NCBI GenBank assembly: GCA_026387175.1
Contig: JAPLME010000008.1
Coordinates: forward strand, 149,883 to 213,882
Length of the DNA: 64,000 bases
Reading direction: 5' to 3'
Source of the DNA: Candidatus Omnitrophota bacterium
Lineage (GTDB): Bacteria > Omnitrophota > Gorgyraeia > 2-01-FULL-45-10
Shown: piece by piece, positions 1 through 64,000 of the stretch
Layout of the letters: each line of letters starts with the position of its first letter
Numbering within the stretch: position 1 is the stretch's first letter
Position numbers and translations under genes: made by a program
The notes under the pieces: model-generated
Databases searched by the model: none
Told to the model about the DNA's origin: nothing
Seen by the model: only the letters and a program-made list of their open reading frames with translations

Positions 1-245
1 CGACCGCGCTCGACGTCACCATACAGGCTCAAATTTTAGATCTGCTCAAGGAGCTTATAGATCGGAATAAGATGTCGGTCCTGTTTATAAGCCATGATTT
101 CGGAGTCATCGCGAAGATGTGCGACCGTGTCGGTGTCATGTATAAGGGAAAGATGGTTGAGACATCCGGCATAGAGGCGATATTAAATTCTCCCAAAGAT
201 CCTTACACTATCTCGTTAATAGAATCGGTGAAGGCGTTATCATGA
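1..245 (+). CDS. ABC transporter ATP-binding protein, C-terminal fragment (oligopeptide/dipeptide OppD/DppD-like); 5' end lies outside the window
   Basis: Frame-3 translation ...SVLFISHDFGVIAKMCDRVGVMYKGKMVETSGIEAILNSPKDPYTISLIESVKALS* matches the C-terminal region of Opp/Dpp ATPases. It overlaps the next ATPase gene by ATGA. Confidence 0.7.
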   Translation, partial: TALDVTIQAQILDLLKELIDRNKMSVLFISHDFGVIAKMCDRVGVMYKGKMVETSGIEAILNSPKDPYTISLIESVKALS

Positions 246-1018
246 TAATCGCGGAATGTAAGAATATAAAGAAGAGTTTTCCGATAAAACGCGGTTATCT
301 GCAGGATGAGATTGGCAGGGTGACGGCTGTAGATGGCGTATCGCTCGATATCGGGAAAGGATGTTCTTTCGGCATCGTCGGCGAATCGGGCTCGGGCAAG
401 ACTACGCTCGGCAAGATCATGCTGGGTGTTTTAAAACCTGATTCAGGCGAAGTGAGGGTCTATACCGATAAACTTCAGGTGATATTTCAGGATCCGTACA
501 ATAGTCTCGATCCTAAGATGAAGGTATTCGATATACTTGCGGAAGGACTGATCTTAAAAAAAGAGACTGATCAAATATCAAAGAGGGTAGAGGATATCAT
601 GGACATCATAAAGTTGCCAAAGCCCGCCCTCCATAGATATCCCCACCAGTTTTCCGGCGGTGAACGTCAGAGGATAGCTATAGGAAGAGCTCTCATTACA
701 GAGCCTGAATTCATAGTATGCGATGAGCCTGTATCGAGCCTTGACGTTACGATCCAGCTGCAGATATTAAGGCTGCTTAAAGACGTTCAGAAACGATTTA
801 ATATAACCTACCTATTCATAAGCCATGACCTGCGGGTCGTGCGCTTCATCTGCGACCGCGTTGCCGTCATGAAAGACGGCAAGATTGTAGAAGAGGGAAG
901 CGCCTCCGACATATATTCCCGCCCGGCGCACCCATACACTAAGCTGCTCCTCTCATCCGTTCTCCACATCTACCCCCGAAAAATCTCCTGGGGAAACGTG
1001 GGCGAAAATATCGTATAG
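242..1018 (+). CDS. ABC transporter ATP-binding protein (OppF/DppF-like)
   Basis: Walker A GESGSGKTT, signature FSGGERQRIAIGRAL, Walker B FIVCDEPVSSLD, H-loop SHD. The last codons (GENIV*) coincide with the outer TIR of a Y-type repeat. Confidence 0.85.
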   Translation: MIIAECKNIKKSFPIKRGYLQDEIGRVTAVDGVSLDIGKGCSFGIVGESGSGKTTLGKIMLGVLKPDSGEVRVYTDKLQVIFQDPYNSLDPKMKVFDILAEGLILKKETDQISKRVEDIMDIIKLPKPALHRYPHQFSGGERQRIAIGRALITEPEFIVCDEPVSSLDVTIQLQILRLLKDVQKRFNITYLFISHDLRVVRFICDRVAVMKDGKIVEEGSASDIYSRPAHPYTKLLLSSVLHIYPRKISWGNVGENIV

Positions 1019-1300
1019 GTGATGCCCCAGACGAGATCCTTCAGGCAGCGGAACTTCTGCGGGAAGCCTGGAGCGACTTTCGTAAAATCTTGATACTTCT
1101 AGGCGATATACCAGGACAATGAAACTGCACAATAGCTTTACGCATATGCAGGTTCATTGGCCATCAAGATTTTACAACAGCGAATTTACATGCCTAATGT
1201 AAATTCGCGACAAGCGGAAGGCTTACCGCAGAAGTTTCGCTGCTGTAGGAGAAGCGAAGGGACAGGGCCCGAGGGATGTTTTCGCTCTTGATTAGCGGGG
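1007..1300 (+). repeat. Y-type structured palindromic repeat, copy Y1 (type-1 long variant)
   Basis: Outer TIR GGCGAAAATATC (1007) pairs with GGATGTTTTCGC (~1270). Nested TIR GCAGCGGAACTTCTGCGGGAAGCC (1046) pairs with GGCTTACCGCAGAAGTTTCGCTGC (1220-1243). Internal hairpins GTAAAATCTTGAT...ATCAAGATTTTAC and GCGAATTTACAT-gcct-ATGTAAATTCGC (1180-1208). Near-identical to 24383-24657. Confidence 0.6.
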
Positions 1301-1330
1301 GAGTCTGCATTATAATTAGGGCCATAATTT

Positions 1331-2011
1331 ATGAATACCGCCAAGAAGATAATTACAATATCTAAACTGTTAAAGAAGGCCTATGGGAATCCGAGGCCAT
1401 TCAAGGCCCTGGATCCTGTCGATGAGCTGATAAAGACGGTCCTTTCGCAGAATACGAATGACCGGAATTCGCTTGGCGCGTTTGCGGTTTTGAAGGAACA
1501 TTTCAGTTCCTGGGGCGCATTGATGAAGGCCGATACGCGGCACGTCGCTCGGCTCATAAAGCATGCCGGACTTGCAAATATCAAGGCCGCTCGCATAAAA
1601 GAGATCCTGGCCGAGATAAAACGCCGCGAGGGAAAAATAAGCCTGGCGTTTTTGGAAAGGGCAGATCTCAAAGTTGGTATTGAATACCTTAAATCGCTTA
1701 AAGGCGTTGGCCCGAAAACGGCGGCATGTGTGCTGCTATTCAGTTTTCGTAGGCCCGTGATGCCGGTAGATACGCATATATTCAGGGTGACAAAGAGGCT
1801 GGGTTTAATCGGCTCGAAGACCGGTATAGAGGAAGCTCACGATATCCTTACAGGGATGACGCCTAAGCACTTGATATATGAATTGCATTTAGGTATAATA
1901 GAACACGGTCGCAGGACCTGTAAGGCGCAAAATCCGCGATGCGGGTTTTGCGTTTTGTATAATCTGTGCAAATTCAAGGATAAGCGTTTATATAAAGAGG
2001 GCCATAAGTGA
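1331..2011 (+). CDS. nth: endonuclease III (HhH-GPD DNA glycosylase with C-terminal 4Fe-4S cluster)
   Basis: HhH motif LKSLKGVGPKTAACVLLF, catalytic region PVDTHIFRV, and cluster motif CKAQNPRCGFCVLYNLC. Confidence 0.85.
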   Translation: MNTAKKIITISKLLKKAYGNPRPFKALDPVDELIKTVLSQNTNDRNSLGAFAVLKEHFSSWGALMKADTRHVARLIKHAGLANIKAARIKEILAEIKRREGKISLAFLERADLKVGIEYLKSLKGVGPKTAACVLLFSFRRPVMPVDTHIFRVTKRLGLIGSKTGIEEAHDILTGMTPKHLIYELHLGIIEHGRRTCKAQNPRCGFCVLYNLCKFKDKRLYKEGHK

Positions 2012-2457
2012 TAAGAAAAGCCACGGTAGAGGATGTCAAGAAGATACAGAAGCTCATCAATTATCATGCCAGGCATGATAAGATGCTTCCGCGTTCGCTT
2101 AATGAATTATACGAGAGCATAAGAAATTTCTTCGTATATACCGAAGGAAAGAACATCTGCGGGGTCTGCGCCCTCAACGTTGACTGGGAGGATCTTGCGG
2201 AGATAAAGAGCCTGGCGGTGGCGCCGTCCAAGGCGAGAAAAGGCGTCGGTTCCAAGCTTATGCAGGAGTGCCTTAAGGACGCTAAGAAATTGAAGATAAC
2301 GAAAGTTTTTGCGCTTACCTACGTGCCGGAATTCTTCGAGAAATTCGGCTTTGAGGTGATAGATAAGAAGGATCTTCCGCATAAGATATGGAGCGAGTGC
2401 ATAAAGTGCATGTACTTCCCTAACTGTAAAGAGATAGCAATGATGAAGGAGATATAG
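2008..2457 (+). CDS. GNAT-family N-acetyltransferase (ArgA-C-terminal-like)
   Basis: 149 aa with acetyl-CoA binding motif IKSLAVAPSKARKGVGSKLM. GTG start overlaps the nth stop by GTGA. Confidence 0.65.
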   Translation: MIRKATVEDVKKIQKLINYHARHDKMLPRSLNELYESIRNFFVYTEGKNICGVCALNVDWEDLAEIKSLAVAPSKARKGVGSKLMQECLKDAKKLKITKVFALTYVPEFFEKFGFEVIDKKDLPHKIWSECIKCMYFPNCKEIAMMKEI

Positions 2458-2463
2458 AGCAAA

Positions 2464-3738
2464 ATGGGTCACACGATAACGGAAAAGATCCTCTTAAAAC
2501 ATACCAAATTGAAGGATATCCACCCAGGGGAATTTATCGACGCGAAAGTCGATCTCTGTCTGGGTAACGATATAACCGCGCCTTTTGCGATAGAGGAGTT
2601 TGAGAGCTTAGGCGCGAAGAAGGTTTTCGATAAGAAGAAGGTTGTGCTCGTCCCCGATCATTTTGCGCCCGCTAAAGATATGGCGAGCGCGAACCAGTGC
2701 AAGAGGCTGGCTACTTTTTCCAAGAAGTACGATATAAAGCACTATTTCGAGGTGGGATCGATGGGCGTTGAACACGCGCTTCTGCCTGAGGTCGGACTGG
2801 TGTTGCCCGGAGATCTCGTGATAGGCGCGGATTCACATACTTGCACCTACGGCGCGCTCGGCGCGTTCTCGACCGGAGTCGGCTCGACGGATCTTGCGGC
2901 TGCCATGGCGACGGGCGAGGTATGGCTGAAAGTGCCGGAGTCGATGAAGTTCGTATTTTATGGAAAGCTCAATAAATGGGTGGGCGGCAAGGACCTGATC
3001 CTGCATACTATAGGGAACATAGGCGTTGACGGCGCGCGTTATTGCGCGATGGAGTTTTGCGGAGAGGTGATCGATAAACTGCCTATGGAGGACCGTCTGA
3101 CTATGTGTAATATGGCGATCGAGGCCGGCGGAAAGAATGGGATAATCGCTCCGGACAAGATAACGTCCGGCTATATAAGATCGATAAAGAATAAGGCTAA
3201 GCCGGGTATCGGTAAAGTTTACTCAAGCGATAAAGACGCAAAATATCGCGATGTCAGGGAATATGATTGCAGCTTGATCGAACCGCTCGTCGCATGTCCG
3301 AGCCTTCCCAGCAATGTGAAGCCGGTCAGGGCACTGAAAGATGTGGCGATAGATCAGGTAGTGATAGGCTCATGCACTAACGGCAGGATATCGGACCTGA
3401 GGATCGCGGCAAAGATCCTGAAAGGAAAAAAGGCGAAATCTAATATAAGGCTTATAGTGATCCCGGCCACCCAGAAGATATATCTGGACGCGATGAAGGA
3501 AGGGCTTGCTAAGATATTCATTGACGCAGGAGGCGTATTCTCGACCCCGACATGCGGGCCATGCCTCGGAGGTCATATGGGCATATTGGCGGCGGGAGAG
3601 CGCGCCATATCCACCACGAACCGTAATTTTGTCGGAAGGATGGGTGATCCGACGAGTGAGGTATATCTGTCCAATCCGGCTGTGGCAGCCGCAAGCGCGG
3701 TAAAAGGCAGGATAGCCCACCCTGAAGAGGTGATATAA
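2464..3738 (+). CDS. leuC: 3-isopropylmalate dehydratase large subunit (aconitase family, short LeuC/HACN-type)
   Basis: 424 aa with aconitase-family Cys ligand region ([18 protein letters not shown]). Followed by the small subunit and the dehydrogenase. Confidence 0.8.
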
Positions 3739-4230
3739 ATGTCTAAAGGCAGAGCGTATAAATTCGGCGATGATATTAACACAGATGAGATAATACCGGC
3801 GCGTTATCTCAATACTACCAATAAAGAAGATCTCGCGAAACACTGCATGGAGGATGCCGATAAGAATTTTGCGAAGAAGGTAAGGCCGGGTGACGTGATC
3901 GTTGCGGGGAAGAACTTCGGATGCGGTTCCTCGAGAGAGCATGCTCCGGTTGCTATAAAAGCGGCGGGTGTATCTTGCGTGATAGCGGAAAGTTTCGCCA
4001 GGATATTTTTCCGTAACTGTATCAATGTCGGTCTGTCGATAGTGGAATCCCGGGAAGCCTCGAAAAATATAAGAGACGGCGATCTCCTGAGCGTGGATAC
4101 GGCATCAGGGGTGGTGAAGAATATAACGAAAAAAGAGAGTTACAAAATAGAGAAGTATCCGTCGTTTATGCAAAAGATAATAAAAGCCGGAGGCCTTATC
4201 AATTCATTAAGAAAGAAAGGATCAAAATGA
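3739..4230 (+). CDS. leuD: 3-isopropylmalate dehydratase small subunit
   Basis: 163 aa aconitase swivel-domain protein ([14 protein letters not shown]), abutting leuC. Confidence 0.8.
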
Positions 4231-5288
4231 GTGGAAAGGAATATAGGATAGCGGTGATACCGGGGGATGGCACTGGCCCGGAGGTTGTGGCGGAAGGGAT
4301 GAAGGTCCTGAAAGCGGCTTCCAAGAAATTCGGATTCTCATATAAGGATGAGCTCTTCGATTACGGCGGAGAGAGATATCTGAAGACGGGGAAGACCATA
4401 GACGATAAAGAGCTGGATAACCTGAAGAAATTCGACGCGATATTTTTGGGCGCCATCGGGCACCCTAATGTGAAGCCCGGCATACTCGAGCAGGGGATAC
4501 TCCTAAAGACCAGGTTCTCTCTTGATCAATATATCAACTTGAGGCCTGTCAAGCTTTACGATTCCCGTTTCTGTCCCCTTAAAGATAAGAAGCCTGAGGA
4601 TATAGACTTTGTAGTTGTGAGAGAGAATTCCGAAGGCCTTTACAAGGGCATGGGCGAATTCCAAAATAAGGGCAAGAAGGATGAAGTCGCCATACAGATC
4701 TCGTATAATACGAGAAAAGGCGTCGAGAGGTGCCTGAGATACGCGTTCGAGTTTACCAGGAAACGCAACAGGCGCAAAAAATTGACTCTCTGCGGAAAGA
4801 CCAATGTCCTGACGTATGCATGGGACCTCTGGCAGAGGACGTTCGATGAGATCAAGAAAGAGTACCCGGACATAATGACAGATTACGCCCATGTTGACGC
4901 CACCACGATGTGGTTCGTCAAAAATCCCGAATGGTTCGACGTCATCGTCACCGACAATATATTCGGCGACATCATAACGGATCTGGGGGCCATGATACAG
5001 GGCGGTATGGGCATAGCCGCCGGAGGCAATATAAATCCTGAAAGCGTATCGATGTTCGAGCCTATAGGCGGGTCCGCTCCGAAGTATACTGGAAAACATG
5101 TCATTAATCCACTTGCGGCCATCTGCGCGGCCGGGATGCTTCTGGATAATATCGGTGAAACGAAGGCCGCGAAGTCGATCGAGAGTTCGGTCATGAAGAT
5201 AGTCTCGACAAAGATGAAATCGCTTGCGGCAGGCAAGATGGGTTATTCGACCGAAGAAGTCGGAGACCTGGTAGTTGAAAATTTATAA
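4227..5288 (+). CDS. leuB: 3-isopropylmalate dehydrogenase (isocitrate/isopropylmalate DH family)
   Basis: 353 aa with the N-terminal [13 protein letters not shown] and [12 protein letters not shown] motifs of the family. Confidence 0.8.
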
Positions 5289-5297
5289 GAGGCTGGT

Positions 5298-6302
5298 ATG
5301 AGCAAAAAATACAATGTAGCCGTAATGGGCGCTACAGGCGCAGTCGGCACATGTTTTTTAAATATACTTGCGGAGAGAAAATTTCCGATAAATAATTTAA
5401 GGTTGCTTGCGTCGGAACGTTCGGCGGGGAAGAAGCTTAAATTCAACGGCAAGCTATATCCTGTAGAAAAGCTCACCCATGATTCGTTTAAAGGCATAGA
5501 TATCGTCCTGGCGAGCGCGGGCGCCTCACGAAGCCTTGAGTTTTTGCCCAGCGCTGTAAAGGCGGGAGCGGTGTGTGTCGATAACTCCAGCGCCTTCCGG
5601 ATGGATAAGGACGTGCCGCTCGTGGTCCCCGAAGTGAACCCTGAGATGATAAAGAGACATAAGGGCATAATCGCTAACCCGAACTGTTCGACCATCCAGA
5701 TGGTCGTTGCCCTCTGGCCGATACACAAGGCCGTCGGCATAAAGAGGATCGTTGTCACCACATTCCAGTCGGTCTCAGGCGCGGGCCAAAAAAAGATCAA
5801 TGAATTATTTGAGCAGTCTAAGGCCTTTCTTGCAAAGAAAAAAGTGAAGCCGGTAGAGTTTGCTCATCAGATAGCGTTCAACCTGATACCGCAGATTGAC
5901 GTCTTCCTCGATAACAAATATACCAAGGAAGAGATGAAGATGGTAGGCGAAACCCGCAAGATCATGGGCGACCAGTCTATCAATATCAACGCGACCTGCA
6001 TCAGAGTACCCGTCCTATTCGCTCATTCCGAGAGCGTCAATATCGAAACCGAAAAGCATATCAGTGCTCTTGAGGTGGCAAGGCTTATGGCCGGCGCGCC
6101 GGGTGTCAGGCTTATAGACAATCCGGCGAAACAGTTGTATCCGATGCCTATAGATGCTGAAGGACAGGATGACACTCTGGTAGGACGCATACGCCAGGAC
6201 GAGTCGATAAAGAACGGTATCTCCATGTGGATCGTTGCCGATAACATTCGTAAAGGCGCCGCCCTTAACGCTATCCAGATTGCTGAATATCTAATAAAAT
6301 AA
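5298..6302 (+). CDS. asd: aspartate-semialdehyde dehydrogenase
   Basis: N-terminal NAD-binding VAVMGATGAVG and active-site NPNCSTIQMVVAL (catalytic Cys). Confidence 0.85.
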   Translation: MSKKYNVAVMGATGAVGTCFLNILAERKFPINNLRLLASERSAGKKLKFNGKLYPVEKLTHDSFKGIDIVLASAGASRSLEFLPSAVKAGAVCVDNSSAFRMDKDVPLVVPEVNPEMIKRHKGIIANPNCSTIQMVVALWPIHKAVGIKRIVVTTFQSVSGAGQKKINELFEQSKAFLAKKKVKPVEFAHQIAFNLIPQIDVFLDNKYTKEEMKMVGETRKIMGDQSININATCIRVPVLFAHSESVNIETEKHISALEVARLMAGAPGVRLIDNPAKQLYPMPIDAEGQDDTLVGRIRQDESIKNGISMWIVADNIRKGAALNAIQIAEYLIK

Positions 6303-6480
6303 GATGGATTTTTTGGCTTCGTCAGATGGCAGAACTTTTTGGCACCTTACTGGAGCGACTTTCTAAAATTTCGATACCTATAGGCGGTACAGGCTTCACC
6401 ATCGAAATTTTAGCAACAGCGAGCGAGGAAGCCTATTCCGAGCGAGCGGCAAGCGGAAGCAGGTGCCAAAAGTGAATGCC
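6303..6480 (+). repeat. Y-type repeat, truncated copy Y4 (short variant)
   Basis: CAGATGGCAGAACTTTTTGGCACC...AAAATTTCGATACCTATAGGCGGTACAGGC...ATCGAAATTTTA...GAGCGAGCGGCAAGCGGAAGCAGGTGCCAAAAGT. Outer arms TTTTGGCACCT/AGGTGCCAAAA are complementary. Homologous to 15625-15780. Confidence 0.5.
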
Positions 6481-6511
6481 ATCACGTTGCAGCCAAAAAA
6501 TCAAACGAGAT

Positions 6512-7249
6512 ATGCGTAACATAAAGCTCACTATCCGCTACGACGGGACGAACTATTCCGGATGGCAGTTCCAGAAGAACTCCACATCTATCCAGGAGAC
6601 CATCCAGGATGCGGTCAGGAAGATCACGGGCCGCAAGTCCAGCGTCGTCGCATCCGGCAGGACCGACGCCGGCGTGCATGCATTGGCCCAGATAGCGAAC
6701 TTCAAGACCGCCTCGAAGATCCCTCTCAAAAATCTGCGTATGGCGTTAAATACAGCCCTGCCGGACGACATAGTAGTATCCCGGGCCAAAGAGGTTGCTC
6801 TCGACTTCGATTCGCAAAAGAACGCCAAATCAAAGTTGTATCGTTATGTGATCTATAACAAAGATTTCATGGACCCGTTCTTAAGACGTTACGCCGCGAA
6901 GTCTTTTTTCAAAATCGATACCGCTCTAATGAGAGAGGGTGCGAAATATCTGGTCGGCCGGCATGACTTTACGTCGTTCAAAACGAAGGACGATGATGAG
7001 GGGGCCAACGCGGTCAGGACGATAAAGTATATTAGAATTAAAAGAGACGGCGATGTGATATATATCAATATCGAGGCCGACGGATTTTTGTATAACATGG
7101 TCCGGAACATCGTCGGCACATTGATCGAGGTCGGTCGCGGTAAATTTAAGACCGAATATGTTAAAGAGATACTGAAAAAGAAGGATAAGCGCTCATGCGG
7201 CCCGACAGCGCCGGCAAAGGGCCTCTCGTTGGTAAAGGTAAGGTATTGA
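6512..7249 (+). CDS. truA: tRNA pseudouridine(38-40) synthase
   Basis: MRNIKLTIRYDGTNYSGWQFQ and RTDAGVHA catalytic Asp motif. The ORF-track start at 6476 lies inside the repeat, so the start was moved to ATG 6512. Confidence 0.85.
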   Translation: MRNIKLTIRYDGTNYSGWQFQKNSTSIQETIQDAVRKITGRKSSVVASGRTDAGVHALAQIANFKTASKIPLKNLRMALNTALPDDIVVSRAKEVALDFDSQKNAKSKLYRYVIYNKDFMDPFLRRYAAKSFFKIDTALMREGAKYLVGRHDFTSFKTKDDDEGANAVRTIKYIRIKRDGDVIYINIEADGFLYNMVRNIVGTLIEVGRGKFKTEYVKEILKKKDKRSCGPTAPAKGLSLVKVRY

Positions 7250-7250
7250 T

Positions 7251-7862
7251 ATGAAGAATAGATACGAATATATGGTCTTTGACCTTGGCAATACATTGAT
7301 CCGATTCGATCATAATATATCGGCGGGAAAGATCGCGAAACTCTTTAATGTCGACGCAAAGAAGGTATATGACACATTCTTTGATTCCGATATTACGCGG
7401 CCTTTCGAATGCGGGAAATTATCTCCAGCGGAATTTCATGTTCAAGCTTCGCGGCTTCTGGGTTTCGATATTTCTTATGATGGTTTTGTAAAAATATGGA
7501 ATAATATATTCTGGCAGGATGACCAGATGTGCGCGCTGGCAAGGGAGCTCAAGAGTAAGTATAAATTGATCTTACTTTCCAACATCAGCAAACTTCATTT
7601 CGAGCACATTAGAAGTAAATTTGATATCATCGATATATTTGATGAGCTTGTCTTATCGTATCAGGTCGGGGCTATAAAACCCGAGCGGAAGATATATGAT
7701 GAGGTGGTAAAGCGCGCAGGCGGCAACAGGTCGGAGATCTTCTATATAGATGACAGGGAAGACCTGATAGAATCCGCGCTTCGACTCGGGATCGATTCGG
7801 TAAGATTCGAAAATATCGATAAATTACGAGATATAATGAAAGAAAAAGGCATACTGCCTTGA
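7251..7862 (+). CDS. HAD-superfamily hydrolase
   Basis: N-terminal DxG motif (MVFDLGNTL) and C-terminal FYIDDRE of HAD phosphatases. Confidence 0.6.
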   Translation: MKNRYEYMVFDLGNTLIRFDHNISAGKIAKLFNVDAKKVYDTFFDSDITRPFECGKLSPAEFHVQASRLLGFDISYDGFVKIWNNIFWQDDQMCALARELKSKYKLILLSNISKLHFEHIRSKFDIIDIFDELVLSYQVGAIKPERKIYDEVVKRAGGNRSEIFYIDDREDLIESALRLGIDSVRFENIDKLRDIMKEKGILP

Positions 7863-7971
7863 CTTTTATGCAATCCCATGATACACTTCTTTACAAGTTT
7901 ATGTAAGCTTCTATAGTTTATATATTCTGGTATATTTTATACTTTTTTATACGGACTTATAATATAATTAT

Positions 7972-10900
7972 ATGCACTTTAAATCCCTAGAGCTGGTGGG
8001 TTTTAAGTCTTTTGCCGAAAAGACGAAGCTTAATTTTGAGCCGGGCGTTACCGCTGTAGTCGGCCCCAATGGCTGCGGAAAATCCAACATAGCTGACTCT
8101 ATCCGCTGGGTGCTCGGCGAGCAGTCAGCAAAAAGCCTGCGGGCGTCCAATATGCAGGACGTCATCTTCAACGGCACCGACACCAAAGATCCTATCAATT
8201 TTGCCGAAGTATCCTTGACATTTTCCAATGAAAAAAGAACTCTCCCGATAGACTACGATGAAGTCACGATAACCCGCCGCGTATTCCGCTCAGGCGATAG
8301 CGAATATCTTTTAAACAAAACCCCCGTAAGGCTGAAAGACATAGCGGACCTTCTGATGGGAACCGGTATAGGCACGGAGAGCTATTCCATTATCGAGCAG
8401 GGAAAGATGGACCTGATACTCAGCTCGAAGCCGGAGGACAGGCGCTATGTATTCGAAGAGGCCAGCGGCATCACTAAATATAAATCCAAGAAGAAAGAGG
8501 CCCTGCGCAAACTCGAGCAGACCGAGCAGAACCTGCTGCGCATAAATGATATTATAACGGAAGTGAAACGCCAGATAAACTCTATCGAGCGCCAGGCGAA
8601 GAAGGCGGAACGCTATAAGGTCGATTACGAAAAGCTGAAGGATATGGAGGTCAAGCTCACCTGCCGCGAGTACAAGGGCCTGAAGATGCAGGAAGCCACG
8701 TTTACCGTAGAGAATGAAGATACGAAGGCAAGAGAGAGGGACCTTTCCGGTGAAATAAACGCGATCGCCCTGAAGATTTCCGAAGAAAGGCAGGCGCTGA
8801 ACGAGGTAAATAATAAGATTTTGAATTTAAGGAACCGCTCTTCGGAGATCTCGAATTCGCTCGATATGAATAAGCACAAGATCGAAATAGATAAAGAGAG
8901 GATCGAGGAGGCCCGCATATTACAGGAGGGCCTGAACAGAGAGATCAAATCGGCAACCGATAAGATAAATAACGCTAAGGAGCAGGTAGGTAAATTAAAG
9001 ATCGATCTTGACAGGGCGGTATCGGAGAGGGCCCTGAAGCAAAAGACCGTTGAAGAACATGAACTGCTTTTATCGAATATCGCCAGAGAGCTGGAGGAGA
9101 CCGAAGAGAAGGCCAAGGTCTTCAAGATACAGATAGTGGAATTCCTGGCAAAAGAGACACATATAAAGAACGACCTGATAAAGATAGGCGCCGATGTTCA
9201 GAACAGGAAGATGCGTCAGCGGAGGCTCGAGATAGAAAAAGATGAGGTGGGGAAGGAGCTGGAGTCCACTGAGGGAGCCTTGTCGGGTGTGCTGGTGGAA
9301 TTTAAGACCATAGAAGACAAAGTCGTCGGACTCAAGACGGGCCTCGAGGCGAAGAAGCTTGCTAATGAAGAGGTCATATCCGCGATAGAGAATATAGAAT
9401 CGGATATAGCCAGGGAAGAAAACAATAAAGCCGCGACAAGGTCGAAGATCGAAATGCTGGAAGAGAGCCTGAAGACGCACGAGGGATTTAAGAGCGGGGT
9501 GAAGAACCTGCTCATTAAGGCCAATGAAGATAAGGTTTCATTCAGCGGGGTCCTCGGGGTATTGGCGGATATAATAAAAGTCGAAAAAGGTTACGAAGAG
9601 GCTGTAAGTACGCTCCTGGGCGATGACGCTCAGCTGATAATTACGGAAAATGATAATGACATAGTGAGGGCTATCGAATATTTGAAGAACGGCAGGTTTG
9701 GTAAAGCAAGCTTTGTCTCTCTTGAAACATTGAGGAAGGTAAGCCGAAGCGCGGATCTCCGGCTTAACGAAGCTCTCCATAAGCCATTGAGCAGTTTTGT
9801 TCATATAGATGAGCGGCTTAAACCGGTTATTGAATATTTCTTCGTAAATTCTTATCTGATAGAATCTGTAGAAGAAGGCATGAGGAGTTGCGGCGCCAGC
9901 CCCGCGGTATTTGTAACAAAGTCCGGGCACATGTTCGATAATTGCAAGGTTTCGGGCGGAAGCGCGAGCGAAGGCGAAGAGTCGCTGCTGATAGGGCGCA
10001 GACAGAGACTGGATGACCTGAGGAACGAGCTTAGGACCTGTGAAGAGAGAGGCATAGCGCTTGTTGCCGTCAGGGATGAAAAGAAATCGGCCGGCAGGGC
10101 CCTGGAGACCGAGATAGAGTCCACAGATTCCGCGCTAAGGCAGGAAGAGATAAATTACGCCAATGCCAAAACTAAAAAGGACGCTCAGGAAGAAGCGGGC
10201 AGGAAACTCGCGGACGAAATGTTCCTCCTTGGATCGGAGCTGGATGAGGTGAATCAGATCATAAACGATCTCACCGCGAAGGGCACGGCGCTGAATATTG
10301 AGCTGAATAAGATCGAGGTTGAAAAGACCTCGATGCAGGAATTTATAGATCGATCCCAGGCTTTTATACTTGATAAAAAGTCTGAACGGGAGAGGACCGC
10401 GCTGGAGATGGCGACATTGAGAGCCGAGGTCCAATCGCAGGAAAAGGAAGAGGAGAATGTCCGTAATAATCTCAAGTCGCAGGAAGCCATAGTTTTCGAA
10501 CTCGAGGATACATTATATGCCAAGGACGCCTTAGCGAAGGAATCGAGCGAGAAAGCTAAGTCTCTGGAATGCGAGATAGGTAATCTGACCAGCCAGAACC
10601 AGATATTAGAAAATGACCTAAAGATCCTTAATGAGGAATCCTCCGCCGTAGAGGGCTCGAGGGCCGATATCGGGGCGAGGCTCAATATGGACGAGACGCA
10701 GTTGAAAGAAAAAGAGGCGCAGCTGGAGACCTTCCGTAACCTTATAAGGGATCTTGACGTAAAATTGACAGAGCTTAATTTCAAGAAGTCGAATTTAAAG
10801 GACAGGATGCTTCAGGCGCACAAGTTCGACCTTGAGATGACACCTGTGGAACTTGATGAGCAGATAGACTGGGAATCGATAAGCGTGCAGGTCTCGGAGC

Positions 10901-11622
10901 TTAAGGAAAAGCTCGATAAGATGGGACCAGTGAACCTGGTTGCCATAGATGAGCATAAAGAGCTGGAGGAGCGGTATAATTTTCTGGTCCATCAGCAGGA
11001 AGATCTGGTCAATGCCAAAGATTCGCTGTTAAAGGCCATTCAAAAGATAAATAAGACGACGAAGGACCTTTTCCTGGAGACCTTCCAGAAGATACAGGTT
11101 GAATTCAAGAACTTCTTCAGGATGCTCTTCGGCGGAGGCCAGGCCGAACTGGTCCTTATAGATGAGCAGGATATACTGGAATCCGGCATAGAGATCGTGG
11201 TGCGCCCTCCCGGTAAAAAATTACAGAATATGATGTTGTTGTCCGGCGGCGAAAAAGCCATGACGGCGTGCGCGCTGCTCTTTGCGATATTCAAGGTTAA
11301 GCCGAGCCCCTTCTGTGTGCTGGACGAACTGGATGCGCCTTTAGATGAATCTAATGTCATGAGGTTCACCAGCGTCCTGAAAGAGTTCATCAAAATATCA
11401 CAGTTTATCATCATCACGCATAATAAGCGCACAATGGAACTTGCCGATATCATCTACGGTATCACAATGCAGGAACGAGGCGTCTCGAAGATAGTTTCGG
11501 TAAAGTTTCTTGATGATCGTAAGAAGACGGAAAATATCGAAAAACCGGCTTTAGAACCGCAGCCAGCCGGTCAGGCCGCCCAGCCGGCGGCATCCGCGGA
11601 ACCTCTGGTCAATCCTTCGTAG
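7972..11622 (+). CDS. smc: chromosome segregation protein SMC
   Basis: 1216 aa with N-terminal Walker A VVGPNGCGKSNI, long coiled coils, hinge, and C-terminal LSGGEKAMTACALLFAIF/VLDELDAPLD. Confidence 0.9.
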   Translation: MHFKSLELVGFKSFAEKTKLNFEPGVTAVVGPNGCGKSNIADSIRWVLGEQSAKSLRASNMQDVIFNGTDTKDPINFAEVSLTFSNEKRTLPIDYDEVTITRRVFRSGDSEYLLNKTPVRLKDIADLLMGTGIGTESYSIIEQGKMDLILSSKPEDRRYVFEEASGITKYKSKKKEALRKLEQTEQNLLRINDIITEVKRQINSIERQAKKAERYKVDYEKLKDMEVKLTCREYKGLKMQEATFTVENEDTKARERDLSGEINAIALKISEERQALNEVNNKILNLRNRSSEISNSLDMNKHKIEIDKERIEEARILQEGLNREIKSATDKINNAKEQVGKLKIDLDRAVSERALKQKTVEEHELLLSNIARELEETEEKAKVFKIQIVEFLAKETHIKNDLIKIGADVQNRKMRQRRLEIEKDEVGKELESTEGALSGVLVEFKTIEDKVVGLKTGLEAKKLANEEVISAIENIESDIAREENNKAATRSKIEMLEESLKTHEGFKSGVKNLLIKANEDKVSFSGVLGVLADIIKVEKGYEEAVSTLLGDDAQLIITENDNDIVRAIEYLKNGRFGKASFVSLETLRKVSRSADLRLNEALHKPLSSFVHIDERLKPVIEYFFVNSYLIESVEEGMRSCGASPAVFVTKSGHMFDNCKVSGGSASEGEESLLIGRRQRLDDLRNELRTCEERGIALVAVRDEKKSAGRALETEIESTDSALRQEEINYANAKTKKDAQEEAGRKLADEMFLLGSELDEVNQIINDLTAKGTALNIELNKIEVEKTSMQEFIDRSQAFILDKKSERERTALEMATLRAEVQSQEKEEENVRNNLKSQEAIVFELEDTLYAKDALAKESSEKAKSLECEIGNLTSQNQILENDLKILNEESSAVEGSRADIGARLNMDETQLKEKEAQLETFRNLIRDLDVKLTELNFKKSNLKDRMLQAHKFDLEMTPVELDEQIDWESISVQVSELKEKLDKMGPVNLVAIDEHKELEERYNFLVHQQEDLVNAKDSLLKAIQKINKTTKDLFLETFQKIQVEFKNFFRMLFGGGQAELVLIDEQDILESGIEIVVRPPGKKLQNMMLLSGGEKAMTACALLFAIFKVKPSPFCVLDELDAPLDESNVMRFTSVLKEFIKISQFIIITHNKRTMELADIIYGITMQERGVSKIVSVKFLDDRKKTENIEKPALEPQPAGQAAQPAASAEPLVNPS

Positions 11623-12817
11623 GCCTGTTATCTTTCATTGCGCTGGAATACAGGAAGGTCTTATTCTTTCCGGCATGTTTCGCTTCATATAACGCGATGT
11701 CGGCGCGGGATATCAGGTCGCCCTTATTGGCGGCGTCATCCGGATAGGTGGCTATGCCGCAGCTTACCGTGAGCCTATGGCTCGCGTCAATCCCCGGCTC
11801 ATTCGCGAATGCGTTTTCGACTTCGACGCGAAGCCGTTCTGAAAATAATCCCGCGCTCTCCTTAGAAGTGCTTGGCATGATTATGCCGAATTCCTCACCG
11901 CCGTATCTTGCGGCTATATCGCATTTCCTGGACTTATTTTTCAGCACAAGGGCGAGCTTTTTAAGCGCGTCATCGCCTTTCATGTGGCCAAGAGTGTCGT
12001 TATAGTGCTTAAAATTATCGACATCTATCATGATAAGGCTCAGCTGTGTCTCGCTGATCTTGGATTTCTCAATTTCATATGAAAGGTGCTGGTGGAATTT
12101 ACCGTAGTTCCAGAGCTTAGTGAGCCAGTCTGTATTCGACAGATAGACGGTTTCTTCATAAAGGCGGGAATTCTCTATGGCCAGGCCAGCATGGCTCGCG
12201 AACATCGTCAGCATCTTTATATCGGACTTTGTTATGGGTTTCTTATTAAAGATGTTATCGACCAGGATCGCGCCCACGACCTTGTCTTTAGCTTTAAGCG
12301 GTACAGTTACGAAGAAGTCGGTGTTAAGATTCCTCTGCATCTCGGGGTCGACGATCTTTTTGGCCTCGTGAGTTGTGATCTCAAAGGTCATGCCTTCGAG
12401 AATGGTGAGCGCGAGTATCCCCATATCCTCGCGAAGAGGTATCTTTATCCCTTTGACTATCTGATTTAATTTCGAATCGGGGTCTCTCTTGAAGGTATCG
12501 TAGGATGAAATAAAATCGTCGAGGGTCATCTTGCTCTCGGATATCGCGTGCCAGATCTTGCCGGCCTCTTCGCCGGTGTGGGGGCCTATGCCCATGATGC
12601 CTTCCAGGACGCTTTCTTTGTCGTTAACCAGGAAGAGCATCGCGCGGTTGAATCCGAGCCCTTCATGAGAAGTCAAGGCGGTAAGTATTATATACAATAC
12701 CTGATCCAGCTTGAGGGTGGTCCTCATCGCGTTAGAGATCTCGAAGAGCATCGAAAATTCCCACTCGAGCCTCTTAAGTTCCTGCTTTAAAGTGTTTTCG
12801 TCGTATTTTTCTGTCAA
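11609..12817 (-). CDS. GAF-domain diguanylate cyclase (GGDEF)
   Basis: C-terminal RYGGEEFGIIM with upstream DxLT region and an N-terminal GAF-like region. Confidence 0.8.
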   Translation of the reverse strand: MTEKYDENTLKQELKRLEWEFSMLFEISNAMRTTLKLDQVLYIILTALTSHEGLGFNRAMLFLVNDKESVLEGIMGIGPHTGEEAGKIWHAISESKMTLDDFISSYDTFKRDPDSKLNQIVKGIKIPLREDMGILALTILEGMTFEITTHEAKKIVDPEMQRNLNTDFFVTVPLKAKDKVVGAILVDNIFNKKPITKSDIKMLTMFASHAGLAIENSRLYEETVYLSNTDWLTKLWNYGKFHQHLSYEIEKSKISETQLSLIMIDVDNFKHYNDTLGHMKGDDALKKLALVLKNKSRKCDIAARYGGEEFGIIMPSTSKESAGLFSERLRVEVENAFANEPGIDASHRLTVSCGIATYPDDAANKGDLISRADIALYEAKHAGKNKTFLYSSAMKDNRPTKD

Positions 12818-13236
12818 GGCGTGGCTGCTTTTTTGGGGGCCGGAAGTTTTTTCAAATTGCCGAACATAACTCCTATGGCAACTTCTTTGTCGTCGGTTTT
12901 CCTTGCCATTACCCTTACGGGGTCGCCGACTTTAAGCTCGGATATATCCGTAACCTTGGTTACGCTGGTCGACGGCGCGATCTCTACTATATGGAGCTGG
13001 TTATCGCGTTCGCCGTTCACTTCGATCTTTATCCTTGACGGGTCCGCCGTATCTATTTTTGATATATTGCCCAATATCATGCTAAATCCGGATTTTACAG
13101 CTCCTCTGGGATTCACGAGTTTCTGTTCCGCCGCCATTTGGCCGTTTTTGCCGGTGTTTTCGTCAACCGCTGATCCTGCCGCGGTGAATGTAAGTGAGAA
13201 AGCTATGGCCAATGCAAAAGTAAATGATCTCTTCAT
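12814..13236 (-). CDS. hypothetical exported protein (signal peptide), co-oriented with the GGDEF gene
   Basis: MKRSFTFALAIAFSLTFTAAGSA signal peptide. A GGAGG RBS lies 7 nt upstream of ATG at 13236, so I chose this start rather than the longer ORF-track start at 13269. Confidence 0.5.
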   Translation of the reverse strand: MKRSFTFALAIAFSLTFTAAGSAVDENTGKNGQMAAEQKLVNPRGAVKSGFSMILGNISKIDTADPSRIKIEVNGERDNQLHIVEIAPSTSVTKVTDISELKVGDPVRVMARKTDDKEVAIGVMFGNLKKLPAPKKAATP

Positions 13237-13276
13237 CTTTAACCTCCAAAATATAGCTGATTTTATCATATATGGC

Positions 13277-13304
13277 TTGACAAGTCATTAGAAATCGATA
13301 TAAT
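13277..13304 (+). promoter_or_regulatory. sigma70-type promoter (TTGACA-16 nt-TATAAT) driving the FMN riboswitch/ribBA
   Basis: Perfect consensus hexamers TTGACA (13277-13282) and TATAAT (13299-13304). Confidence 0.55.
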
Positions 13305-13308
13305 GAAG

Positions 13309-13445
13309 GGGTCTTCGGGGTGGGGTGACCTGCATTGGCGGGAATTCCCCGGCCGGCGGTAAAGCCCGCGAGTCCCTGTGTCCGAGGGGCAGAACTTGTG
13401 AGATTCAAGTGCCGACAGTACAGACTGGATGGTAGAAGACGCCTC
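13309..13445 (+). ncRNA. FMN riboswitch (RFN element) aptamer
   Basis: Conserved RFN blocks are present: CTTCGGGGTGGGGTGA...GGGAATTCC...GGCGGTAAAGCCCGCGAG...CCGAGGGGCAGA...GAGATTCAAGTGCCGACAGTACAGACTGGATGGTAGAAGA. It sits in the ribBA leader. Confidence 0.85.
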
Positions 13446-13483
13446 GGCAGATGCTGTGCCGTACAAAAAGAGAGATATCTTGT

Positions 13484-13516
13484 AACCCCCGAAGCTTTTT
13501 AGGGGGTTTTTTATTT
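13484..13516 (+). terminator. intrinsic terminator (riboswitch expression platform)
   Basis: AACCCCC-gaagcttttt-AGGGGGTT followed by a T-run, 16 nt upstream of the ribBA RBS GAGGAG. Confidence 0.6.
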
Positions 13517-13532
13517 TGAGGAGCGAAAAAAC

Positions 13533-14729
13533 ATGAAACTGAATACGATTCCAGAAGTTCTCAGCGACCTTAAAAAAGGCAAGATGGTCATAGTCATAGA
13601 TGATGAGGACCGCGAAAACGAAGGTGATCTCATAATGGCGGGACAATTTACCAGGCCCGAAGATATAAATTTCATGGCCCGTGAAGGTCGCGGCCTGATA
13701 TGCGTCCCTATGGAAGGAGCCAGGCTGGATGAGCTTGACCTGCATCCGATGTCGTCCAGAGCTTTTGACCCGTATAAGACCGGCTGGGCGATATCCTGTG
13801 ACGCGAAGAAAGGAATAACTACAGGCATTTCAGCAAACGACAGGGCGCGCACCATAAATATTTTGGCAAGTTCCAAATCGAAGGCATCTGATCTGGTCAA
13901 GCCCGGGCATATCTTTCCGTTAAGAGCTAATGAAGGCGGCGTCCTCGTCAGGGCCGGCCACACAGAGGCATGCGTTGATCTGATGAAGCTATCCAGGCTG
14001 TATCCAGCCGGTGTTATATGCGAGATAATGAAGGACGACGGCACGATGGCCAGGACCCCCGATTTAATAGCATTCGCCGGCACGCACTCCTTGAAGATAT
14101 GCACCATGGAGAGCCTGATAGAGTACAGGCGTAAGTCTGAAAAGCTGATCAAGAGAATAGCGCAGACAAATATGCCTACGCCTTTCGGCAATTTTAAAGT
14201 CTTTGTTTACGAGTCGCTCGTCGATAAACAGCATCACCTCGCCCTTATCAAGGGAAGGCCCGACAAAAATGACGCGCTGGTCAGGGTGCATTCGGAATGC
14301 CTGACAGGAGATGTATTCGGATCCAAAAGATGCGACTGCGGCGAACAGCTTCATACCGCGATGAAGCTGGTAGATAAGAACGGAAGCGGCGTTATACTAT
14401 ATATGAGACAAGAGGGTCGCGGCATAGGGTTGGCTAATAAGTTGCGGGCTTATGAGCTGCAGGACAAAGGGATGGATACCGTTGAGGCCAATGAAGCCCT
14501 GGGTTTTAAGCCCGATCTGAGGGATTATGGTATAGGGGCGCAGATACTCGCGGATCTGGGATTGAAGAATATAAGGCTCCTTACGAATAACCCGAAAAAG
14601 ATAGTGGGTCTGGAGGGGTATGGCCTTAAGGTGATAGAGAGAGTGCCGATACATGTCCTGGCGAACAAGGCCAACGCAAAATATCTTAGGACCAAGAGGG
14701 AGAAACTGGGTCACGACTTGAAAGTGTGA
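13533..14729 (+). CDS. ribBA: bifunctional 3,4-dihydroxy-2-butanone-4-phosphate synthase / GTP cyclohydrolase II
   Basis: 398 aa. N-terminal DHBP synthase (DDEDRENEGDLI) and C-terminal GTP cyclohydrolase II Zn site (CLTGDVFGSKRCDCG). Confidence 0.9.
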   Translation: MKLNTIPEVLSDLKKGKMVIVIDDEDRENEGDLIMAGQFTRPEDINFMAREGRGLICVPMEGARLDELDLHPMSSRAFDPYKTGWAISCDAKKGITTGISANDRARTINILASSKSKASDLVKPGHIFPLRANEGGVLVRAGHTEACVDLMKLSRLYPAGVICEIMKDDGTMARTPDLIAFAGTHSLKICTMESLIEYRRKSEKLIKRIAQTNMPTPFGNFKVFVYESLVDKQHHLALIKGRPDKNDALVRVHSECLTGDVFGSKRCDCGEQLHTAMKLVDKNGSGVILYMRQEGRGIGLANKLRAYELQDKGMDTVEANEALGFKPDLRDYGIGAQILADLGLKNIRLLTNNPKKIVGLEGYGLKVIERVPIHVLANKANAKYLRTKREKLGHDLKV

Positions 14730-14802
14730 TGTAAATAAAAGGCCGATATCAGGGATATCGGCACTTAGCCTACGATAAGGCTGAATAAACTAGGAGGGTA
14801 AC

Positions 14803-15267
14803 ATGGTAAATGTGATAAAGGCGGATTTGGTTGCAAAGGGGAAGAAGTTCGCGATAACCATATCGCGGTTCAACGAGTTTATATCATCGAAGCTTCTTGA
14901 GGGATGCATCGACACACTTAATCGTCATGGTGTCCAGGAGAATTCGATAGATGTGGTGTGGGTGCCGGGGGCATTCGAAATACCGATGATCGCGCAAAAG
15001 TGCGCGAAGTCAAAAAAGTACGACGCGGTTATATGCCTAGGTACGGTCATAAGAGGCGCGACGCCTCATTTTGAGTTTGTGGCGAGCGAGGCCGCCAAAG
15101 GTGTCGCGAAGATATCGCTCGATACTAATGTGCCGTGCATATTCGGCATCATCACAGCCGATAATATCGAGCAGGCGATCGAGAGGGCTGGCACGAAGGA
15201 CGGCAACAAGGGCCGCGACGCGGCGCTCTCGGCCATCGAGATGGCTAATCTGTACGCGAAGCTATAG
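14803..15267 (+). CDS. ribH: 6,7-dimethyl-8-ribityllumazine synthase
   Basis: 154 aa with the lumazine synthase signature VPGAFEIP. Confidence 0.9.
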
Positions 15268-15850
15268 ATTTTTCGGCTGCAAGCGATAGTCTAGAGCCTT
15301 CGGGCACTTGCTTTCGCTTGTTGCGGTTTATCCCTCGCGGGGCGGTGCTTCGCAGGGACGCGAAATTTCCCCTGCGAGGAAATTTCGCTCGGAAAGATCG
15401 CTCGCTCTTTTTGGCATACAGGTATACCAGGGCCAAAAATCCGTGCCCGCTCGCGACTTTCGACGCCCTGCTTAGCACCGCCCCCGCGAGGGATAACTGA
15501 GTAACGAAGAAGATAGTGCCCAAAAGCTCCCTGCACTATGCAAGGAGCCGAAAAAATTACTGGGGGTAGTGAGCAGAGAGTGAGATTGTAACAGTGAACG
15601 GAGGCGAAAATATCCTTCAGTACGTCAGATGGCGGAACTTTTGGGCGATGCTGAAGCGACTTTATAAAATTTCGATACCTATAGGCGGTACAGGCTTTAT
15701 CATCGAAATTTTATCAAGAGCGAGCGAGGAAGCCTATTCCGAGCGAGCGGCAAGCGGAAGCATTGACCGAAAGTAAACGCCGGACTGAGATGTTTCTAGG
15801 ATATTTTCGCTGTAGTGAGGATATTTTCAGTGCGAACCATAACTTCGGTT
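15268..15850 (+). repeat. composite structured repeat: X-type palindrome (X1, ~15268-15570), linker, Y-type element (Y3, ~15603-15850)
   Basis: X1 has an 18-29 bp TIR GGTTTATCCCTCGCGGGGCGGTGC/GCACCGCCCCCGCGAGGGATAAC around the core palindrome GCGAAATTTCC-cctgcga-GGAAATTTCGC. Y3 has outer TIR GGCGAAAATATCC (15603) pairing with GGATATTTTCGC (15810) and a nested hairpin AAAATTTCGATA...TATCGAAATTTT. Homologous to 24094-24657. Confidence 0.6.
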
Positions 15851-15912
15851 TAGGTCCAAACTGGAATTTGAAGGATGCTGTTGCCGTAGTTGCAAATGAA
15901 TGAGGAGGGAAG

Positions 15913-16332
15913 ATGAGGAAGCGAACAGTCGCGAGAGAATCTGCGCTTAAGATACTATATGCGGTCGATATTACGAAAGAAGCGCCGGACAAATGCATAG
16001 ATAATTTTTGGTTGTCGCAGGATAAAGTGGAAAAAGAGGTGATGAGTTACGCTAACGATATTGTCCTTGGCGTCTGCCATAATAAAGCGCGTATCGATAA
16101 GGTGGTATCGGAATGCGCGACGAATTGGGAGCTCGACAGGATGGCGGTTATAGACCGCAATATACTACGATTAGGTACGTACGAGCTTATATTTATGGAA
16201 GAGGTCCCGCCGAAGGTCGCCATCAATGAAGCGATCGATATCGCAAAGAGATACGGCGATAAAGACTCCGGAAAATTCGTGAACGGTGTGCTCGACAAGA
16301 TCAGTAAGGAAAAGAGAAAACCGTCCGAATGA
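15913..16332 (+). CDS. nusB: transcription antitermination factor NusB
   Basis: 139 aa with typical NusB fold residues (ARESALKILYAVD, DRNILRLGTYEL). Confidence 0.85.
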   Translation: MRKRTVARESALKILYAVDITKEAPDKCIDNFWLSQDKVEKEVMSYANDIVLGVCHNKARIDKVVSECATNWELDRMAVIDRNILRLGTYELIFMEEVPPKVAINEAIDIAKRYGDKDSGKFVNGVLDKISKEKRKPSE

Positions 16333-17165
16333 AGTACGCCGATCTGCATGTCCACACGTTCTATTCCGATTCGACTTTTTCGCCGGAGGAGGTGGTTTCC
16401 TGCGCCAGGGACAGGGCGCTTGCGGCCATAGCCATATGCGACCATGACTCCGTGGACGGAATAGAGCCTTGCCTGGCGATCGGAGATAAGCTGGGTGTTG
16501 AGATATTACCGGGTATCGAGCTTAGCGCGGAGAAATCCGACGCCGAGATCCATATACTCGGATACTTGATGGATTATAATCTCGGCTGGCTTCGCAAACG
16601 GCTCAAAGAGCTTCAGGAAGCCCGCATAGACCGTATCCATAAGATGGTTGAGAGACTGAACTCCAAAGGCATCGACCTGAAAGCTGAAGATGTCTTTAAG
16701 ATCGCGGGCCGCGGCACGGTCGGAAGGCTGCATCTGGCGCTTGCGATATTAAATACGGGAAAAGTGAAGACGATAAAAGATGTTTTCGGAAAGTATATAG
16801 GTTTTAGAAAGCCCTGTTATGTGGCAAATTTGAAATTAACTCCGGAGGAGGCTATAAGTATTGTCCTGAGAGCCGGAGGGGTTCCGGTGCTGGCCCACCC
16901 CGGTTGTATGGGCAGGGACGAGTATATACCGGAACTGATCGGGCATGGACTTCGCGGAATTGAGGTTTATCATACGGATCATGGCGCAGGCGCGGTTAAA
17001 CGATATCAGAAGATAGCAGAAAAGAACGATCTCCTTGTCACGGGCGGATCCGACTGCCATGGCCTCGGAAAAGGGAGGATTCTGCTGGGGGAAGTCAGGG
17101 TGCCTTATACGCTTGTAGAGAGATTGAAGGAAGAGTCGGGAAAGATCAAGAATGAACACAGATAA
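16329..17165 (+). CDS. PHP-domain metal-dependent phosphoesterase
   Basis: N-terminal DLHVHTFYSD and downstream His/Asp motifs (ICDHDS, HPG, GGSDCHG). Confidence 0.7.
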   Translation: MKYADLHVHTFYSDSTFSPEEVVSCARDRALAAIAICDHDSVDGIEPCLAIGDKLGVEILPGIELSAEKSDAEIHILGYLMDYNLGWLRKRLKELQEARIDRIHKMVERLNSKGIDLKAEDVFKIAGRGTVGRLHLALAILNTGKVKTIKDVFGKYIGFRKPCYVANLKLTPEEAISIVLRAGGVPVLAHPGCMGRDEYIPELIGHGLRGIEVYHTDHGAGAVKRYQKIAEKNDLLVTGGSDCHGLGKGRILLGEVRVPYTLVERLKEESGKIKNEHR

Positions 17166-18243
17166 GAAATATATGTCGCTGGCCATAGAGCTCGCTAAAA
17201 AAGCTGAGGGACGGACGAGCCCCAATCCGCTCGTCGGAGCCGTTATAGTAAAAAGAGGCAAGATAGTCGGGAAAGGTTATCATAAAAAATGCGGCCTCCC
17301 GCACGCGGAAATGAATGCTATAAAGGCCGCCGGAGATGCGGCTGGAGGCTCTACGCTGTATGTCACGATGGAGCCCTGCGATCATTACGGCCGGACCCCG
17401 CCCTGCACTGATGCGATCATAAAGAGCGGGATAAAAAGAGTTGTTATAGCGATGAAGGACCCTAATCCGATAACTGACGGACGCGGTATAAAAAAACTTA
17501 AAGCGCATAAGATAAATACGAAAGTCGGCGTCCTGGAAAAAGAGGCGCGGGCCATAAACAGGCCTTTCATAAAATTTATTACAAAAAAATTGCCGTTCGT
17601 CAGGGTCAAAGTCGCTGAGTCGATCGACGGCAAGATAGCCACAAAGAGCGGAGATTCGAAATGGATAAGCGGGGAAGCGTCGCGCCGGTATGTGCACGGC
17701 TTGCGCAGCAGAGTAGATGCCGTTATGGTCGGCTCCGGGACTGTGCTTAAAGACGATCCAATGCTTTTATGCAGGATACCTGGAGCAAAACAGCCTCTTA
17801 GGATAATAGCGGACAGCAGTTTAAAGATGCCGTTTACTTCAAAACTGTTTTCCACGGCCGGCAGCCATTCGGTCCTGATCGCCACCACGAAAAAGGCCCC
17901 TTTCAAGAAAGCCGAAGTGTATGCGAGAAACGGTATAAGCCTGTTATTCTGCAAAATAAAGAATAACAGAATAGATCTTAAGGACCTATTGAAAAAACTG
18001 TCATGGCTGGGCGTTACCGATCTTTTAGTCGAGGGCGGAGGCGAGCTGGTGGCGGGCCTCGTCGAGAAGAAGCTCGTAGATCAATTCATATTTTTCATAT
18101 CTCCGAAAATAATAGGCGGCAGGGACGCGAAGACAGCCGTGGAGGGCACAGGCGTCGATAAAGTCGCCGACGCGGTAAAGCTTAAAAATATTTCGATACG
18201 GATGTTCGAAGACGATGTAATGATAGAGGCGGAGGCCGCTTAA
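17152..18243 (+). CDS. ribD: bifunctional riboflavin biosynthesis deaminase/reductase
   Basis: CMP/dCMP-type deaminase Zn motifs (HAEMNAI, TMEPCDHYGRTPPC) plus a C-terminal reductase domain. Confidence 0.85.
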   Translation: MNTDKKYMSLAIELAKKAEGRTSPNPLVGAVIVKRGKIVGKGYHKKCGLPHAEMNAIKAAGDAAGGSTLYVTMEPCDHYGRTPPCTDAIIKSGIKRVVIAMKDPNPITDGRGIKKLKAHKINTKVGVLEKEARAINRPFIKFITKKLPFVRVKVAESIDGKIATKSGDSKWISGEASRRYVHGLRSRVDAVMVGSGTVLKDDPMLLCRIPGAKQPLRIIADSSLKMPFTSKLFSTAGSHSVLIATTKKAPFKKAEVYARNGISLLFCKIKNNRIDLKDLLKKLSWLGVTDLLVEGGGELVAGLVEKKLVDQFIFFISPKIIGGRDAKTAVEGTGVDKVADAVKLKNISIRMFEDDVMIEAEAA

Positions 18244-18878
18244 TGTTTACTGGCATTATACAAGAGTTAGGAAGCGTGCAGAATATCAATAGAGTCGGCA
18301 ATATTTACAAACTCGATATCCGCTCGAACAGCATATATAAAGACGTCAGGATAGGTGACAGCGTCGCTGTCAACGGTGTCTGCCTGACTGCGGTCTCTAA
18401 AAAGAAAGATATATTGAGTTTCGATCTGATGGCAGAGACGATACGCAATACGAGCTTTGCCGGATTGAAGAATAACGACAGGGTCAACCTGGAAAGATCT
18501 CTGAAAGCGGGTGAGACGCTGGACGGGCATTTCGTCTTGGGGCACATCGATTGCGCGGGAGTAATAAAAAATATCAGGAAGATAGGCGATGATTTTATGA
18601 TAAGTATCGCCTTTCCCGGCGGCTTCGACCGTCTTGTGGTCGAGAAGGGATCGATCGCGGTAGATGGTGTGAGCCTTACGGTAAGCCATGCGGGCAAAGA
18701 TACGTTCGATGTCCACATCATACCGCATACATTGAAATCCACGATACTCGGTACAAAAAAATCGGGTGACAAAGTGAACCTCGAATTCGATATACTGGGG
18801 AAGTATATCGCAAAAGAAAGGGATGCCGGCAGCCGGCCGCGCGTAACGGAGGAATTCCTGCGAAGCAAAGGATTCTAA
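18243..18878 (+). CDS. ribE: riboflavin synthase alpha subunit
   Basis: MFTGIIQELG start and the duplicated lumazine-binding repeat (GDSVAVNGVCLT / GSIAVDGVSLT). Confidence 0.85.
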   Translation: MFTGIIQELGSVQNINRVGNIYKLDIRSNSIYKDVRIGDSVAVNGVCLTAVSKKKDILSFDLMAETIRNTSFAGLKNNDRVNLERSLKAGETLDGHFVLGHIDCAGVIKNIRKIGDDFMISIAFPGGFDRLVVEKGSIAVDGVSLTVSHAGKDTFDVHIIPHTLKSTILGTKKSGDKVNLEFDILGKYIAKERDAGSRPRVTEEFLRSKGF

Positions 18879-18905
18879 AGTATTATTTGAAAATAGCTAT
18901 ATATA

Positions 18906-19364
18906 ATGATATATTTAGCTATAAAGAAGGGGAGGTATGATATGGCGATAAGGAAGATGATTGCATTGGTGATCGCGGTTACTTTTATGGTGAGCATTAC
19001 CTCGCCGGTATTATTCGCGTCTTGCGGGACTTGCGGTAAACCTGCATCGGATGCCGAATGCGCTAAGGTGATGGCGAAGGATACGTGCGATAAACCCAAA
19101 GGAGACCCGCTGAGGAAATTAGGCCGAGGATTGGCCAATTGCCTGACTTTCCCCATTGAGATACCGAACCGTATATCCGACGTAAATAATTCCGACGGCC
19201 CGATGGCTGCGGTTACATACGGCCTGGTCAAGGGCACTGTAATGAGTCTCTTTAGAGCGATGATCGGGGCATATGAAGTCCTGACCTTCCCGATCCCGTT
19301 TCCGGGCGGTTACAGGCCTATAATTAAAGATCCTGAATTTATACTGGAAGACTGGAACGCCTAA
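18906..19364 (+). CDS. hypothetical exported Cys-containing protein
   Basis: N-terminal hydrophobic segment IALVIAVTFMVSITSPVLFA and motif CGTCGKP. No family recognised with confidence. The start may be Met 18942. Confidence 0.45.
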   Translation: MIYLAIKKGRYDMAIRKMIALVIAVTFMVSITSPVLFASCGTCGKPASDAECAKVMAKDTCDKPKGDPLRKLGRGLANCLTFPIEIPNRISDVNNSDGPMAAVTYGLVKGTVMSLFRAMIGAYEVLTFPIPFPGGYRPIIKDPEFILEDWNA

Positions 19365-19389
19365 GAATCATAAACTGTTTGAGTAATTT

Positions 19390-19423
19390 ATGCCCCGGGC
19401 AGATGATGCTCGGGGCATTTTTG
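19390..19423 (+). terminator. intrinsic terminator
   Basis: ATGCCCCG-ggcagatgatgct-CGGGGCAT followed by TTTTT. Confidence 0.5.
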
Positions 19424-19481
19424 CTGCCCAAAATATCTTTGTATATAGTCCCTAATATGATATTATATTATACTAAATGAG

Positions 19482-19558
19482 CGGGGCGTAGCGCAGCTGG
19501 CTAGCGCGCTTGGTTCGGGACCAAGAGGTCGGCGGTTCAAATCCGCCCGCCCCGACCA
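19482..19558 (+). tRNA. tRNA-Pro (anticodon CGG)
   Basis: Cloverleaf folds. Acceptor CGGGGCG/CGCCCCG, D-arm GCGC-AGCTGGCTA-GCGC, anticodon stem CTTGG/CCAAG with loop TTCGGGA, T-arm GGCGG-TTCAAAT-CCGCC, and encoded CCA. Confidence 0.9.
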
Positions 19559-19694
19559 TCCAGTCACATAAGAGATGCCATCGGAAACTATACATTTGCT
19601 GCCGGGCGGGCCTGCCCGCATGCGGCCATATCCTTGCTGGCAGGCGGGCTTACCCAGCGCCATAGCCGGTGCCTCCTGCCTATGGAAAAATTAA

Positions 19695-22572
<2,878 letters not shown>

Positions 22573-22581
22573 AGAACGGAT

Positions 22582-23202
22582 ATGAGCAGAAAATTTACAC
22601 TGAAGAGGTTCGTTGTCGGTTTACTCGGAACGAACTGTTATCTTGTCGCGGACGCCCTGACCAAAGAGGCGTGCCTGATCGATCCGGGCTCAGGACCGTA
22701 TCCGATAAAGAACTTCATAAGCAAAGAGGGCCTCGATTTGAAGTTCATAATAAATACGCACGGACATGGTGACCATATAGGCGCGAACGCATTTTTCGAT
22801 GTGCCGATATTCATACATAAACTCGATAAGGATTTTCTGACGAATCCCGGAATGAACATGTCGCGCATGTTTATGCCAGGCATAGTATCGCCCGGGGCCG
22901 AGAGATTGCTCGAGGAAGGGGATATTCTAAATCTCGGAGGGCTTGAATTGAAGATATTGCACACGCCCGGACACACTCCCGGATCGGTCTCGGTGGTCCT
23001 GGACGGAGTCGTCTTTACCGGAGACGCGCTCTTTGCCGGCTCGGTCGGCAGGACCGATTTCGAATACGGCGACCAGGACAGCCTCATCCGCTCTATAACG
23101 CAGAAGCTCTTTACGCTTAAAGACGATACTATCGTCTATCCGGGCCACGGCGGGCCTTCGACGATAGGTGAAGAGAAGAAGTCCAACCCATTTTTTTCAT
23201 GA
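22582..23202 (+). CDS. MBL-fold metallo-hydrolase (hydroxyacylglutathione-hydrolase-like)
   Basis: HGHGDH metal-binding motif and downstream TPGHTPGS. Confidence 0.7.
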   Translation: MSRKFTLKRFVVGLLGTNCYLVADALTKEACLIDPGSGPYPIKNFISKEGLDLKFIINTHGHGDHIGANAFFDVPIFIHKLDKDFLTNPGMNMSRMFMPGIVSPGAERLLEEGDILNLGGLELKILHTPGHTPGSVSVVLDGVVFTGDALFAGSVGRTDFEYGDQDSLIRSITQKLFTLKDDTIVYPGHGGPSTIGEEKKSNPFFS

Positions 23203-24089
23203 AGACATTAGTGGATGAATTTTTAAATTATCTTACGGTCGAAAGGGGCCTTAGCAAGAATACTATATCCGCTTACGGGACGGATCTCAATCATTTTACG
23301 GAGCATCTCGGGGCGCATGGTATCAGCGATCCCGATCATGTGAAGAGGCAGGATATCATGGATTATATGCTGAAGCTCAAAGACAACAAGATATCGAGCA
23401 ATTCCATATCCAGGGCGCTTGTGGCGATAAAGATGTTCTATAAATTCCTGGTGAGGGAACGATTGGCAAAAGACGATGTCGCCGGAGTCCTGGAATCGCC
23501 AAAACTTGTACGGCCCTTACCCAATGTCATGGGAATGCAGGAGGTTGAAAAACTGTTGGCCGCCCCCGACGTGCGGGGATGGATGGGTATAAGGGACAGG
23601 GCGGCGCTTGAACTCATGTACGCGACCGGGATGAGAGTTTCGGAGCTTGTCGATCTCACTATGGATGGCCTGAATTTAGACGTGGGATTTATAAAATGCC
23701 GGGGGAAAGGTGATAAGGAACGCATTGTGCCTATCGGCAAAAGCGCGAAGGAAGCGATCGAGAGGTATCTCGATAAAGTACGTCCGAAACTCCAGAAGAA
23801 GGACGCCCAGGACCAGCACCTCTTTTTGTCAAGGCTCGGCAAGAAGGTCTCGAGGGTATCGTTCTGGAAGATGATAAAAACAAATGTGAAGCTTGCCCGC
23901 ATAAAGAAAGATGTGACGCCGCATACTCTCAGGCACTCATTTGCTACGCACTTATTGGAGCGCGGGGCGGATCTGCGCGTCGTCCAGGAGATGCTTGGAC
24001 ATGCGGATATATCGACGACTCAGGTATATACGCATATAAATAAAGAGCGGCTGAAGTTAATACACAGGCAATTTCATCCGCGGGCGTAA
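23199..24089 (+). CDS. tyrosine recombinase XerC/XerD family
   Basis: 296 aa. N-terminal SAM-like domain and C-terminal catalytic RHSFATHLL...LGHADISTTQVYTHI (R-H-R-Y). Confidence 0.8.
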   Translation: MKTLVDEFLNYLTVERGLSKNTISAYGTDLNHFTEHLGAHGISDPDHVKRQDIMDYMLKLKDNKISSNSISRALVAIKMFYKFLVRERLAKDDVAGVLESPKLVRPLPNVMGMQEVEKLLAAPDVRGWMGIRDRAALELMYATGMRVSELVDLTMDGLNLDVGFIKCRGKGDKERIVPIGKSAKEAIERYLDKVRPKLQKKDAQDQHLFLSRLGKKVSRVSFWKMIKTNVKLARIKKDVTPHTLRHSFATHLLERGADLRVVQEMLGHADISTTQVYTHINKERLKLIHRQFHPRA

Positions 24090-24093
24090 ATTT

Positions 24094-24657
24094 TTCGGAT
24101 TCTATAGTTTGTCCCTTGCGTGTGGGTGCTTCGCGGGGACGCGAAATTTCCCCTGCGAGGAAATTTCGCTCGGAAAGATCGCTCGCTCTTTTTGGCAAGT
24201 AAGCGTACCAGGGCCAAAAATCCATGCCCGCTCGCGACTTTCGACGCCCCGCTCAACACCCACACGCAAGGGACTGCTGAGTAGTCCGAAAAATTTACTG
24301 ACAGGGTGAGTAGAGAGTGAGATTGGGATGGTGAGCGGAGGCGAAAATATCGCATGATGGATGGCGCCCCAGGTGATATCCTCAGGCAGCGGAACTTCTG
24401 CGGGAAGCCTGGAGCGACTTTCGTAAAATCTTGATACCTATAGGCGATATACCAGGACAATGAAACTGCGCGACAGTTTTTTACGTATAGGCAGGTTCAT
24501 TGGCCATCAAGATTTTACAACAGCGAATTTACATGCCTAATGTAAATCTGCGACAAGCGGAAGGCTTACCGCAGAAGTTTCGATGCTGTAGGAGAAATGA
24601 AGGGGGCGAGCCCCTGAGGATATTTTCGCCGTAGTGAGGATAGACGTAACTTCGGAA
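24094..24657 (+). repeat. composite structured repeat: X-type palindrome (X2, ~24094-24300), linker, Y-type element (Y2, ~24344-24657)
   Basis: X2 has an 18-bp perfect TIR GTCCCTTGCGTGTGGGTG (24111) pairing with CACCCACACGCAAGGGAC (24257) around the same core as X1. Y2 is near-identical to Y1 (1044-1250). Confidence 0.6.
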
Positions 24658-24676
24658 AAAGATAACAAGGAGGTGC

Positions 24677-24877
24677 GTGATGTGGTATTTAATAGGCGTC
24701 ATAGCGATAGCCCTGGTTGGCTTCTTTTTGTATGCGAACGCGAAGAAGAATAAGCGGGATGCGGAAAAAGCCAAGGCGGGAGATAAGCCGCCTTTCCGTA
24801 CGGAGGAAAAGCTGAGCTCATACAACAAGCCGATGGATAATCAGCACTCGCATGTAGACTTTGATGACGCGGAGTAG
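24677..24877 (+). CDS. hypothetical small membrane protein (66 aa)
   Basis: Strong RBS AAGGAGGTG 5-8 nt upstream. One TM helix (LIGVIAIALVGFFLY) then a charged tail. Start is GTG 24677 or ATG 24680. Confidence 0.4.
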   Translation: MMWYLIGVIAIALVGFFLYANAKKNKRDAEKAKAGDKPPFRTEEKLSSYNKPMDNQHSHVDFDDAE

Positions 24878-24909
24878 GGACTTCACTATAACCTCACAGC
24901 CATAAGCAT

Positions 24910-27546
24910 ATGGATCTTATAACCACACACATCAATGCGGACTTTGACGCGCTGGGATCGCTCGTAGCGGCGAAGAAGCTCTATCCGAACTCGCGGTTGT
25001 TAATGCCCGGCTCTCAGGAAGAGGCTGTGCGGGAGTTTCTGGCGCTGGCCAAGGAGCAGGTGATCGTAGAGACTGAAAAGGAGTGCAGGACCGATGATAT
25101 CGACAGGCTCATAATTGTAGACACCAGGCAAAGGTCGAGGATCGGCATGGCGTCAGAGCTTGTAGATAAAGGCGTTGAAGTTCATGCCTATGATCACCAC
25201 CCAAGAATGAAGGGCGATGTCGCCTGCGATCTGGATGTCTATGAAGAGGTTGGCGCGACGGTCACGATACTTGCCGATATCATACGAAAGAAGAGAATAA
25301 AACTGTCGTATTTAGAAGCGACGATAATGCTGCTCGGCATATACGAAGAGACCGGGTCGCTGACATACCGCGCTACAACCAAGCTCGACGTCGATATGGT
25401 GAGCTTTCTCCTGTCGCACGGCGCGAGCCTCGCCGTCGTATCGAGTTATCTGAACAGGGAGCTGAGCGAAGGAGAACTTTCGTTCCTTACGCGGCTTATA
25501 AATTCCACCGAACGTTTCATTGTAAAGGGGATCAGCATTTCATTCGTTGAAGTGGATAGCGCGACATATGTGGGCGAGCTGGGCGTGCTTCTCCATAAGC
25601 TCATCGAGATCGAGAATATACCGGTGCTGTTCGCGTTTATCAGGACGCCTCAAAAGAGAATAGATATCATCGCGCGTTCAAGTATAGCGTTAGTCGATGT
25701 GAATAAAGTGCTTTCGCGTCTTGGAGGGGGAGGACACCCCGGAGCCGCTGTAGCAAAGATACATAAGGATGATCTGCCCTGGGTCAAGAAGCGGCTGATG
25801 GAAGCATTGAAAGATACTATTAAGATTACAGTTAATGCGGAAGACATAATGGCAAGGGGCCTTAAGACCGTTTCGGCTAATGATACGGTGATGAGGGTTA
25901 AGAAGATATTATTGAAAGAAAATCTGGGCGGCATGGCGGTCGTTGATAAAGGCAAACTCGCCGGGATAATTACGCTCGTCGGGCTCAACAAGGCGCTGAA
26001 GCACGGATACGGACATTCGCGTATCAAAGGGTATATGTCATACAGGCCCGTTACCGTTAGGCCTGAAACGCCGCTTTACGCTATCCATAAAATAATTTCA
26101 GAGAAAGATTCCGGCGTTATCCCTGTGGTCGATAAAGGCGCGATGATAGGCGTGATTAACAGGACGGACGTTTTAAGGAGCGTGCATGACAGCCTCTTCT
26201 TGAAGCCCAGGGAACTGAAAAAGCGTGTTGTGTTAAACTTCGCCAAAAAGATGTCATCAGTGCTGCCGAAGGAGATAATCGCCCTGATGAAGAGGATAGG
26301 TGAGCTCTCCAACTCGGCTGGCTTCGCGGCATTTGCCGTGGGAGGGCTTGTAAGGGACCTGATGCTGGGCATCAAGAACCTGGATCTGGATATAGTGGTG
26401 GAGGGCGCGGCGATAAAGCTTGGGCATCTGCTCGCAACGGAGCTGAAGGCGGCAATAGTGGTGCATAAGAAATTCGGAACATGTTCGATAATAACGAAAG
26501 ATAAATTTAAGATAGACCTTGCGACGGCCCGTAAGGAAACTTATGAGAAGCCGGCAGCGTTGCCAACGGTAGAATTCAGTCCGCTTAAAGACGATCTCGT
26601 CAGACGGGATTTTACGATAAACGCGATGGCTATAAGCATAAACCGTTCGAGTTTCGGGCAGCTTATCGATTTCTTTAACGGTAAGCCCGACCTGGCGCAT
26701 GGAAGGATAAAGGTCCTGCATGACGGCTCGTTTATAGACGATCCGACCAGGATATTTCGCGCAGTGCGTTTCGAATCGCGGTTCGGGCTCGTCATCGATC
26801 ATCACACGGAAGAGCTCATAAAGAACGCGATAGAACAGTCTATGTTCGATAAGGTCGAGCCGCAGAGGATACGCGACGAGCTCATCCTGATACTTCAGGA
26901 GCCGGAGCCCTTAAAGGCGCTTAAGAGAATGGCCGAACTCGAGGAGCTCAGGTTTATCCACCCCGCCATTAAACTCGATAGCGATATGATAAGACTGTAT
27001 AATTCGATCGACGGAGTTTGTTCCATATATGAACGTTCTCAATATAAGAAGCGGGCCATCGACAAATGGCTTATGTATCTTATGGCGCTGTTTGAATACT
27101 TGACTTATAGCCAGGTTTCGGCTATATGTAGTAAGTTCGTCTTCAGGGGCTCCGACAGCCTCAGATTGCTTTCATATAAGAGTAAAGCTGACGCCGTAAC
27201 AAAGCTATTGAGTTCCAGAAAAGATCTCGCTCCCAGTAAGATATATAAACTACTTGAGCCCCTCTCGCTTGAGGTTATATTGCTTATCATGGCCAGGACA
27301 GCCTTGCTGGGTTCAGGAGTGAAGGCCGCGCGTATAAGTTCGCGGATAAAGGTCTTCCTTGCGAAATATAATGGAACGAGATTGCGTATCCGGGGCGACG
27401 ATCTTAAAGCTATGGGTCTCAAGAGCGGCCCGGCTTTTAAGGTGATACTTGACAAAGTCCTTTATCATAAGATAGACGGAACACTGAAGACAAAAAGAGA
27501 CGAATTAGAATACGCGCGCATTTTAACGCTCAAGAAGAACGGATAG
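24910..27546 (+). CDS. multidomain DHH-DHHA1 phosphoesterase / tandem CBS / polyA-polymerase-head (tRNA nucleotidyltransferase family) protein
   Basis: N-terminal DHH (HINADFDALGS, DHHP) and DHHA1 (GGGGHPGAAV). Tandem CBS region. Nucleotidyltransferase head AVGGLVRDLMLG...DLDIVVEG with downstream RDFTINAMA. Confidence 0.75.
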   Translation: MDLITTHINADFDALGSLVAAKKLYPNSRLLMPGSQEEAVREFLALAKEQVIVETEKECRTDDIDRLIIVDTRQRSRIGMASELVDKGVEVHAYDHHPRMKGDVACDLDVYEEVGATVTILADIIRKKRIKLSYLEATIMLLGIYEETGSLTYRATTKLDVDMVSFLLSHGASLAVVSSYLNRELSEGELSFLTRLINSTERFIVKGISISFVEVDSATYVGELGVLLHKLIEIENIPVLFAFIRTPQKRIDIIARSSIALVDVNKVLSRLGGGGHPGAAVAKIHKDDLPWVKKRLMEALKDTIKITVNAEDIMARGLKTVSANDTVMRVKKILLKENLGGMAVVDKGKLAGIITLVGLNKALKHGYGHSRIKGYMSYRPVTVRPETPLYAIHKIISEKDSGVIPVVDKGAMIGVINRTDVLRSVHDSLFLKPRELKKRVVLNFAKKMSSVLPKEIIALMKRIGELSNSAGFAAFAVGGLVRDLMLGIKNLDLDIVVEGAAIKLGHLLATELKAAIVVHKKFGTCSIITKDKFKIDLATARKETYEKPAALPTVEFSPLKDDLVRRDFTINAMAISINRSSFGQLIDFFNGKPDLAHGRIKVLHDGSFIDDPTRIFRAVRFESRFGLVIDHHTEELIKNAIEQSMFDKVEPQRIRDELILILQEPEPLKALKRMAELEELRFIHPAIKLDSDMIRLYNSIDGVCSIYERSQYKKRAIDKWLMYLMALFEYLTYSQVSAICSKFVFRGSDSLRLLSYKSKADAVTKLLSSRKDLAPSKIYKLLEPLSLEVILLIMARTALLGSGVKAARISSRIKVFLAKYNGTRLRIRGDDLKAMGLKSGPAFKVILDKVLYHKIDGTLKTKRDELEYARILTLKKNG

Positions 27547-27561
27547 GAAGCGGAGATACGG

Positions 27562-27948
27562 ATGAGTTCGCAAAGGATGGGAAGAGTGCAGGAGGCTATA
27601 CGGCAGGAGGTCAGCAAAATCCTGCATGATGAGATAAGGGACCCGAGGCTTGGGTTCTTGACGATAACTGGAGTCGAGCTCACGAAGGATCTCAGGTATG
27701 CGCGTATATATTTCAGCGTCCTGGGTGAGGATAAGGACAAGAAGCTCGCCCTTAAAGGCCTGAATAGCGCTAAGGGGTATATTAAGGGGCTGCTCGGCGA
27801 CAGGGTGAAGTTGAGATATATGCCTGAAATAGAATTTAAGATAGACGAGACGCTCGAGAGAACGCAGCGCATATATGAACTCTTCGATAAGATAAAGAAG
27901 GAGAAAAAAGATGATGCAGGAAGTGATAGAGGCGATAAAGAAACATAA
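27562..27948 (+). CDS. rbfA: ribosome-binding factor A
   Basis: RVQEAIRQEVSKIL...DPRLGFLTITGVELTKDLRYARIYFSV. Confidence 0.85.
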   Translation: MSSQRMGRVQEAIRQEVSKILHDEIRDPRLGFLTITGVELTKDLRYARIYFSVLGEDKDKKLALKGLNSAKGYIKGLLGDRVKLRYMPEIEFKIDETLERTQRIYELFDKIKKEKKDDAGSDRGDKET

Positions 27949-28879
27949 GAAATTTCTCATCAGCGCCCATATAAACCCGGAAGGCGATTCCCTCTGCAGT
28001 CAGCTCGCTATGAAGGAGCTCCTGATAGCCATAGGCAAGGAAGCCGCGATAGTTAATAATGATCCTGTGCCGGAGCACTACAAATTTCTGCCGGGAATAG
28101 ACAAACTTTCGACGGATTTGACTAAAAAGGTGGATTTCGACGCGGTCCTGATCCTGGATTGTCCGACCCTGAAAAGGGTGGGCAGCGTAGCCGGCATTAT
28201 AGGTAAGGGCAAAACCATAATAAACATAGATCATCATATTTCGAGTGAGAGATTCGGCGATGTAAACTGGGTCGATGCCAATGCCAGCTCCACGGGTGAG
28301 ATGGTATATAAGCTCTTTAAAGAGATGAGCGTGCCTCTAACTAAAGGTATCGCGCTCTCGATATATATAGCTATTCTGACGGATACAGGTTCATTTAACT
28401 ACGATAACACATCCGCCATAACACATGAGATAGCGGGCGATCTTTTAGGATATGGCCTTGAGCCCGGGTCAGTTTCTGAAAGCGTCTATGAGCGCAGGAC
28501 CCTGACCGATATAAAACTCCTCGGCCTTGTTCTGTCGACTCTGAAGGTCAATGAAACCGGTGAGGTAGCGTACCTCGAGATAACGCGAAAGATGGTTTCT
28601 GAAACGGGCGCCGATGTAACCAAGAGCGAAGGGTTTATCAACTATGCCCGTTCCATAGAGGGCATTAAAGTGGCGGTGCTATTTAAAGAGGACTTAAAGG
28701 ATAAGAATAAGATAAATATCAGCTTTCGCTCCAAAGGAAGGGCCGATGTCAACAGGATCGCGTCATCTTTCGGCGGCGGAGGACATGTGAAAGCTTCCGG
28801 TTGTATCCTCGAAGGCACCCTCGCCGATATCGAAGCCAAAGTCATCGCTAAGGTCGAAGAATCGCTAAAGCGCAGATAA
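27911..28879 (+). CDS. nrnA: DHH/DHHA1 phosphoesterase (NrnA-type oligoribonuclease/pAp phosphatase)
   Basis: DHH motif IINIDHH and DHHA1 GGGGHVKASG. Confidence 0.75.
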   Translation: MMQEVIEAIKKHKKFLISAHINPEGDSLCSQLAMKELLIAIGKEAAIVNNDPVPEHYKFLPGIDKLSTDLTKKVDFDAVLILDCPTLKRVGSVAGIIGKGKTIINIDHHISSERFGDVNWVDANASSTGEMVYKLFKEMSVPLTKGIALSIYIAILTDTGSFNYDNTSAITHEIAGDLLGYGLEPGSVSESVYERRTLTDIKLLGLVLSTLKVNETGEVAYLEITRKMVSETGADVTKSEGFINYARSIEGIKVAVLFKEDLKDKNKINISFRSKGRADVNRIASSFGGGGHVKASGCILEGTLADIEAKVIAKVEESLKRR

Positions 28880-28889
28880 ATTTTTTAAT

Positions 28890-29576
28890 ATGGAGAATAT
28901 AGACGGGATATTGATTGTAGACAAGCCGCAGGGCATGACGAGCCATGACGTTGTCGATGTCGTCCGCAGGCTCTATGGAACGAGGAAGGTGGGGCATGCG
29001 GGTACGCTCGACCCTATGGCGACCGGTGTCCTGATAATGCTTATTGGCAAGGCCACCAAAGTCTCGCAGGATCTCAGCGCCGAAGAGAAAGAGTATGATG
29101 CGACGCTTGTCTTAGGCGCGCGATCCGCTACGGGAGACGCCTGGGGTAAACTGGACCGTTCCGAAGGGCCGGTCGATTTTACCGATGACGAGATCAGGGC
29201 TGTCTTCAAACAATTTGAAGGTGAAATCGAGCAGACCCCTCCGGCCTATTCCGCAAAAAAGATCAACGGCGTAAAGATGTATCATCTCGCGCGGAAAGGC
29301 AAAAGTATTGAGGCCAGGCCGCAGAAGATATCGATAAAAAAGATATCCATATCGAAGATCGCTCTCCCCGAAGTCTCATTTGAACTCACCTGTTCAAAGG
29401 GTACTTATGTAAGGCAGCTCTGTATTGATATAGGAGAGCTTTTAGGCTGCGGCGGATATCTCTCGGCCCTGGAGCGCAGGCGCTCCGGGCGATTTACGAT
29501 GAGCCAGGCGAATTCGCTGGAAGAACTGAAGAAGATGAACCCCGCGCAGTTGGCGGAGAGGGTGCTGCCCGTATGA
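28890..29576 (+). CDS. truB: tRNA pseudouridine(55) synthase
   Basis: Catalytic-Asp motif HAGTLDPMATGVL. Confidence 0.9.
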   Translation: MENIDGILIVDKPQGMTSHDVVDVVRRLYGTRKVGHAGTLDPMATGVLIMLIGKATKVSQDLSAEEKEYDATLVLGARSATGDAWGKLDRSEGPVDFTDDEIRAVFKQFEGEIEQTPPAYSAKKINGVKMYHLARKGKSIEARPQKISIKKISISKIALPEVSFELTCSKGTYVRQLCIDIGELLGCGGYLSALERRRSGRFTMSQANSLEELKKMNPAQLAERVLPV

Positions 29577-30526
29577 GAGTGATTTACGGTTTACGCGGCT
29601 TCAAAAAATTCGCTAAAGCAGCGGTGCTTGCCATAGGCGTCTTCGATGGCCTCCATATAGGCCATATAAAGATAATAAAGAAAGCCGTGCGCGACGCGAA
29701 GAGGCTTAAGATAAAAAGCGTGGTCCTGACATTCGATCCGCACCCTATAAAAATCCTGTGCCCGAAAAACTCGGGGGTTCCCAGCCTCATTTCGGTGAAT
29801 CATAGAATAAAGCTTATAGAAAAACTCGGCGTGGATATTCTGGTGGTCATGAACTTCAACCGCGCGCTGGCAGTCCTCGCGCCTGGAGATTTTGTAAAAA
29901 AATTGCTGGTAAGAAAGCTTGGCGTAAGGGAAGTATGCGTCGGGGAAAATTTTTACTTTGGCAAAGGGGGCGCTGCCGGCGTTAAGGACCTGGATAAGCT
30001 CGGCAGATCATTCGGTTTCAAGGTCAGCGTTGTAAAGCCGGTAAGAATAGGCCGCGCTATCGTGAGCTCAAGCCTTATAAGAAAGTTGATAACTTCGGGC
30101 GAGCTTCGCAAGGCATCAAAATTATTAGGCAGGAGAGTCTCCGCGCTGGGCACGGTCATCAGCGGCGCGCGCCTTGCCAGAGAGCTGGGATATCCTACAG
30201 CTAATCTTAATCCGCATCACGAGGTCATTCCGCCTGGAGGCGTTTATGCCGTATTTGTGAGATTTAAAGGGAAGACGTATAAAGGCGTGCTCAATATCGG
30301 CCTTAGACCCACATTCTATTCACCAAGAGACCGGGAGAGCGCGGTAGAGGTTCATATATTTGATTTTAAGGAGAAGATCTACGGGCATGACCTGGAGGTG
30401 TTCTTTGTCAAAAAATTAAGAGATGAGGTGGCTTTTGCCGGTAAGAATGGGCTGGTGAAACAGATTAAAAAGGATGAAAAGGCGGCAAGAAACGCATTGA
30501 AAAGGGCAAGTATAGATTGTTCTTGA
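29573..30526 (+). CDS. ribF: bifunctional riboflavin kinase / FMN adenylyltransferase
   Basis: N-terminal FAD synthetase (GVFDGLHIGH) and C-terminal riboflavin kinase (PTANL...GVY) domains. Confidence 0.9.
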   Translation: MRVIYGLRGFKKFAKAAVLAIGVFDGLHIGHIKIIKKAVRDAKRLKIKSVVLTFDPHPIKILCPKNSGVPSLISVNHRIKLIEKLGVDILVVMNFNRALAVLAPGDFVKKLLVRKLGVREVCVGENFYFGKGGAAGVKDLDKLGRSFGFKVSVVKPVRIGRAIVSSSLIRKLITSGELRKASKLLGRRVSALGTVISGARLARELGYPTANLNPHHEVIPPGGVYAVFVRFKGKTYKGVLNIGLRPTFYSPRDRESAVEVHIFDFKEKIYGHDLEVFFVKKLRDEVAFAGKNGLVKQIKKDEKAARNALKRASIDCS

Positions 30527-30645
30527 CATTATTACCATAATATAGTATAAATACTTAAACTTTCGTAAGGGAGAGAGTGGGTTTAATACATAAACCCACT
30601 TTTTTTTCATCATACGTTTTGCCGATAAAATGCTTAATAGAGGCT

Positions 30646-31110
30646 ATGATGGACTCGACAAACATAATTGAGCGGACAAAAGAACTGATTGGGCCGTATT
30701 TAAAGGAAAACGGCATCGAACCGGTCGATATAACATACAGGCGCGAGTCAGGCGGCATGATCCTGAGGCTTTTGGTGGATACGCCTGAGGGCATACGCAT
30801 AGATGAATGCGAGGCCGTGAATAACGCCTTGAGCGAACTGCTCGATAAAGAAGATTTTATCGGTGAACATTATGTCATAGAGGTATCCTCACCCGGCCTC
30901 GATAGACCTATCAAGACCAATAGGGATTTTGAGCGTTCGATGGGCAAGGAGTTAGAAGTGGCAACATTTTATCCTATAGACGGGCGCAAACTGCATATAG
31001 GTTGTCTGGCTGGTATGAATCAGGGAGAGATTGTTTTGGAGGCTAATGGTATCAGCACTATGATACCGCGTGACAAGATAGCTATAGCTAAGCTGCATAT
31101 AGAATTCTAA
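30646..31110 (+). CDS. rimP: ribosome maturation factor RimP
   Basis: Conserved VEVSSPGLDRP. Start moved to ATG 30646 (AGAGG RBS) because the ORF-track start at 30577 adds an unsupported extension. Confidence 0.75.
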   Translation: MMDSTNIIERTKELIGPYLKENGIEPVDITYRRESGGMILRLLVDTPEGIRIDECEAVNNALSELLDKEDFIGEHYVIEVSSPGLDRPIKTNRDFERSMGKELEVATFYPIDGRKLHIGCLAGMNQGEIVLEANGISTMIPRDKIAIAKLHIEF

Positions 31111-31115
31111 ATGGG

Positions 31116-32330
31116 GTGAATGAAATGAATAATGCGGAGTTATTGAGCGTACTGGAGAATATAGAGCGTGAGAAGGGGATATCGAAGGAGTTCCTCTTTA
31201 AGGCGATAGAGTCCGCAATGTCAAGCGCGGCAAAGAAGATCATTGGCTCTAAAGAAGCCGAAGTCACGGCGGTTATAGACCGGTCTACCGGCGAGCTGAA
31301 GATAATCAGCGAGGGCAAAGAGATAAAAAGCGCCGAATTGGGCAGGATCTCCGCTCAAACAGCGAAACAGGTTATAATGCAGAAGATCCGCGAGGCCGAA
31401 CGCGATATAATATTCGATGACTACCAGAAGAGGGCTGGCAGTATAACCAATGGCACCGTCCATAGGTTCGAGAAGGGTGATATCATTGTAGATCTTGGAA
31501 AGACTGAGGCGGTCCTTCCTAAGTCACAGCAGTCGCCAAAGGACCGCTATAAACAGGGCGACAGGGTCCGCGCCTACATCTTAGAGGTCAATAAAACCTC
31601 GCATGGTCCGCAGATAGTCTTATCGAGATCGGACGCGGCCTTCGTAAAAAAATTGTTCGAAATAGAGGTGCCTGAGATAGCTGACGGAATAGTAGAGGTA
31701 AAGGCGGTGGCCAGGGAAGCGGGCGAAAGGACTAAGTTTGCGGTCTGGTCGAAGGACGATAAGGTAGACGCTGTGGGCGCCTGTGTGGGAATGAGAGGAC
31801 AGCGCGTTAAAGACATCGTAAGAGAACTGCAGGGCGAGAGAGTCGATATTATACGCTGGAGCGATGATCTGAAGGAGTATGTGAAAGCCGCAGTCTCCCC
31901 CGCTGAGATATCCGAGATAAAGATAGATAAGGAGCACAAGAAGGTAGAGGTTATAGTAGCCGATGACCAGCTTTCTATCGGAATAGGAAAACATGGCCAG
32001 AACATAAGGCTTGCCTCAAAGCTTGTGGGATGGGAGATGGATATCAGAGGTAAGGGAGAGAGCGCAAAAGCGATATTCGGCGATAAGAAGTCAAAGGCGG
32101 AGGCGGCACTCGAATCCCCCGGCGCCGAAGGCGGCGGAGAAGAGGCGAAACCCCAGACCAAACTTACGGACATAGACGGCATAGGTCCCAGGATCCAGAG
32201 GACCTTGATCGCGGCCGGATATGACACGATTGAGAAGATAAAATGCCTTACCATCGAGGATCTTACACAAGTCGAGGGTATAGGCAAAAAAACAGCTGAG
32301 AAGATAATAAAGTCAGCGAAAGAGATATAA
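31116..32330 (+). CDS. nusA: transcription termination/antitermination factor NusA
   Basis: N-terminal domain, S1, and two KH domains (GMRGQRVKDIV, IGKHGQNIRLASKL). Confidence 0.9.
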   Translation: MNEMNNAELLSVLENIEREKGISKEFLFKAIESAMSSAAKKIIGSKEAEVTAVIDRSTGELKIISEGKEIKSAELGRISAQTAKQVIMQKIREAERDIIFDDYQKRAGSITNGTVHRFEKGDIIVDLGKTEAVLPKSQQSPKDRYKQGDRVRAYILEVNKTSHGPQIVLSRSDAAFVKKLFEIEVPEIADGIVEVKAVAREAGERTKFAVWSKDDKVDAVGACVGMRGQRVKDIVRELQGERVDIIRWSDDLKEYVKAAVSPAEISEIKIDKEHKKVEVIVADDQLSIGIGKHGQNIRLASKLVGWEMDIRGKGESAKAIFGDKKSKAEAALESPGAEGGGEEAKPQTKLTDIDGIGPRIQRTLIAAGYDTIEKIKCLTIEDLTQVEGIGKKTAEKIIKSAKEI

Positions 32331-34558
32331 TGGTAAAAAAGAGCGCGGAAAAAGATACTAAGGGGACGAAGGAAAAGGTTAAGAAGCCCGCCACGAAGAA
32401 GAAGCTTGCAGCTAAAGCCAAGGCGTCCGCAGCCGCATCCATCGAGAAAAAGAAGCCCGTGGCTAAGACGCCTGCGGTCGTGCCTGCCGCGAAGAAGAGG
32501 GTTGTCCATCCAAAAACGGCGATTAAAAACGACAATGTGATAGCGAAAGAGGCCGAAGCCGCAGTAGCGGTAAGCGTGAAACCAAAACCCATTTCGAAGC
32601 CGGAGATAAAGAAAGAAGAGAAGGCTTATGTTAAAACGGAAATAAGCGCGGCACCGCCTCAGGCCCAAAAGCCTGAAGCCCTCAAGGTAGCTGAGAAATC
32701 GCAGGAGATCAAGGCCGGCCCATCTTCAGTTAAGGAGACGGTTGTTGAAAAAACGGCAGCTGTGGTGCCCGAAGTCCGTGAAGCGAAAGTATTGGAATTC
32801 GACCTGCCTATACCGCTAAAAGATTTTGCCGTAAAATTGGGCGTGAAACCTAATGAGATAATACTGGATCTGATGGGCAAAAATATATTTGCTACGATAA
32901 ATCAGAGTTTAGGCGAAGAGCTTGTTGTAAACCTGTTAAAGGCGAGAGGCATAGAGTTCAGGAAACCCCCTAAGATAGAAGAGCAGGTTTCAAAAGAACA
33001 TACCGAAATGGAGTCAAAGCAGGACGTGCGCCATATTACCGCAAGGCCTCCGGTCGTTACATTCATGGGGCACGTTGACCATGGAAAGACAAGCCTTCTA
33101 GATTTCATCCGGAAGACCCGTGTTGCGGACAAGGAGAAGGGCGGCATTACGCAGCATATAGGCGCATATGAAGTGCGGTTGAAGAACGGCTCGGTCACAT
33201 TCCTGGACACTCCCGGCCACGAGGCTTTTACGGCGATGAGAGCGCGGGGGGCCAATGCGACTGATATCGTAGTCCTTGTGGTTGCCGCTGACGATGGTGT
33301 TATGCCTCAGACCAAAGAGGCCCTGGACCACGCCAGGGCGGCCAGTGTCACGATAGTGGTCGCGCTTAATAAGTGTGATCTTCCTTCGGCAAATATCGAT
33401 AAAGTCAAAGGTCAGCTAAGCCAGATCGGGCTTAGCCCGGAGGATTGGGGCGGGAAGACTATAGTGCTGCCGGTATCGGCCAAGACCGGGGAGGGAGTGG
33501 ACGAACTGCTCGAGATGCTGCTCTTAGAAGCGGAGCTTCTGGAATTGAAAGCTAATCCCGAGCTCAGGGCAAGAGGCGTTGTTATAGAAGGGAAACTCTC
33601 CAGCGCTCAAGGGCCGGTCGCGACGGTGCTTGTGAAGAACGGAACTCTCCGGCTAGGGGACATGATACTCACAGGTATGCATTACGGCCGCGTTAAGGCG
33701 ATGATGGACCATACGGGAACCCGTGTAAAAGCGGCTCCGCCGTCAAAGCCCGTTACGATACTTGGATTATCCGGCGTTCCGATGGCCGGAGATGAGTTCT
33801 TCGTAGTGAGGGACGAAAAGAAGGCGAGGATCCTTTCGACTCTGAAGCAGGATGAGGCCAGGAGCCATAAACTGAAGATGTCGCATCGTGTTACGCTCGA
33901 GGACTTTTATTCGAAGATGAAAGAGGGAGTGGCAAAAGAACTGGATATACTTCTTAAGGGTGATGTGCAGGGGTCCGTCGAGGCGCTGAAGGCTTCGCTC
34001 TTAGAGTTAAACACCAAAGATGTTAAAGTCACGATCATCCATGCTGACGTCGGGAATGTCACCGAGTCGGACGTGATGCTTGCTGTGGCGTCAAACGCTA
34101 TCATCATGGGATTCAACGTGAAGATCGATGAAGGCGCGGCGGATCTGGCGGTGAAAGAAGATATAGAGATAAAGAGCTACAATATAATATACGAAGCGAT
34201 AGAGGACGTAAGGGCCGCTATGGAAGGGCTGCTTGCGCCTGTAGAGAAAGAGATATTTGTAGGAAGAGCTATTGTTAAACAGCCCTTCAGGGTAACGAAG
34301 GTCGGCACCATAGCGGGCAGCCAGGTCGTGAGAGGTAAGATCGTCCGCGCAGGCATTGCCAAGCTCATCCGCGATAAACAGGTTGTGTATGAGGGCAAGA
34401 TCTCCTCTCTTAAGAGGTTTAAGGATGACGTGCGCGAAGTCAACGAAGGCGTTGAGTGCGGAATAGGGCTGTCCGGACATGACGATATAAGAACCGGCGA
34501 CCTTATAGAGATCTACCAGATCGAGAAGATCGCCCGCAGACTAGACGCTAGAAGGTAA
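32330..34558 (+). CDS. infB: translation initiation factor IF-2
   Basis: Lys/Ala-rich N-terminus and G domain [12 protein letters not shown] / DTPGHEAF / NKCD. Confidence 0.9.
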
Positions 34559-34559
34559 A

Positions 34560-35552
34560 ATGACAGCTAAGAAGCGGATATTAAGCGGAATGAGGCCTAC
34601 GGGCAAGCTCCATCTTGGGCATCTGGTGGGCGCGCTCAATAACTGGGTAAAGCTGCAGGAGTCCTACCATTGTTTTTATATGATAGCCGACTGGCATGCG
34701 TTAATGAGCGAGTACGAAGACCCGAAGGATATACGCGAAAACTCATATGCGATAGTTAAGGACTTTATCGCTTCGGGCCTCGATCCCGAGAAGAGCGTTA
34801 TATTCATCCAGTCGCATGTGCCGGAGCACCTGGAATTATATATGGTATTCTCGGACCTTACACCGCTTGGATGGGTCGAGAGGTGCCCTACGTATAAAGA
34901 GCAGCTTCGAGAGATAAAAGGGAGAGACCTTACGACCTATGGTTTTCTCGGTTATCCTGTTTTGCAGGCGGCGGATATTGCGCTATATAAGGCCGATGCG
35001 GTTCCTGTAGGGGTCGACCAGATGCCGCATCTGGAGTTAACGCGCGAGATCGTGCGCCGTTTTAATACGATTTACGGCAAGAATGTATTCCCCGAGCCGG
35101 AAGGATTGTTAACGAAGATACCGAAGCTTCTGGGGCTGGATAACAGGAAGATGTCTAAAAGCTACGATAACTTTATTTCGCTTTCCGATGAGCCCGCCGA
35201 TATATCGAGGAAGGTGGCTTCCATGATTACGGATCCGTCCAGAATAAAGCTGGAAGACCCCGGGCACCCGGATGTGTGCAATGTATTCAGTTATTATTCG
35301 ATATTCGCGGATCCGGACTCACTTGCGTCCGTCAAGGATTGGTGCGAGGGCGCTTCGAAAGGCTGCACAGAATGCAAGAAGAGCCTTGCGAAGATATTAA
35401 TAGAGCGCCTTGAGCCGATGAGGTCGAAGAGAGCGAAGCTGTCGAACGATGATGTTAAGGATATTCTGAAGACCGGAGCGAAGAGGGCCAGGGATGCCGC
35501 GGGTCAGACGATGGCCGTGGTCAGATCGCTCATACATTTTGCGCAGGAATAA
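34560..35552 (+). CDS. trpS: tryptophan--tRNA ligase
   Basis: HIGH-type motif KLHLGHLVGAL and KMSKS motif. Confidence 0.9.
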   Translation: MTAKKRILSGMRPTGKLHLGHLVGALNNWVKLQESYHCFYMIADWHALMSEYEDPKDIRENSYAIVKDFIASGLDPEKSVIFIQSHVPEHLELYMVFSDLTPLGWVERCPTYKEQLREIKGRDLTTYGFLGYPVLQAADIALYKADAVPVGVDQMPHLELTREIVRRFNTIYGKNVFPEPEGLLTKIPKLLGLDNRKMSKSYDNFISLSDEPADISRKVASMITDPSRIKLEDPGHPDVCNVFSYYSIFADPDSLASVKDWCEGASKGCTECKKSLAKILIERLEPMRSKRAKLSNDDVKDILKTGAKRARDAAGQTMAVVRSLIHFAQE

Positions 35553-36304
35553 TGACCTATAAGGTAAAGCTCGAAGTCTTTGAAGGGCCGCTCGACCTTC
35601 TTTTATACCTGATAAAGAAGGAAGAGGTCGATATATATGATATCCCGATAGCGAAGATCACAGATCAGTATCTGGAATATATGGAGCTGATGCAGCTATT
35701 GGACCTTACGATCGCGGGCGAATTCCTGGTAATGGCCGCAACGCTGATGCATATAAAGTCGAAGCTCCTGCTCCCGCCGGACGAAACCGAATCGGAGAGC
35801 GAGGAAGAGCAGGATCCGAGGGCGGAGCTCGTAAAGAGGCTCTTGGAATATAAGAAGTTCAAAGAAGCCGCGGCAGAGCTCGCGCAGAAAGAATCGCACC
35901 AGAAACATTTTTACGCGCGGGTCGGTTCCGGAATCAATATGGACGAGCTTCCCGCCTCAAAGGACGAATTTCTCGAGGCAAGCTTATTCGATCTTATAAC
36001 CGCGTTCACGAAAGTGCTGAGAGACATCCCGAAAGAGATGTTTCACCGTATCATAAAAGACGAGTTCACCGTATCGGAAAAGATACATGACATACTGCAT
36101 ATGCTCGTCGATCATAAGAAGGTGATCTTCACAGATCTCTTCAAGGCCGCTAAGAACAAAACCGAGATAATAACGATTTTTTTAGCGATACTGGAGCTTA
36201 TAAAGATAAGGGAGGTCAGCATAATTCAGCATGCGCCTTTCGGCGAGATAGAGATAGTGAAGAGTATGGAAAACATTAAACCCTCGGGTGGTGGAAATGG
36301 ATAG
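35552..36304 (+). CDS. scpA: segregation and condensation protein A
   Basis: ScpA kleisin N-terminus VKLEVFEGPLDLLLYLIKKEEVDIYDIPIA. Confidence 0.8.
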   Translation: MTYKVKLEVFEGPLDLLLYLIKKEEVDIYDIPIAKITDQYLEYMELMQLLDLTIAGEFLVMAATLMHIKSKLLLPPDETESESEEEQDPRAELVKRLLEYKKFKEAAAELAQKESHQKHFYARVGSGINMDELPASKDEFLEASLFDLITAFTKVLRDIPKEMFHRIIKDEFTVSEKIHDILHMLVDHKKVIFTDLFKAAKNKTEIITIFLAILELIKIREVSIIQHAPFGEIEIVKSMENIKPSGGGNG

Positions 36305-36950
36305 AGAAGAGGCAAAAAGGATAGTGGAGGCGCTCTTATTTGTGAGCGACAAACCGGTATCGATAGATACACTGAAAGATGTCCTGAAGGATATAGAACC
36401 CGTGCAGATACGGGATGTCCTGACGGAGCTGAATAATGAATATATCGCTTCAGGCAGAAGTTTCAGCATAAAGGAGATAGCGGGCGGCTTCCAGATGCTT
36501 ACGGACCCGATCTATAGTCGCTGGATCGCGGCGCTTTACAAGAAAGGCTCTGACAGATTGACCGGGCCGTCGCTTGAAACTCTGGCGATAATAGCTTATA
36601 AGCAACCGATAACGAGAACCGATATAGAGATAATCAGGGGCGTTAATGTAGATGGAGTCTTAAGGACTCTCGAGGAGCGGAATCTTGTAAAGACAAAAGG
36701 CAGGCTCGACGCGCCGGGCAGGCCCATACTGTATGTCACGACGAATGAGTTCCTGCAGCATTTCGGGCTGAGATCGCTTGAAGAGCTTCCGAACTTAAAA
36801 GAATTCCAGGAGAGTGATCTGGATTTTGTGAAAGAGGCCCAGAAGTCAGGGGTCATAAACAAAGAGACCGGAAAACTGGAGACGATAAATACTTCAAACG
36901 CCGATACGGAGCAAGGCAGAAGCCAGGAGGAGGCGGTAAATGAACCTTAA
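36288..36950 (+). CDS. scpB: segregation and condensation protein B
   Basis: Winged-helix pair [12 protein letters not shown] / [29 protein letters not shown]. Confidence 0.8.
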   Translation: [220 protein letters not shown]

Positions 36951-38010
36951 AAGGTTGCGGAAGAAGATCGACACGATAGATTCCGAGATGCTGAAACTTC
37001 TTAACAGGAGGGCGGAGATCATCCTCGATGTAGGCAGGATAAAACGCAAATCAAAATCAGCTGCCTATGTCCCTGAGCGCGAGAAGGACATATATGACAG
37101 GCTTCTCGCGAAGAACAGCGGACCGATGTCTAACGATGCCCTGAGGGCCATATTGAGAGAGATCATGTCGAGCTCGCTTTCGCTGGAGCACCCTGTAAGG
37201 ATAGCTTACCTTGGGCCGGAGTTCACTTTTACGCATCTGGCAAGCATCAAGAAGTTTGGCGCAAGCGTCAGTTACACCGGGTGTGAAACGATAACAGATG
37301 TATTCGCGGAGGTTGAAAAGCTCAGAGCCGATTATGGAGTGGTACCGATAGAGAACTCCATCGATGGCGCCGTCACTCATACTCAGGATATGTTCATCGA
37401 TTCCGAGTTAAAAATTTGCTCAGAAGTCTATCTTGAGGTGTCCCATAATCTTCTCTCGAACGAATCCGACAAGAGAAAGATAAGGAAGGTATACTCAAAA
37501 TCTCAGGTTTTTGGCCAGTGCAGGCTATGGATCGAGGCTAATCTTCCGGGGGTAGAACTCGTTGAGGTTTCTAGCACCGCGAAAGCCGCTGAGATCGTCT
37601 CAAAGGAGCGCTTCTCCGCATGCATAGCCGGAGAGCTTGCGGCAAAAAAATATAAGCTAAAGACACTCTGCGGCTCCATAGAGGATAGCTTTCATAATGT
37701 AACCCGATTTCTTGTAATAGGAAAGATCGAGGCCAGGCCGACAAAAAAAGATAAGACCTCTATCATGTTCTCGGTAAAGGACCGCGCGGGCGCTCTTCAC
37801 GATATCCTGGTTCCTTTCAAGCGGCACGGAATCAGCATGACGAAGATAGAGTCGCGGCCGTCCAAGGTCAGGGCGTGGGAATATTATTTCTTTGTAGATA
37901 TAAAGGGTCATCATCACGAGCCTAAAGTGGCCAAAGCTTTGCGGGAGCTGGGAAGATCGGCCACATATATGAAGATCCTTGGATCATATCCGATCGGAGA
38001 TAACGTTTAA
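36940..38010 (+). CDS. pheA: bifunctional chorismate mutase / prephenate dehydratase
   Basis: N-terminal CM helix LRKKIDTIDSEMLKLLNRRAEI, a PDT domain, and a C-terminal ACT domain. Confidence 0.85.
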   Translation: MNLKRLRKKIDTIDSEMLKLLNRRAEIILDVGRIKRKSKSAAYVPEREKDIYDRLLAKNSGPMSNDALRAILREIMSSSLSLEHPVRIAYLGPEFTFTHLASIKKFGASVSYTGCETITDVFAEVEKLRADYGVVPIENSIDGAVTHTQDMFIDSELKICSEVYLEVSHNLLSNESDKRKIRKVYSKSQVFGQCRLWIEANLPGVELVEVSSTAKAAEIVSKERFSACIAGELAAKKYKLKTLCGSIEDSFHNVTRFLVIGKIEARPTKKDKTSIMFSVKDRAGALHDILVPFKRHGISMTKIESRPSKVRAWEYYFFVDIKGHHHEPKVAKALRELGRSATYMKILGSYPIGDNV

Positions 38011-38012
38011 TA

Positions 38013-39122
38013 ATGAGAAATAAGGTCAGACAGAATATATTGAATGTGAAGCAGTATGTGCCGGGCAAGCCTATAGAGGAAGTCCAGAGAGAGCTTGGGT
38101 TAAAAGAGGTTATAAAGCTGGCCTCGAACGAGAATTGCATGGGGCCGTCCCCTAAAGCTATAGCCGCGATCCGCGGCAGCGTCATGGACATAAACCGTTA
38201 TCCGGACTCTTCCAGTTTTTATCTTCGGAAGAAAGTGGCGAAGCTCCTCGGGGTGGAGGATCGGGGCCTCATATTCGGCAACGGTTCCGATGAGATCATA
38301 GGTATGGCGGTGAGGACTTTTGTCGGAGACGGTGACGAAGTGATCATAGCGAAGCCGACATTTCTTATATACGAGATCGTCTCGCAGCTCCAGAACGCGA
38401 AGATAAAGTACGTTCCGCTTCGTGAAGATCTCAGGCATGACTTAAAAGCCATGAAGGATGCTATATCGGATAAGACGAAGGTGGTCTTCATAGCAAACCC
38501 TGATAACCCGACGGGGACTTATGTTTCAGGAAAAGAACTGGACGAATTCTTTAATGGCCTGCCCGAAAAAGTGATAGTCTTCCTTGATGAGGCTTACTTC
38601 GAATTCGCGGATTATACATTTAAGGATTATCCGAATGGCATAGATTATCTAGATAGGCCCGGAGTTATAATAGCGAGGTCATTCTCTAAAGCGTACGGGC
38701 TTGCGGGACTAAGAATAGGATACGGCATATCGAGCCCTGAGATTATAAGCTATATGGAGAGGACCAGAGAACCGTTCAATGTAAATTTACTGGCGCAGGC
38801 TGCCGCCCGTGCAGCGATAGATGACAAGGTATTCTTGAGAAAGACCCTTTCTCATGTTAAAAAAGAGAAAGAATACTTATACGCCGCGTTTAGCGATATG
38901 GGCCTGAGTTACGTCGAGAGCGCTACGAATTTCGTTCTGGTGGATGTCAAAAGAGATTGTAAGGATGTATTTAACACCCTTCTTAAAAAAGGCGTTATCG
39001 TTCGGGATATGAAGGCGTGGGGCCTGGATACATATATACGTGTTACAATAGGAACGAAACCTGAAAATAAGAAATTTGTGAATGCGCTTGAAGGCGTGCT
39101 TAAATCTAATATCTGGAGATAA
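38013..39122 (+). CDS. hisC: histidinol-phosphate / aromatic aminotransferase (class II PLP aminotransferase)
   Basis: PLP-lysine region SFSKAYGLAGLRIGY. Confidence 0.8.
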   Translation: MRNKVRQNILNVKQYVPGKPIEEVQRELGLKEVIKLASNENCMGPSPKAIAAIRGSVMDINRYPDSSSFYLRKKVAKLLGVEDRGLIFGNGSDEIIGMAVRTFVGDGDEVIIAKPTFLIYEIVSQLQNAKIKYVPLREDLRHDLKAMKDAISDKTKVVFIANPDNPTGTYVSGKELDEFFNGLPEKVIVFLDEAYFEFADYTFKDYPNGIDYLDRPGVIIARSFSKAYGLAGLRIGYGISSPEIISYMERTREPFNVNLLAQAAARAAIDDKVFLRKTLSHVKKEKEYLYAAFSDMGLSYVESATNFVLVDVKRDCKDVFNTLLKKGVIVRDMKAWGLDTYIRVTIGTKPENKKFVNALEGVLKSNIWR

Positions 39123-39125
39123 GAG

Positions 39126-40142
39126 ATGATAATAGTCCTCCGTCCGGACGCGACAAAAAAGCAGCTTGACCATCTTGTCAGCAAGATAAAAGGCCTGGGA
39201 CTGCGGCCATGGATCTCGAAAGGGATCGAGAGGACCATAGTCGGCGTGATAGGCGAAGAAGATGTAATGAGGACCCAGCCGCTCGAGGTATTTCCGGGCG
39301 TTGAGAAGGTCATGCAGATATTGACGCCTTATAAGCTGGCCTCGCGCGATTTCAAAAAAGATAACAGCGTGATAGATATCGGGTCAGGCGTGAAAGTTGG
39401 CGGTAAGAAGCTGGTTGTCATGGCTGGGCCGTGCTCCGTCGAGAACCAGAAGCTTTTGATAAGTATTGCCAAAAAAGTGAAGAGCGCAGGTGCTACGGTA
39501 CTGCGGGGCGGAGCTTTTAAACCCAGGACGTCTCCGTACGCTTTTCAGGGGCTGGGGGAGAAGGGCCTGAAATTCCTTGCGGAAGCCAGAAAGGAGACCG
39601 GACTTAAAATAGTCACGGAACTGATGGATATACGCGATATAGACCTGGTCTCTAAATACACAGATATAATCCAGATAGGCGCCCGCAATATGCAGAATTT
39701 CAATCTGCTGAGAGAGGTCGGCAGGACCAAGAAGCCCATCCTTTTAAAACGGGGCATGTCCAATACGATAAAAGAATTTCTGATGTCGGCGGAGTATATA
39801 CTGGCGGAGGGCAATTTCAAAGTCATCCTGTGCGAAAGGGGAATAAGGACGTTCGAGGACGCGACCAGATTCACTCTCGATATAAACGCGGTGAGCGTAG
39901 TGAAGCATCTCAGCCACCTTCCGATAATAATAGATCCGTCCCATGCCGCGGGTAAGTGGAGTTACGTCGGTCCGGCCGCTAAAGCTGGAGTTGCCGCAGG
40001 CGCGGACGGTCTCATAATAGAGGTCCACTCGAAGCCTGAAGAGGCGATGTCGGACGGAGAGCAGTCTCTCCATCCTGAGACTTTCGCGAAATTGATGGTC
40101 CAGATCAAAAAAGTTGCGCGAGCAGTGGGGAGAGAGGTTTAA
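39126..40142 (+). CDS. 3-deoxy-7-phosphoheptulonate (DAHP) synthase, type I-beta with N-terminal regulatory extension
   Basis: AGPCSVE motif and DPSHAAG. About 70-aa N-terminal extension before the TIM barrel. Confidence 0.8.
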
Positions 40143-40148
40143 GACGAG

Positions 40149-41006
40149 ATGGTGCGATTTAATAAAATAGCGATAATCGGGGTAGGGTTGATCGGTGGAT
40201 CGATAGGCCTTGCCATAAAGAAGAACAGGCTTGCAAGAGAAGTCATCGGTGTATTCAGGCGCGGATCCACTTTAAAGAAAGCGCTAAAATGTAAGGCGGT
40301 AGATAAGGGCGTGATGGATATAGCCTCAGGCGTAAAAGACGCGGACCTTATAGTGCTTGCCGCGCCGGTTCATCTAATACCGGGACTGGCCGCTAAAGTT
40401 TTAAAGAGCGCGAAACGCGGCGCTATTATAACCGATGCCGGAAGCACTAAAGGATGGATAGTAAATCAGATAGAGGGTTTATTGGGAAAGTCTTCAAATG
40501 CGTATTTCGTAGGTTCCCACCCTATGGCGGGATCGGAACATACTGGCGTGGAATTTGCCACGGGCGATCTTTTCAGATGCTCTCCCTGTATAGTGACTAA
40601 GACGCCGTGCACGGACGCCGGGGCGCTTCGAAAAGTTTCATCTTTCTGGAGAGCCATCGGAGGTCGTATTAAAGTGATGAGCCCTTATGAACATGACAGG
40701 ACGGTATCGCTTATAAGCCACCTGCCGCATGTAGTCGCCTTTGCGCTAGCCGGCGCGGTGCCGGTCAAAGATATGGCGTGCGCGGCGGAAGGGTTCAGAG
40801 ACACGACGAGGGTGGCCTCGAGCGATCCGGAGCTATGGGCGGATATATTTTTAACAAATAAGAAAGCGTTATCGGATGCCGGAGGGCTTTTTAATAGGCA
40901 TTATGGAAAGCTGCTTAAAGCCATAGGTCAAGGCGATCGGCGTATGACGGTATCTATTTTAAAGCATTCGAAGTCAAGGCGCGATAGATTAGCATATGCA
41001 AAATAA
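40149..41006 (+). CDS. tyrA: prephenate dehydrogenase
   Basis: Rossmann IAIIGVGLIGGSIG and catalytic region GSHPMAGSE. Confidence 0.8.
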   Translation: MVRFNKIAIIGVGLIGGSIGLAIKKNRLAREVIGVFRRGSTLKKALKCKAVDKGVMDIASGVKDADLIVLAAPVHLIPGLAAKVLKSAKRGAIITDAGSTKGWIVNQIEGLLGKSSNAYFVGSHPMAGSEHTGVEFATGDLFRCSPCIVTKTPCTDAGALRKVSSFWRAIGGRIKVMSPYEHDRTVSLISHLPHVVAFALAGAVPVKDMACAAEGFRDTTRVASSDPELWADIFLTNKKALSDAGGLFNRHYGKLLKAIGQGDRRMTVSILKHSKSRRDRLAYAK

Positions 41007-41667
41007 GAACAGCCATTTCATTGTGGCGATAGACGGGCCTGCGGGCAGCGGCAAGAGCACCGTCTCAAAGCTGATCGCTGGAAAGCTCGGCCTTTTATAT
41101 ATCGATACGGGAGCTATGTACAGGGCCCTTACATTAAAGGCGATGAGAGAGGGAGCGGATCTTGAAGACGCCGATGCCCTTACGAATCTTGCCAGGAACA
41201 CAAAGATAGACCTGAGAAATGTTTCCGGCAGCCTGAAAGTCTTTCTGGACGGTGAGGATGTGAGCGCTCTTATAAGGACGCCCGAGCTTACGAATAACGT
41301 GAAGTTCATCGCCCGCGTTCCCGGGGTCAGGCGGGAGATGGTGAATTCGCAGCGTATCATAGGAGGAAGATCAAGCGCTGTTCTCGAAGGCAGGGATATC
41401 GGCACCGTGGTCTTTCCGGATGCCAGGTTCAAATTTTATCTGGATGCCGACGTAGAAGAGCGTTCCAAGAGGCGTCACAAGGAGCTGTTAGAGGCGGGCC
41501 AGGACGCGGATCTCGGCAAAATAAAGAATGATGTGATAAGGAGAGATGAATCCGACATGAATAGGGATGTCGGCGCGCTTAAAAAAGCTCCGGATGCCGT
41601 GCTTATCGATACCACCGACCTTTCGATAGAAGAGGTCACAGAAAAATTATTGAGTTATATAAAATAA
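40996..41667 (+). CDS. cmk: cytidylate kinase
   Basis: P-loop IAIDGPAGSGKSTVSKLIA. Confidence 0.85.
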   Translation: MQNKNSHFIVAIDGPAGSGKSTVSKLIAGKLGLLYIDTGAMYRALTLKAMREGADLEDADALTNLARNTKIDLRNVSGSLKVFLDGEDVSALIRTPELTNNVKFIARVPGVRREMVNSQRIIGGRSSAVLEGRDIGTVVFPDARFKFYLDADVEERSKRRHKELLEAGQDADLGKIKNDVIRRDESDMNRDVGALKKAPDAVLIDTTDLSIEEVTEKLLSYIK

Positions 41668-41823
41668 GGTAAAATCCAAATTTTGACAGAGCAAAATTTG
41701 GATACGAAGTTGACTTCAAAATCCAAAATTTTCTCTGTAAAATTTCGGACCAACAAGTTCAGGGTATGGCTGGTTCTTCGCGTATGCCTGAGCAAGCTGT
41801 AAAGAAGCAAAAAATAAAATCCA

Positions 41824-43452
41824 ATGAAAGGGGTTGTTTTACTAATGGCTGAAAAACATGTAGTGGACGACGCAGAAAAAAGTACGGAAGGAGGGATGAG
41901 CGATTTCGCGAAGCTCTATCAGGACAGCATCATTGACATTAAAGAAGGGCAGATCCTGAAGGGCAAGATAATCGGCATAAATCCGAAAGATGTGGTAGTC
42001 GACGTCGGTTATAAGTCAGAAGGCGCTATACCACTGTCAGAATTTACCGATCCTGAGTCCCTGAAGATCGGAGATGAGATCGACGTATATCTAGAGTCCA
42101 AAGAGGACGAAAATGGTATGGTCGTTCTCTCGAAGCAGAAGGCGGAAAGGGCCGTCGGCTGGGAGATGGTCATATCGAAGTACGGTGAGGGCGACATAGT
42201 CGATGGAAAGGTTTCAAAGAAGGTCAAGGGCGGCTTCATGGTCAACGTCGGAGTTGAAGCGTTCCTGCCGGCTAGCCTTGCCGGTTCGAAGACCTTTGGA
42301 AATCTCAATCAGCTCATCGGACAGGTATTCACATTCAAGATCGTCAAGATAAATAAAGCAAGACGCAACATAGTGGTATCCCGTAAAGACGCTATTAGCC
42401 AGCAGAGGGAAGAAGATAAGAAGAAACTCTTTGAGACCCTCCAGAAAGGCGCGGTCGTATCCGGTATCGTGCGCAATATCACGGATTTCGGAGCTTTCGT
42501 TGAGCTTGAAGGAGGTATTATAGGGCTATTGCATATAACGGATATGAGCTGGGGAAGAATTTCACATCCCAGCGAGATCCTGGCTATAGGCGATAAGATA
42601 GATGTCATGGTCCTGGATTTTGATACTGTCAGCGGGAAGATATCGCTGGGGCTTAAGCAGAGGACACAGAGCCCGTGGGAAGCGGTTGACGCGAAATACG
42701 CTGTCGGCAGCAAGCTCAAGGGGACGGTTGTTAACCTGGTCCCTTACGGCGCGTTCATCGAACTCGAGAAAGGCGTTGAAGGGCTGCTCCACATATCCGA
42801 ACTCTCGTGGACTAAGAAGTATGCCAATCCGAATGAGCTTCTCGCGATCGGCGACAGGATAGAGGTGCAGGTCCTCGATGTCGACAGGCAGAATAAAAAG
42901 ATATCTCTTGGTTTGAAGCAGCTCGAGGCTAACCCATGGCTTGAGGTCGATAAGAAGTACACAGTCGGCCAGAAAGTCAAGGGCAAGGTGCGCAATCTTA
43001 CGGACTATGGCGCGTTCATAGAGCTCGAGGATGGGATAGACGGATTGGTGCATGTTTCGGACATATCATGGACGAAGCGTATTGGGCACCCGAAGGATGT
43101 TTTCAGTAAGGGAGAGAAGTTAGAGGCTGTGGTCCTCGCGGTAGATTCTGTAAATAGAAGGATATCGTTGGGAATAAAACAGCTCACTCCGGATCCGTGG
43201 GATGAGATAGCCGTGAAATATCCCCCGGAAACCGTGATGGACGGTAAAGTCACGAAGGTCGCGAATTTCGGATTATTTGTGGAGATAGCCAGTGACCTGG
43301 AAGGCCTGGTCCACATTTCTGAAATAACGCTTGGCGAGGGCGAAAAGCTTGAGACCAAGTTCAATGTAGGTGATGGTGTTAAGGTCAAAGTGCTGAAGGT
43401 GGATTCGCTGCAGCATAAGATAGCGCTGAGCCTTAAAGCGGTTGCCGGATAA
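41824..43452 (+). CDS. rpsA: 30S ribosomal protein S1
   Basis: Six tandem S1 domains (repeated GxV.GxV.....GAFVEL motifs). The start may be Met 41845. Confidence 0.85.
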   Translation: MKGVVLLMAEKHVVDDAEKSTEGGMSDFAKLYQDSIIDIKEGQILKGKIIGINPKDVVVDVGYKSEGAIPLSEFTDPESLKIGDEIDVYLESKEDENGMVVLSKQKAERAVGWEMVISKYGEGDIVDGKVSKKVKGGFMVNVGVEAFLPASLAGSKTFGNLNQLIGQVFTFKIVKINKARRNIVVSRKDAISQQREEDKKKLFETLQKGAVVSGIVRNITDFGAFVELEGGIIGLLHITDMSWGRISHPSEILAIGDKIDVMVLDFDTVSGKISLGLKQRTQSPWEAVDAKYAVGSKLKGTVVNLVPYGAFIELEKGVEGLLHISELSWTKKYANPNELLAIGDRIEVQVLDVDRQNKKISLGLKQLEANPWLEVDKKYTVGQKVKGKVRNLTDYGAFIELEDGIDGLVHVSDISWTKRIGHPKDVFSKGEKLEAVVLAVDSVNRRISLGIKQLTPDPWDEIAVKYPPETVMDGKVTKVANFGLFVEIASDLEGLVHISEITLGEGEKLETKFNVGDGVKVKVLKVDSLQHKIALSLKAVAG

Positions 43453-43478
43453 TCGGTAACAGCGGACGAATAATAGAT

Positions 43479-43515
43479 AAGGGGCCGTGATAATTGTCAC
43501 GGCCCCTTATTTTAT
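43479..43515. terminator. bidirectional intrinsic terminator between convergent rpsA and the 43512-44039 gene
   Basis: AAGGGGCCGTGA-taat-TGTCACGGCCCCTT with flanking A/T runs. Confidence 0.5.
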
Positions 43516-44039
43516 TTCCGATCGAAGAACGGATTCTTGCCGGTAACGCTTAAGGGAATACCGAGCGCCTGTTTTACGGCGCCGGAGAATAGCTTCAGGT
43601 CGAGCGCAGCCCTGCCGATCGAATACATCAGGCGGTTATCTATATGGAACCGGCTTGCCAGACTTGCGGAGGAGCTTACCGCTATGCCGAGATCTATCGA
43701 ATTGTAGGCGCAGATGCCTTTGGTTTTTGAGAGTTCGCCGCATGTCGGGTAACCGCAAAATCCGCAATCCAGCCCCGCGGGGTTTGCTCTGACGCCGATG
43801 ATTACCAGAGCAGGGGAGGCCGCGATAGAATTCGCGTCGCGTTCGAGGCTGGGCCTATTCTCGGTTTTCGATATTTCTTTCATTTTGTTTATCAGTTTCG
43901 TCTTCGTCGTGTCGTCATCAATGATCATTATTTCAATATTGTCTATGCCCCTGGTCTTAGGAGAGGTCCTTGCCGCGGCCGTCATAAGGGCCGCAACATG
44001 CGACGCGGCTTCTCTCTCCGCCTGATCCGATCTTTTCAT
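43512..44039 (-). CDS. hypothetical protein with ferredoxin-like Cys motif (possibly DUF2148/COG4739-like)
   Basis: Motif CGFCGYPTCGE. The family assignment is from memory only. Confidence 0.4.
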   Translation of the reverse strand: MKRSDQAEREAASHVAALMTAAARTSPKTRGIDNIEIMIIDDDTTKTKLINKMKEISKTENRPSLERDANSIAASPALVIIGVRANPAGLDCGFCGYPTCGELSKTKGICAYNSIDLGIAVSSSASLASRFHIDNRLMYSIGRAALDLKLFSGAVKQALGIPLSVTGKNPFFDRK

Positions 44040-44065
44040 TTGGCACCCCTTTCGTAATAAAAAAT

Positions 44066-45640
44066 TTAAATTCCATTACGCGACGCAAGTATCGCGTTTG
44101 ATATATCGGAGCTCCTTAGAACTCGCAGATCATATTTTTTTATGATCTCCTTGTCAGGCTCGAGCAGATAGTAGAAATCATATATTCCGTCAGGGCCCTG
44201 CCGGGTCGTGAAATCGATCCAGTACGTCTTATCCTTTATTATATAGTAGTTCGTTGCGGGTTCAAAAAGCCAGTTGATGCCTATCCTGTATTTATTTCCT
44301 CCGGGTATATTATTTTTTGTCAGGTCGTAGATCTTCCGCATGACGTTCTTTGTGTCGGCATCATATTTCCATATGTGAAAATGGGTGATATTCATACATA
44401 AAATTCCGTGCAGGACCGCTGCTGAAATAATTACAAAAAAGAACCCGTTCATTATCGCCCTCCAAGCGCTATGGGCGGAGGAAGAGAGAGAGGACCAAAA
44501 AGATATCACGAGCACTAAATAGAGCGGGACCAGGTATATGGCCGCTCTATCAATAGCGTATTTTATATGGAAGAATGTAAATTGAATATTCATCGAAACG
44601 ATTATCAGCAACAGGAGCATCGCGAGCCATAATGTATTCGTGTTATTCTTGTTACCTGGGCGCCCATTGATACCTATCGATATCGCGACGATGAGAGCTA
44701 TGACATATAGCATAAATATGATGATTTTTATGACATGCAGCGCTTCCGGCCCTGCATAGCTTTTACCGTAGAGGACGCACTCCAGGACTGTGGTCACAGT
44801 GTTTGCCCAGAAGCCTGTTGTGCCGCCATAATCTGTGATAAAAAGCTTGATCCTGTCCATGACGGGAGCGCTGTAAATAAAACGCAATACTATCAGGATG
44901 CACGCGGCTGGAATCAGGAATCCCATGGCCAGTGTTTTGAAGGCTTTGACCATGGAGTTTTTCGCCGCGCGAATCATTTCATATATTTCGGATATGCCGA
45001 TTAACGCCATTATCGCGAATAGGACATTCGCAAAAGCCAGGTTTGATAACACGGAAAACCCGAGCATGGACAGGGTTAAGATATTGCAGCGAGGACGCAG
45101 GCTATCGCAAGCGTAATTTCTTTTCAAGAAAAAGTATAGGCCGAACATCAGGAAGCCGACCCCCAGAGCGTATCCCCTGGCGCAGGAAAAGAAGTCCAGT
45201 AAAAACGGGTTTGTCGTCAGCAGCAAAAATCCGAGCAGGTACTTGGCTTTTTTAAAAAAAAGGTCAAGTATTTTGAGAGACGCGACCAGGTAAAGGATAT
45301 GTCCGATCAGCGCCGGGATCCTGATAACAAATTCATTGTTCCCGAGCACTTCGCAGAAGAATTTAATGAATAACGTATTGAGCAGATGATTATTCGAACT
45401 GATAGCTCCCGCGTGTAAGAATATGTTTCGTATGCTTCCCTGCGCATGAATGAGATAGGTGAGCGCTTCATCGTGGCTTATCGATATGACGCCTGCTCGA
45501 AAGCATGTATAGCAGAAAAGCGCGCAGGCAATTATGAATGCCGTGAATTGATACCGGTCGGCGTTGTACCAAGGGCCGGGCCGGATGCCGGACATAGATT
45601 CATCTACGGTTTTTTGTACGGCGTGTTTCTTTCTTTTCAT
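44066..45640 (-). CDS. polytopic membrane protein, putative GT-C-fold glycosyltransferase (PMT/ArnT-like)
   Basis: About 10 predicted TM helices and an early-loop DE motif (SHDEALTYL). A C-terminal soluble domain. Confidence 0.45.
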   Translation of the reverse strand: MKRKKHAVQKTVDESMSGIRPGPWYNADRYQFTAFIIACALFCYTCFRAGVISISHDEALTYLIHAQGSIRNIFLHAGAISSNNHLLNTLFIKFFCEVLGNNEFVIRIPALIGHILYLVASLKILDLFFKKAKYLLGFLLLTTNPFLLDFFSCARGYALGVGFLMFGLYFFLKRNYACDSLRPRCNILTLSMLGFSVLSNLAFANVLFAIMALIGISEIYEMIRAAKNSMVKAFKTLAMGFLIPAACILIVLRFIYSAPVMDRIKLFITDYGGTTGFWANTVTTVLECVLYGKSYAGPEALHVIKIIIFMLYVIALIVAISIGINGRPGNKNNTNTLWLAMLLLLIIVSMNIQFTFFHIKYAIDRAAIYLVPLYLVLVISFWSSLSSSAHSAWRAIMNGFFFVIISAAVLHGILCMNITHFHIWKYDADTKNVMRKIYDLTKNNIPGGNKYRIGINWLFEPATNYYIIKDKTYWIDFTTRQGPDGIYDFYYLLEPDKEIIKKYDLRVLRSSDISNAILASRNGI

Positions 45641-47075
45641 CTTTCCCTTCTAATATAGGATGTATGATCTCTCCCGGCGGCGAGACCATCATGAAGTAGA
45701 TAAAAATAATAGTCGGCCATAGCTGCAGGACCAGGCGGTTTAAGGTGGTGCCTATATGCCACTTGAGATCGTATGGGCTAGTAAGATATATTGCGCAGTA
45801 ACCGGTAAGCATAATTAATACCGCGAGTATCGATATAAGAACCGCTGTCCGGTCTTCCTTTCTGATCGATATGCCGGCAAGGAATAAATATACTAAAAGG
45901 ACGGGGACCGCGCCTGTGAAGAGAAACCCGAGCCGGAAAAATTCGTTAGTGAACCCCGATATTATAAAGTAATACCTGGACGGGTCGGCCAGTTTTTCTG
46001 CCCAGTGCCCGGATATTTGGGCCGCCAGAATATCTTTGTTGGGCGGCGCCAGGAAGAGCTTGAAATATATGATAATTAAAAGGATAGGACTTGAGCCGGC
46101 GAGAAACGCCGCCATTTGCCGTAAGCTCCCGCGGATGCCGATGATCGGAACGGTCACGAAGATACGGGAAATAATGACTGCCGCTAAAAAGAACAGGCCC
46201 TCGTTTTTTGTCCAGGCTGCGAATGCCGTTATTAAGCCGGCGAGCACCAGGAATCCATTATTTTTGCCGGGCAGTCTCTCATTGAGGTATAAGATAACGA
46301 TACTCGCTAAGATAAAAAATGATAGCGGCACATCGGCGTATTGAGACGCTCCATGCAGGATGAATGACGGTGTGCCCAATAAGATGAAAGCGCCTAAGAG
46401 GCCCTGTTCTCTCCCCCGCAAGAGGGAGAGCGACGATTTCAATAGCCCGATAGTGGCAAATGTGAAGACCAGCGCGATAGCGGCCGGTGCGAGAGTCTGA
46501 CATTTACCCATATAGGCCCAGCTCCTGGCTATCATACCTGGCAGCAGAAGAGGGTAATCCGGGTTTGTCCAGCTTATGACATTGGTAAAGGCATCTTTCC
46601 AGGCGGCCAGTCCACGGAAAATGAACCGTGCCCTCATGTTCCATATGGCCCATGCGTCCCATCCACCATGCGGCTGGCAAGCCGATTTTGATATGAAGGA
46701 AGATATCGCGAATGCGGTTGCGCACAAAAACGCCGCTGTTAGAACATAATAGACCCTATTGGAAAAGATCTGGTTTTCGGCCCTCCGCAGCATCAGGCAT
46801 TCTTGAGCCTCCTGTTTTAACGCGCCGAATAATACCGCTCCCAGCGCGGCGCACAGCAGCAGTTCCGCGATTACGAACGACGCAAAACCAAACCGGTAAG
46901 CGCTCATAACGAGCCATAAAAAGAATAGGGATGAGGATATTCCTATTCCTATGCCTACCGCAAGGGCTAGCTTGAGAGACAGGTTAGTTATCAGCGGTTT
47001 TCGGCAGGGCCAGGCGATGAATACCAGCAGAAGCCCCATTGCCAGCGATATTATTAGTGACGCAAAAAGTATCAT
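45600..47075 (-). CDS. polytopic membrane protein (possible GT-C-like glycosyltransferase)
   Basis: Many hydrophobic segments and a Lys/Arg-rich C-terminal tail. In tandem with the preceding membrane protein. Confidence 0.4.
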   Translation of the reverse strand: MILFASLIISLAMGLLLVFIAWPCRKPLITNLSLKLALAVGIGIGISSSLFFLWLVMSAYRFGFASFVIAELLLCAALGAVLFGALKQEAQECLMLRRAENQIFSNRVYYVLTAAFLCATAFAISSFISKSACQPHGGWDAWAIWNMRARFIFRGLAAWKDAFTNVISWTNPDYPLLLPGMIARSWAYMGKCQTLAPAAIALVFTFATIGLLKSSLSLLRGREQGLLGAFILLGTPSFILHGASQYADVPLSFFILASIVILYLNERLPGKNNGFLVLAGLITAFAAWTKNEGLFFLAAVIISRIFVTVPIIGIRGSLRQMAAFLAGSSPILLIIIYFKLFLAPPNKDILAAQISGHWAEKLADPSRYYFIISGFTNEFFRLGFLFTGAVPVLLVYLFLAGISIRKEDRTAVLISILAVLIMLTGYCAIYLTSPYDLKWHIGTTLNRLVLQLWPTIIFIYFMMVSPPGEIIHPILEGKDEKKETRRTKNRR

Positions 47076-47509
47076 GAGGGCGCATCCTCATTACGTAACA
47101 AAAAGACGCCGTTTCCGGCATTCATGATAACGCTGAATCTGCCATATGCGCTTATATCTGGAAGCGCGGAGGAGTGAAAATTGCCTATCACGATACCTCT
47201 GCGGGGATTATTATCAACTACGACCGGAGCGACGGCATACTGTGTCAGATAATATTCCGCCTGAAGATTGCCGTAAGCCATGACGGCTTCCGGGGGAGCT
47301 TCCGTAATATACCCTACTGCGCCCCGGGCCGGTAACGCCGCCCTGACCGCGGCAAAGCGTTCTTCGTATTGAGTGATTTGATCGCGAGGGCCTGTATTAA
47401 TCCGCTCGTTTCCGGTTTTTGTGAACAACTCGGCGCAGGTAATAAGAGAGAGGATGATAATGATAAAAATTCCGGCTTTAAGTGGCGCGAACCTCATTGT
47501 ATATCCCAT
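47072..47509 (-). CDS. hypothetical membrane-anchored/exported protein
   Basis: N-terminal hydrophobic anchor GIFIIIILSLITCAELF. Overlaps the upstream gene by 4 nt. Confidence 0.35.
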   Translation of the reverse strand: MGYTMRFAPLKAGIFIIIILSLITCAELFTKTGNERINTGPRDQITQYEERFAAVRAALPARGAVGYITEAPPEAVMAYGNLQAEYYLTQYAVAPVVVDNNPRRGIVIGNFHSSALPDISAYGRFSVIMNAGNGVFLLRNEDAPS

Positions 47510-47609
47510 GTTTTATTATAATATACACCATAGCCCATTAAAGTGAAAATAAAATCTTTACATTTCTGGAACAGTATGTTAATATAAGCGAAAAGTGAGG
47601 TATTGAACA

Positions 47610-47879
47610 ATGGCTTTAGTGAAGGAAAAGAAGACGAGTATAATTAACACTTTCAAGACAAATGAGAAGGATACCGGTTCGCCGAGCGTCCAGATCGCGC
47701 TTTTAACCGAAAGGATCAACTCTCTTTCGTCGCATTTTAAGGCGCACAAGCATGATCACCACTCCAGGCATGGGTTGCTTCGCATGGTGAGTGTGAGAAG
47801 AAGACTGCTTGATTATCTGAAGAAAAAAGACGATCAGGAATACCACGACCTTATCAAGAAGCTGGATCTAAGAAAGTAG
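47610..47879 (+). CDS. rpsO: 30S ribosomal protein S15
   Basis: 89 aa, [15 protein letters not shown]...[10 protein letters not shown]. Confidence 0.9.
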
Positions 47880-47964
47880 ATATTGGCGCCCCCGGGCGCT
47901 CACCGTGCGTACGAACCGATAGTAAAAGTGTTCGCGCATTTTTTATTGTATAAAAAAGGAACGT

Positions 47965-50076
47965 ATGACTAAAAAATTTGAGACAAAATTAGGCAGGGAA
48001 ACTTTAATTATAGAGACCGGCAGGATGGCAAAGCAGGCGGACGGCGCATGCATGGTTCAGCTCGGCGGAACGGTAGTGCTGGCGACGGCTGTATCTTCCA
48101 TGGAACCCAGAGAAGATGTCGACTTTTTCCCGCTCACGGTAGAATACCAGGAAAAGACCTACGCCGCGGGCAAGATTCCGGGAGGCTTTTTTAAGCGGGA
48201 AGGCAGGCCAAGCGAGAAAGCGATATTGACGTGCCGTTTGATAGACAGGCCCATAAGGCCGTTATTCCCTAAAGGCTACGTCAATGAAACTCAAGTCGTT
48301 ACTATGGTCTTATCCAGCGATGGAGAGAATGATTCCGATATATTGGCAATGATAGGCGCATCGACGGCTCTTACGATATCGGATATACCGTTCAATGAAC
48401 CGATAGGCGCAGTGCGGGTCGGGAGGATAGATGGTAAATTCATCATCAATCCGACATTCGAAGAGCTTGAGACCAGCGATCTCGATATAATAGTGGCGGG
48501 AACGCGCTCCAGCGTAATAATGATAGAAGCCGGAGCCAAGGAGCTGAGCGAAGAGGTCATGGCAGATGCCATAGCTTTTGCGCATAAAGAGCTTCAGCCC
48601 ATTATAGATCTACAGGAAAAGATGGCGCGCGAACTTAAGACCAAGAAGAGGGAATACACTGTATCCAAAGTCGCGGATGAGCTATTAAAGAAGGTGAAAT
48701 CCGCTTCGGATGCAAAACTTGACGAGATCAATAAGCTTTCCACTAAGGAACAGAGAGAAGAAGCCATGAGCCTTCTTGCTAAAGAGCTTATAGCTAAATT
48801 CGTGACAGAGGATTCGGAATATAGCGGCGCGGATATTAAGAAAGCGCTCTCAGAGGTTGAGGAAGAGAATGTAAGGCGCTATATGGTAGAGAAGAAGAGA
48901 AGGGTCGACGGCAGGCGCTTCGACGAGGTACGGCAGATAACTTGCGAGGTAGGCGTATTGCCGAGAACTCACGGTTCCGGCCTCTTTACGCGCGGCCAGA
49001 CCCAGAGCCTATCAGTGACGACACTTGGAACGAGCGCCGATGAACAGACTATAGACGCGCTCGCGGGAGAGACGCAGAAGAACTTCATGCTGCATTATAA
49101 TTTTCCGCCGTTTTCGGTAGGAGAGGCAAAGCCCATGAGAGGCCCGGGCCGAAGAGAGATAGGGCACGGCGCTTTGGCTGAAAGAGCGTTAAAAGCCGTA
49201 ATGCCTTCTAAGGACGCGTTCCCTTACACCGTGAGAGTGGTCTCCGATATTCTGGAGTCGAACGGCTCTTCAAGCATGGCCACTGTGTGCGCGGGCACTT
49301 TGTCGCTGATGGATGCCGGAGTTCCGATATCGAAGCCTGTCAGCGGTATTGCGATGGGGCTTATTAAAGAAGGCAGCCATGAAATAGTACTGACCGATAT
49401 AGGCGGAGTCGAGGATCATTACGGCGATATGGATTTCAAGGTGGCAGGGACCGTCGACGGCATCACCGCGGTCCAGATGGACCTTAAGATACAGGGTATA
49501 TCGGTAGAGCTCATTAAAAAAGCTTTTGCCGATGCCAAGGTCGCGAGGCTGTTCATAATGGATAAGATGCTTAAATCTATAGCCAAGCCCAAAGAGAAGA
49601 TATCCGACCTCGCCCCACATATAGTGAGCATAAAACTGCCTCAGGGCAAGATAGGCGAAGTCATCGGTCCGGGTGGTAAGAATATAAAGAAGATAATCCA
49701 GGAGACCGGGGTTACGGTCGATATCGATGATGACGGTGTGTGCCAGGTGGCCTCTCAGGACGGCGCCGCTATAGATAAAGCCGTCGCGATCATCAGGGGA
49801 ATGATAGAGGAGCCCGAAGTGGGCAGAATTTACAAAGGCAAAATAAAGAGGATAATGAACTTTGGAGCGTTCTGCGAGATATTGCCGGGTAAAGAAGGCC
49901 TTATACATGTCTCTGAGCTTGCGGGTAAGTTCGTAAAGAACGTAGAAGATGTAGTCAAACTCGGGGATGAAGTCACCGTAAAAGTTATCGAAATAGACCA
50001 GCAGGGCCGGGTCAATCTTTCAAAGAAACAGGCTGAGCCCTCAGCTATCGAAACCGAAGATAAAGAAAAGAAGTAA
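47965..50076 (+). CDS. pnp: polyribonucleotide nucleotidyltransferase
   Basis: 703 aa with two RNase PH domains, KH (GPGGKNIKKI) and S1 (GKIKRIMNFGAF) domains. Confidence 0.9.
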   Translation: MTKKFETKLGRETLIIETGRMAKQADGACMVQLGGTVVLATAVSSMEPREDVDFFPLTVEYQEKTYAAGKIPGGFFKREGRPSEKAILTCRLIDRPIRPLFPKGYVNETQVVTMVLSSDGENDSDILAMIGASTALTISDIPFNEPIGAVRVGRIDGKFIINPTFEELETSDLDIIVAGTRSSVIMIEAGAKELSEEVMADAIAFAHKELQPIIDLQEKMARELKTKKREYTVSKVADELLKKVKSASDAKLDEINKLSTKEQREEAMSLLAKELIAKFVTEDSEYSGADIKKALSEVEEENVRRYMVEKKRRVDGRRFDEVRQITCEVGVLPRTHGSGLFTRGQTQSLSVTTLGTSADEQTIDALAGETQKNFMLHYNFPPFSVGEAKPMRGPGRREIGHGALAERALKAVMPSKDAFPYTVRVVSDILESNGSSSMATVCAGTLSLMDAGVPISKPVSGIAMGLIKEGSHEIVLTDIGGVEDHYGDMDFKVAGTVDGITAVQMDLKIQGISVELIKKAFADAKVARLFIMDKMLKSIAKPKEKISDLAPHIVSIKLPQGKIGEVIGPGGKNIKKIIQETGVTVDIDDDGVCQVASQDGAAIDKAVAIIRGMIEEPEVGRIYKGKIKRIMNFGAFCEILPGKEGLIHVSELAGKFVKNVEDVVKLGDEVTVKVIEIDQQGRVNLSKKQAEPSAIETEDKEKK

Positions 50077-50086
50077 AAAGTTTTAC

Positions 50087-50557
50087 GTGCTGCCGGCACA
50101 GGGAAATTTGAAGCTAGTAAAAATCTCTCTCAAAAGAAAGAAGGGTTGCGAGGATCTTCCCGTTCCTGAATACGCGACTCGAGGGTCAAGCGGAATGGAC
50201 CTCTACGCGGACGTTGAGGGGGAGATTGTATTATTGCCAGGCGAGATCAAACTTATCTCGGCTGGCATTTATTTAAGTATCCCCGAAGGTTACGAAGCCG
50301 AGATTCGCCCTAGAAGCGGCCTGGCCCTGAAGCATGGCATAGGCCTTGTAAATGCTCCCGGCACCATAGATTCCGATTACAGGGGCCTGATAGGCCTTAT
50401 CATGATAAATCACGGTAAGAAACCTTTCGTTATAAAACGCCGCGACCGTATAGCGCAGATGGTGATTAAGGATATAGTAAGGGCTGATATAAAAGTGTGC
50501 GGAGAGCTTGACGAGACCGTAAGGTCGCACGGCGGGTTTGGCCACACCGGAAAGTAA
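50087..50557 (+). CDS. dut: dUTP diphosphatase
   Basis: Motifs ATRGSSGMDLYA, RSGLALKHGI and GTIDSDYRG. TTG at 50108 (MKLVKISLKR) is a plausible alternative start to GTG at 50087. Confidence 0.85.
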   Translation: MLPAQGNLKLVKISLKRKKGCEDLPVPEYATRGSSGMDLYADVEGEIVLLPGEIKLISAGIYLSIPEGYEAEIRPRSGLALKHGIGLVNAPGTIDSDYRGLIGLIMINHGKKPFVIKRRDRIAQMVIKDIVRADIKVCGELDETVRSHGGFGHTGK

Positions 50558-50559
50558 AA

Positions 50560-51324
50560 GTGACTTTGCCTCAGGCTGTTATATTGGGAGTGGTCCAGGG
50601 CATAACGGAATTCTTCCCCATATCGAGCTCGGGTCACCTTGTGATAATACAGGGCATCTTCGGCATAAAAGGGCCGCAGCTCGCCTTTGACATATTTCTG
50701 CATCTCGGCACGCTCGTTTCCATCCTTCTATATTTCCATAAAGATATATTGAATATAATAGCCAAAGAGAGACGCACGGCCTTCTATATAGTTCTTGCCT
50801 CGGTACCTACATTTGTGATAGGTATGATGTTCAAGGATGCCGCGGAAGAATTGTTTACCAGGCCTCATCTCGTCGGATACATGCTCCTGGCGACAGGGCT
50901 GTGTCTGATAATCGCGGCTATCTATGATAAGTTCAAGGGAGCCGAAAGCCCTAAGAAGATAGGATTTATTAATTCTATCATAATAGGTGTAAGCCAGGGC
51001 ATCGCCGTTATCCCCGGCATATCGCGATCGGGCGCGACGATCGGCGCCGGGATCTTATCCGGAATAGACAAAGAGACGGCGGTTAAATTCTCTTTTTTAC
51101 TTGCTATACCGGCGATACTCGGGGCTAGCCTTTTGAAGTGCGGTAAAATAGAGGCCGGTCTTGTATCGGGAGATTCTTTATATTTTCTGGCAGGCTCTAT
51201 GACGGCGATGGTCACAGGGCTTGCTTCCATAGGTATCCTGCTTAAGATGGTGAAGACGAATAAACTCTATATTTTCGGGATCTATTGTATCTTAGCCGCG
51301 TCTATCGTCATAACGCAACTATAA
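50560..51324 (+). CDS. uppP: undecaprenyl-diphosphatase
   Basis: VVQGITEFFPISSSGH and GISRSGATI motifs. Confidence 0.85.
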   Translation: MTLPQAVILGVVQGITEFFPISSSGHLVIIQGIFGIKGPQLAFDIFLHLGTLVSILLYFHKDILNIIAKERRTAFYIVLASVPTFVIGMMFKDAAEELFTRPHLVGYMLLATGLCLIIAAIYDKFKGAESPKKIGFINSIIIGVSQGIAVIPGISRSGATIGAGILSGIDKETAVKFSFLLAIPAILGASLLKCGKIEAGLVSGDSLYFLAGSMTAMVTGLASIGILLKMVKTNKLYIFGIYCILAASIVITQL

Positions 51325-51327
51325 TAT

Positions 51328-53565
51328 ATGGGCATAAAAAAGAATAATAACGATAATCCCCGCGAAAATCGCAAATGGAACGAGATTCAGGCGGTACTGC
51401 TTTTTGCCGCGGCCATTCTCATATTCATCGCGCTCGCAAGCTCCAATTTCTCTGACCTTAAACAGTTTACCTCAAGACCAAATATGCCTGTAAGGAATTA
51501 CGCCGGAATACTAGGCGCCTATTTCGGTTCGTCGCTATTTTTTGTTATGGGCTTAAGCTCGTATGTTATGCCGCTCCTGGTCCTCTCATGGGCGGTAGCG
51601 AGGCTTTATGGTATCACCCCTCAGAAGGTGCATTTTAAGATATTCGGCACATTCTTTCTGATACTCGCCTCAAGCTCATTATTTTCGATAATAGGAAGCG
51701 GCGGCAACTCGTTTCGTTTCGGCCTGGGGGGGATAGTGGGCCTGGTATTTTCGGATTTCCTGATAAAATATTTGGGAAAGCTCGGCGCGATCCTCGTGAT
51801 AGCGGTGCTCTTTCTGCTCTCGCTTCTCCTGGCTACGGAATTCCTTCTCCTGCCGTTCCTTTCAGGGATGTACAGAAGGTTCAGGGGGTTACCGGCCGAT
51901 ATCAAAGAGAGGGTGTTTGTCAGGCCCGAAGCCTCGGGGCCGATCCTCACCAGAAAGCCGGTGATAAATATCGGTTCACAGAGCTCGAAAGAGAAGAAGG
52001 AATTATCTCCGAGGATAATTACGGCCGAGCCCGCGCCGGATAGGGTGCCAGTTAAAACAGCCGCCCCTCAGCCATCGCCAAAACATGCGGTCTCAGTTTC
52101 CGGCAAAAGCGACGCGGAAGGCCTGGGCTATAAGCTGCCGGGACTGGATCTTTTGGATGCGCCGCCACCGATCGAGAGTCGTAAAATTAAAGAGGATTTC
52201 GAGGCCATTGCCCGCATACTTGAAGAGACATTGCTCGATTTCGGCATAGAGGGTAAAGTAGTCGAAATAAATAAGGGGCCCGTAATAACCAGGTATGAGC
52301 TTGAGCCCGCTCCGGGAGTAAAGGTCCACAGGATAACTTCGCTCAGCGACAATATAGCGCTTGCGATGAAGGCCGAGAGCGTCAGGATAGTCGCTCCTAT
52401 ACCAGGCAAGGGCACGATAGGTTTTGAGGTGCCGAATTCTAAAAGCGCGCTTGTATTTTTGAGGGAAGTGCTTGATTCTAAAGAGTACAGGGATAATGAC
52501 TCAGTGCTTAAGCTGGCGCTTGGGAAGGATATAGCGGGCACTCCCGTCATCGCGGATCTCGCCAAGATGCCGCATCTCCTGATAGCGGGAGCGACGGGGT
52601 CGGGCAAGACGGTGTGCGTCAACTCCGCGATCATAAGCCTTTTATTCAATTCGACGCCTGATGATCTCAGATTTATAATGGTCGATCCGAAGAGGGTTGA
52701 ACTTGCCGTCTTCAATGAACTGCCCCACCTGCTCTCTCCCGTAGTTACCGATGTCAAGAAGGTCGCGAGCACGCTGGCATGGGTGGTAAACGAGATGGAT
52801 TCGAGATACGAATTATTTGCCAAGTCCGGGGTCCGTAATATAGCCCTTTACAATGAGAAGTTCAAGGGCGCTTCTTCCGGGCCGTCCGATGGCTGTCCGG
52901 CGAAACTTCCATATATAGTGGTGGTCATAGACGAGCTTGCCGATCTGATGATGGTGGCGCGCGAGGACGTGGAGAGCACCATTACCAGGTTAGCGCAATT
53001 GTCGCGAGCTGTCGGCATACATATGATAATCGCCACGCAGAGGCCGTCCGTGGACGTCATAACAGGTATTATAAAGGCCAATTTCCCGGCAAGAATTTCG
53101 TTTAAGGTGGCATCAAAGGTCGACTCCAGGACCGTCCTTGACATTAACGGCGCGGATATGCTTCTCGGGAGAGGGGATATGCTCTTTATCGAGCCCGGAG
53201 CCACGAGGCCTGTTAGGGCGCAGTGCAGTTTAATATCCGATAAGGAGATAGAAAATATCACTAAATTCATAAAAGCCCAGAGGACTGTACAATATGCAGA
53301 TGACATCGTGGAAGTGCAGAAGAAGCCGGGCGGATTCAAGAAGTTTGATAAAGATGAGGTTTATGAGGAGGCAGTGAGGCTTATCCTTGAATCGAAGCAA
53401 GCCTCTGTTTCGGTGCTCCAGAGAAGGCTGGGGCTTGGTTATACGCGCGCTGCCCGCTTGATAGATATGATGGAGGATGAGGGCATTGTAGGCCCGTATC
53501 AGGGATCTAAGCCTAGGGACCTTCTAACGACCTTAGAGGAGTACCAGACAAAAAATGGCGAATGA
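51328..53565 (+). CDS. ftsK: DNA translocase FtsK
   Basis: N-terminal TM helices, Pro-rich linker, ATPase GATGSGKTV / VVVIDELADL, and C-terminal gamma winged helix. Confidence 0.9.
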   Translation: MGIKKNNNDNPRENRKWNEIQAVLLFAAAILIFIALASSNFSDLKQFTSRPNMPVRNYAGILGAYFGSSLFFVMGLSSYVMPLLVLSWAVARLYGITPQKVHFKIFGTFFLILASSSLFSIIGSGGNSFRFGLGGIVGLVFSDFLIKYLGKLGAILVIAVLFLLSLLLATEFLLLPFLSGMYRRFRGLPADIKERVFVRPEASGPILTRKPVINIGSQSSKEKKELSPRIITAEPAPDRVPVKTAAPQPSPKHAVSVSGKSDAEGLGYKLPGLDLLDAPPPIESRKIKEDFEAIARILEETLLDFGIEGKVVEINKGPVITRYELEPAPGVKVHRITSLSDNIALAMKAESVRIVAPIPGKGTIGFEVPNSKSALVFLREVLDSKEYRDNDSVLKLALGKDIAGTPVIADLAKMPHLLIAGATGSGKTVCVNSAIISLLFNSTPDDLRFIMVDPKRVELAVFNELPHLLSPVVTDVKKVASTLAWVVNEMDSRYELFAKSGVRNIALYNEKFKGASSGPSDGCPAKLPYIVVVIDELADLMMVAREDVESTITRLAQLSRAVGIHMIIATQRPSVDVITGIIKANFPARISFKVASKVDSRTVLDINGADMLLGRGDMLFIEPGATRPVRAQCSLISDKEIENITKFIKAQRTVQYADDIVEVQKKPGGFKKFDKDEVYEEAVRLILESKQASVSVLQRRLGLGYTRAARLIDMMEDEGIVGPYQGSKPRDLLTTLEEYQTKNGE

Positions 53566-54361
53566 TATTAAGTTTAACGATATATTGAATATGTCCGCTC
53601 TCGGTGATAAGTTAAGAGAGGTCAGGGAGGGAAAGAACATTACTCTCGGCCAGGCCCAGAAACAGACGCGAATCCACCAGGCCGTATTGAAGGCTCTCGA
53701 GGACGGTAAATGCGACAGCATTCTTAATCCCACCTACGTAAAGAGCTTCCTGAAGAAATATGCCGATTATCTTGGCGTCGACTCCCGACAGGTGATGAGT
53801 GAATACAAGAGGCTGTGCCCTGAGGCCGAATCCGAGACGGTGAATAAACTGCCCGAACCGCGAGATGCGTCAAAAGGTCCGTCGAGCGTCTTTCCTTTTA
53901 TCAGGCTTATCGTAGTCATAGTTGTGGCGGTCGCGATGATAACGCTTGCGTTAGGCAAGGTAATGCCGTATTTTAGAAAACAGGGAATATCGAGACCTGT
54001 CCCTGTATCTAAAGTTAAACAGCCGGCTACCCGATCCAAATCTTCAAAAAAAGTTTCAAAGGAAAATGCAGCTCCAAAGGAAGATGCGGGAATAGTCATT
54101 CCAAAGAACGTTCAGCTGAAACTGCTGTTAAAAGTAAACAAGACCGTGATGATAAAAATGAGGACCGATGGGGTGCTCCTCTTCGAGCGCGTGCTCTCAA
54201 AAGGCACAGCGGAGATATTCACGGCGGAAAAGAGCATAAATATATATGCTGCCGATGGATCGTCGATAGAGCTCGTCCTGAACGGCAAACAGATGGGCTC
54301 TCCCGGTAAAGGCATCCTGAAGAATATAGAGATCACAAGAACCGGCATCAAGATAAAGTAA
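53555..54361 (+). CDS. RodZ-like cytoskeletal protein (HTH_XRE + TM + C-terminal domain)
   Basis: N-terminal HTH (LGDKLREVREGKNITLGQAQKQTRI), a single TM (FIRLIVVIVVAVAMI), and a C-terminal beta-rich domain. Confidence 0.6.
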   Translation: MANDIKFNDILNMSALGDKLREVREGKNITLGQAQKQTRIHQAVLKALEDGKCDSILNPTYVKSFLKKYADYLGVDSRQVMSEYKRLCPEAESETVNKLPEPRDASKGPSSVFPFIRLIVVIVVAVAMITLALGKVMPYFRKQGISRPVPVSKVKQPATRSKSSKKVSKENAAPKEDAGIVIPKNVQLKLLLKVNKTVMIKMRTDGVLLFERVLSKGTAEIFTAEKSINIYAADGSSIELVLNGKQMGSPGKGILKNIEITRTGIKIK

Positions 54362-54387
54362 TACCTTCTTAACCCCCGCTTAACCCT

Positions 54388-55734
54388 ATGAAAAAATTCG
54401 CTATAATCAGCTTGGGCTGTCCGAGAAATCTCGTAGACTCAGAGGTCATGGCCGGCCATCTTAAAGCGAGCGGTCTTAAAATGAGTCCGCTCGAAGACGG
54501 TGTCGACGTGGTTGTGGTAAATACATGCGCTTTCGTAGAGAGCGCGAGAGAAGAGTCGATAGAAGCAATAATCGAAGCCGGAGATCTTAAGAAAAAGGGA
54601 AAGGCTAAATACCTGGTGATCTCTGGGTGTCTGGGCCAGATGTATAAGAATAAGTTGGCCGATAAGCTTCCGGAGGCGGACCTTATCATAGGCACGAGCG
54701 ATTTTCCTAGAATATCCGGACTTCTAATGGAAATAAAGAAGAGAAAGAACCGCTCCGCGATATCTTCACATCTTAGTTATCTTTATAATGAAAATTCCCC
54801 GAGATTGCCATTCACGCCCAAACACTACGCCTATATAAAGATATCAGAGGGTTGCAGTAATTGCTGCAGCTACTGTGTGATATCGCGTCTCAGGGGAGAT
54901 TTTAGATCAAGGCTCCTCGGATCTGTTGTCGCGGAAGTGCGTGACCTTGCCCGCTGGAACACATTGAAAGAAATAGAGTTAATAGGTCAGGACACGACCT
55001 TGTTCGGAGCCGACAGGCATGGCAGGAGAGAGCTGCCGCGGCTATTGCGCGAGCTATCGAAACTGGAAAATAGCATAAAATGGATCCGGCTCCTTTACAC
55101 GCATCCGGCCCATTATACCGACGAGCTAATCGACGTGATTGGGTCCGAAGGGAAGATATGCAAATATCTGGATTTGCCTATACAGCACATAAGTGATAAA
55201 GTGCTCCGCCTTATGAACAGAAAGACCACAAAAAAAGAGATCACAAAGCTTATACATATTTTGCGAAAGAAGATCCCCGGGCTTGTGCTGAGGACGTCGA
55301 TAATAACAGGCTTCCCCGGAGAGACGGATAAAGATTTTAAGGAGCTTTTAAAGTTTCTGGCCGATATAAAATTTGACGCCCTCGGAGCTTTTATTTATTC
55401 CAGGGAAGAAGGGACGCGCGCTTCACGTCTTAAGGACCAGGTTAGCGAGGGCCTTAAGCAGGAGAGATATGATCAGGTTATGAAATTGCAGCAGGCCATA
55501 TCGATCGGTTCCAAGAGGAAATTTCTGGGAAAGATAGTTGATGTTTTAATTGACGAAAAGGCATCCGGGGAGGATAATAAAGTTTCTAATAGCTTCATAG
55601 GGCGTACGCAAGGCGACGCGCCGGAGATCGACGGGGTGGTCTATCTCACCGGTAAAGGCGTTAAGGTGGGGGATTTTTGTAAAGTCAGAATAACGGATAC
55701 GCTCGAGTACGATCTTATCGGAGAAAAAGCATGA
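54388..55734 (+). CDS. rimO: ribosomal protein S12 methylthiotransferase (radical-SAM MTTase)
   Basis: N-terminal MTTase Cys (ISLGCPRNLVDSE...NTCAF), radical SAM motif CSNCCSYC, and a C-terminal TRAM domain. Confidence 0.8.
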   Translation: MKKFAIISLGCPRNLVDSEVMAGHLKASGLKMSPLEDGVDVVVVNTCAFVESAREESIEAIIEAGDLKKKGKAKYLVISGCLGQMYKNKLADKLPEADLIIGTSDFPRISGLLMEIKKRKNRSAISSHLSYLYNENSPRLPFTPKHYAYIKISEGCSNCCSYCVISRLRGDFRSRLLGSVVAEVRDLARWNTLKEIELIGQDTTLFGADRHGRRELPRLLRELSKLENSIKWIRLLYTHPAHYTDELIDVIGSEGKICKYLDLPIQHISDKVLRLMNRKTTKKEITKLIHILRKKIPGLVLRTSIITGFPGETDKDFKELLKFLADIKFDALGAFIYSREEGTRASRLKDQVSEGLKQERYDQVMKLQQAISIGSKRKFLGKIVDVLIDEKASGEDNKVSNSFIGRTQGDAPEIDGVVYLTGKGVKVGDFCKVRITDTLEYDLIGEKA

Positions 55735-56321
55735 ACCTTCCTAATAAGTTGACGATGATGAGGATAGTGCTTGCGTTTATATTCATAATATTCTTATTTA
55801 CGCCGGGGTTGACCGCCAAGATATTAGCGCTCGCGGCGTTTCTTTTGGCTTCCGGCACGGATCTCCTCGACGGGTATCTAGCGAAAAAGAATAACCAGAT
55901 AACAGATTTTGGCCGACTGATGGATCCGATAGCCGATAAGATACTGATACTATCCGCATTCCTTGCTTTCGTGCAGATGCAGCTCGTACCTGCCTGGATG
56001 GTGGTAATCATAATATTCAGAGAGATCGCTGTCAGCGGCTTAAGGGCCCTGGCTATGGCCAAAGGTAAAGTGATAGCAGCAGACCGGGGCGGGAAACACA
56101 AGACAGCCTGCCAGGTCTTCGCTATATTCGTCATACTGCTTTTGATAATATTCAGGGAAGCGCCGTCGGCGTCTTTAAGTTTCTGGTCCAAAAGCGCGGA
56201 GAACATTTATAAGGACGCGATATTCGCGCTGATGCTTATTACGGTGACATTGACGCTGATAAGCGGCGTATCATATCTTTTGAAAAACAGGGAGGTCTAC
56301 TCAAATGCGAAAGAAAGTTGA
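55731..56321 (+). CDS. pgsA: CDP-diacylglycerol--glycerol-3-phosphate 3-phosphatidyltransferase
   Basis: CDP-alcohol phosphatidyltransferase motif DGYLAKK...G..DPIADK. Confidence 0.8.
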   Translation: MNLPNKLTMMRIVLAFIFIIFLFTPGLTAKILALAAFLLASGTDLLDGYLAKKNNQITDFGRLMDPIADKILILSAFLAFVQMQLVPAWMVVIIIFREIAVSGLRALAMAKGKVIAADRGGKHKTACQVFAIFVILLLIIFREAPSASLSFWSKSAENIYKDAIFALMLITVTLTLISGVSYLLKNREVYSNAKES

Positions 56322-56757
56322 GCTCATAACGAGTTTCTTCTATCTCGGCCATTCACCGTTCATGCCGGGCACGATGGGTTCGCTTGGCGGACTCATAGTA
56401 TATTTTCTTGTGCGTAATAATGATATCTTATATGCCTTTTCAATCCTATTCTTATTTACGCTCGGAGTCCTATTCGCCGGCGAGGCGGAAAAAGTATATA
56501 AGAGGAAGGACCCGTCAATGATAGTTATAGATGAGGCATGCGGAATGCTTCTGGCGTTATTCTTAGTGCCGTTTAATCTATATTCCGTTATTCTTGGATT
56601 CTTCATCTTTCGTATATTTGACATATTGAAGCCGCCGCCTGCCAGAAGGATTGAGAAGCTGGCAGGTTCTCTCGGAATAATGTTTGATGATATAATAGCC
56701 GCGCTATATACCAACATAATCCTACAGATAGTCTTCAGAAATTTCAGCATGAATTAA
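56305..56757 (+). CDS. pgpA: phosphatidylglycerophosphatase A
   Basis: 150 aa with the PgpA-like IFDILKPPP motif. Confidence 0.7.
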   Translation: MRKKVELITSFFYLGHSPFMPGTMGSLGGLIVYFLVRNNDILYAFSILFLFTLGVLFAGEAEKVYKRKDPSMIVIDEACGMLLALFLVPFNLYSVILGFFIFRIFDILKPPPARRIEKLAGSLGIMFDDIIAALYTNIILQIVFRNFSMN

Positions 56758-56820
56758 GGAATAAAAAAGTAAGATATTTGATATTGCTAATATCATAAGC
56801 TATGGTATACTCATTTTACT

Positions 56821-59800
56821 ATGTTTGTTAAAAGAACAAAAATAATATCGGCGTTTCTTGTAGTGGCATTTTTTGTCCAGGATTTATCATGGGCATATCC
56901 GGACCATTTTGCCTATGACCGCCCTTCCAATAATAAATTGGCGCCGGCGCCTTTCAGCGAAAGAGTATCTCCTGAAGACATAACGAAATCTCTCATCTTA
57001 GTAATAGAGCAAAATCACCATGTTTCAATAAAGAGCCTTGTGCTTGATGGTGTAGAAGCCATACTGAATGAATATCAGGAATTCCTGAAGCAAAATAGCA
57101 TAAGTTTTTTAAAAAAGCCCAGAGAAATTAGAATAAATATTAATCCAAATATTATTTTGCGCTATACCGATCATGCCATGCCGCTAGATGGTATATCTGG
57201 CTTCAAGGTCGGATCTCAAGAAAAGACAGGGGCTCTTGTAAGGCAGATTTTAATAAGAATTGAAAAGAGACCCACGCTACGTTCAAGGCAGCTTCAGCTT
57301 GATTTTGGATCGCCCGCAAAAGAAACCGTCGCAGAAGGAGAAAAAACGGCAGAAACTCCTGTAGCCCCTGCAACGCAGGGAGAAATTAAGAATAAACCCC
57401 GTGTATCTATTATGCTGTTTCAGGATATCGCAAGACTGGATTCAAAGATAACGAATGCCGTTATATCGTCTATGAATATGCTGGAAGATAGAATGCACCG
57501 CTCGCGTGTGGTTATGGGGGCAATAGATGTTTTACGGGATGATATTATCGGATATGGCCATGTCAGGGCCGATGCCTTTGAACGGTTTTCGAAAAAAGTA
57601 TCAGGTGTTTTGGACAGATGGATAATGAGCGATAAAGGGAAGGAGACAATCCGCGGCAGACTGGCCAAAATAAGCCTCAAGATAAACGAGAGGGACGATT
57701 TATTGAAAGGCATAGATATATCCTATTATGGTTTGGCAAGAGAGCTGAAAGGCGAAAAAGGCGCGCAGCAAATTATATTCCTGCTGCTTAGTATAGAGGC
57801 GGGGCTTAGGGAAGTGGCGGAAGCGATGGATGAGCACAGCAGGCTGAAATCGAGATTTAATGTAATTGCGGCTGACTTGAAAGCGATTCGTAAGTGGATG
57901 AGCATAAGAGGCGAACGCCCAGGAAAGGATTTAACAAGTTGCGAAAAGGCGTTGAAAGCGATGGCGAAACATGCGCCTCTCCAGCTTCATGATCAAATTT
58001 TGAATTTAACGGATAAAATAGCAGTTTTAAAGCCATTCGTAGAAAGTGTATGGGAAGTTAAGCCGCCTGCCGGATCGGTACCCGGCGTATTTAAATATTT
58101 ATGCTCGCCAGATATCCAATCGTTTGAAAGACCTCCTCGCGCCGATGAGGTTGCCGATAACCTCGGTCGGTCGTATGATACGATAAGGCGCGATCTGTGG
58201 GACCTCTATTACCATCTTCATCTTCTCGATAAGGTAGACGTTAGGGAATCGGGCAGGGATGCTCGCTATTATGTCCCCGAACGCGTTAAGAATAAGTATG
58301 ATGACATATACCCGATCCTGAACCAGTTCATCGGTAAAAAACTCCGTCCCACAATAAAAGATCTCGAAAGCGCATATAGGGCTATTATCAATCTTATAGG
58401 TGTCCGCGATCCAACCACAGGCAAATTCAATTTGGTCTCTATATCAAAACGCACTGATTACAAAGGCAGATTTAATATTAATATCTTCGGCGATGGAAAA
58501 ATCCAGTTTAATATCGGTACCGGCTATTCGTTAAAAAATATTGAGCTCATCCCGTTAACCGATAACTGGCGGGAAGGCTTTGAAGTCTACCATCAGAGTA
58601 ATCTGATAGGTACGTGCGATCCATCCACCGGCGAATTTAGCCCGATTCAAGAGGTCCGGAAACCGGGCGAAGACCGCCGGTTCAATCTGGACAGAGTTCG
58701 CTATATTCTCCTCGATGCAGGCTACGCTAGCGGTGGTGCGAATAGGGAAATCAGGATCATTGCCTTTGACGGTTTCGACTGGACTAGCGGTTTTAAGGTC
58801 TATCATCTGGACAGAGAAATTGCCTCTTATGATAAAAAGCGCAATGTTATGATCGGCATGTCTGTCGCCGGAAGATTGAGACCACCAGGCGCGCGGGCTA
58901 GGGTGCTGCTACAAATGCAAATTCCGAATAAAGACACCAATAAAAACGGAAGGGCGTTTACAGCTGAAATAAGTAATTTTATAATTAAACATCGGTCGAT
59001 TCTTGGCACGAGAGAAAAAGATATAGAGACTATCCTTGACGAAGTAGGTCTTAATATCATGGAGCATGGCAATGGCGGCGAGATAATGGTAGAAACTGAA
59101 AAATCTGCGGATGGCAGATTACGATTAAAGATAATCGGGAAAGATAAAGGGAGCGGTCTTCCGGCCTCGCCGGACGAGCTTGTAAAAACTAGCCTTGCCT
59201 CGCGGAAACGCTTTGAACGCGAACCTGATGCAGATGATAAAGACATTATGGTGAGAGGGCGGGGGTTTTCGAGAATAGCACTCGGTCCTGACAGTGTAAC
59301 TATTGAATATCAGGGGAAGAGGTTTGTCAGGTTTACGGATAATAAGGATGCCGGCTCGTGGTTTCGTGAAGAAAACGTCGCAGGCAGTAGCGCAAAGGGT
59401 ACAAATTTTGAGCTTAAATTTGAGTTGGGACGCGAACTCACCTCATGGGGGCCTGAAGCGGAGACGCTTGCTGATATACATGATCTGTTTAACATTAAAA
59501 TTCCATCTCGAACAAATGATAATACAAAAATATTATTATCCGAAAATCTGTTTATAAAAAATAGTAATGAGACAGAGCTGATTCAGGTCAGGATAGCGCT
59601 CGCGTCGCTCCTCAATAGCGGAAATATTGCAATTATGAAACCGGATGAGATGAGAAGGGCCGCGATGAATCGGCATGTCTCAAAGGACAAACTTGCGACA
59701 GTTTTTACCGAAGAAGATTTCAATAATAAAGGGATATGGAATGGTTGTGACAAAGAAGCATCGCTCAGGTCAAGTGTCCTGATACTTGGTGACAGGCTAA

Positions 59801-60069
59801 TGGGCAATAATTATCTGTATCTGGAAGGCGTTATAGGTCTTGCACGGGCGATGATGGTGAATAACAAGTATGCGGTTAGAAAATACTATGATTTGATATC
59901 GGGTACTGTTATAGATAATGAGATGATGAAATTATTAAATGAGGATGATCAAAATAATCTTTCTTTCGCTATCAGGGCCGTACTAAGATTTAAGCCCATA
60001 ACCAGGACCGATCCGGAAGACTTGAATGAGCTAAAGATCAGGATGGAGAAGTTCTTAATCGCCGCTTAA
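56821..60069 (+). CDS. large hypothetical membrane-anchored protein (1082 aa) with a GHKL/HATPase_c-like ATP-binding motif; AT-richer than its surroundings
   Basis: N-terminal hydrophobic anchor IISAFLVVAFFV. Around residues 735-790 it has an N-box-like NIMEHGNGGEIMVE and G1-box-like IIGKDKGSGL. No overall family recognised. Its own promoter is TGGTATACT (extended -10) at ~56806. Confidence 0.6.
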   Translation: MFVKRTKIISAFLVVAFFVQDLSWAYPDHFAYDRPSNNKLAPAPFSERVSPEDITKSLILVIEQNHHVSIKSLVLDGVEAILNEYQEFLKQNSISFLKKPREIRININPNIILRYTDHAMPLDGISGFKVGSQEKTGALVRQILIRIEKRPTLRSRQLQLDFGSPAKETVAEGEKTAETPVAPATQGEIKNKPRVSIMLFQDIARLDSKITNAVISSMNMLEDRMHRSRVVMGAIDVLRDDIIGYGHVRADAFERFSKKVSGVLDRWIMSDKGKETIRGRLAKISLKINERDDLLKGIDISYYGLARELKGEKGAQQIIFLLLSIEAGLREVAEAMDEHSRLKSRFNVIAADLKAIRKWMSIRGERPGKDLTSCEKALKAMAKHAPLQLHDQILNLTDKIAVLKPFVESVWEVKPPAGSVPGVFKYLCSPDIQSFERPPRADEVADNLGRSYDTIRRDLWDLYYHLHLLDKVDVRESGRDARYYVPERVKNKYDDIYPILNQFIGKKLRPTIKDLESAYRAIINLIGVRDPTTGKFNLVSISKRTDYKGRFNINIFGDGKIQFNIGTGYSLKNIELIPLTDNWREGFEVYHQSNLIGTCDPSTGEFSPIQEVRKPGEDRRFNLDRVRYILLDAGYASGGANREIRIIAFDGFDWTSGFKVYHLDREIASYDKKRNVMIGMSVAGRLRPPGARARVLLQMQIPNKDTNKNGRAFTAEISNFIIKHRSILGTREKDIETILDEVGLNIMEHGNGGEIMVETEKSADGRLRLKIIGKDKGSGLPASPDELVKTSLASRKRFEREPDADDKDIMVRGRGFSRIALGPDSVTIEYQGKRFVRFTDNKDAGSWFREENVAGSSAKGTNFELKFELGRELTSWGPEAETLADIHDLFNIKIPSRTNDNTKILLSENLFIKNSNETELIQVRIALASLLNSGNIAIMKPDEMRRAAMNRHVSKDKLATVFTEEDFNNKGIWNGCDKEASLRSSVLILGDRLMGNNYLYLEGVIGLARAMMVNNKYAVRKYYDLISGTVIDNEMMKLLNEDDQNNLSFAIRAVLRFKPITRTDPEDLNELKIRMEKFLIAA

Positions 60070-60123
60070 ACACAGGTTACCGATCTGCTGGTATTTTCAT
60101 ATCGAAATGGTATAATATTCAGC

Positions 60124-61356
60124 ATGAGAGCTGAAATTATTTCCATTGGCACCGAGTTACTGCTCGGGCATATCCTCAATACTAATGCCGCATACCTTTC
60201 CAGAAAGCTCGCCGAGCTGGGCATTGATCTCTATTATCAGACGACTGTAGGTGATAATCCTGAGCGGCTTATCCAGACCATTAGAAAAGCTATCGCAAGA
60301 AGCGATATCGTAATACTCACCGGCGGGCTCGGTCCGACCATAGACGATGTTACGATGGAGTCTGTCGCACGATTGACAGATAGGCCTCTTGTTCTAAATA
60401 AGATCGTATTAAAAGATATCGAGAGGTATTTTAAGGCGCGAGGTTTTAAACCACCTTCTGGTAATGATAGGCAAGCGAGAGTTCCGCAAGGAGCAAAGTG
60501 CCTGCATAACAAGTTCGGAACGGCTCCAGCGCTTATAGTAGAACATTTGGGTAAGGTTATAGTATGCCTGCCCGGGCCCCCGAGAGAGATGGAACCACTC
60601 TTTGAAGATGGGGTGACGCAGTATTTTAGAAAGAAGTTCAGATCCGAAGAGATAATCAGGACCAGGACCATAAAGACCATCGGCCTTCCGGAGTCGCGGG
60701 TCAATGCAATCGTTAAGGATTTGTTGAAGTTGCCTCCGCCTACAACGGTGGGAATTTACGCGAAGCTTCGGGAGGTGCATTTAGTGGTTATGGCGAAGGC
60801 CGAAAGCGATGCGCGCGCTCGGAAAGCTATTGCTGCGGTGGAAAAGAAGATCTTGTCCCGCCTGAAGAATTGTATATTCGGATACGATGATGATACGCTA
60901 GAAAGCATCGTGATTAAGAGCCTTATAGAGAAGAAGCTCACGATTTCCGTAGCGGAGTCCTGCACCGGCGGGCTTCTCTCGAAGCGCTTTACCGATATAA
61001 GCGGCAGTTCCGGTTGTTTCGTGGCCGGCATCGTTTCGTATTCAAATGAGTCAAAGGAAAAATTACTGGGATTGCCTAAAGAATTGATAAATAAATACGG
61101 AGCTGTATCAGGACAGGTTTGCGGGCGAATGGCTTTCGGAGTAAGGCATATTGTCCGTACGGACATAGGAGTCGGTATTACAGGTATAGCGGGTCCAACG
61201 GGCGGATCCTTGCGCAAACCGGTCGGACTGGTGTATATCTCTTTGGCGACAAATGAGAAGCTTATCGTTAAAGAGTTCAGATTCAATGGCTCGCGCCAGG
61301 ATATCAGATGGCAGGCTTCGCAGGCTGCCCTGGACATGATAAGGCTCAACATTTAG
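60124..61356 (+). CDS. cinA: competence/damage-inducible protein CinA (MocF-like N-terminal domain + CinA C-terminal domain)
   Basis: MRAEIISIGTELLLGHILNTNAAYL start and C-terminal AESCTGGLL. Own extended -10 TGGTATAAT at ~60098. Confidence 0.85.
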   Translation: MRAEIISIGTELLLGHILNTNAAYLSRKLAELGIDLYYQTTVGDNPERLIQTIRKAIARSDIVILTGGLGPTIDDVTMESVARLTDRPLVLNKIVLKDIERYFKARGFKPPSGNDRQARVPQGAKCLHNKFGTAPALIVEHLGKVIVCLPGPPREMEPLFEDGVTQYFRKKFRSEEIIRTRTIKTIGLPESRVNAIVKDLLKLPPPTTVGIYAKLREVHLVVMAKAESDARARKAIAAVEKKILSRLKNCIFGYDDDTLESIVIKSLIEKKLTISVAESCTGGLLSKRFTDISGSSGCFVAGIVSYSNESKEKLLGLPKELINKYGAVSGQVCGRMAFGVRHIVRTDIGVGITGIAGPTGGSLRKPVGLVYISLATNEKLIVKEFRFNGSRQDIRWQASQAALDMIRLNI

Positions 61357-61357
61357 C

Positions 61358-61930
61358 ATGCGCGCTTTTATAGCGATCGAAATATCGGATGAGATTAAAG
61401 ATGCGCTTGCCCGGATAGAATCCCACCTTAAATATGCCGGCGCAGACGTCAAATGGGTCAATCCGAAGATCATCCATCTCACTTTAAAATTCATGGGCGA
61501 GATTAACGATAATAAATGTGAGGTCGTAAAGTCCGCGTTGGATGCTATTGCAAAAAGCGCGAAGTCCTTTGAGGTGACAGTAAAAGATGTCGGAACTTTT
61601 CCGAATAGCGCTCGTCCGCGGGTTATCTGGTTAGGCCTCGACAAGGGGGCTTCCGAATCGGTTGAGCTCGCAAAGCGTATAGAGGAGTCGCTATCTAAAA
61701 TAGGATTTCCCGCAGAGAATAGGCCCTTCAGCCCTCATCTGACAATAGGCCGTGTCCGCTCATCGCTCAATATCGAAAAGCTTAAAGAGAAGATATCCTC
61801 AGCATCATTAGAGATCCAGCCCGGCGGTACCATTTCACAAAAAGTCACTTCCATAATCCTCTTCCAGAGCACCCTCACTCCTCAGGGCCCCATCTACACC
61901 AAGCTCCACGAAGCTCCGCTCGAAGCGTAG
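61358..61930 (+). CDS. thpR: RNA 2',3'-cyclic phosphodiesterase (2H family, LigT/ThpR)
   Basis: Two HxT/S motifs, HLTLKF and HLTIGR. Confidence 0.8.
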   Translation: MRAFIAIEISDEIKDALARIESHLKYAGADVKWVNPKIIHLTLKFMGEINDNKCEVVKSALDAIAKSAKSFEVTVKDVGTFPNSARPRVIWLGLDKGASESVELAKRIEESLSKIGFPAENRPFSPHLTIGRVRSSLNIEKLKEKISSASLEIQPGGTISQKVTSIILFQSTLTPQGPIYTKLHEAPLEA

Positions 61931-62220
61931 GTGAAAATATTCCTGGTGGATATATCTGATGGCGGAACTTTCGGCTCGATGCTGGAATAATTGCAGTCAT
62001 TTTACGGGTGACGCAAGATCCAGCCTTGAGGGGCGCAGCGTAGGATGGGTTCAATATAGCTACCCGCCTGGATGGACTGATATTGTAAACCCTACGCAAG
62101 CACCGAAAGGCGATCTTGCGGCAGGACCCGTAAAATGATGCTGTTCAGCGGAAGCATTGACCGAAAGTAAACGCCGGACTGAAGATTCCGATATAATATT
62201 TTCGCCGTAGTGAGGAACTA
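61931..62220 (+). repeat. Y-type structured repeat, copy Y5 (variant with nested hairpins)
   Basis: Outer TIR GGTGAAAATATTCC pairs with AATATTTTCGCC. Nested TIR GGCGGAACTTTCGGCTC pairs with GACCGAAAGTAAACGCC. Inner hairpins TCATTTTACGGGT...ACCCGTAAAATGA, CGCAAGATC...GATCTTGCG and GCGTAGGATGGGTT...AACCCTACGC. 3' tail GTAGTGAGGA. Confidence 0.55.
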
Positions 62221-62374
62221 TTTTAAAATAATGTGCAACAATTTTGGCCATTTCAGCGTCTTATATAGGGAGGGAAAATTAACTTTACAGAAAGGAGGTA
62301 GTGACTGTATAATAAATCCCTGCGTATAGTATAGTTATATCTATATAATATATAGAAAACCTAAGGAGAATAAG

Positions 62375-63427
62375 ATGGTTAAAGCAAAAATTAAGGAAAA
62401 GGAAGAGCCGCGCGAGCAAAGTAAAGAGTATAAGGATATTACTCAGGTGCAGAAGACAAAGGCCCTTGATCTTGCGCTGGAGCATATCGAAAAGCAGTTC
62501 GGCAAAGGCTCTATAATGAAGCTCGGCCAGGACTTTAAGCTGGATGTGCCGGCTATCCCCACAGGGTCGGTGGCGCTTGATATAGCGCTGGGTGTGGGCG
62601 GCGTGCCTAGGGGAAGGGTTATTGAGATATTTGGCCCCGAGTCCAGCGGAAAGACCACGCTTACCCTGAGCATCATAGGTAACGCCCAGGCTAAAGGTGG
62701 TACCGCCGCATTCATCGACGCGGAACATGCGTTCGATCCGGCTTACGCGAAGACGCTCGGTGTGAACCTTGATAACCTGCTGATGTCTCAGCCTGACACA
62801 GGCGAACAGGCGCTCGATATAGCGGAGACGCTGGTTAAGTCCAATGCTCTCGATGTTATCGTGATAGACTCGGTAGCGGCGCTCGTTCCCAGGGCTGAGA
62901 TCGACGGAGAGATGGGGCAATCCCATATGGGCTTACAGGCCCGTCTTATGAGCCATGCCCTGAGAAAACTCTCAGGATCAATAGCCAAGTCTAAGACCTG
63001 TGTGATATTCATTAACCAGATACGCGAGAAGATCGGTGTGATGTTCGGGAACCCCGAAACGACTCCGGGAGGCAGAGCGCTGAAGTTTTACGCTTCCGTG
63101 AGGATCGATCTGCGCCGCATAGCATCGCTTAAAAAAGACGAAGTGGCTGTAGGTAACCGCGTAAGGGCATCGGTCGTTAAGAATAAGGTGGCGCCGCCAT
63201 TCAGGAAAGCGGAATTCGATATAATGTTCGACGAAGGGATCTCGAAGTCAGGCAGTGTCCTCGACATCGGCGAGGCGCTTGGTGTGCTGAAGAAGAGCGG
63301 TGCATGGCTTATCTACGGCGAGGAGAAGCTCGGCCAGGGCAAGGAGAACGCCAGGGTTTATCTTAAAGAAAACCCTGCGGTGCTCGCGAAGATAGAAAAA
63401 GAGATCGTAGCGAAGTCGATCAAATAA
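62375..63427 (+). CDS. recA: recombinase RecA
   Basis: Walker [10 protein letters not shown] and the L1/L2 loops. RBS AAGGAG. About 25-aa N-terminal extension before the canonical [19 protein letters not shown]. Confidence 0.9.
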
Positions 63428-63429
63428 CA

Positions 63430-63909
63430 TTGGAACAGGATAAGAAGTTACAATCGGCTAGAAATAACGCTTATTGCCTGCTGCGCTCAAGGCCAAGGTC
63501 CGAGTCTGAGATGCGCGGCAGGCTCAAGCTTAAGCGGTATGATGAGTCGACCATAGATGCCGTTATCGAGAGCCTGAAGAAGGCCGCCGAGATAGATGAT
63601 GTAAGGTTCGCCGATTTCTGGGTAGAGTCCAGGATGCATGTCAACCCCGTCGGTGATGTGGTTTTGAGGCGTGAACTTAAAGAGAAGGGCGTGCCTGGGC
63701 CGATAATCGAAGCCGCACTGGAGAAGAAGTCGCAGAATTATGACGATTATGCCGTGGCCCTTAATATGGCCGGCGAACGTTTTAAGCGTCTCGTAAAGCT
63801 GGATAGAAGAAAAGCCCTGAAACGCCTGTATGATTATCTCTTAAGGCGGGGATTCAATTACGATATCGTGAAGAGAGTGATAGACGCGGTGATGAATGAA
63901 AACGGATGA
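63430..63909 (+). CDS. recX: regulatory protein RecX
   Basis: 159 aa helical-repeat protein immediately after recA. Confidence 0.8.
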
Positions 63910-64000
63910 TATAAGACGATCGTATCTTGAGTTTTTCAAGGTAAAAGGCCATCAGGTCGTGGCCAGCGATTCACTCGTCCCTAAAGACGACCCGACACTT
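63896..64000 (+). CDS. alaS: alanine--tRNA ligase, N-terminal fragment (continues beyond the window)
   Basis: [35 protein letters not shown] matches the AlaS N-terminus. Overlaps the recX stop. Not in the ORF track because it is truncated by the window edge. Confidence 0.7.

Follow-up and report, generated by a model that had tools for sequence, protein, structure and literature searches.

X-linker-Y, one form of a hitherto undescribed family of large branched intergenic hairpin repeats in Candidatus Omnitrophota

Composite repeats behind ribH and xerD

The spacer between a tyrosine recombinase gene and a conserved small ORF, and the spacer between ribH and nusB, each hold a repeat named X followed across a linker by a repeat named Y, and both lie in one 64-kb window (the whole stretch of DNA analysed here) of a Candidatus Omnitrophota genome (Table 1). 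The initial annotation had placed the two composites, the short Y variant at ribH-nusB and the long one at the recombinase locus, and solo copies of Y at 1007, 6303 and 61931, and all of these are present at essentially those positions. Its names for ribH (identified from PF00885 at the syntenic locus L041), nusB (from homologues) and the small ORF also stand; the recombinase it called xerC is annotated as XerD in related MAGs. Orthologues of the small ORF lie directly 3' of xerD in L043, L048, L051 and L052.

With two copies of X and five of Y the window contains seven modules, and both are genuine repeats: the 154-nt X cores (15326-15479 and 24107-24260, family D1) are 90% identical, and the Y-core pattern is matched four times against 0.00 expected in shuffled sequence. 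Y termini read GGCGGAACTT...AAGTAAACGCC, the closing stem of solo Y2 differs (GGATTTTTTGGCT...AGCCAAAAAATC), and the 5' arm of solo Y1 overlaps the final codons of the ORF at 242-1018. Y5 keeps the Y outer stems and junction motifs around an unrelated interior module that is also present in L031 and L033. The tail motif GTAGTGAG is matched five times against 0.86 expected, four of the five immediately 3' of an X or Y hairpin, and the tail of Y4, GTAGTGAGGATA, is also found 3' of Y3 and Y5. At the left edge of the ribH-nusB composite the junction of the TAG stop and the closing arm is identical at the orthologous loci L019 and L041.

Table 1. Coordinates of the two composites and the solo Y copies in the 64-kb window
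Feature	Position	Strand	Basis
Solo Y1, long variant, core 1041-1245	1001..1285	+	161.8 bits
Solo Y2, short variant, core 6322-6484	6303..6505	+	160.5 bits
ribH stop TAG (15265-15267) and abutting 5' closing arm ATTTTTCGGC	15265..15277	+	sequence
X1, core 15326-15490 within extra outer stem module (15278-15325, 15491-15546)	15278..15546	+	149.9 bits
3' closing arm GCCGAAAAAAT (15547-15557) and linker	15547..15602	+	sequence, D8
ribH-nusB hairpin 2: arm GGCGAAAATATCC, Y3 core, arm GGATATTTTCGC, tail TGTAGTGAGGATA	15603..15823	+	166.8 bits
Y3 core, short variant	15625-15785	+	covariance model
xerD stop TAA (24087-24089) and abutting 5' closing arm ATTTTTCGG of hairpin 1	24087..24098	+	sequence
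X2 core, three-way-junction module	24107..24271	+	covariance model R1, 146.5 bits, E = 9e-39; covariation
Hairpin 1 3' closing arm CCGAAAAAT	24286..24294	+	pairs with 24090-24098 in MFE fold
Linker TTACTGACAGG GTGAGTAGAGAGTGAGATTGGGATGGTGAGCGGAG	24295..24339	+	87% identity to 15569-15602 (D8)
Hairpin 2 5' closing arm GGCGAAAATATC	24340..24351	+	pairs with 24618-24630
Y4 core, long variant, three-way junction	24382..24588	+	covariance model R2, 154.9 bits, E = 4e-32; covariation
3' closing arm GGATATTTTCGCC and tail GTAGTGAGGATA	24618..24642	+	family D6
Conserved 65-aa small ORF, 3' of composite	24680..24877	+	orthologues in L043, L048, L051, L052
Solo Y5 (core 61955-62179), then GTAGTGAGGAAC tail	61931..62218	+	31 bits, E = 1.5e-4

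Branched folds and covariation

Each module folds as a three-way junction of some 150-220 nt in which an outer stem meets a long arm, variable at its tip, and a short hairpin with perfect pairing. X and Y are each enclosed by an A/T-rich closing stem to give whole hairpins of 200-300 nt; both composites fold much more stably than shuffled sequence (z = -7.8). In the alignments 96.5% of cells are paired for X and 96.0% for Y. Double changes affect 17 of 36 pairs in X against 8.5 +/- 1.4 when shuffled (0 of 500 shuffles reach 17, and slid partners give 9 or fewer), and 16 of 29 pairs in Y against 9.8 +/- 1.6 (again 0 of 500, with slid partners at 6 or fewer). Unpaired stretches are invariant, namely TCGCTC and CCATGCCCGCTC in X and GGAGCGACTTT, CAAGCGGAAG and the loop GCCTAAT in Y, the stem tips vary in length, and the imperfect stems carry conserved mismatches. 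Templated intrastrand repair can also keep the complementarity of DNA palindromes without selection on a folded product.

Junctions with invariant unpaired stretches, covarying stems and length-variable tips are features of dedicated structured ncRNAs, or of cis-acting RNAs with a specific ligand or protein; on that view the multiple copies would reflect function, and the juxtaposition a divergent gene pair or an RNA with two domains. We regard this as rather unlikely for X and Y, even though their features are kept across lineages in which NusB is only 70-90% identical, the base skew of the + strand is consistent for each module (X C-rich, Y purine-rich), and a Y unit closely precedes nusB in the window as well as in L019, L043 and L046. 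Against it, no Rfam 15 family matches X or Y at the gathering threshold over the whole window, where only an FMN riboswitch and tRNA-Pro pass, or at E <= 10 for both composites, where the matches on X and Y are chance miRNA and snoRNA hairpins only. No sigma-70-like site and no promoter or terminator consensus was found in either linker, which removes a divergent promoter there as a candidate; the module flanks likewise gave no promoter or terminator consensus, terminators being no more frequent than chance on the relevant strand. The copies adjoin unrelated housekeeping genes, and a locus-specific function is hard to reconcile with the replacement, inversion and absence of modules described below, which is seen even at 98-99% genome identity.

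Folding strand speaks less clearly than it might seem to. All 18 copies of X fold better on the minus strand, and 12 of the 13 copies of Y on the plus strand, but about half of this preference in folding energy is due to base composition and the z differences are small (1.1 for X, 0.06 for Y), so that strand-specific folding suggests an RNA product and does not prove one. On the minus strand X has the topology of Y, and the reverse complement of X has an 11-mer in common with Y-short. A descent of X as an inverted homologue of Y is not established by this, the local alignment score being 35 against a shuffled maximum of 38 and the cross-matches of the X and Y covariance models non-significant (E = 0.35-1.1). 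Coding potential in Y was rejected on inspection: the short frame that is open in Y1 and Y4 lies in another frame in Y3.

The ncRNA candidates that Rfam lists from Weinberg et al., large structured RNAs of unknown function which come mainly from uncultured bacteria, are like X and Y in their multi-stem junctions, covarying helices, conserved junction nucleotides and variable tips. They differ in that X and Y have many copies per genome with variable presence at orthologous sites, that their modules are inverted and swapped, and that they match no Rfam 15 model.

A two-hairpin framework with exchangeable cores and very fast turnover

The initial annotation held that the juxtaposition of X and Y was not due to chance, and this is borne out: X is followed by Y, with order and orientation kept, in three unrelated metagenome contigs (L022, L026 and L027). 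In the window, with about 57 gene junctions, both X-bearing spacers are among the five that bear Y, for which the chance is (5/57)(4/56) = 0.6% with identity of order and orientation left out of the count. To the question it had raised, whether X ever occurs without Y, the answer is that it does in most metagenome loci, and about three quarters of Y occurrences likewise have no X; X and Y are more often alone than together, yet their adjacency is non-random.

A conserved linker of about 45 nt had been described at 15568-15615 and 24306-24356. There is indeed a common stretch of 46 nt with 87% identity (family D8), its limits being slightly different (15569-15614 and 24306-24351), and its final 12 nt, GGCGAAAATATC, are the 5' closing arm of Y. 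Contrary to what had been thought, composites do not generally contain this linker: across 342 kb examined its core motif AGAGAGTGAGATTG turned up nowhere but at the two loci of the window and, in one close relative, at the orthologous locus, and the other X-then-Y spacers are unrelated to it (21 nt in L027, about 150 nt in L026). Nor is it merely part of Y, an alternative that the initial annotation had left open, since it is absent from solo Y copies, and it is not part of X since solo X copies lack it too.

The recurring unit is a two-hairpin framework and not X plus Y, and the fusion of the two as a unit in itself, as first proposed, does not hold. This framework runs from a stop codon through a ATTTTTCG...CGAAAAAT hairpin, a spacer and a GGCGAAAATATC...GATATTTTCGCC hairpin to a GTAGTGAGG tail, and its cores are exchangeable: the first may be X, inverted Y or other modules, the second Y-short, Y-long or other modules, and the cores may also be inverted X or belong to other module families. 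The two closing stems are kept at the orthologous ribH-nusB spacer, and the cores differ among the window (X and Y-short), L019 (inverted Y-short and Y-long) and L041 (two other cores), as the modular character claimed at the outset would have it. The framework is found at a different locus in L043 and also in L031, an inverted X pair occurs in L025, and inverted Y lies beside Y in L019 and L043. Closing stems are always made of TTTTCG/CGAAAA words, their sequence differing by locus and genome.

These arrangements bear on whether the window composites are only one local segmental duplication, or a gene conversion between two spacers. Similarity that spans the X core (90%), the linker (87%) and both Y arms with the tail (96%), and a linker confined to the window's lineage, are as such an event would leave them. 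As a full explanation local duplication is contradicted by X followed by Y across unrelated spacers in L022, L026 and L027, by the framework with other cores in L019, L031, L041 and L043, and by window copies that differ by whole modules (the extra outer stem of X1; Y-short versus Y-long). It is highly improbable as the whole account and survives only as the origin of the common linker.

At ribH-nusB and at xerD-small ORF alike, orthologous spacers occupied in some genomes are empty in others closely related to them, in line with the mobile or recombinogenic behaviour initially suggested. In the pair L041 and L042 one ribH-nusB spacer measures 652 nt and its counterpart 103 nt, with flanks that are 98.7% identical over 6.4 kb and 97.8% over 1.5 kb, and the spacer behind xerD, about 590 nt in the window, is 63 nt in L048, 85 in L051, 54 in L043 and 52 in L052. 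Conversely Y is present in L052 and L043 at sites empty in the window, and whole modules are replaced, inverted or missing at orthologous sites. The elements are lineage-specific insertions or deletions with very fast turnover.

No clean empty and filled pair with a target-site duplication was found among these sites, the spacers differing by replacement and not by simple insertion. The xerD junction, TAA/ATTTTTTGG, is also present in the closest empty site, L048, so the 5' arm of hairpin 1 is either native flank or a footprint, and a 5' arm ATTTTTYGG already in that site is not predicted by a simple element with terminal inverted repeats. Boundaries at the xerD locus are narrowed no further than a left limit just past ATTTTTYGG and a right limit ahead of AGACG. 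In a junction tally about 8 of 11 first hairpins are bracketed by TA...TA; a TA duplication there is indistinguishable from palindrome extension because TA is self-complementary.

About 11 independent genes abut an element, and all of them end in TAA or TAG where the background use of TGA is 35%. Of the copies of X, 12 run in the direction of the upstream gene and 2 are antisense (p = 0.013), Y has no significant orientation bias, and the framework loci L027 and L029/L030 are antisense to both neighbouring genes. Omnitrophota MAGs carry Y, and the NusB and XerD homologues are all from Omnitrophota. The family fragments metagenome assemblies: the six contigs shown that carry the exact XerD all break off some 70 nt inside X, and in the MAG JBAYFK01 Y lies at contig ends.

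Relation to known repeats, spread and significance

A phage or plasmid origin was rejected, with no match in viral contigs, phage records or plasmids, as was the neighbouring tyrosine recombinase as mobiliser, which is a syntenic housekeeping XerD that is there whether the spacer is filled or empty. No transposase with ends matching the elements was found. The sole IS seen is an IS30-family element inserted in Y, at a GGAGCGAC|TTTCG position, and not bounded by Y ends; a search with its 50-aa C-terminus for a full copy gave no candidates, and tblastn of all loci gave three truncated copies only. That Y is a dedicated landing site for this element is a possibility.

The likeness to BOX drawn by the initial annotation is apt only as a loose analogy. 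BOX of S. pneumoniae consists of 45-59 bp linear modules in the order A-Bn-C, and as a modular interspersed repeat of few sub-units with a fixed order, a variable middle unit and stable secondary structure it does resemble X-Y. Both the architecture and the organism differ from those of boxA-boxB(n)-boxC, X and Y modules being large autonomous hairpins, nested or inversely paired, with no evident similarity of sequence to BOX and in another phylum. The closest analogue is REP/BIME of E. coli and other Proteobacteria, followed by MITEs of the ERIC and Correia type, inverse palindromic units, linkers and variable loci bringing REP/BIME nearer than BOX.

Like REP/BIME, X and Y are intergenic and of high copy number, often lie just 3' of stop codons, come as several types of imperfect palindrome (y, z1 and z2 in REP; X, Y and others here) and vary in locus content between strains, as in the 652 and 103 nt above. 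REP units are paired inversely across linkers, BIME-1 L being a well-conserved linker class, and REP/BIME serve as insertion-sequence targets (PMC3333891, PMC1525189). Here too a short motif is conserved at the foot of the hairpin and an IS has used the repeat as a target. Inverse pairing may be another likeness: an inverted X pair lies in L025 and inverted Y adjoins Y in L019 and L043, and X could be the inverse counterpart of Y, to judge by a shared topology and by cross-matches that are non-significant. A REP is a short imperfect palindrome of 20-40 nt with GTAG 5' of the hairpin foot (PMC3333891), whereas here the cores are branched, of 150-220 nt in place of a simple hairpin, and nested in separate A/T-rich closing stems, and GTAGTGAG lies 3' of the hairpin on its strand. 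Further, no RAYT was seen in the examined loci and the host phylum is a different one.

Such likenesses raise the case of single-stranded DNA elements of the REP/RAYT or IS200/IS605 kind, in which an HUH (Y1) transposase would recognise a hairpin with the foot motif GTAGTGAG and cut and rejoin copies into a mosaic. The over-represented foot motif, the inverse-oriented pairs across linkers and the conserved mismatches in imperfect stems, together with content that differs by locus, would suit it, and in E. coli TnpA-REP needs GTAG and a stem mismatch, its cleavage and recombination taking place at iREP and linker sites (PMC3333891). Yet the units here are branched and 5-10 times the length of a REP, GTAG stands 3' of the hairpin and not 5' as in REPs, and no Y1 transposase gene is present in the examined loci, although only one such gene would be expected, at some other place in the genome. 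The X and Y of a composite also fold best on opposite strands (about half of this being composition), which misfits a single lagging-strand template, and overall this origin seems very unlikely.

ERIC/IRU and Correia (NEMIS) are transcribed MITE-like palindromes of Enterobacteria and Neisseria, imperfect and of 100-160 nt in transcribed intergenic regions, with TA insertion in Correia, size variants from fixed-site internal insertions in ERIC, and RNA hairpins that alter mRNA processing and stability. As in MITEs, presence or absence of the elements here varies at orthologous sites. The difference is that ERIC and Correia form a simple hairpin and their terminal inverted repeats are conserved, whereas here the termini vary, the branched interior is conserved and covaries, and several unrelated cores share one type of closing stem. 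A conserved interior between variable closing-stem ends inverts the pattern of a classical MITE and is nearer to that of a functional RNA.

The repeats are real, they fold and covary, and they are modular; X-linker-Y is one of the arrangements seen in this hitherto undescribed family. The reading favoured, with moderate confidence, is that X and Y are two module types of multi-copy nested palindromic intergenic repeats of Candidatus Omnitrophota. The closing stem around a module would start at the TAA or TAG stop of the upstream gene, and hairpins would often be paired across a spacer, X-linker-Y being the case of X first and Y second, a pair that, together with its linker, may well have been copied into two or more spacers of this genome. 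Spread would be as non-autonomous DNA elements, either by TA-targeted transposition with the TA supplied by TAA and TAG stop codons, or by recombination or gene conversion between copies through their near-identical self-complementary closing stems, which would also account for the swapping and inversion of cores. Most copies, being co-directional with the upstream gene, would be transcribed within operon mRNAs, and, solely by analogy with REP/BIME, ERIC and Correia, the post-stop hairpins may form 3' barriers or processing sites there and so govern how stable neighbouring cistrons are relative to each other.

A bolder proposal, distinctly unlikely as things stand, is that X, Y and their sister modules are a new class of selfish structure-defined elements, branched ssRNA or ssDNA folds of about 150-220 nt without TIRs of their own, which enter pre-existing A/T-rich post-stop hairpin sites by insertion or by being copied between them, with the fold selected through a trans-acting factor. 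The outcome would be Russian-doll hairpins open to inversion and exchange.

Omnitrophota are uncultured, ultra-small and probably host-dependent bacteria, and in the literature searched no description of their non-coding DNA was found. The X/Y family makes up a large share of the longer intergenic spacers of the window (5 of the 12 gaps above 60 nt hold its elements), and its size, branching and architecture of conserved frame and exchangeable core go beyond the descriptions of REP/BIME, ERIC, Correia and BOX. It explains fragmentation of MAGs of this phylum, and it offers a practical strain-typing marker as well as a natural test of whether covariation in multi-copy palindromes arises by selection on a folded product or by the mechanics of repeat propagation. 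If transcribed, the family would constitute a widespread layer of post-transcriptional control sited exactly at stop codons.

Repeats of the window and their folds

Seven elements, two copies of X and five of Y, lie in the window, all of them intergenic and on the plus strand, which also carries 51 of the window's 58 long ORFs. The X repeat described in the initial annotation is borne out by a core 90% identical between its two copies, and the linker said to be conserved between the two X-linker-Y composites is 87% identical there. Y does occur five times, in short and long variants matching the description, and in the copy at 61931 (Y5) the outer stems and junction motifs are kept around an interior unrelated to Y. 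The first composite lies between ribH and nusB, the second between the gene of a tyrosine recombinase of XerD type and a conserved small ORF of 65 aa. A chance origin of the repeats is excluded. The Y-core pattern gave four matches against 0.00 expected, both composites fold at z = -7.8 versus shuffles, and, with some 57 gene junctions available, the two X copies both lie in spacers that bear Y (two of five), for which our own arithmetic gives 0.6% by chance. An ordinary FMN riboswitch stands upstream of the ribBA-ribH genes, confirming as the riboflavin operon the one that the first composite interrupts before nusB. Two perfect hairpins of 12-14 bp in short spacers are unrelated to X or Y, and the second of these looks like a bidirectional terminator.

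Features and their positions, in the window unless a locus fetched from a related or metagenome contig (L-number) is named
Feature	Position	Details
X1 core	15326-15479	154 nt
X2 core	24107-24260	154 nt
Linker, ribH-nusB	15569-15614	46 nt
Linker, xerD-small ORF	24306-24351	46 nt
Y1 core	1041-1245
Y2 core	6322-6484
Y3 core	15625-15785
Y4 core	24382-24588
Y5 core	61955-62179
Y5 interior module	61990-62140	TTTTACGGGTGACGC...GCGGCAGGACCCGTAAAA
Closing stem, hairpin 1		ATTTTTCGG...CCGAAAAAT
Closing stem, hairpin 2		GGCGAAAATATC...GATATTTTCGCC
Closing stem, solo Y2		GGATTTTTTGGCT...AGCCAAAAAATC, in place of the hairpin 1/2 types
FMN riboswitch	13307-13444	RF00050, 90.1 bits
Perfect hairpin	41674-41703	ATCCAAATTTTG-loop-CAAAATTTGGAT
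Perfect hairpin	43477-43510	ATAAGGGGCCGTGA-loop-TCACGGCCCCTTAT, between convergent genes
Y5-interior module alone	L031 ~1440-1640	ATTTTTCGGG...CCCGAAAAAT frame
X-like units	L037 1105-1252, 3329-3478, 7075-7225	within 13 kb
Inverted X pair	L025 7914-8059, 8075-8225
Hairpin-2 core, ribH-nusB	L041 ~9040-9120	...AATATGAGCACATTGAAAATATTAGGT...AAAAAGGGTTATAT.TAATAACGTTTTTAAT
Same core, after xerD	L050 ~9090-9170
Motif CTAACCAGGTTAGAAT(A/T)GCCAGGTT	L041 ~9005-9030; L044 9884-9910; L022 ~385-415
IS30-family transposase 3' end	L043 1-122; L046 1-165; L047 1-83	upstream of nusB

Each element is a long two-layer hairpin, in which an outer A/T-rich closing stem surrounds an inner core. The X core has an outer helix, an 11-bp hairpin (GCGAAATTTCC-loop-GGAAATTTCGC) whose helix is invariant only as an artefact of the pattern used to gather copies, and a long arm. 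A conserved internal loop (TCGCTC opposite CCATGCCCGCTC) interrupts the arm, whose tip varies in length and carries an additional hairpin in L029 and L036. In the Y core an outer helix is joined by a long arm, variable at its tip, and by a 12-bp hairpin whose loop reads GCCTAAT; long and short forms differ by the presence of a GGACAATGAAACTGC...GCAGGTTCATTGGCC domain at the arm tip, and the GGAGCGACTTT and CAAGCGGAAG strands of the junction are conserved. Paired cells make up 96.5% for X and 96.0% for Y, and covariation in the stems is strong, both sides having changed in 17 of 36 X pairs (column shuffles 8.5 +/- 1.4, with 0/500 reaching 17; slid partners at most 9) and in 16 of 29 Y pairs (9.8 +/- 1.6, 0/500; slid partners at most 6).

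The interior of Y5 represents a separate hairpin module family nested within Y outer stems, and the module is seen alone in its own frame in L031 and, downstream of X, in L033. Covariance modelling also found three X-like units in L037 and, in L025, a pair in which the second X-like unit lies inverted directly beside the first. Since BLAST and nhmmer had missed these units, the diversity of X is larger than sequence searches suggested.

A two-hairpin framework with exchangeable cores

That X followed by Y is not a chance juxtaposition holds, the same order and orientation being found again in L022, L026 and L027. The linker fared otherwise as a general part of the composite, because spacers elsewhere are unrelated (21 nt in L027, ~150 nt in L026), and in the 342 kb examined the motif AGAGAGTGAGATTG is confined to the two window loci and L019. 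The preferred adjacency of X and Y is far above chance but partial, as among non-redundant copies with enough flanking sequence both are mostly solo, with Y after about 5 of 16 X and X before about 5 of 20 Y. Relatives picked by synteny, without regard to repeat content (106 kb), have Y four times and no X.

L019 covers the ribH-nusB spacer of a close relative, orthologous to that of the window. It has kept the linker motif and both closing stems, but hairpin 1 contains an inverted Y-short, 97% identical to the window Y3 core, and hairpin 2 a Y-long. At ribH-nusB in L041 (NusB 84% identical) this pair of closing stems surrounds two additional cores that are unrelated. X-Y is one instance of a broader framework comprising a ATTTTTCG-type hairpin, a spacer with a purine-rich GGGAGCGGGG or GAGTGAGG end, a second closed hairpin and a tail. 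The framework holds an inverted Y-long and another core upstream of tRNA-Pro in L043, and X with the Y5-interior module in L031. The hairpin-2 core of L041 recurs after xerD in a sister MAG (L050) and so is another repeated module family. A further motif, CTAACCAGGTTAGAAT(A/T)GCCAGGTT, palindromic around CCAGGTTAG, is present in several spacers, in L029 downstream of X and in L044 within an otherwise empty ribH-nusB spacer, and may represent a small REP-like member of this system.

Elements start at the upstream gene's stop codon or overlap it. By our own tally the roughly 11 independent genes abutting an element all end in TAA or TAG, in genomes where TGA accounts for 35% of stops, and TA...TA surrounds hairpin 1 in about 8 of 11 junctions. 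This fits a TA target, but lengthening of the palindrome by 2 bp would give the same picture. Of the X copies, 12 run in the direction of the upstream gene, 2 are antisense to it and 2 stand between divergent genes (p = 0.013); the corresponding split for Y is 14 against 7 (p = 0.19). Folding energy is lower on the minus strand for 18 of 18 X copies and on the plus strand for 12 of 13 Y copies, a preference treated as suggestive only because about half of it comes from base composition, by shuffles, and z-scores differ between strands by only 1.1 (X) and 0.06 (Y). The helices of X, taken on the minus strand, follow the order of those in Y, and every composite has X or inverted Y in hairpin 1 and Y or inverted X in hairpin 2, so the pair looks like two inverse-orientation units. 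Homology of X and Y was not established, local alignment being non-significant and covariance-model cross-matches (E = 0.35-1.1), although in the predicted orientation, being within reach of generic hairpins.

Gain and loss at orthologous sites

L041 and L042 share one NusB protein, and their flanks are 98.7% identical over 6.4 kb and 97.8% over 1.5 kb, yet the ribH-nusB spacer is 652 nt with two filled hairpins in the former and 103 nt with a small unrelated hairpin in the latter; in L044 and L045 it is 126 nt without an element. The xerD-small ORF spacer of about 590 nt in the window compares with 63 nt in L048 and L049 (XerD 93% identical), 85 nt in L051, 54 nt in L043 and 52 nt in L052 and L053, and contains different elements in L041 and L050. 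The reverse also occurs: after the small ORF L052 carries a complete Y-long in place of the window's 33 nt, and in L043 an inverted Y stands near tRNA-Pro, a site with no element in the window. The closest empty xerD site reads TAA and then ATTTTTTGGCCC..., the 5' arm being already present, and the 52-nt spacer of L052 (TTTTTCG-TTAGT-TAGTGAGATATT) is the arm followed directly by the tail. These junctions differ from those of simple insertion, and the arm and tail at such sites may be either footprints left by loss or precursors of a gain.

In relatives an IS30-family transposase gene (NCBIfam NF033563, E = 2.8e-9) has its 3' end next to Y upstream of nusB. In two different species this end and about 20 nt of IS end join Y at one and the same internal point; the break, between GGAGCGAC and TTTCG, falls inside a 10-nt motif, GCGACTTTCG, common to X and Y. 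The IS ends are 95% identical and, by our own reading, the adjoining Y remnants only ~70% alike, and so the IS arrived recently in already diverged Y copies. An IS30-family element may target the Y repeat; IS30 is not among the REP-targeting IS families listed in PMC1525189.

A probable family of nested palindromic repeats

The main rival explanation takes X and Y for functional RNAs in themselves. It draws support from the conserved junction nucleotides and deep conservation, and is weakened because promoters are lacking, gene neighbours are unrelated and elements are replaced wholesale at orthologous sites. Best supported is a non-autonomous, rapidly turning-over family of nested palindromic repeats. 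The observation in the initial annotation is confirmed and its interpretation, a modular BOX-like unit that is mobile or recombinogenic, supported in part. Cores could move by transposition into TA targets, by recombination via the self-complementary arms or with the help of an HUH-type ssDNA enzyme, and at the RNA level the elements might serve as barriers or processing sites at cistron 3' ends.

Homologues of NusB and of XerD are all from Omnitrophota, and in the genome collection the Y-core pattern matched three Candidatus Omnitrophota MAGs, mostly at contig ends. All six contigs shown with the exact XerD protein end ~70 nt into X, the behaviour of a high-copy repeat in short-read assembly. 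Most Omnitrophota contigs in the homologue tables for NusB or XerD are <3 kb, in line with assemblies across the phylum being regularly broken at repeats or IS copies in the adjoining spacers. Rfam 15 has no family matching X or Y even at E <= 10, phage and plasmid records gave no match to the composite and viral contigs none to the X or Y core patterns.

Among known systems REP/BIME is the nearest analogue; X and Y share with it several unit types, what look like inverse-orientation pairs across linkers with one linker class conserved, a short hairpin-foot motif, variability from locus to locus and strain to strain, and a role as IS targets (PMC3333891, PMC1525189). X and Y depart from REP in size, shape and GTAG position, and so are not filed as REP. 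They differ from classical MITEs in that the interior is conserved and the ends vary, and in that one kind of frame is common to different cores. The literature searched holds no description of such elements in Omnitrophota, whose non-coding DNA is undescribed there, and the chief points of interest are their unusual size, their branching and their frame-and-core modularity.

Follow-up and report, generated by a model that had tools for sequence, protein, structure and literature searches.

A resident, hypervariable gene with constant end domains and exchangeable central modules between pgpA and cinA in Omnitrophota

The stretch of Candidatus Omnitrophota DNA analysed here (64 kb, hereafter the window) carries between pgpA and cinA an open reading frame for a protein of 1082 amino acids, as the original prediction had placed it. 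The frame is open over 3249 nucleotides at 43% GC, and its product is a hypothetical protein of Candidatus Omnitrophica in the NCBI annotation (MAG). Genes pgsA, ligT, recA and recX are present around this slot in the window, in keeping with the neighbours first named, and alaS lies outside it, past its end. The genes and promoter-like elements that define the slot are listed below.

56305-56757, + strand: pgpA, the upstream neighbour marking the slot (Pfam PgpA, 9e-42)
56803-56811, + strand: extended -10 promoter-like element TGGTATACT, 9 nucleotides 5' of the ATG of the 1082-aa gene, no Shine-Dalgarno sequence
56821-60069, + strand: coding sequence of the bookended modular protein, 1082 aa (open reading frame call; NCBI locus tag NTY76_05320)
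60108-60116, + strand: extended -10 promoter-like element TGGTATAAT, 7 nucleotides 5' of the cinA ATG (60124), no Shine-Dalgarno sequence
60124-61356, + strand: cinA, conserved neighbour on the downstream side

Each of the two genes had been credited with an extended -10 promoter of its own, and both elements are present, but the one preceding cinA lies about 10 nucleotides away from the position originally given (about 60098). The pattern TGGTATA[AC]T occurs at these two sites only when both strands of the window are considered. Given that the element sits 9 nucleotides from the ATG and that no Shine-Dalgarno-like sequence precedes either gene, the 1082-aa gene is probably expressed from a leaderless or near-leaderless mRNA.

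The gene had been described as AT-rich, and its GC content is indeed 0.435 against 0.485 in the remaining window, while its GC3 of 0.435 represents the minimum among 57 window open reading frames (mean 0.568, sd 0.046), about 2.9 sd below the mean. The dip is modest and uneven, with values of 0.36-0.40 at both gene ends and 0.44-0.47 mid-gene, and GC is likewise low in pgpA (0.415). This GC3 minimum, a promoter-like element of its own and the recovery of just 3 homologues by word-indexed search would all fit a recent horizontal AT-rich insertion into the pgsA-pgpA/cinA-recA block, bringing in a defence or stand-alone signalling gene. An exhaustive HMMER search over 1.8 billion proteins retrieved 178 relatives, most of them from metagenome contigs. 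A family member follows pgpA directly in at least 7 independent Omnitrophota loci, the window included (the six others being L001, L004, L085/P0019, L086/P0012, L087/P0068 and L088/P0013), and stands upstream of cinA-ligT-recA-recX-alaS wherever the contig extends far enough. Flanking proteins in these six loci share 57-95% identity with their window counterparts (70-95% for pgpA). The dS over the first 296 codons of the slot gene (0.64) matches that of pgpA (0.62) and recA (0.58), and the intergenic region upstream of the slot gene is conserved together with its -10 element, TGGTATACT being kept in L001 and appearing in L085 as GGTGGTATACTCAT. In each of the four syntenic loci measured, the slot gene has a lower GC3 than its neighbours, a depression that these orthologues share. 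There are no flanking repeats around the gene, no tRNA within 37 kb, no adjoining integrase, transposase or other mobility gene, and no PADLOC match that would speak for defence. Because orthologues occupy the same position across the lineage, the horizontal-insertion reading fails, and we regard it as extremely improbable. What survives of that proposal is a compositionally deviant gene without an assigned function; low GC3 and high dN/dS would stem from weak selection on codons and rapid evolution at this locus rather than from a foreign origin.

The slot genes of the six other loci encode products of 1736, 2041, 2778, 4047, 4872 and 6932 aa, making the window version the shortest known of the seven. 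Together with weak codon bias and a dN/dS of 0.20-0.37 against the L001 orthologue (0.04-0.18 for the flanks), this length could suggest a decaying, functionless leftover of a slot ancestor several thousand residues long. However, the same ratio is far under 1 and indicates purifying selection, the frame is uninterrupted throughout, the promoter element is conserved, and every ATP-binding residue of the GHKL domain is intact, as is every family-invariant residue of the two ends, leaving such a remnant barely credible. As judged from these comparisons, the 1082-aa frame represents a gene that is intact, maintained by selection and evidently inherited vertically with its flanks.

In 95 proteins, module mapping placed the C-terminal domain (CTD) at the very end, and in 51 it placed the N-terminal module at the very start, the products ranging from 757 to 6932 aa. 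The slot thus holds a resident, hypervariable and fast-evolving gene in which two constant bookends enclose a middle part that is swapped wholesale. Neither bookends nor slot are absolute, since the L001 orthologue is devoid of the CTD (part of the region corresponding to aa 200-413 is also deleted) and P0006 is located at another locus, outside the pgpA slot. The bookends of the window protein consist of the following parts.

56821-56895, + strand: N-terminal leader, aa 1-25, with basic MFVKRTK, a 12-residue hydrophobic core and QDLSWA (alignment, charge statistics)
56878-56904, + strand: signature QD(I/V)xWAYP(D/E), here QDLSWAYPD, aa 20-28 (family alignment)
56935-56955, + strand: KLAPxSF, a conserved linear motif (KLAPAPF in this protein, aa 39-45) lying in a flexible linker
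56953-57258, + strand: N-domain core, aa 45-146, helices and a five-stranded antiparallel sheet
57259-57417, + strand: low-complexity, probably flexible linker, aa 147-199 (pLDDT about 60, aa 147-165 modelled)
59458-60066, + strand: C-terminal bookend domain (CTD), aa 880-1082, four-stranded alpha/beta with helices

The QD(I/V)xWAYP(D/E) signature is exclusive to the slot gene within each fetched locus. In the KLAPxSF motif, whose surrounding linker is modelled at a pLDDT of 56-72, L40 is invariant and A41 and P42 are nearly so, while the N-domain core that follows (about 100 aa, alpha/beta) contains an invariant R114-Y115 (LRY). The linker beyond it shows little conservation in P0002 and P0003. 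The CTD, of about 200 aa, is marked by ILLSENLF, NYLYLEG and a terminal ...FLIAA-COOH, the last residues being ...LIAA in the family. Both bookends fold confidently (pLDDT 84.5 and 84.7), and neither the N-domain nor the CTD has a structural relative in the PDB. Both end domains are previously undescribed, and the searchable literature on Omnitrophota giant proteins mentions neither these domains, nor the leader motifs, nor a fixed locus flanked by pgpA and cinA.

The cargo enclosed by the bookends of the 1082-aa protein starts with a presumably helical region, followed by a winged-helix-like module, two beta-barrels of the IstA type and, last, a GHKL domain.

57418-58059, + strand: region aa 200-413, presumed helical from its sequence, no recognised domain, common to 7 relatives
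58060-58395, + strand: winged-helix-like (HTH) module, aa 414-525, with RSYDTIRRDL (aa 450-459) as its core
58408-58863, + strand: two tandem beta-barrel units of about 75-80 aa, aa 530-612 and 600-681 (jackhmmer)
58906-59445, + strand: divergent GHKL (HATPase_c / HATPase_c_2-like) ATP-binding module, aa 696-875 (profiles, motifs)
59050-59079, + strand: N-box LNIMEHGNGG, aa 744-753 (module residues E741, N745)
59140-59160, + strand: G1 KDKGSGL, aa 774-780 (D775, G777, G779)
59254-59268, + strand: G2 RGRGF, aa 812-816
59395-59421, + strand: terminal GTxFxLxF, here KGTNFELKF, aa 859-867

The winged-helix-like module is present in 34 relatives, frequently in 2-3 copies. Alone, the window copy reaches HTH_DeoR at E=0.04; 6 of 19 homologous copies match HTH_11 (best 8e-5), others match further HTH families, and the module profile weakly matches winged-helix regulators in the PDB (2d1h, E=0.017). 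The barrel unit profile (A7) matches residues 303-360 of the IS5376 IstA transposase (E=3.6e-4), in the C-terminal beta-barrel of this IS21-family protein (PDB 8b4h, 8q4d). Unlike IstA, the 1082-aa protein has neither a DDE catalytic domain nor an IstB partner, and the barrel is here tandemly duplicated, with up to 5 copies in P0090, inside a non-transposase protein.

An N-box/G1 pair had been recognised from the start, and the G2 box and the terminal motif now complete the GHKL set. The module's E, N, DxGxG and G2 are invariant across the family, whose profile matches histidine-kinase catalytic domains in the PDB (best 7z8n_A, E=1.3e-6), as well as 9p6i, VraS, ZraS and AdeS, from N-box to G2. 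Homologous copies match Pfam HATPase_c in 10 of 16 cases and HATPase_c_2 in 5 of 16. The window segment itself scores 17.7 bits against a Pfam cut-off of 27.4, with HATPase_c_2 (SpoIIAB/RsbW-type) as its best family; because its own GHKL and HTH segments both lie below Pfam thresholds, their identity is assigned by family-level transitivity. On these profiles and motifs, the ATP-binding domain is genuine, complete and divergent. A relationship to MORC, suggested as a check, is unsupported.

These histidine-kinase matches, the canonical HATPase_c modules in the slot orthologues P0003 and L004, and an N-terminal helix preceding a domain of about 120 aa in a manner resembling TM1 plus a sensor domain raise the possibility of a classical or degenerate two-component sensor kinase that has lost its DHp similarity. 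However, HisKA/DHp, HisKA_3, H-box, HAMP and receiver searches gave no match in the 1082-aa protein at E<=1-5, in agreement with the claim that HisKA/DHp and receiver domains are missing, and about 500 aa of winged-helix and beta-barrel modules precede the ATP-binding domain in place of a dimerisation hairpin. There is no second transmembrane segment and no response regulator nearby in the window, and the best Pfam family is SpoIIAB/RsbW-type, all of which makes a sensor kinase very improbable. A GHKL domain lacking DHp and receiver makes a non-canonical kinase or ATP-switch role reasonable, as the signalling part of the original prediction allowed. With SpoIIAB/RsbW-type serine kinases the module shares a stand-alone Bergerat-fold unit (about 150-180 aa) that has an N-box, G1 and G2 but no DHp, and family paralogs carry sigma-70 region 2/4. 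By contrast, its score is sub-threshold, it forms part of a much larger protein (1082 aa) that begins with a signal-like leader, and no STAS (anti-anti-sigma) or sigma gene lies nearby in the window. The module would act as an ATP-dependent switch or a Ser/Thr-type kinase on a protein partner, like SpoIIAB/RsbW, and would not serve a His-Asp phosphorelay, while the winged-helix and barrel modules may provide nucleic-acid or protein binding.

P0005 has the barrel-GHKL-CTD arrangement in common with the 1082-aa protein (62% identity), and cargo in relatives includes HATPase_c, PAS, GGDEF, sigma-70 regions (Sigma70_r2/r4), methyltransferases, nucleotidyltransferase (NTP_transferase) and cytidylate kinase. 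Where recognisable, this cargo is all of cytoplasmic type, needing ATP, SAM, GTP, RNA polymerase or DNA, whereas the leader looks exported. The N-terminal membrane anchor proposed earlier corresponds to a real hydrophobic segment (aa 8-19; aa 3-25 are helical in the AF2 model), but anchoring is an interpretation, the anatomy being equally that of a cleavable Sec signal peptide. Among 49 members, the N-flank of the leader contains 155 K+R versus 12 D+E and the C-flank 41 versus 101, and an A-x-A-like SWA precedes YPD. This charge pattern and anatomy suggest an N-in/C-out orientation of the body, for which the leader would engage the Sec/SRP pathway.

Cytoplasmic-type cargo argues against export, unless it acts inside another cell. 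A membrane-tethered cytoplasmic regulator would accommodate this cargo, with the N-terminal helix as an uncleaved, monotopic or peripheral anchor and the whole body, N-domain and CTD included, on the cytoplasmic face. Its winged-helix and barrel modules would bind DNA, its GHKL domain would be an anti-sigma-like kinase or ATP switch, and its bookends would assemble or localise it at the membrane. In line with such tethering, winged-helix modules are common in the family, the hydrophobic core has about 12 residues, fewer than a full membrane span usually takes, and the contexts seen contain no secretion or processing gene next to the family gene. The flanks of a two-helix hairpin in larger paralogs are also slightly K/R-rich (78 versus 48 before, 82 versus 60 after, 39 versus 45 in loops), although these statistics are weak and biased by segment delimitation. 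Against it, the strong, conserved charge asymmetry places the body outside by the positive-inside rule, the A/S-W-A motif sits where a signal-peptidase site would be, and the 1082-aa protein has no second TM-like segment to return the chain to the cytoplasm. We consider tethering an appreciable but doubtful alternative.

Long Omnitrophota proteins combine signal peptides or TM segments with HATPase_c, methyltransferase and GNAT modules (10.64898/2026.06.07.730766; 10.1101/2023.11.21.568195). The giants of this phylum (West-Roberts et al. 2023; 2026 preprint; Seymour et al. 2023) share with our family N-terminal signal-peptide/TM features, cytoplasmic-type cargo, fast evolution, poor conservation and the same topology paradox. 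By contrast, the giant catalogues cover proteins of at least 10,000 aa or open reading frames >20 kb, versus 0.75-6.9 kaa in the bookended family, and numerous TM helices and SecA-DEAD domains mark the giants, whose genes lie next to pilus or secretion genes; the 1082-aa gene shows none of these features.

In MARTX toxins and TpsA/CdiA two-partner-secretion exoproteins, the N-terminal targeting region is conserved (as is, in MARTX, the C-terminal region), the enzymatic cargo is interchangeable and turns over rapidly, and length is highly variable. By analogy, the bookended family could deliver its cargo into another cell, a purely hypothetical extension; however, searches revealed no similarity in sequence or fold, no partner transporter gene lies nearby, and the cargo is signalling or metabolic, not recognisably toxic.

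A resident bookended-cargo gene working in the manner proposed is, in our view, probably the best overall explanation of the locus. The bookends would be constant handling parts, for targeting, anchoring or assembly, a function that we infer entirely, and they would serve interchangeable cargo. Omnitrophota have been proposed as predators or parasites (PMC10066038, Seymour et al. 2023), and under the reading given to long proteins of this phylum, the body may be exported and act at the surface of the cell, or else on or within a target cell, to which we give slightly less than an even chance.

The ORF of 1082 aa at window 56821..60069 (+), hereafter the query, was confirmed together with the neighbours that the original prediction had named for it; around the gene, Pfam searches recognised FtsK, HTH_25 (RodZ-like), a radical-SAM MiaB/MtaB-like protein, PgsA (CDP-OH_P_transf) and PgpA upstream, and CinA, LigT, RecA and RecX downstream. 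The AT-richness ascribed to this gene holds relative to its flanks but is only moderate (GC 0.435, the remainder of the window having 0.485); among the 57 window ORFs it has the minimum GC3, 0.435 (mean 0.568, sd 0.046), and the GC dip is strongest at both gene ends. The upstream pgpA (window 56305-56757) is likewise low (GC 0.415, GC3 0.483), and low too in the fetched loci L001, L004 and L085, so that the compositional dip begins upstream of the query gene. Further loci were fetched via cinA of reference genomes and as contigs encoding other relatives of the query, and a homologous gene was found immediately 3' of pgpA in 7 independent loci, the window included.

Homologous genes in the slot 3' of pgpA (locus; protein; length)
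Window, 56821-60069 (+); query; 1082 aa
L001; P0003; 1736 aa
L004 (Ca. Omnitrophica AM5_bin-0158); P0022; 2041 aa
L088; P0013; 2778 aa
L086; P0012; 4047 aa
L085 (GCA_030648075.1, Ca. Omnitrophota); P0019; 4872 aa
L087; P0068; 6932 aa

Gene order in L001 (pgpA, the P0003 gene, cinA, ligT, recA, recX, alaS) is that of the window, and the slot gene of L087 is followed by cinA-ligT-recA-recX-alaS; proteins of the syntenic loci are 70-95% (PgpA) and 82-95% (RecA) identical to those of the window. In two more distant Omnitrophota loci (L009 and L013, CinA ~50% identical) the slot is empty, and pgpA adjoins ligT directly. One family member, P0006, sits at an unrelated locus, indicating that the slot is the rule and not absolute. 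The conserved block also varies elsewhere: L087 carries an ORF6N-domain gene between ligT and recA (L087:27826-28368) and a GIY-YIG gene after alaS (L087:32558-32833), both small insertions, and an unusually long non-coding gap of 444 nt with a local GC dip to 0.42 separates ligT from recA in the window (61931-62374), the gap at the same place in L001 being ~225 nt.

Between the window and L001, dS of the first 296 query codons (0.64) is close to that of pgpA (0.62) and recA (0.58) and is higher for query aa 414-688 (1.31), while dN/dS is 0.20-0.37 for the query and 0.04-0.18 for the flanking genes. Judged from these substitution rates, the query gene is inherited with its flanks but is evolving faster. 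The pgpA-query intergenic region, including TGGTATACT, is kept between the window and L001, and the GC3 depression is common to the slot genes in all 4 syntenic loci measured. Boundary repeats were limited to short chance ones, with none at the query gene borders; no tRNA target lies near the query (the sole window tRNA is at 19482), and no mobility genes lie by it, the neighbours being housekeeping genes. The original prediction had read the gene as a compositionally anomalous insertion, acquired horizontally and with a possible defence function. An insertion absent from relatives is refuted by the homologues 3' of pgpA in L001, L004, L085, L086, L087 and L088, and a genome-specific anomaly by the GC3 dip shared among the 4 loci and a dS equal to that of the flanks. 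Same-slot orthologues, which that prediction had itself named as speaking against acquisition, thus overturn it together with the flank-like dS and the shared GC3 dip, and the lack of border repeats, tRNA and mobility genes likewise argues against a genomic island. PADLOC-DB returned 0 families at E≤1, against a defence function. What stood of the prediction were most of its sequence-level observations and its GHKL assignment, described below; horizontal transfer, insertion and defence did not. Low GC3 combined with few database matches does not, as a caution, imply horizontal transfer.

Both predicted extended -10 promoter-like elements exist, at window 56803-56811 and 60108-60116. They are the two occurrences of TGGTATA[AC]T in the 64-kb window with both strands searched, lying 9 nt 5' of the query ATG and 7 nt 5' of the cinA ATG, and the element of the query gene is present again in L085. 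No Shine-Dalgarno-like sequence precedes the query gene or cinA, such a motif being found in only 24/56 window ORFs. With -10-like elements 7-9 nt from the ATGs and no Shine-Dalgarno sequence, the query gene and cinA appear to be transcribed as leaderless mRNAs, each from its extended -10 promoter.

A word-indexed homologue search gave 3 relatives of the query, P0003 among them, and a word-indexed search with the profile of its C-terminal domain (CTD) gave short fragments only, while HMMER, run exhaustively over 1.84 billion representatives, gave 178. Modules of the query were mapped onto the best 150 of these 178 relatives.

Query modules among the best 150 of 178 relatives
aa 1-160, N-terminal module: 51 proteins, always at the extreme N-terminus
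aa 414-525, wHTH-like: 34 proteins, inside giants, often multicopy
aa 696-875, GHKL-like: 25 proteins, inside giants, often multicopy
aa 880-1082, CTD: 95 proteins, always at the extreme C-terminus

Both ends are present in ~45 complete proteins of 757-6932 aa, 6932 aa being the largest relative found. The N-termini of the family have in common a strikingly conserved leader, made up of a basic tail, a hydrophobic core of ~12 residues that typically reads (I/V)R(I/V)I(S/A)xxL(I/V)xxF, and QD(I/V)xWA(Y/H)P(D/E); KLAPxSF follows ~10 residues past the latter, and in the domain that comes next R114-Y115 is invariant (LRY; consensus LRYFDP). The leader motif is confined to the slot gene in every fetched locus, and no second family member occurs in the window. 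The query itself carries the leader motifs, the N-domain and the terminal CTD directly 3' of pgpA, scoring E 3e-61 (N) and 9e-76 (CTD) against HMMs that include the query and that it therefore matches partly by construction. Between these bookends, the cargo recorded over 26 complete members comprises HATPase_c, HATPase_c_2, PAS, GGDEF, Sigma70_r2/r4, several methyltransferases, NTP_transferase, cytidylate kinase, PEP-utilizers and others. Source names read Ca. Omnitrophica/Omnitrophota. The query is a minimal member of an apparently undescribed, Omnitrophota-restricted bookended family, most relatives of which come from metagenome contigs. The slot of this family is conserved yet hypervariable, and the slot gene is fast-evolving and modular, with constant ends, exchangeable cargo and, in the query, intact ATP-binding residues. 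Both terminal domains are without known structural relatives.

The anatomy of the query was assembled from these profiles, database searches and structure models.

Anatomy of the 1082-aa protein
aa 1-25: leader; helix aa 3-25 in the AF2 model
aa 26-44: flexible linker with KLAPAPF
aa 45-146: N-domain, helices and a five-stranded antiparallel sheet, core pLDDT >93
aa 147-199: low-complexity linker
aa 200-413: helical by guess, no recognisable domain
aa 414-525: winged-helix-like module, marginal in the query alone (HTH_DeoR E=0.04)
aa 530-681: two tandem beta-barrel units
aa 696-875: GHKL module
aa 880-1082: CTD, four-stranded alpha/beta and helices, pLDDT 84.5, pTM 0.86

Whole-protein searches of NCBIfam, PADLOC and PDB sequences gave nothing usable, and that of Pfam gave two marginal matches only; the marginal EF-hand_8 and SurE matches were taken as noise. 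Among copies of the winged-helix module, 6/19 match HTH_11 (best 8e-5) and others match other HTH families, and its profile matches wHTH regulators in PDB weakly. For the barrel units, the profile match is to the IS21 IstA C-terminal barrel (8b4h, E=3.6e-4). This IstA-like unit reaches 3-5 tandem copies in some relatives (P0090, 1063 aa; P0097; P0008), an amplification that suggests a repeat-type binding array and not a transposase remnant.

The GHKL motifs noticed earlier proved right, with an N-box at aa 744-753 and a G1 box at aa 774-780, followed by G2-like and terminal motifs. The GHKL N-box provides a conserved Glu and a Mg2+-ligand Asn, the DxGxG of the G1 box contacts adenine, and the G2 box is the glycine-rich hinge of the ATP lid. 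In the query, E741 and N745 of the ExxxN N-box (LDEVGLNIMEHG) are invariant in 16/16 aligned module copies, and the G1 box DxGxG is present as D775-K-G777-S-G779. Over these 16 diverse copies several glycines, G779 and G815 among them, do not vary, and D775 and G777 are at least 90% conserved (G1 alignment columns: G87 invariant, D83 and G85 at least 90%), G815 belonging to a G2-like RGRGF (aa 812-816) that falls short of the canonical GxxGxG in length. Among Pfam families the query module fits HATPase_c_2 best, at 13.1-17.7 bits, under the curated cut-off of 27.4, with E-values of 0.1 (whole protein) and 0.004 (segment); of its homologous copies, 10/16 match HATPase_c (best 3.2e-7) and 5/16 HATPase_c_2, and the module profile (A1) matches the catalytic domain of the PDB histidine kinase 7z8n_A at E=1.3e-6.

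That likeness raises the possibility of a two-component sensor histidine kinase. However, the predicted lack of a DHp/HisKA domain was upheld, with no HisKA-type match at E≤1-5 in the whole protein or its segments; neither a HAMP nor a receiver domain was found in the query, and no cognate response regulator or receiver exists in cis or adjacent to it. A two-component sensor kinase was rejected on these grounds. MORC-type ATPases, in which the GHKL domain is followed by an S5-fold transducer domain, were rejected as well: the sole match, Morc6_S5 (E=0.09 over 20 residues), lies N-terminal to the GHKL module, within the beta-barrels. The absence of DHp and the likeness to HATPase_c_2 make an ATP-dependent switch or Ser/Thr-type kinase, presumably acting on a protein partner, more likely than a His-Asp phosphorelay kinase. 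A SpoIIAB/RsbW-type anti-sigma kinase would match HATPase_c_2 significantly and have a partner-switching partner (STAS anti-anti-sigma or sigma factor) encoded close by; for the query this best-fitting family stays sub-threshold, and its neighbourhood has neither a STAS nor a sigma gene. Paralogs carry Sigma70_r2/r4 in cis, and a sigma70-containing gene adjoins the slot gene of L088. Around such a switch, the wHTH and barrel modules would bind DNA or protein, and the bookends would be constant handling parts.

The adjoining gene of L088 (L088:8964-16166) starts 11 nt after the slot gene P0013 and encodes 2400 aa with Sigma70_r2/r4 matches and one wHTH-like module. Considered as a second family member by its position, it was rejected for want of bookends, as leader, N-domain and CTD are absent; it may be split-off cargo or a partner.

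A GHKL-plus-CTD ending is common to the query, P0012 and P0005. The query ends in FLIAA (window 60052-60066, aa 1078-1082), and the 95 CTD relatives end in ...ME..L(I/V)(A/S)A-COOH. The ssrA degradation tag, recognised by ClpX, ends in LAA-COOH; by analogy, the terminal ...L(I/V)(A/S)A could be a degron or recognition tag. The closest slot orthologue, P0003 (L001:909-6119), has leader, N-domain, wHTH and barrels without the CTD and ends in a different domain, its last residues ...IPPAKPMSYEDL... resembling the P0004 end ...IPPAMPEDF.... P0004 (L003:10001-15454), a 1817-aa protein without leader from a low-GC genome, has guaB and dnaE as neighbouring genes on either side and shares with the query the GHKL-like module only. 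The ending of P0003 and P0004 may represent a second type of C-terminal bookend; as distant CTD homologues their C-termini were not significant (1-3 bits by HMM comparison).

The predicted N-terminal hydrophobic stretch was found at aa 8-19 and is the only one in the query, no second TM being detected. Over 49 members, the N-flank of the leader holds 155 K+R vs 12 D+E and the C-flank 41 K+R vs 101 D+E, around a hydrophobic core of ~12 residues, with an A/S-W-A motif just before the conserved YP(D/E). This anatomy is that of a putative Sec signal peptide or type-II anchor (N-in/C-out). All recognisable cargo in the 26 complete members is nevertheless of cytoplasmic type. In larger paralogs the N-domain is usually followed by a two-helix hairpin, which puts N-domain and cargo on the same side; applying the positive-inside rule to these hairpins to place the cargo gave a weak, method-biased signal. 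Within the reading as an ATP-dependent switch held between handling parts, export of the protein, to act on the cell surface or inside a target cell, is given somewhat short of an even chance, and a tether at the cytoplasmic face is a possible and somewhat less likely placement. The same topology paradox is treated for Omnitrophota proteins of at least 10 kaa in a 2026 preprint (10.64898/2026.06.07.730766) and by West-Roberts et al. (10.1101/2023.11.21.568195).

The long or giant multi-domain proteins of Omnitrophota are the closest known kind to the query family, with which they have in common the taxon, SP/TM features at the N-terminus and a cargo of several Pfam domains with signalling or enzymatic roles. 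Omnitrophota are ultra-small bacteria regarded as mainly predatory or parasitic, and their giant proteins are among the least understood features of bacterial genomes, being too big for expression, poorly conserved and paradoxical in topology. Catalogued giants (2023 and 2026 preprints) have at least 10,000 aa, many TM helices, a SecA-DEAD domain and pilus or secretion genes in their flanks, whereas the query has 1082 aa, one hydrophobic segment, no SecA match and housekeeping flanks. The query family differs from the giants in being much shorter, in lacking multi-TM and SecA-DEAD features and pilus or secretion neighbours, and in having bookend domains, leader motifs and a fixed housekeeping-flanked locus. 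The bookend domains, the leader motifs and the locus find no mention in the open-access texts of searchable Omnitrophota giant-protein papers, and open-access texts gave no relevant paper for AWAYPD, LLSENLF or NYLYLEG.

Whatever its placement, the query, tractable at a length of 1 kaa, is tied to relatives that reach 7 kaa, with which it shares two constant, well-folding terminal domains, a leader motif and a fixed chromosomal slot, and thus offers a minimal model for the targeting and handling of such proteins. The defined locus lets cargo turnover be tracked across strains, and the profile HMMs catch members that word-based searches miss (178 vs 3). If the bookends are cytoplasmic assembly modules, they would explain the membrane organisation of very different enzymatic cargo. 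A bolder reading, which we consider unlikely, is that they form a dedicated export and delivery platform carrying interchangeable cytoplasm-type cargo out of the cell to host or prey cells, entering them or acting on their surface. A specific machinery for processing or secretion would then recognise the leader, KLAPxSF and the N-domain at one end and the CTD with its ...LIAA at the other, and the cargo would be GHKL kinases, sigma-like/HTH modules, methyltransferases and nucleotidyltransferases. Such a platform would amount to a new principle of secretion or effector action and a functional analogue of MARTX-/TpsA-type modular effectors, though with unrelated components. The 1082-aa protein would be the minimal member of it that is open to experiment, and the single pgpA-X-cinA locus would be a hotspot in the arms race of Omnitrophota predators or parasites.
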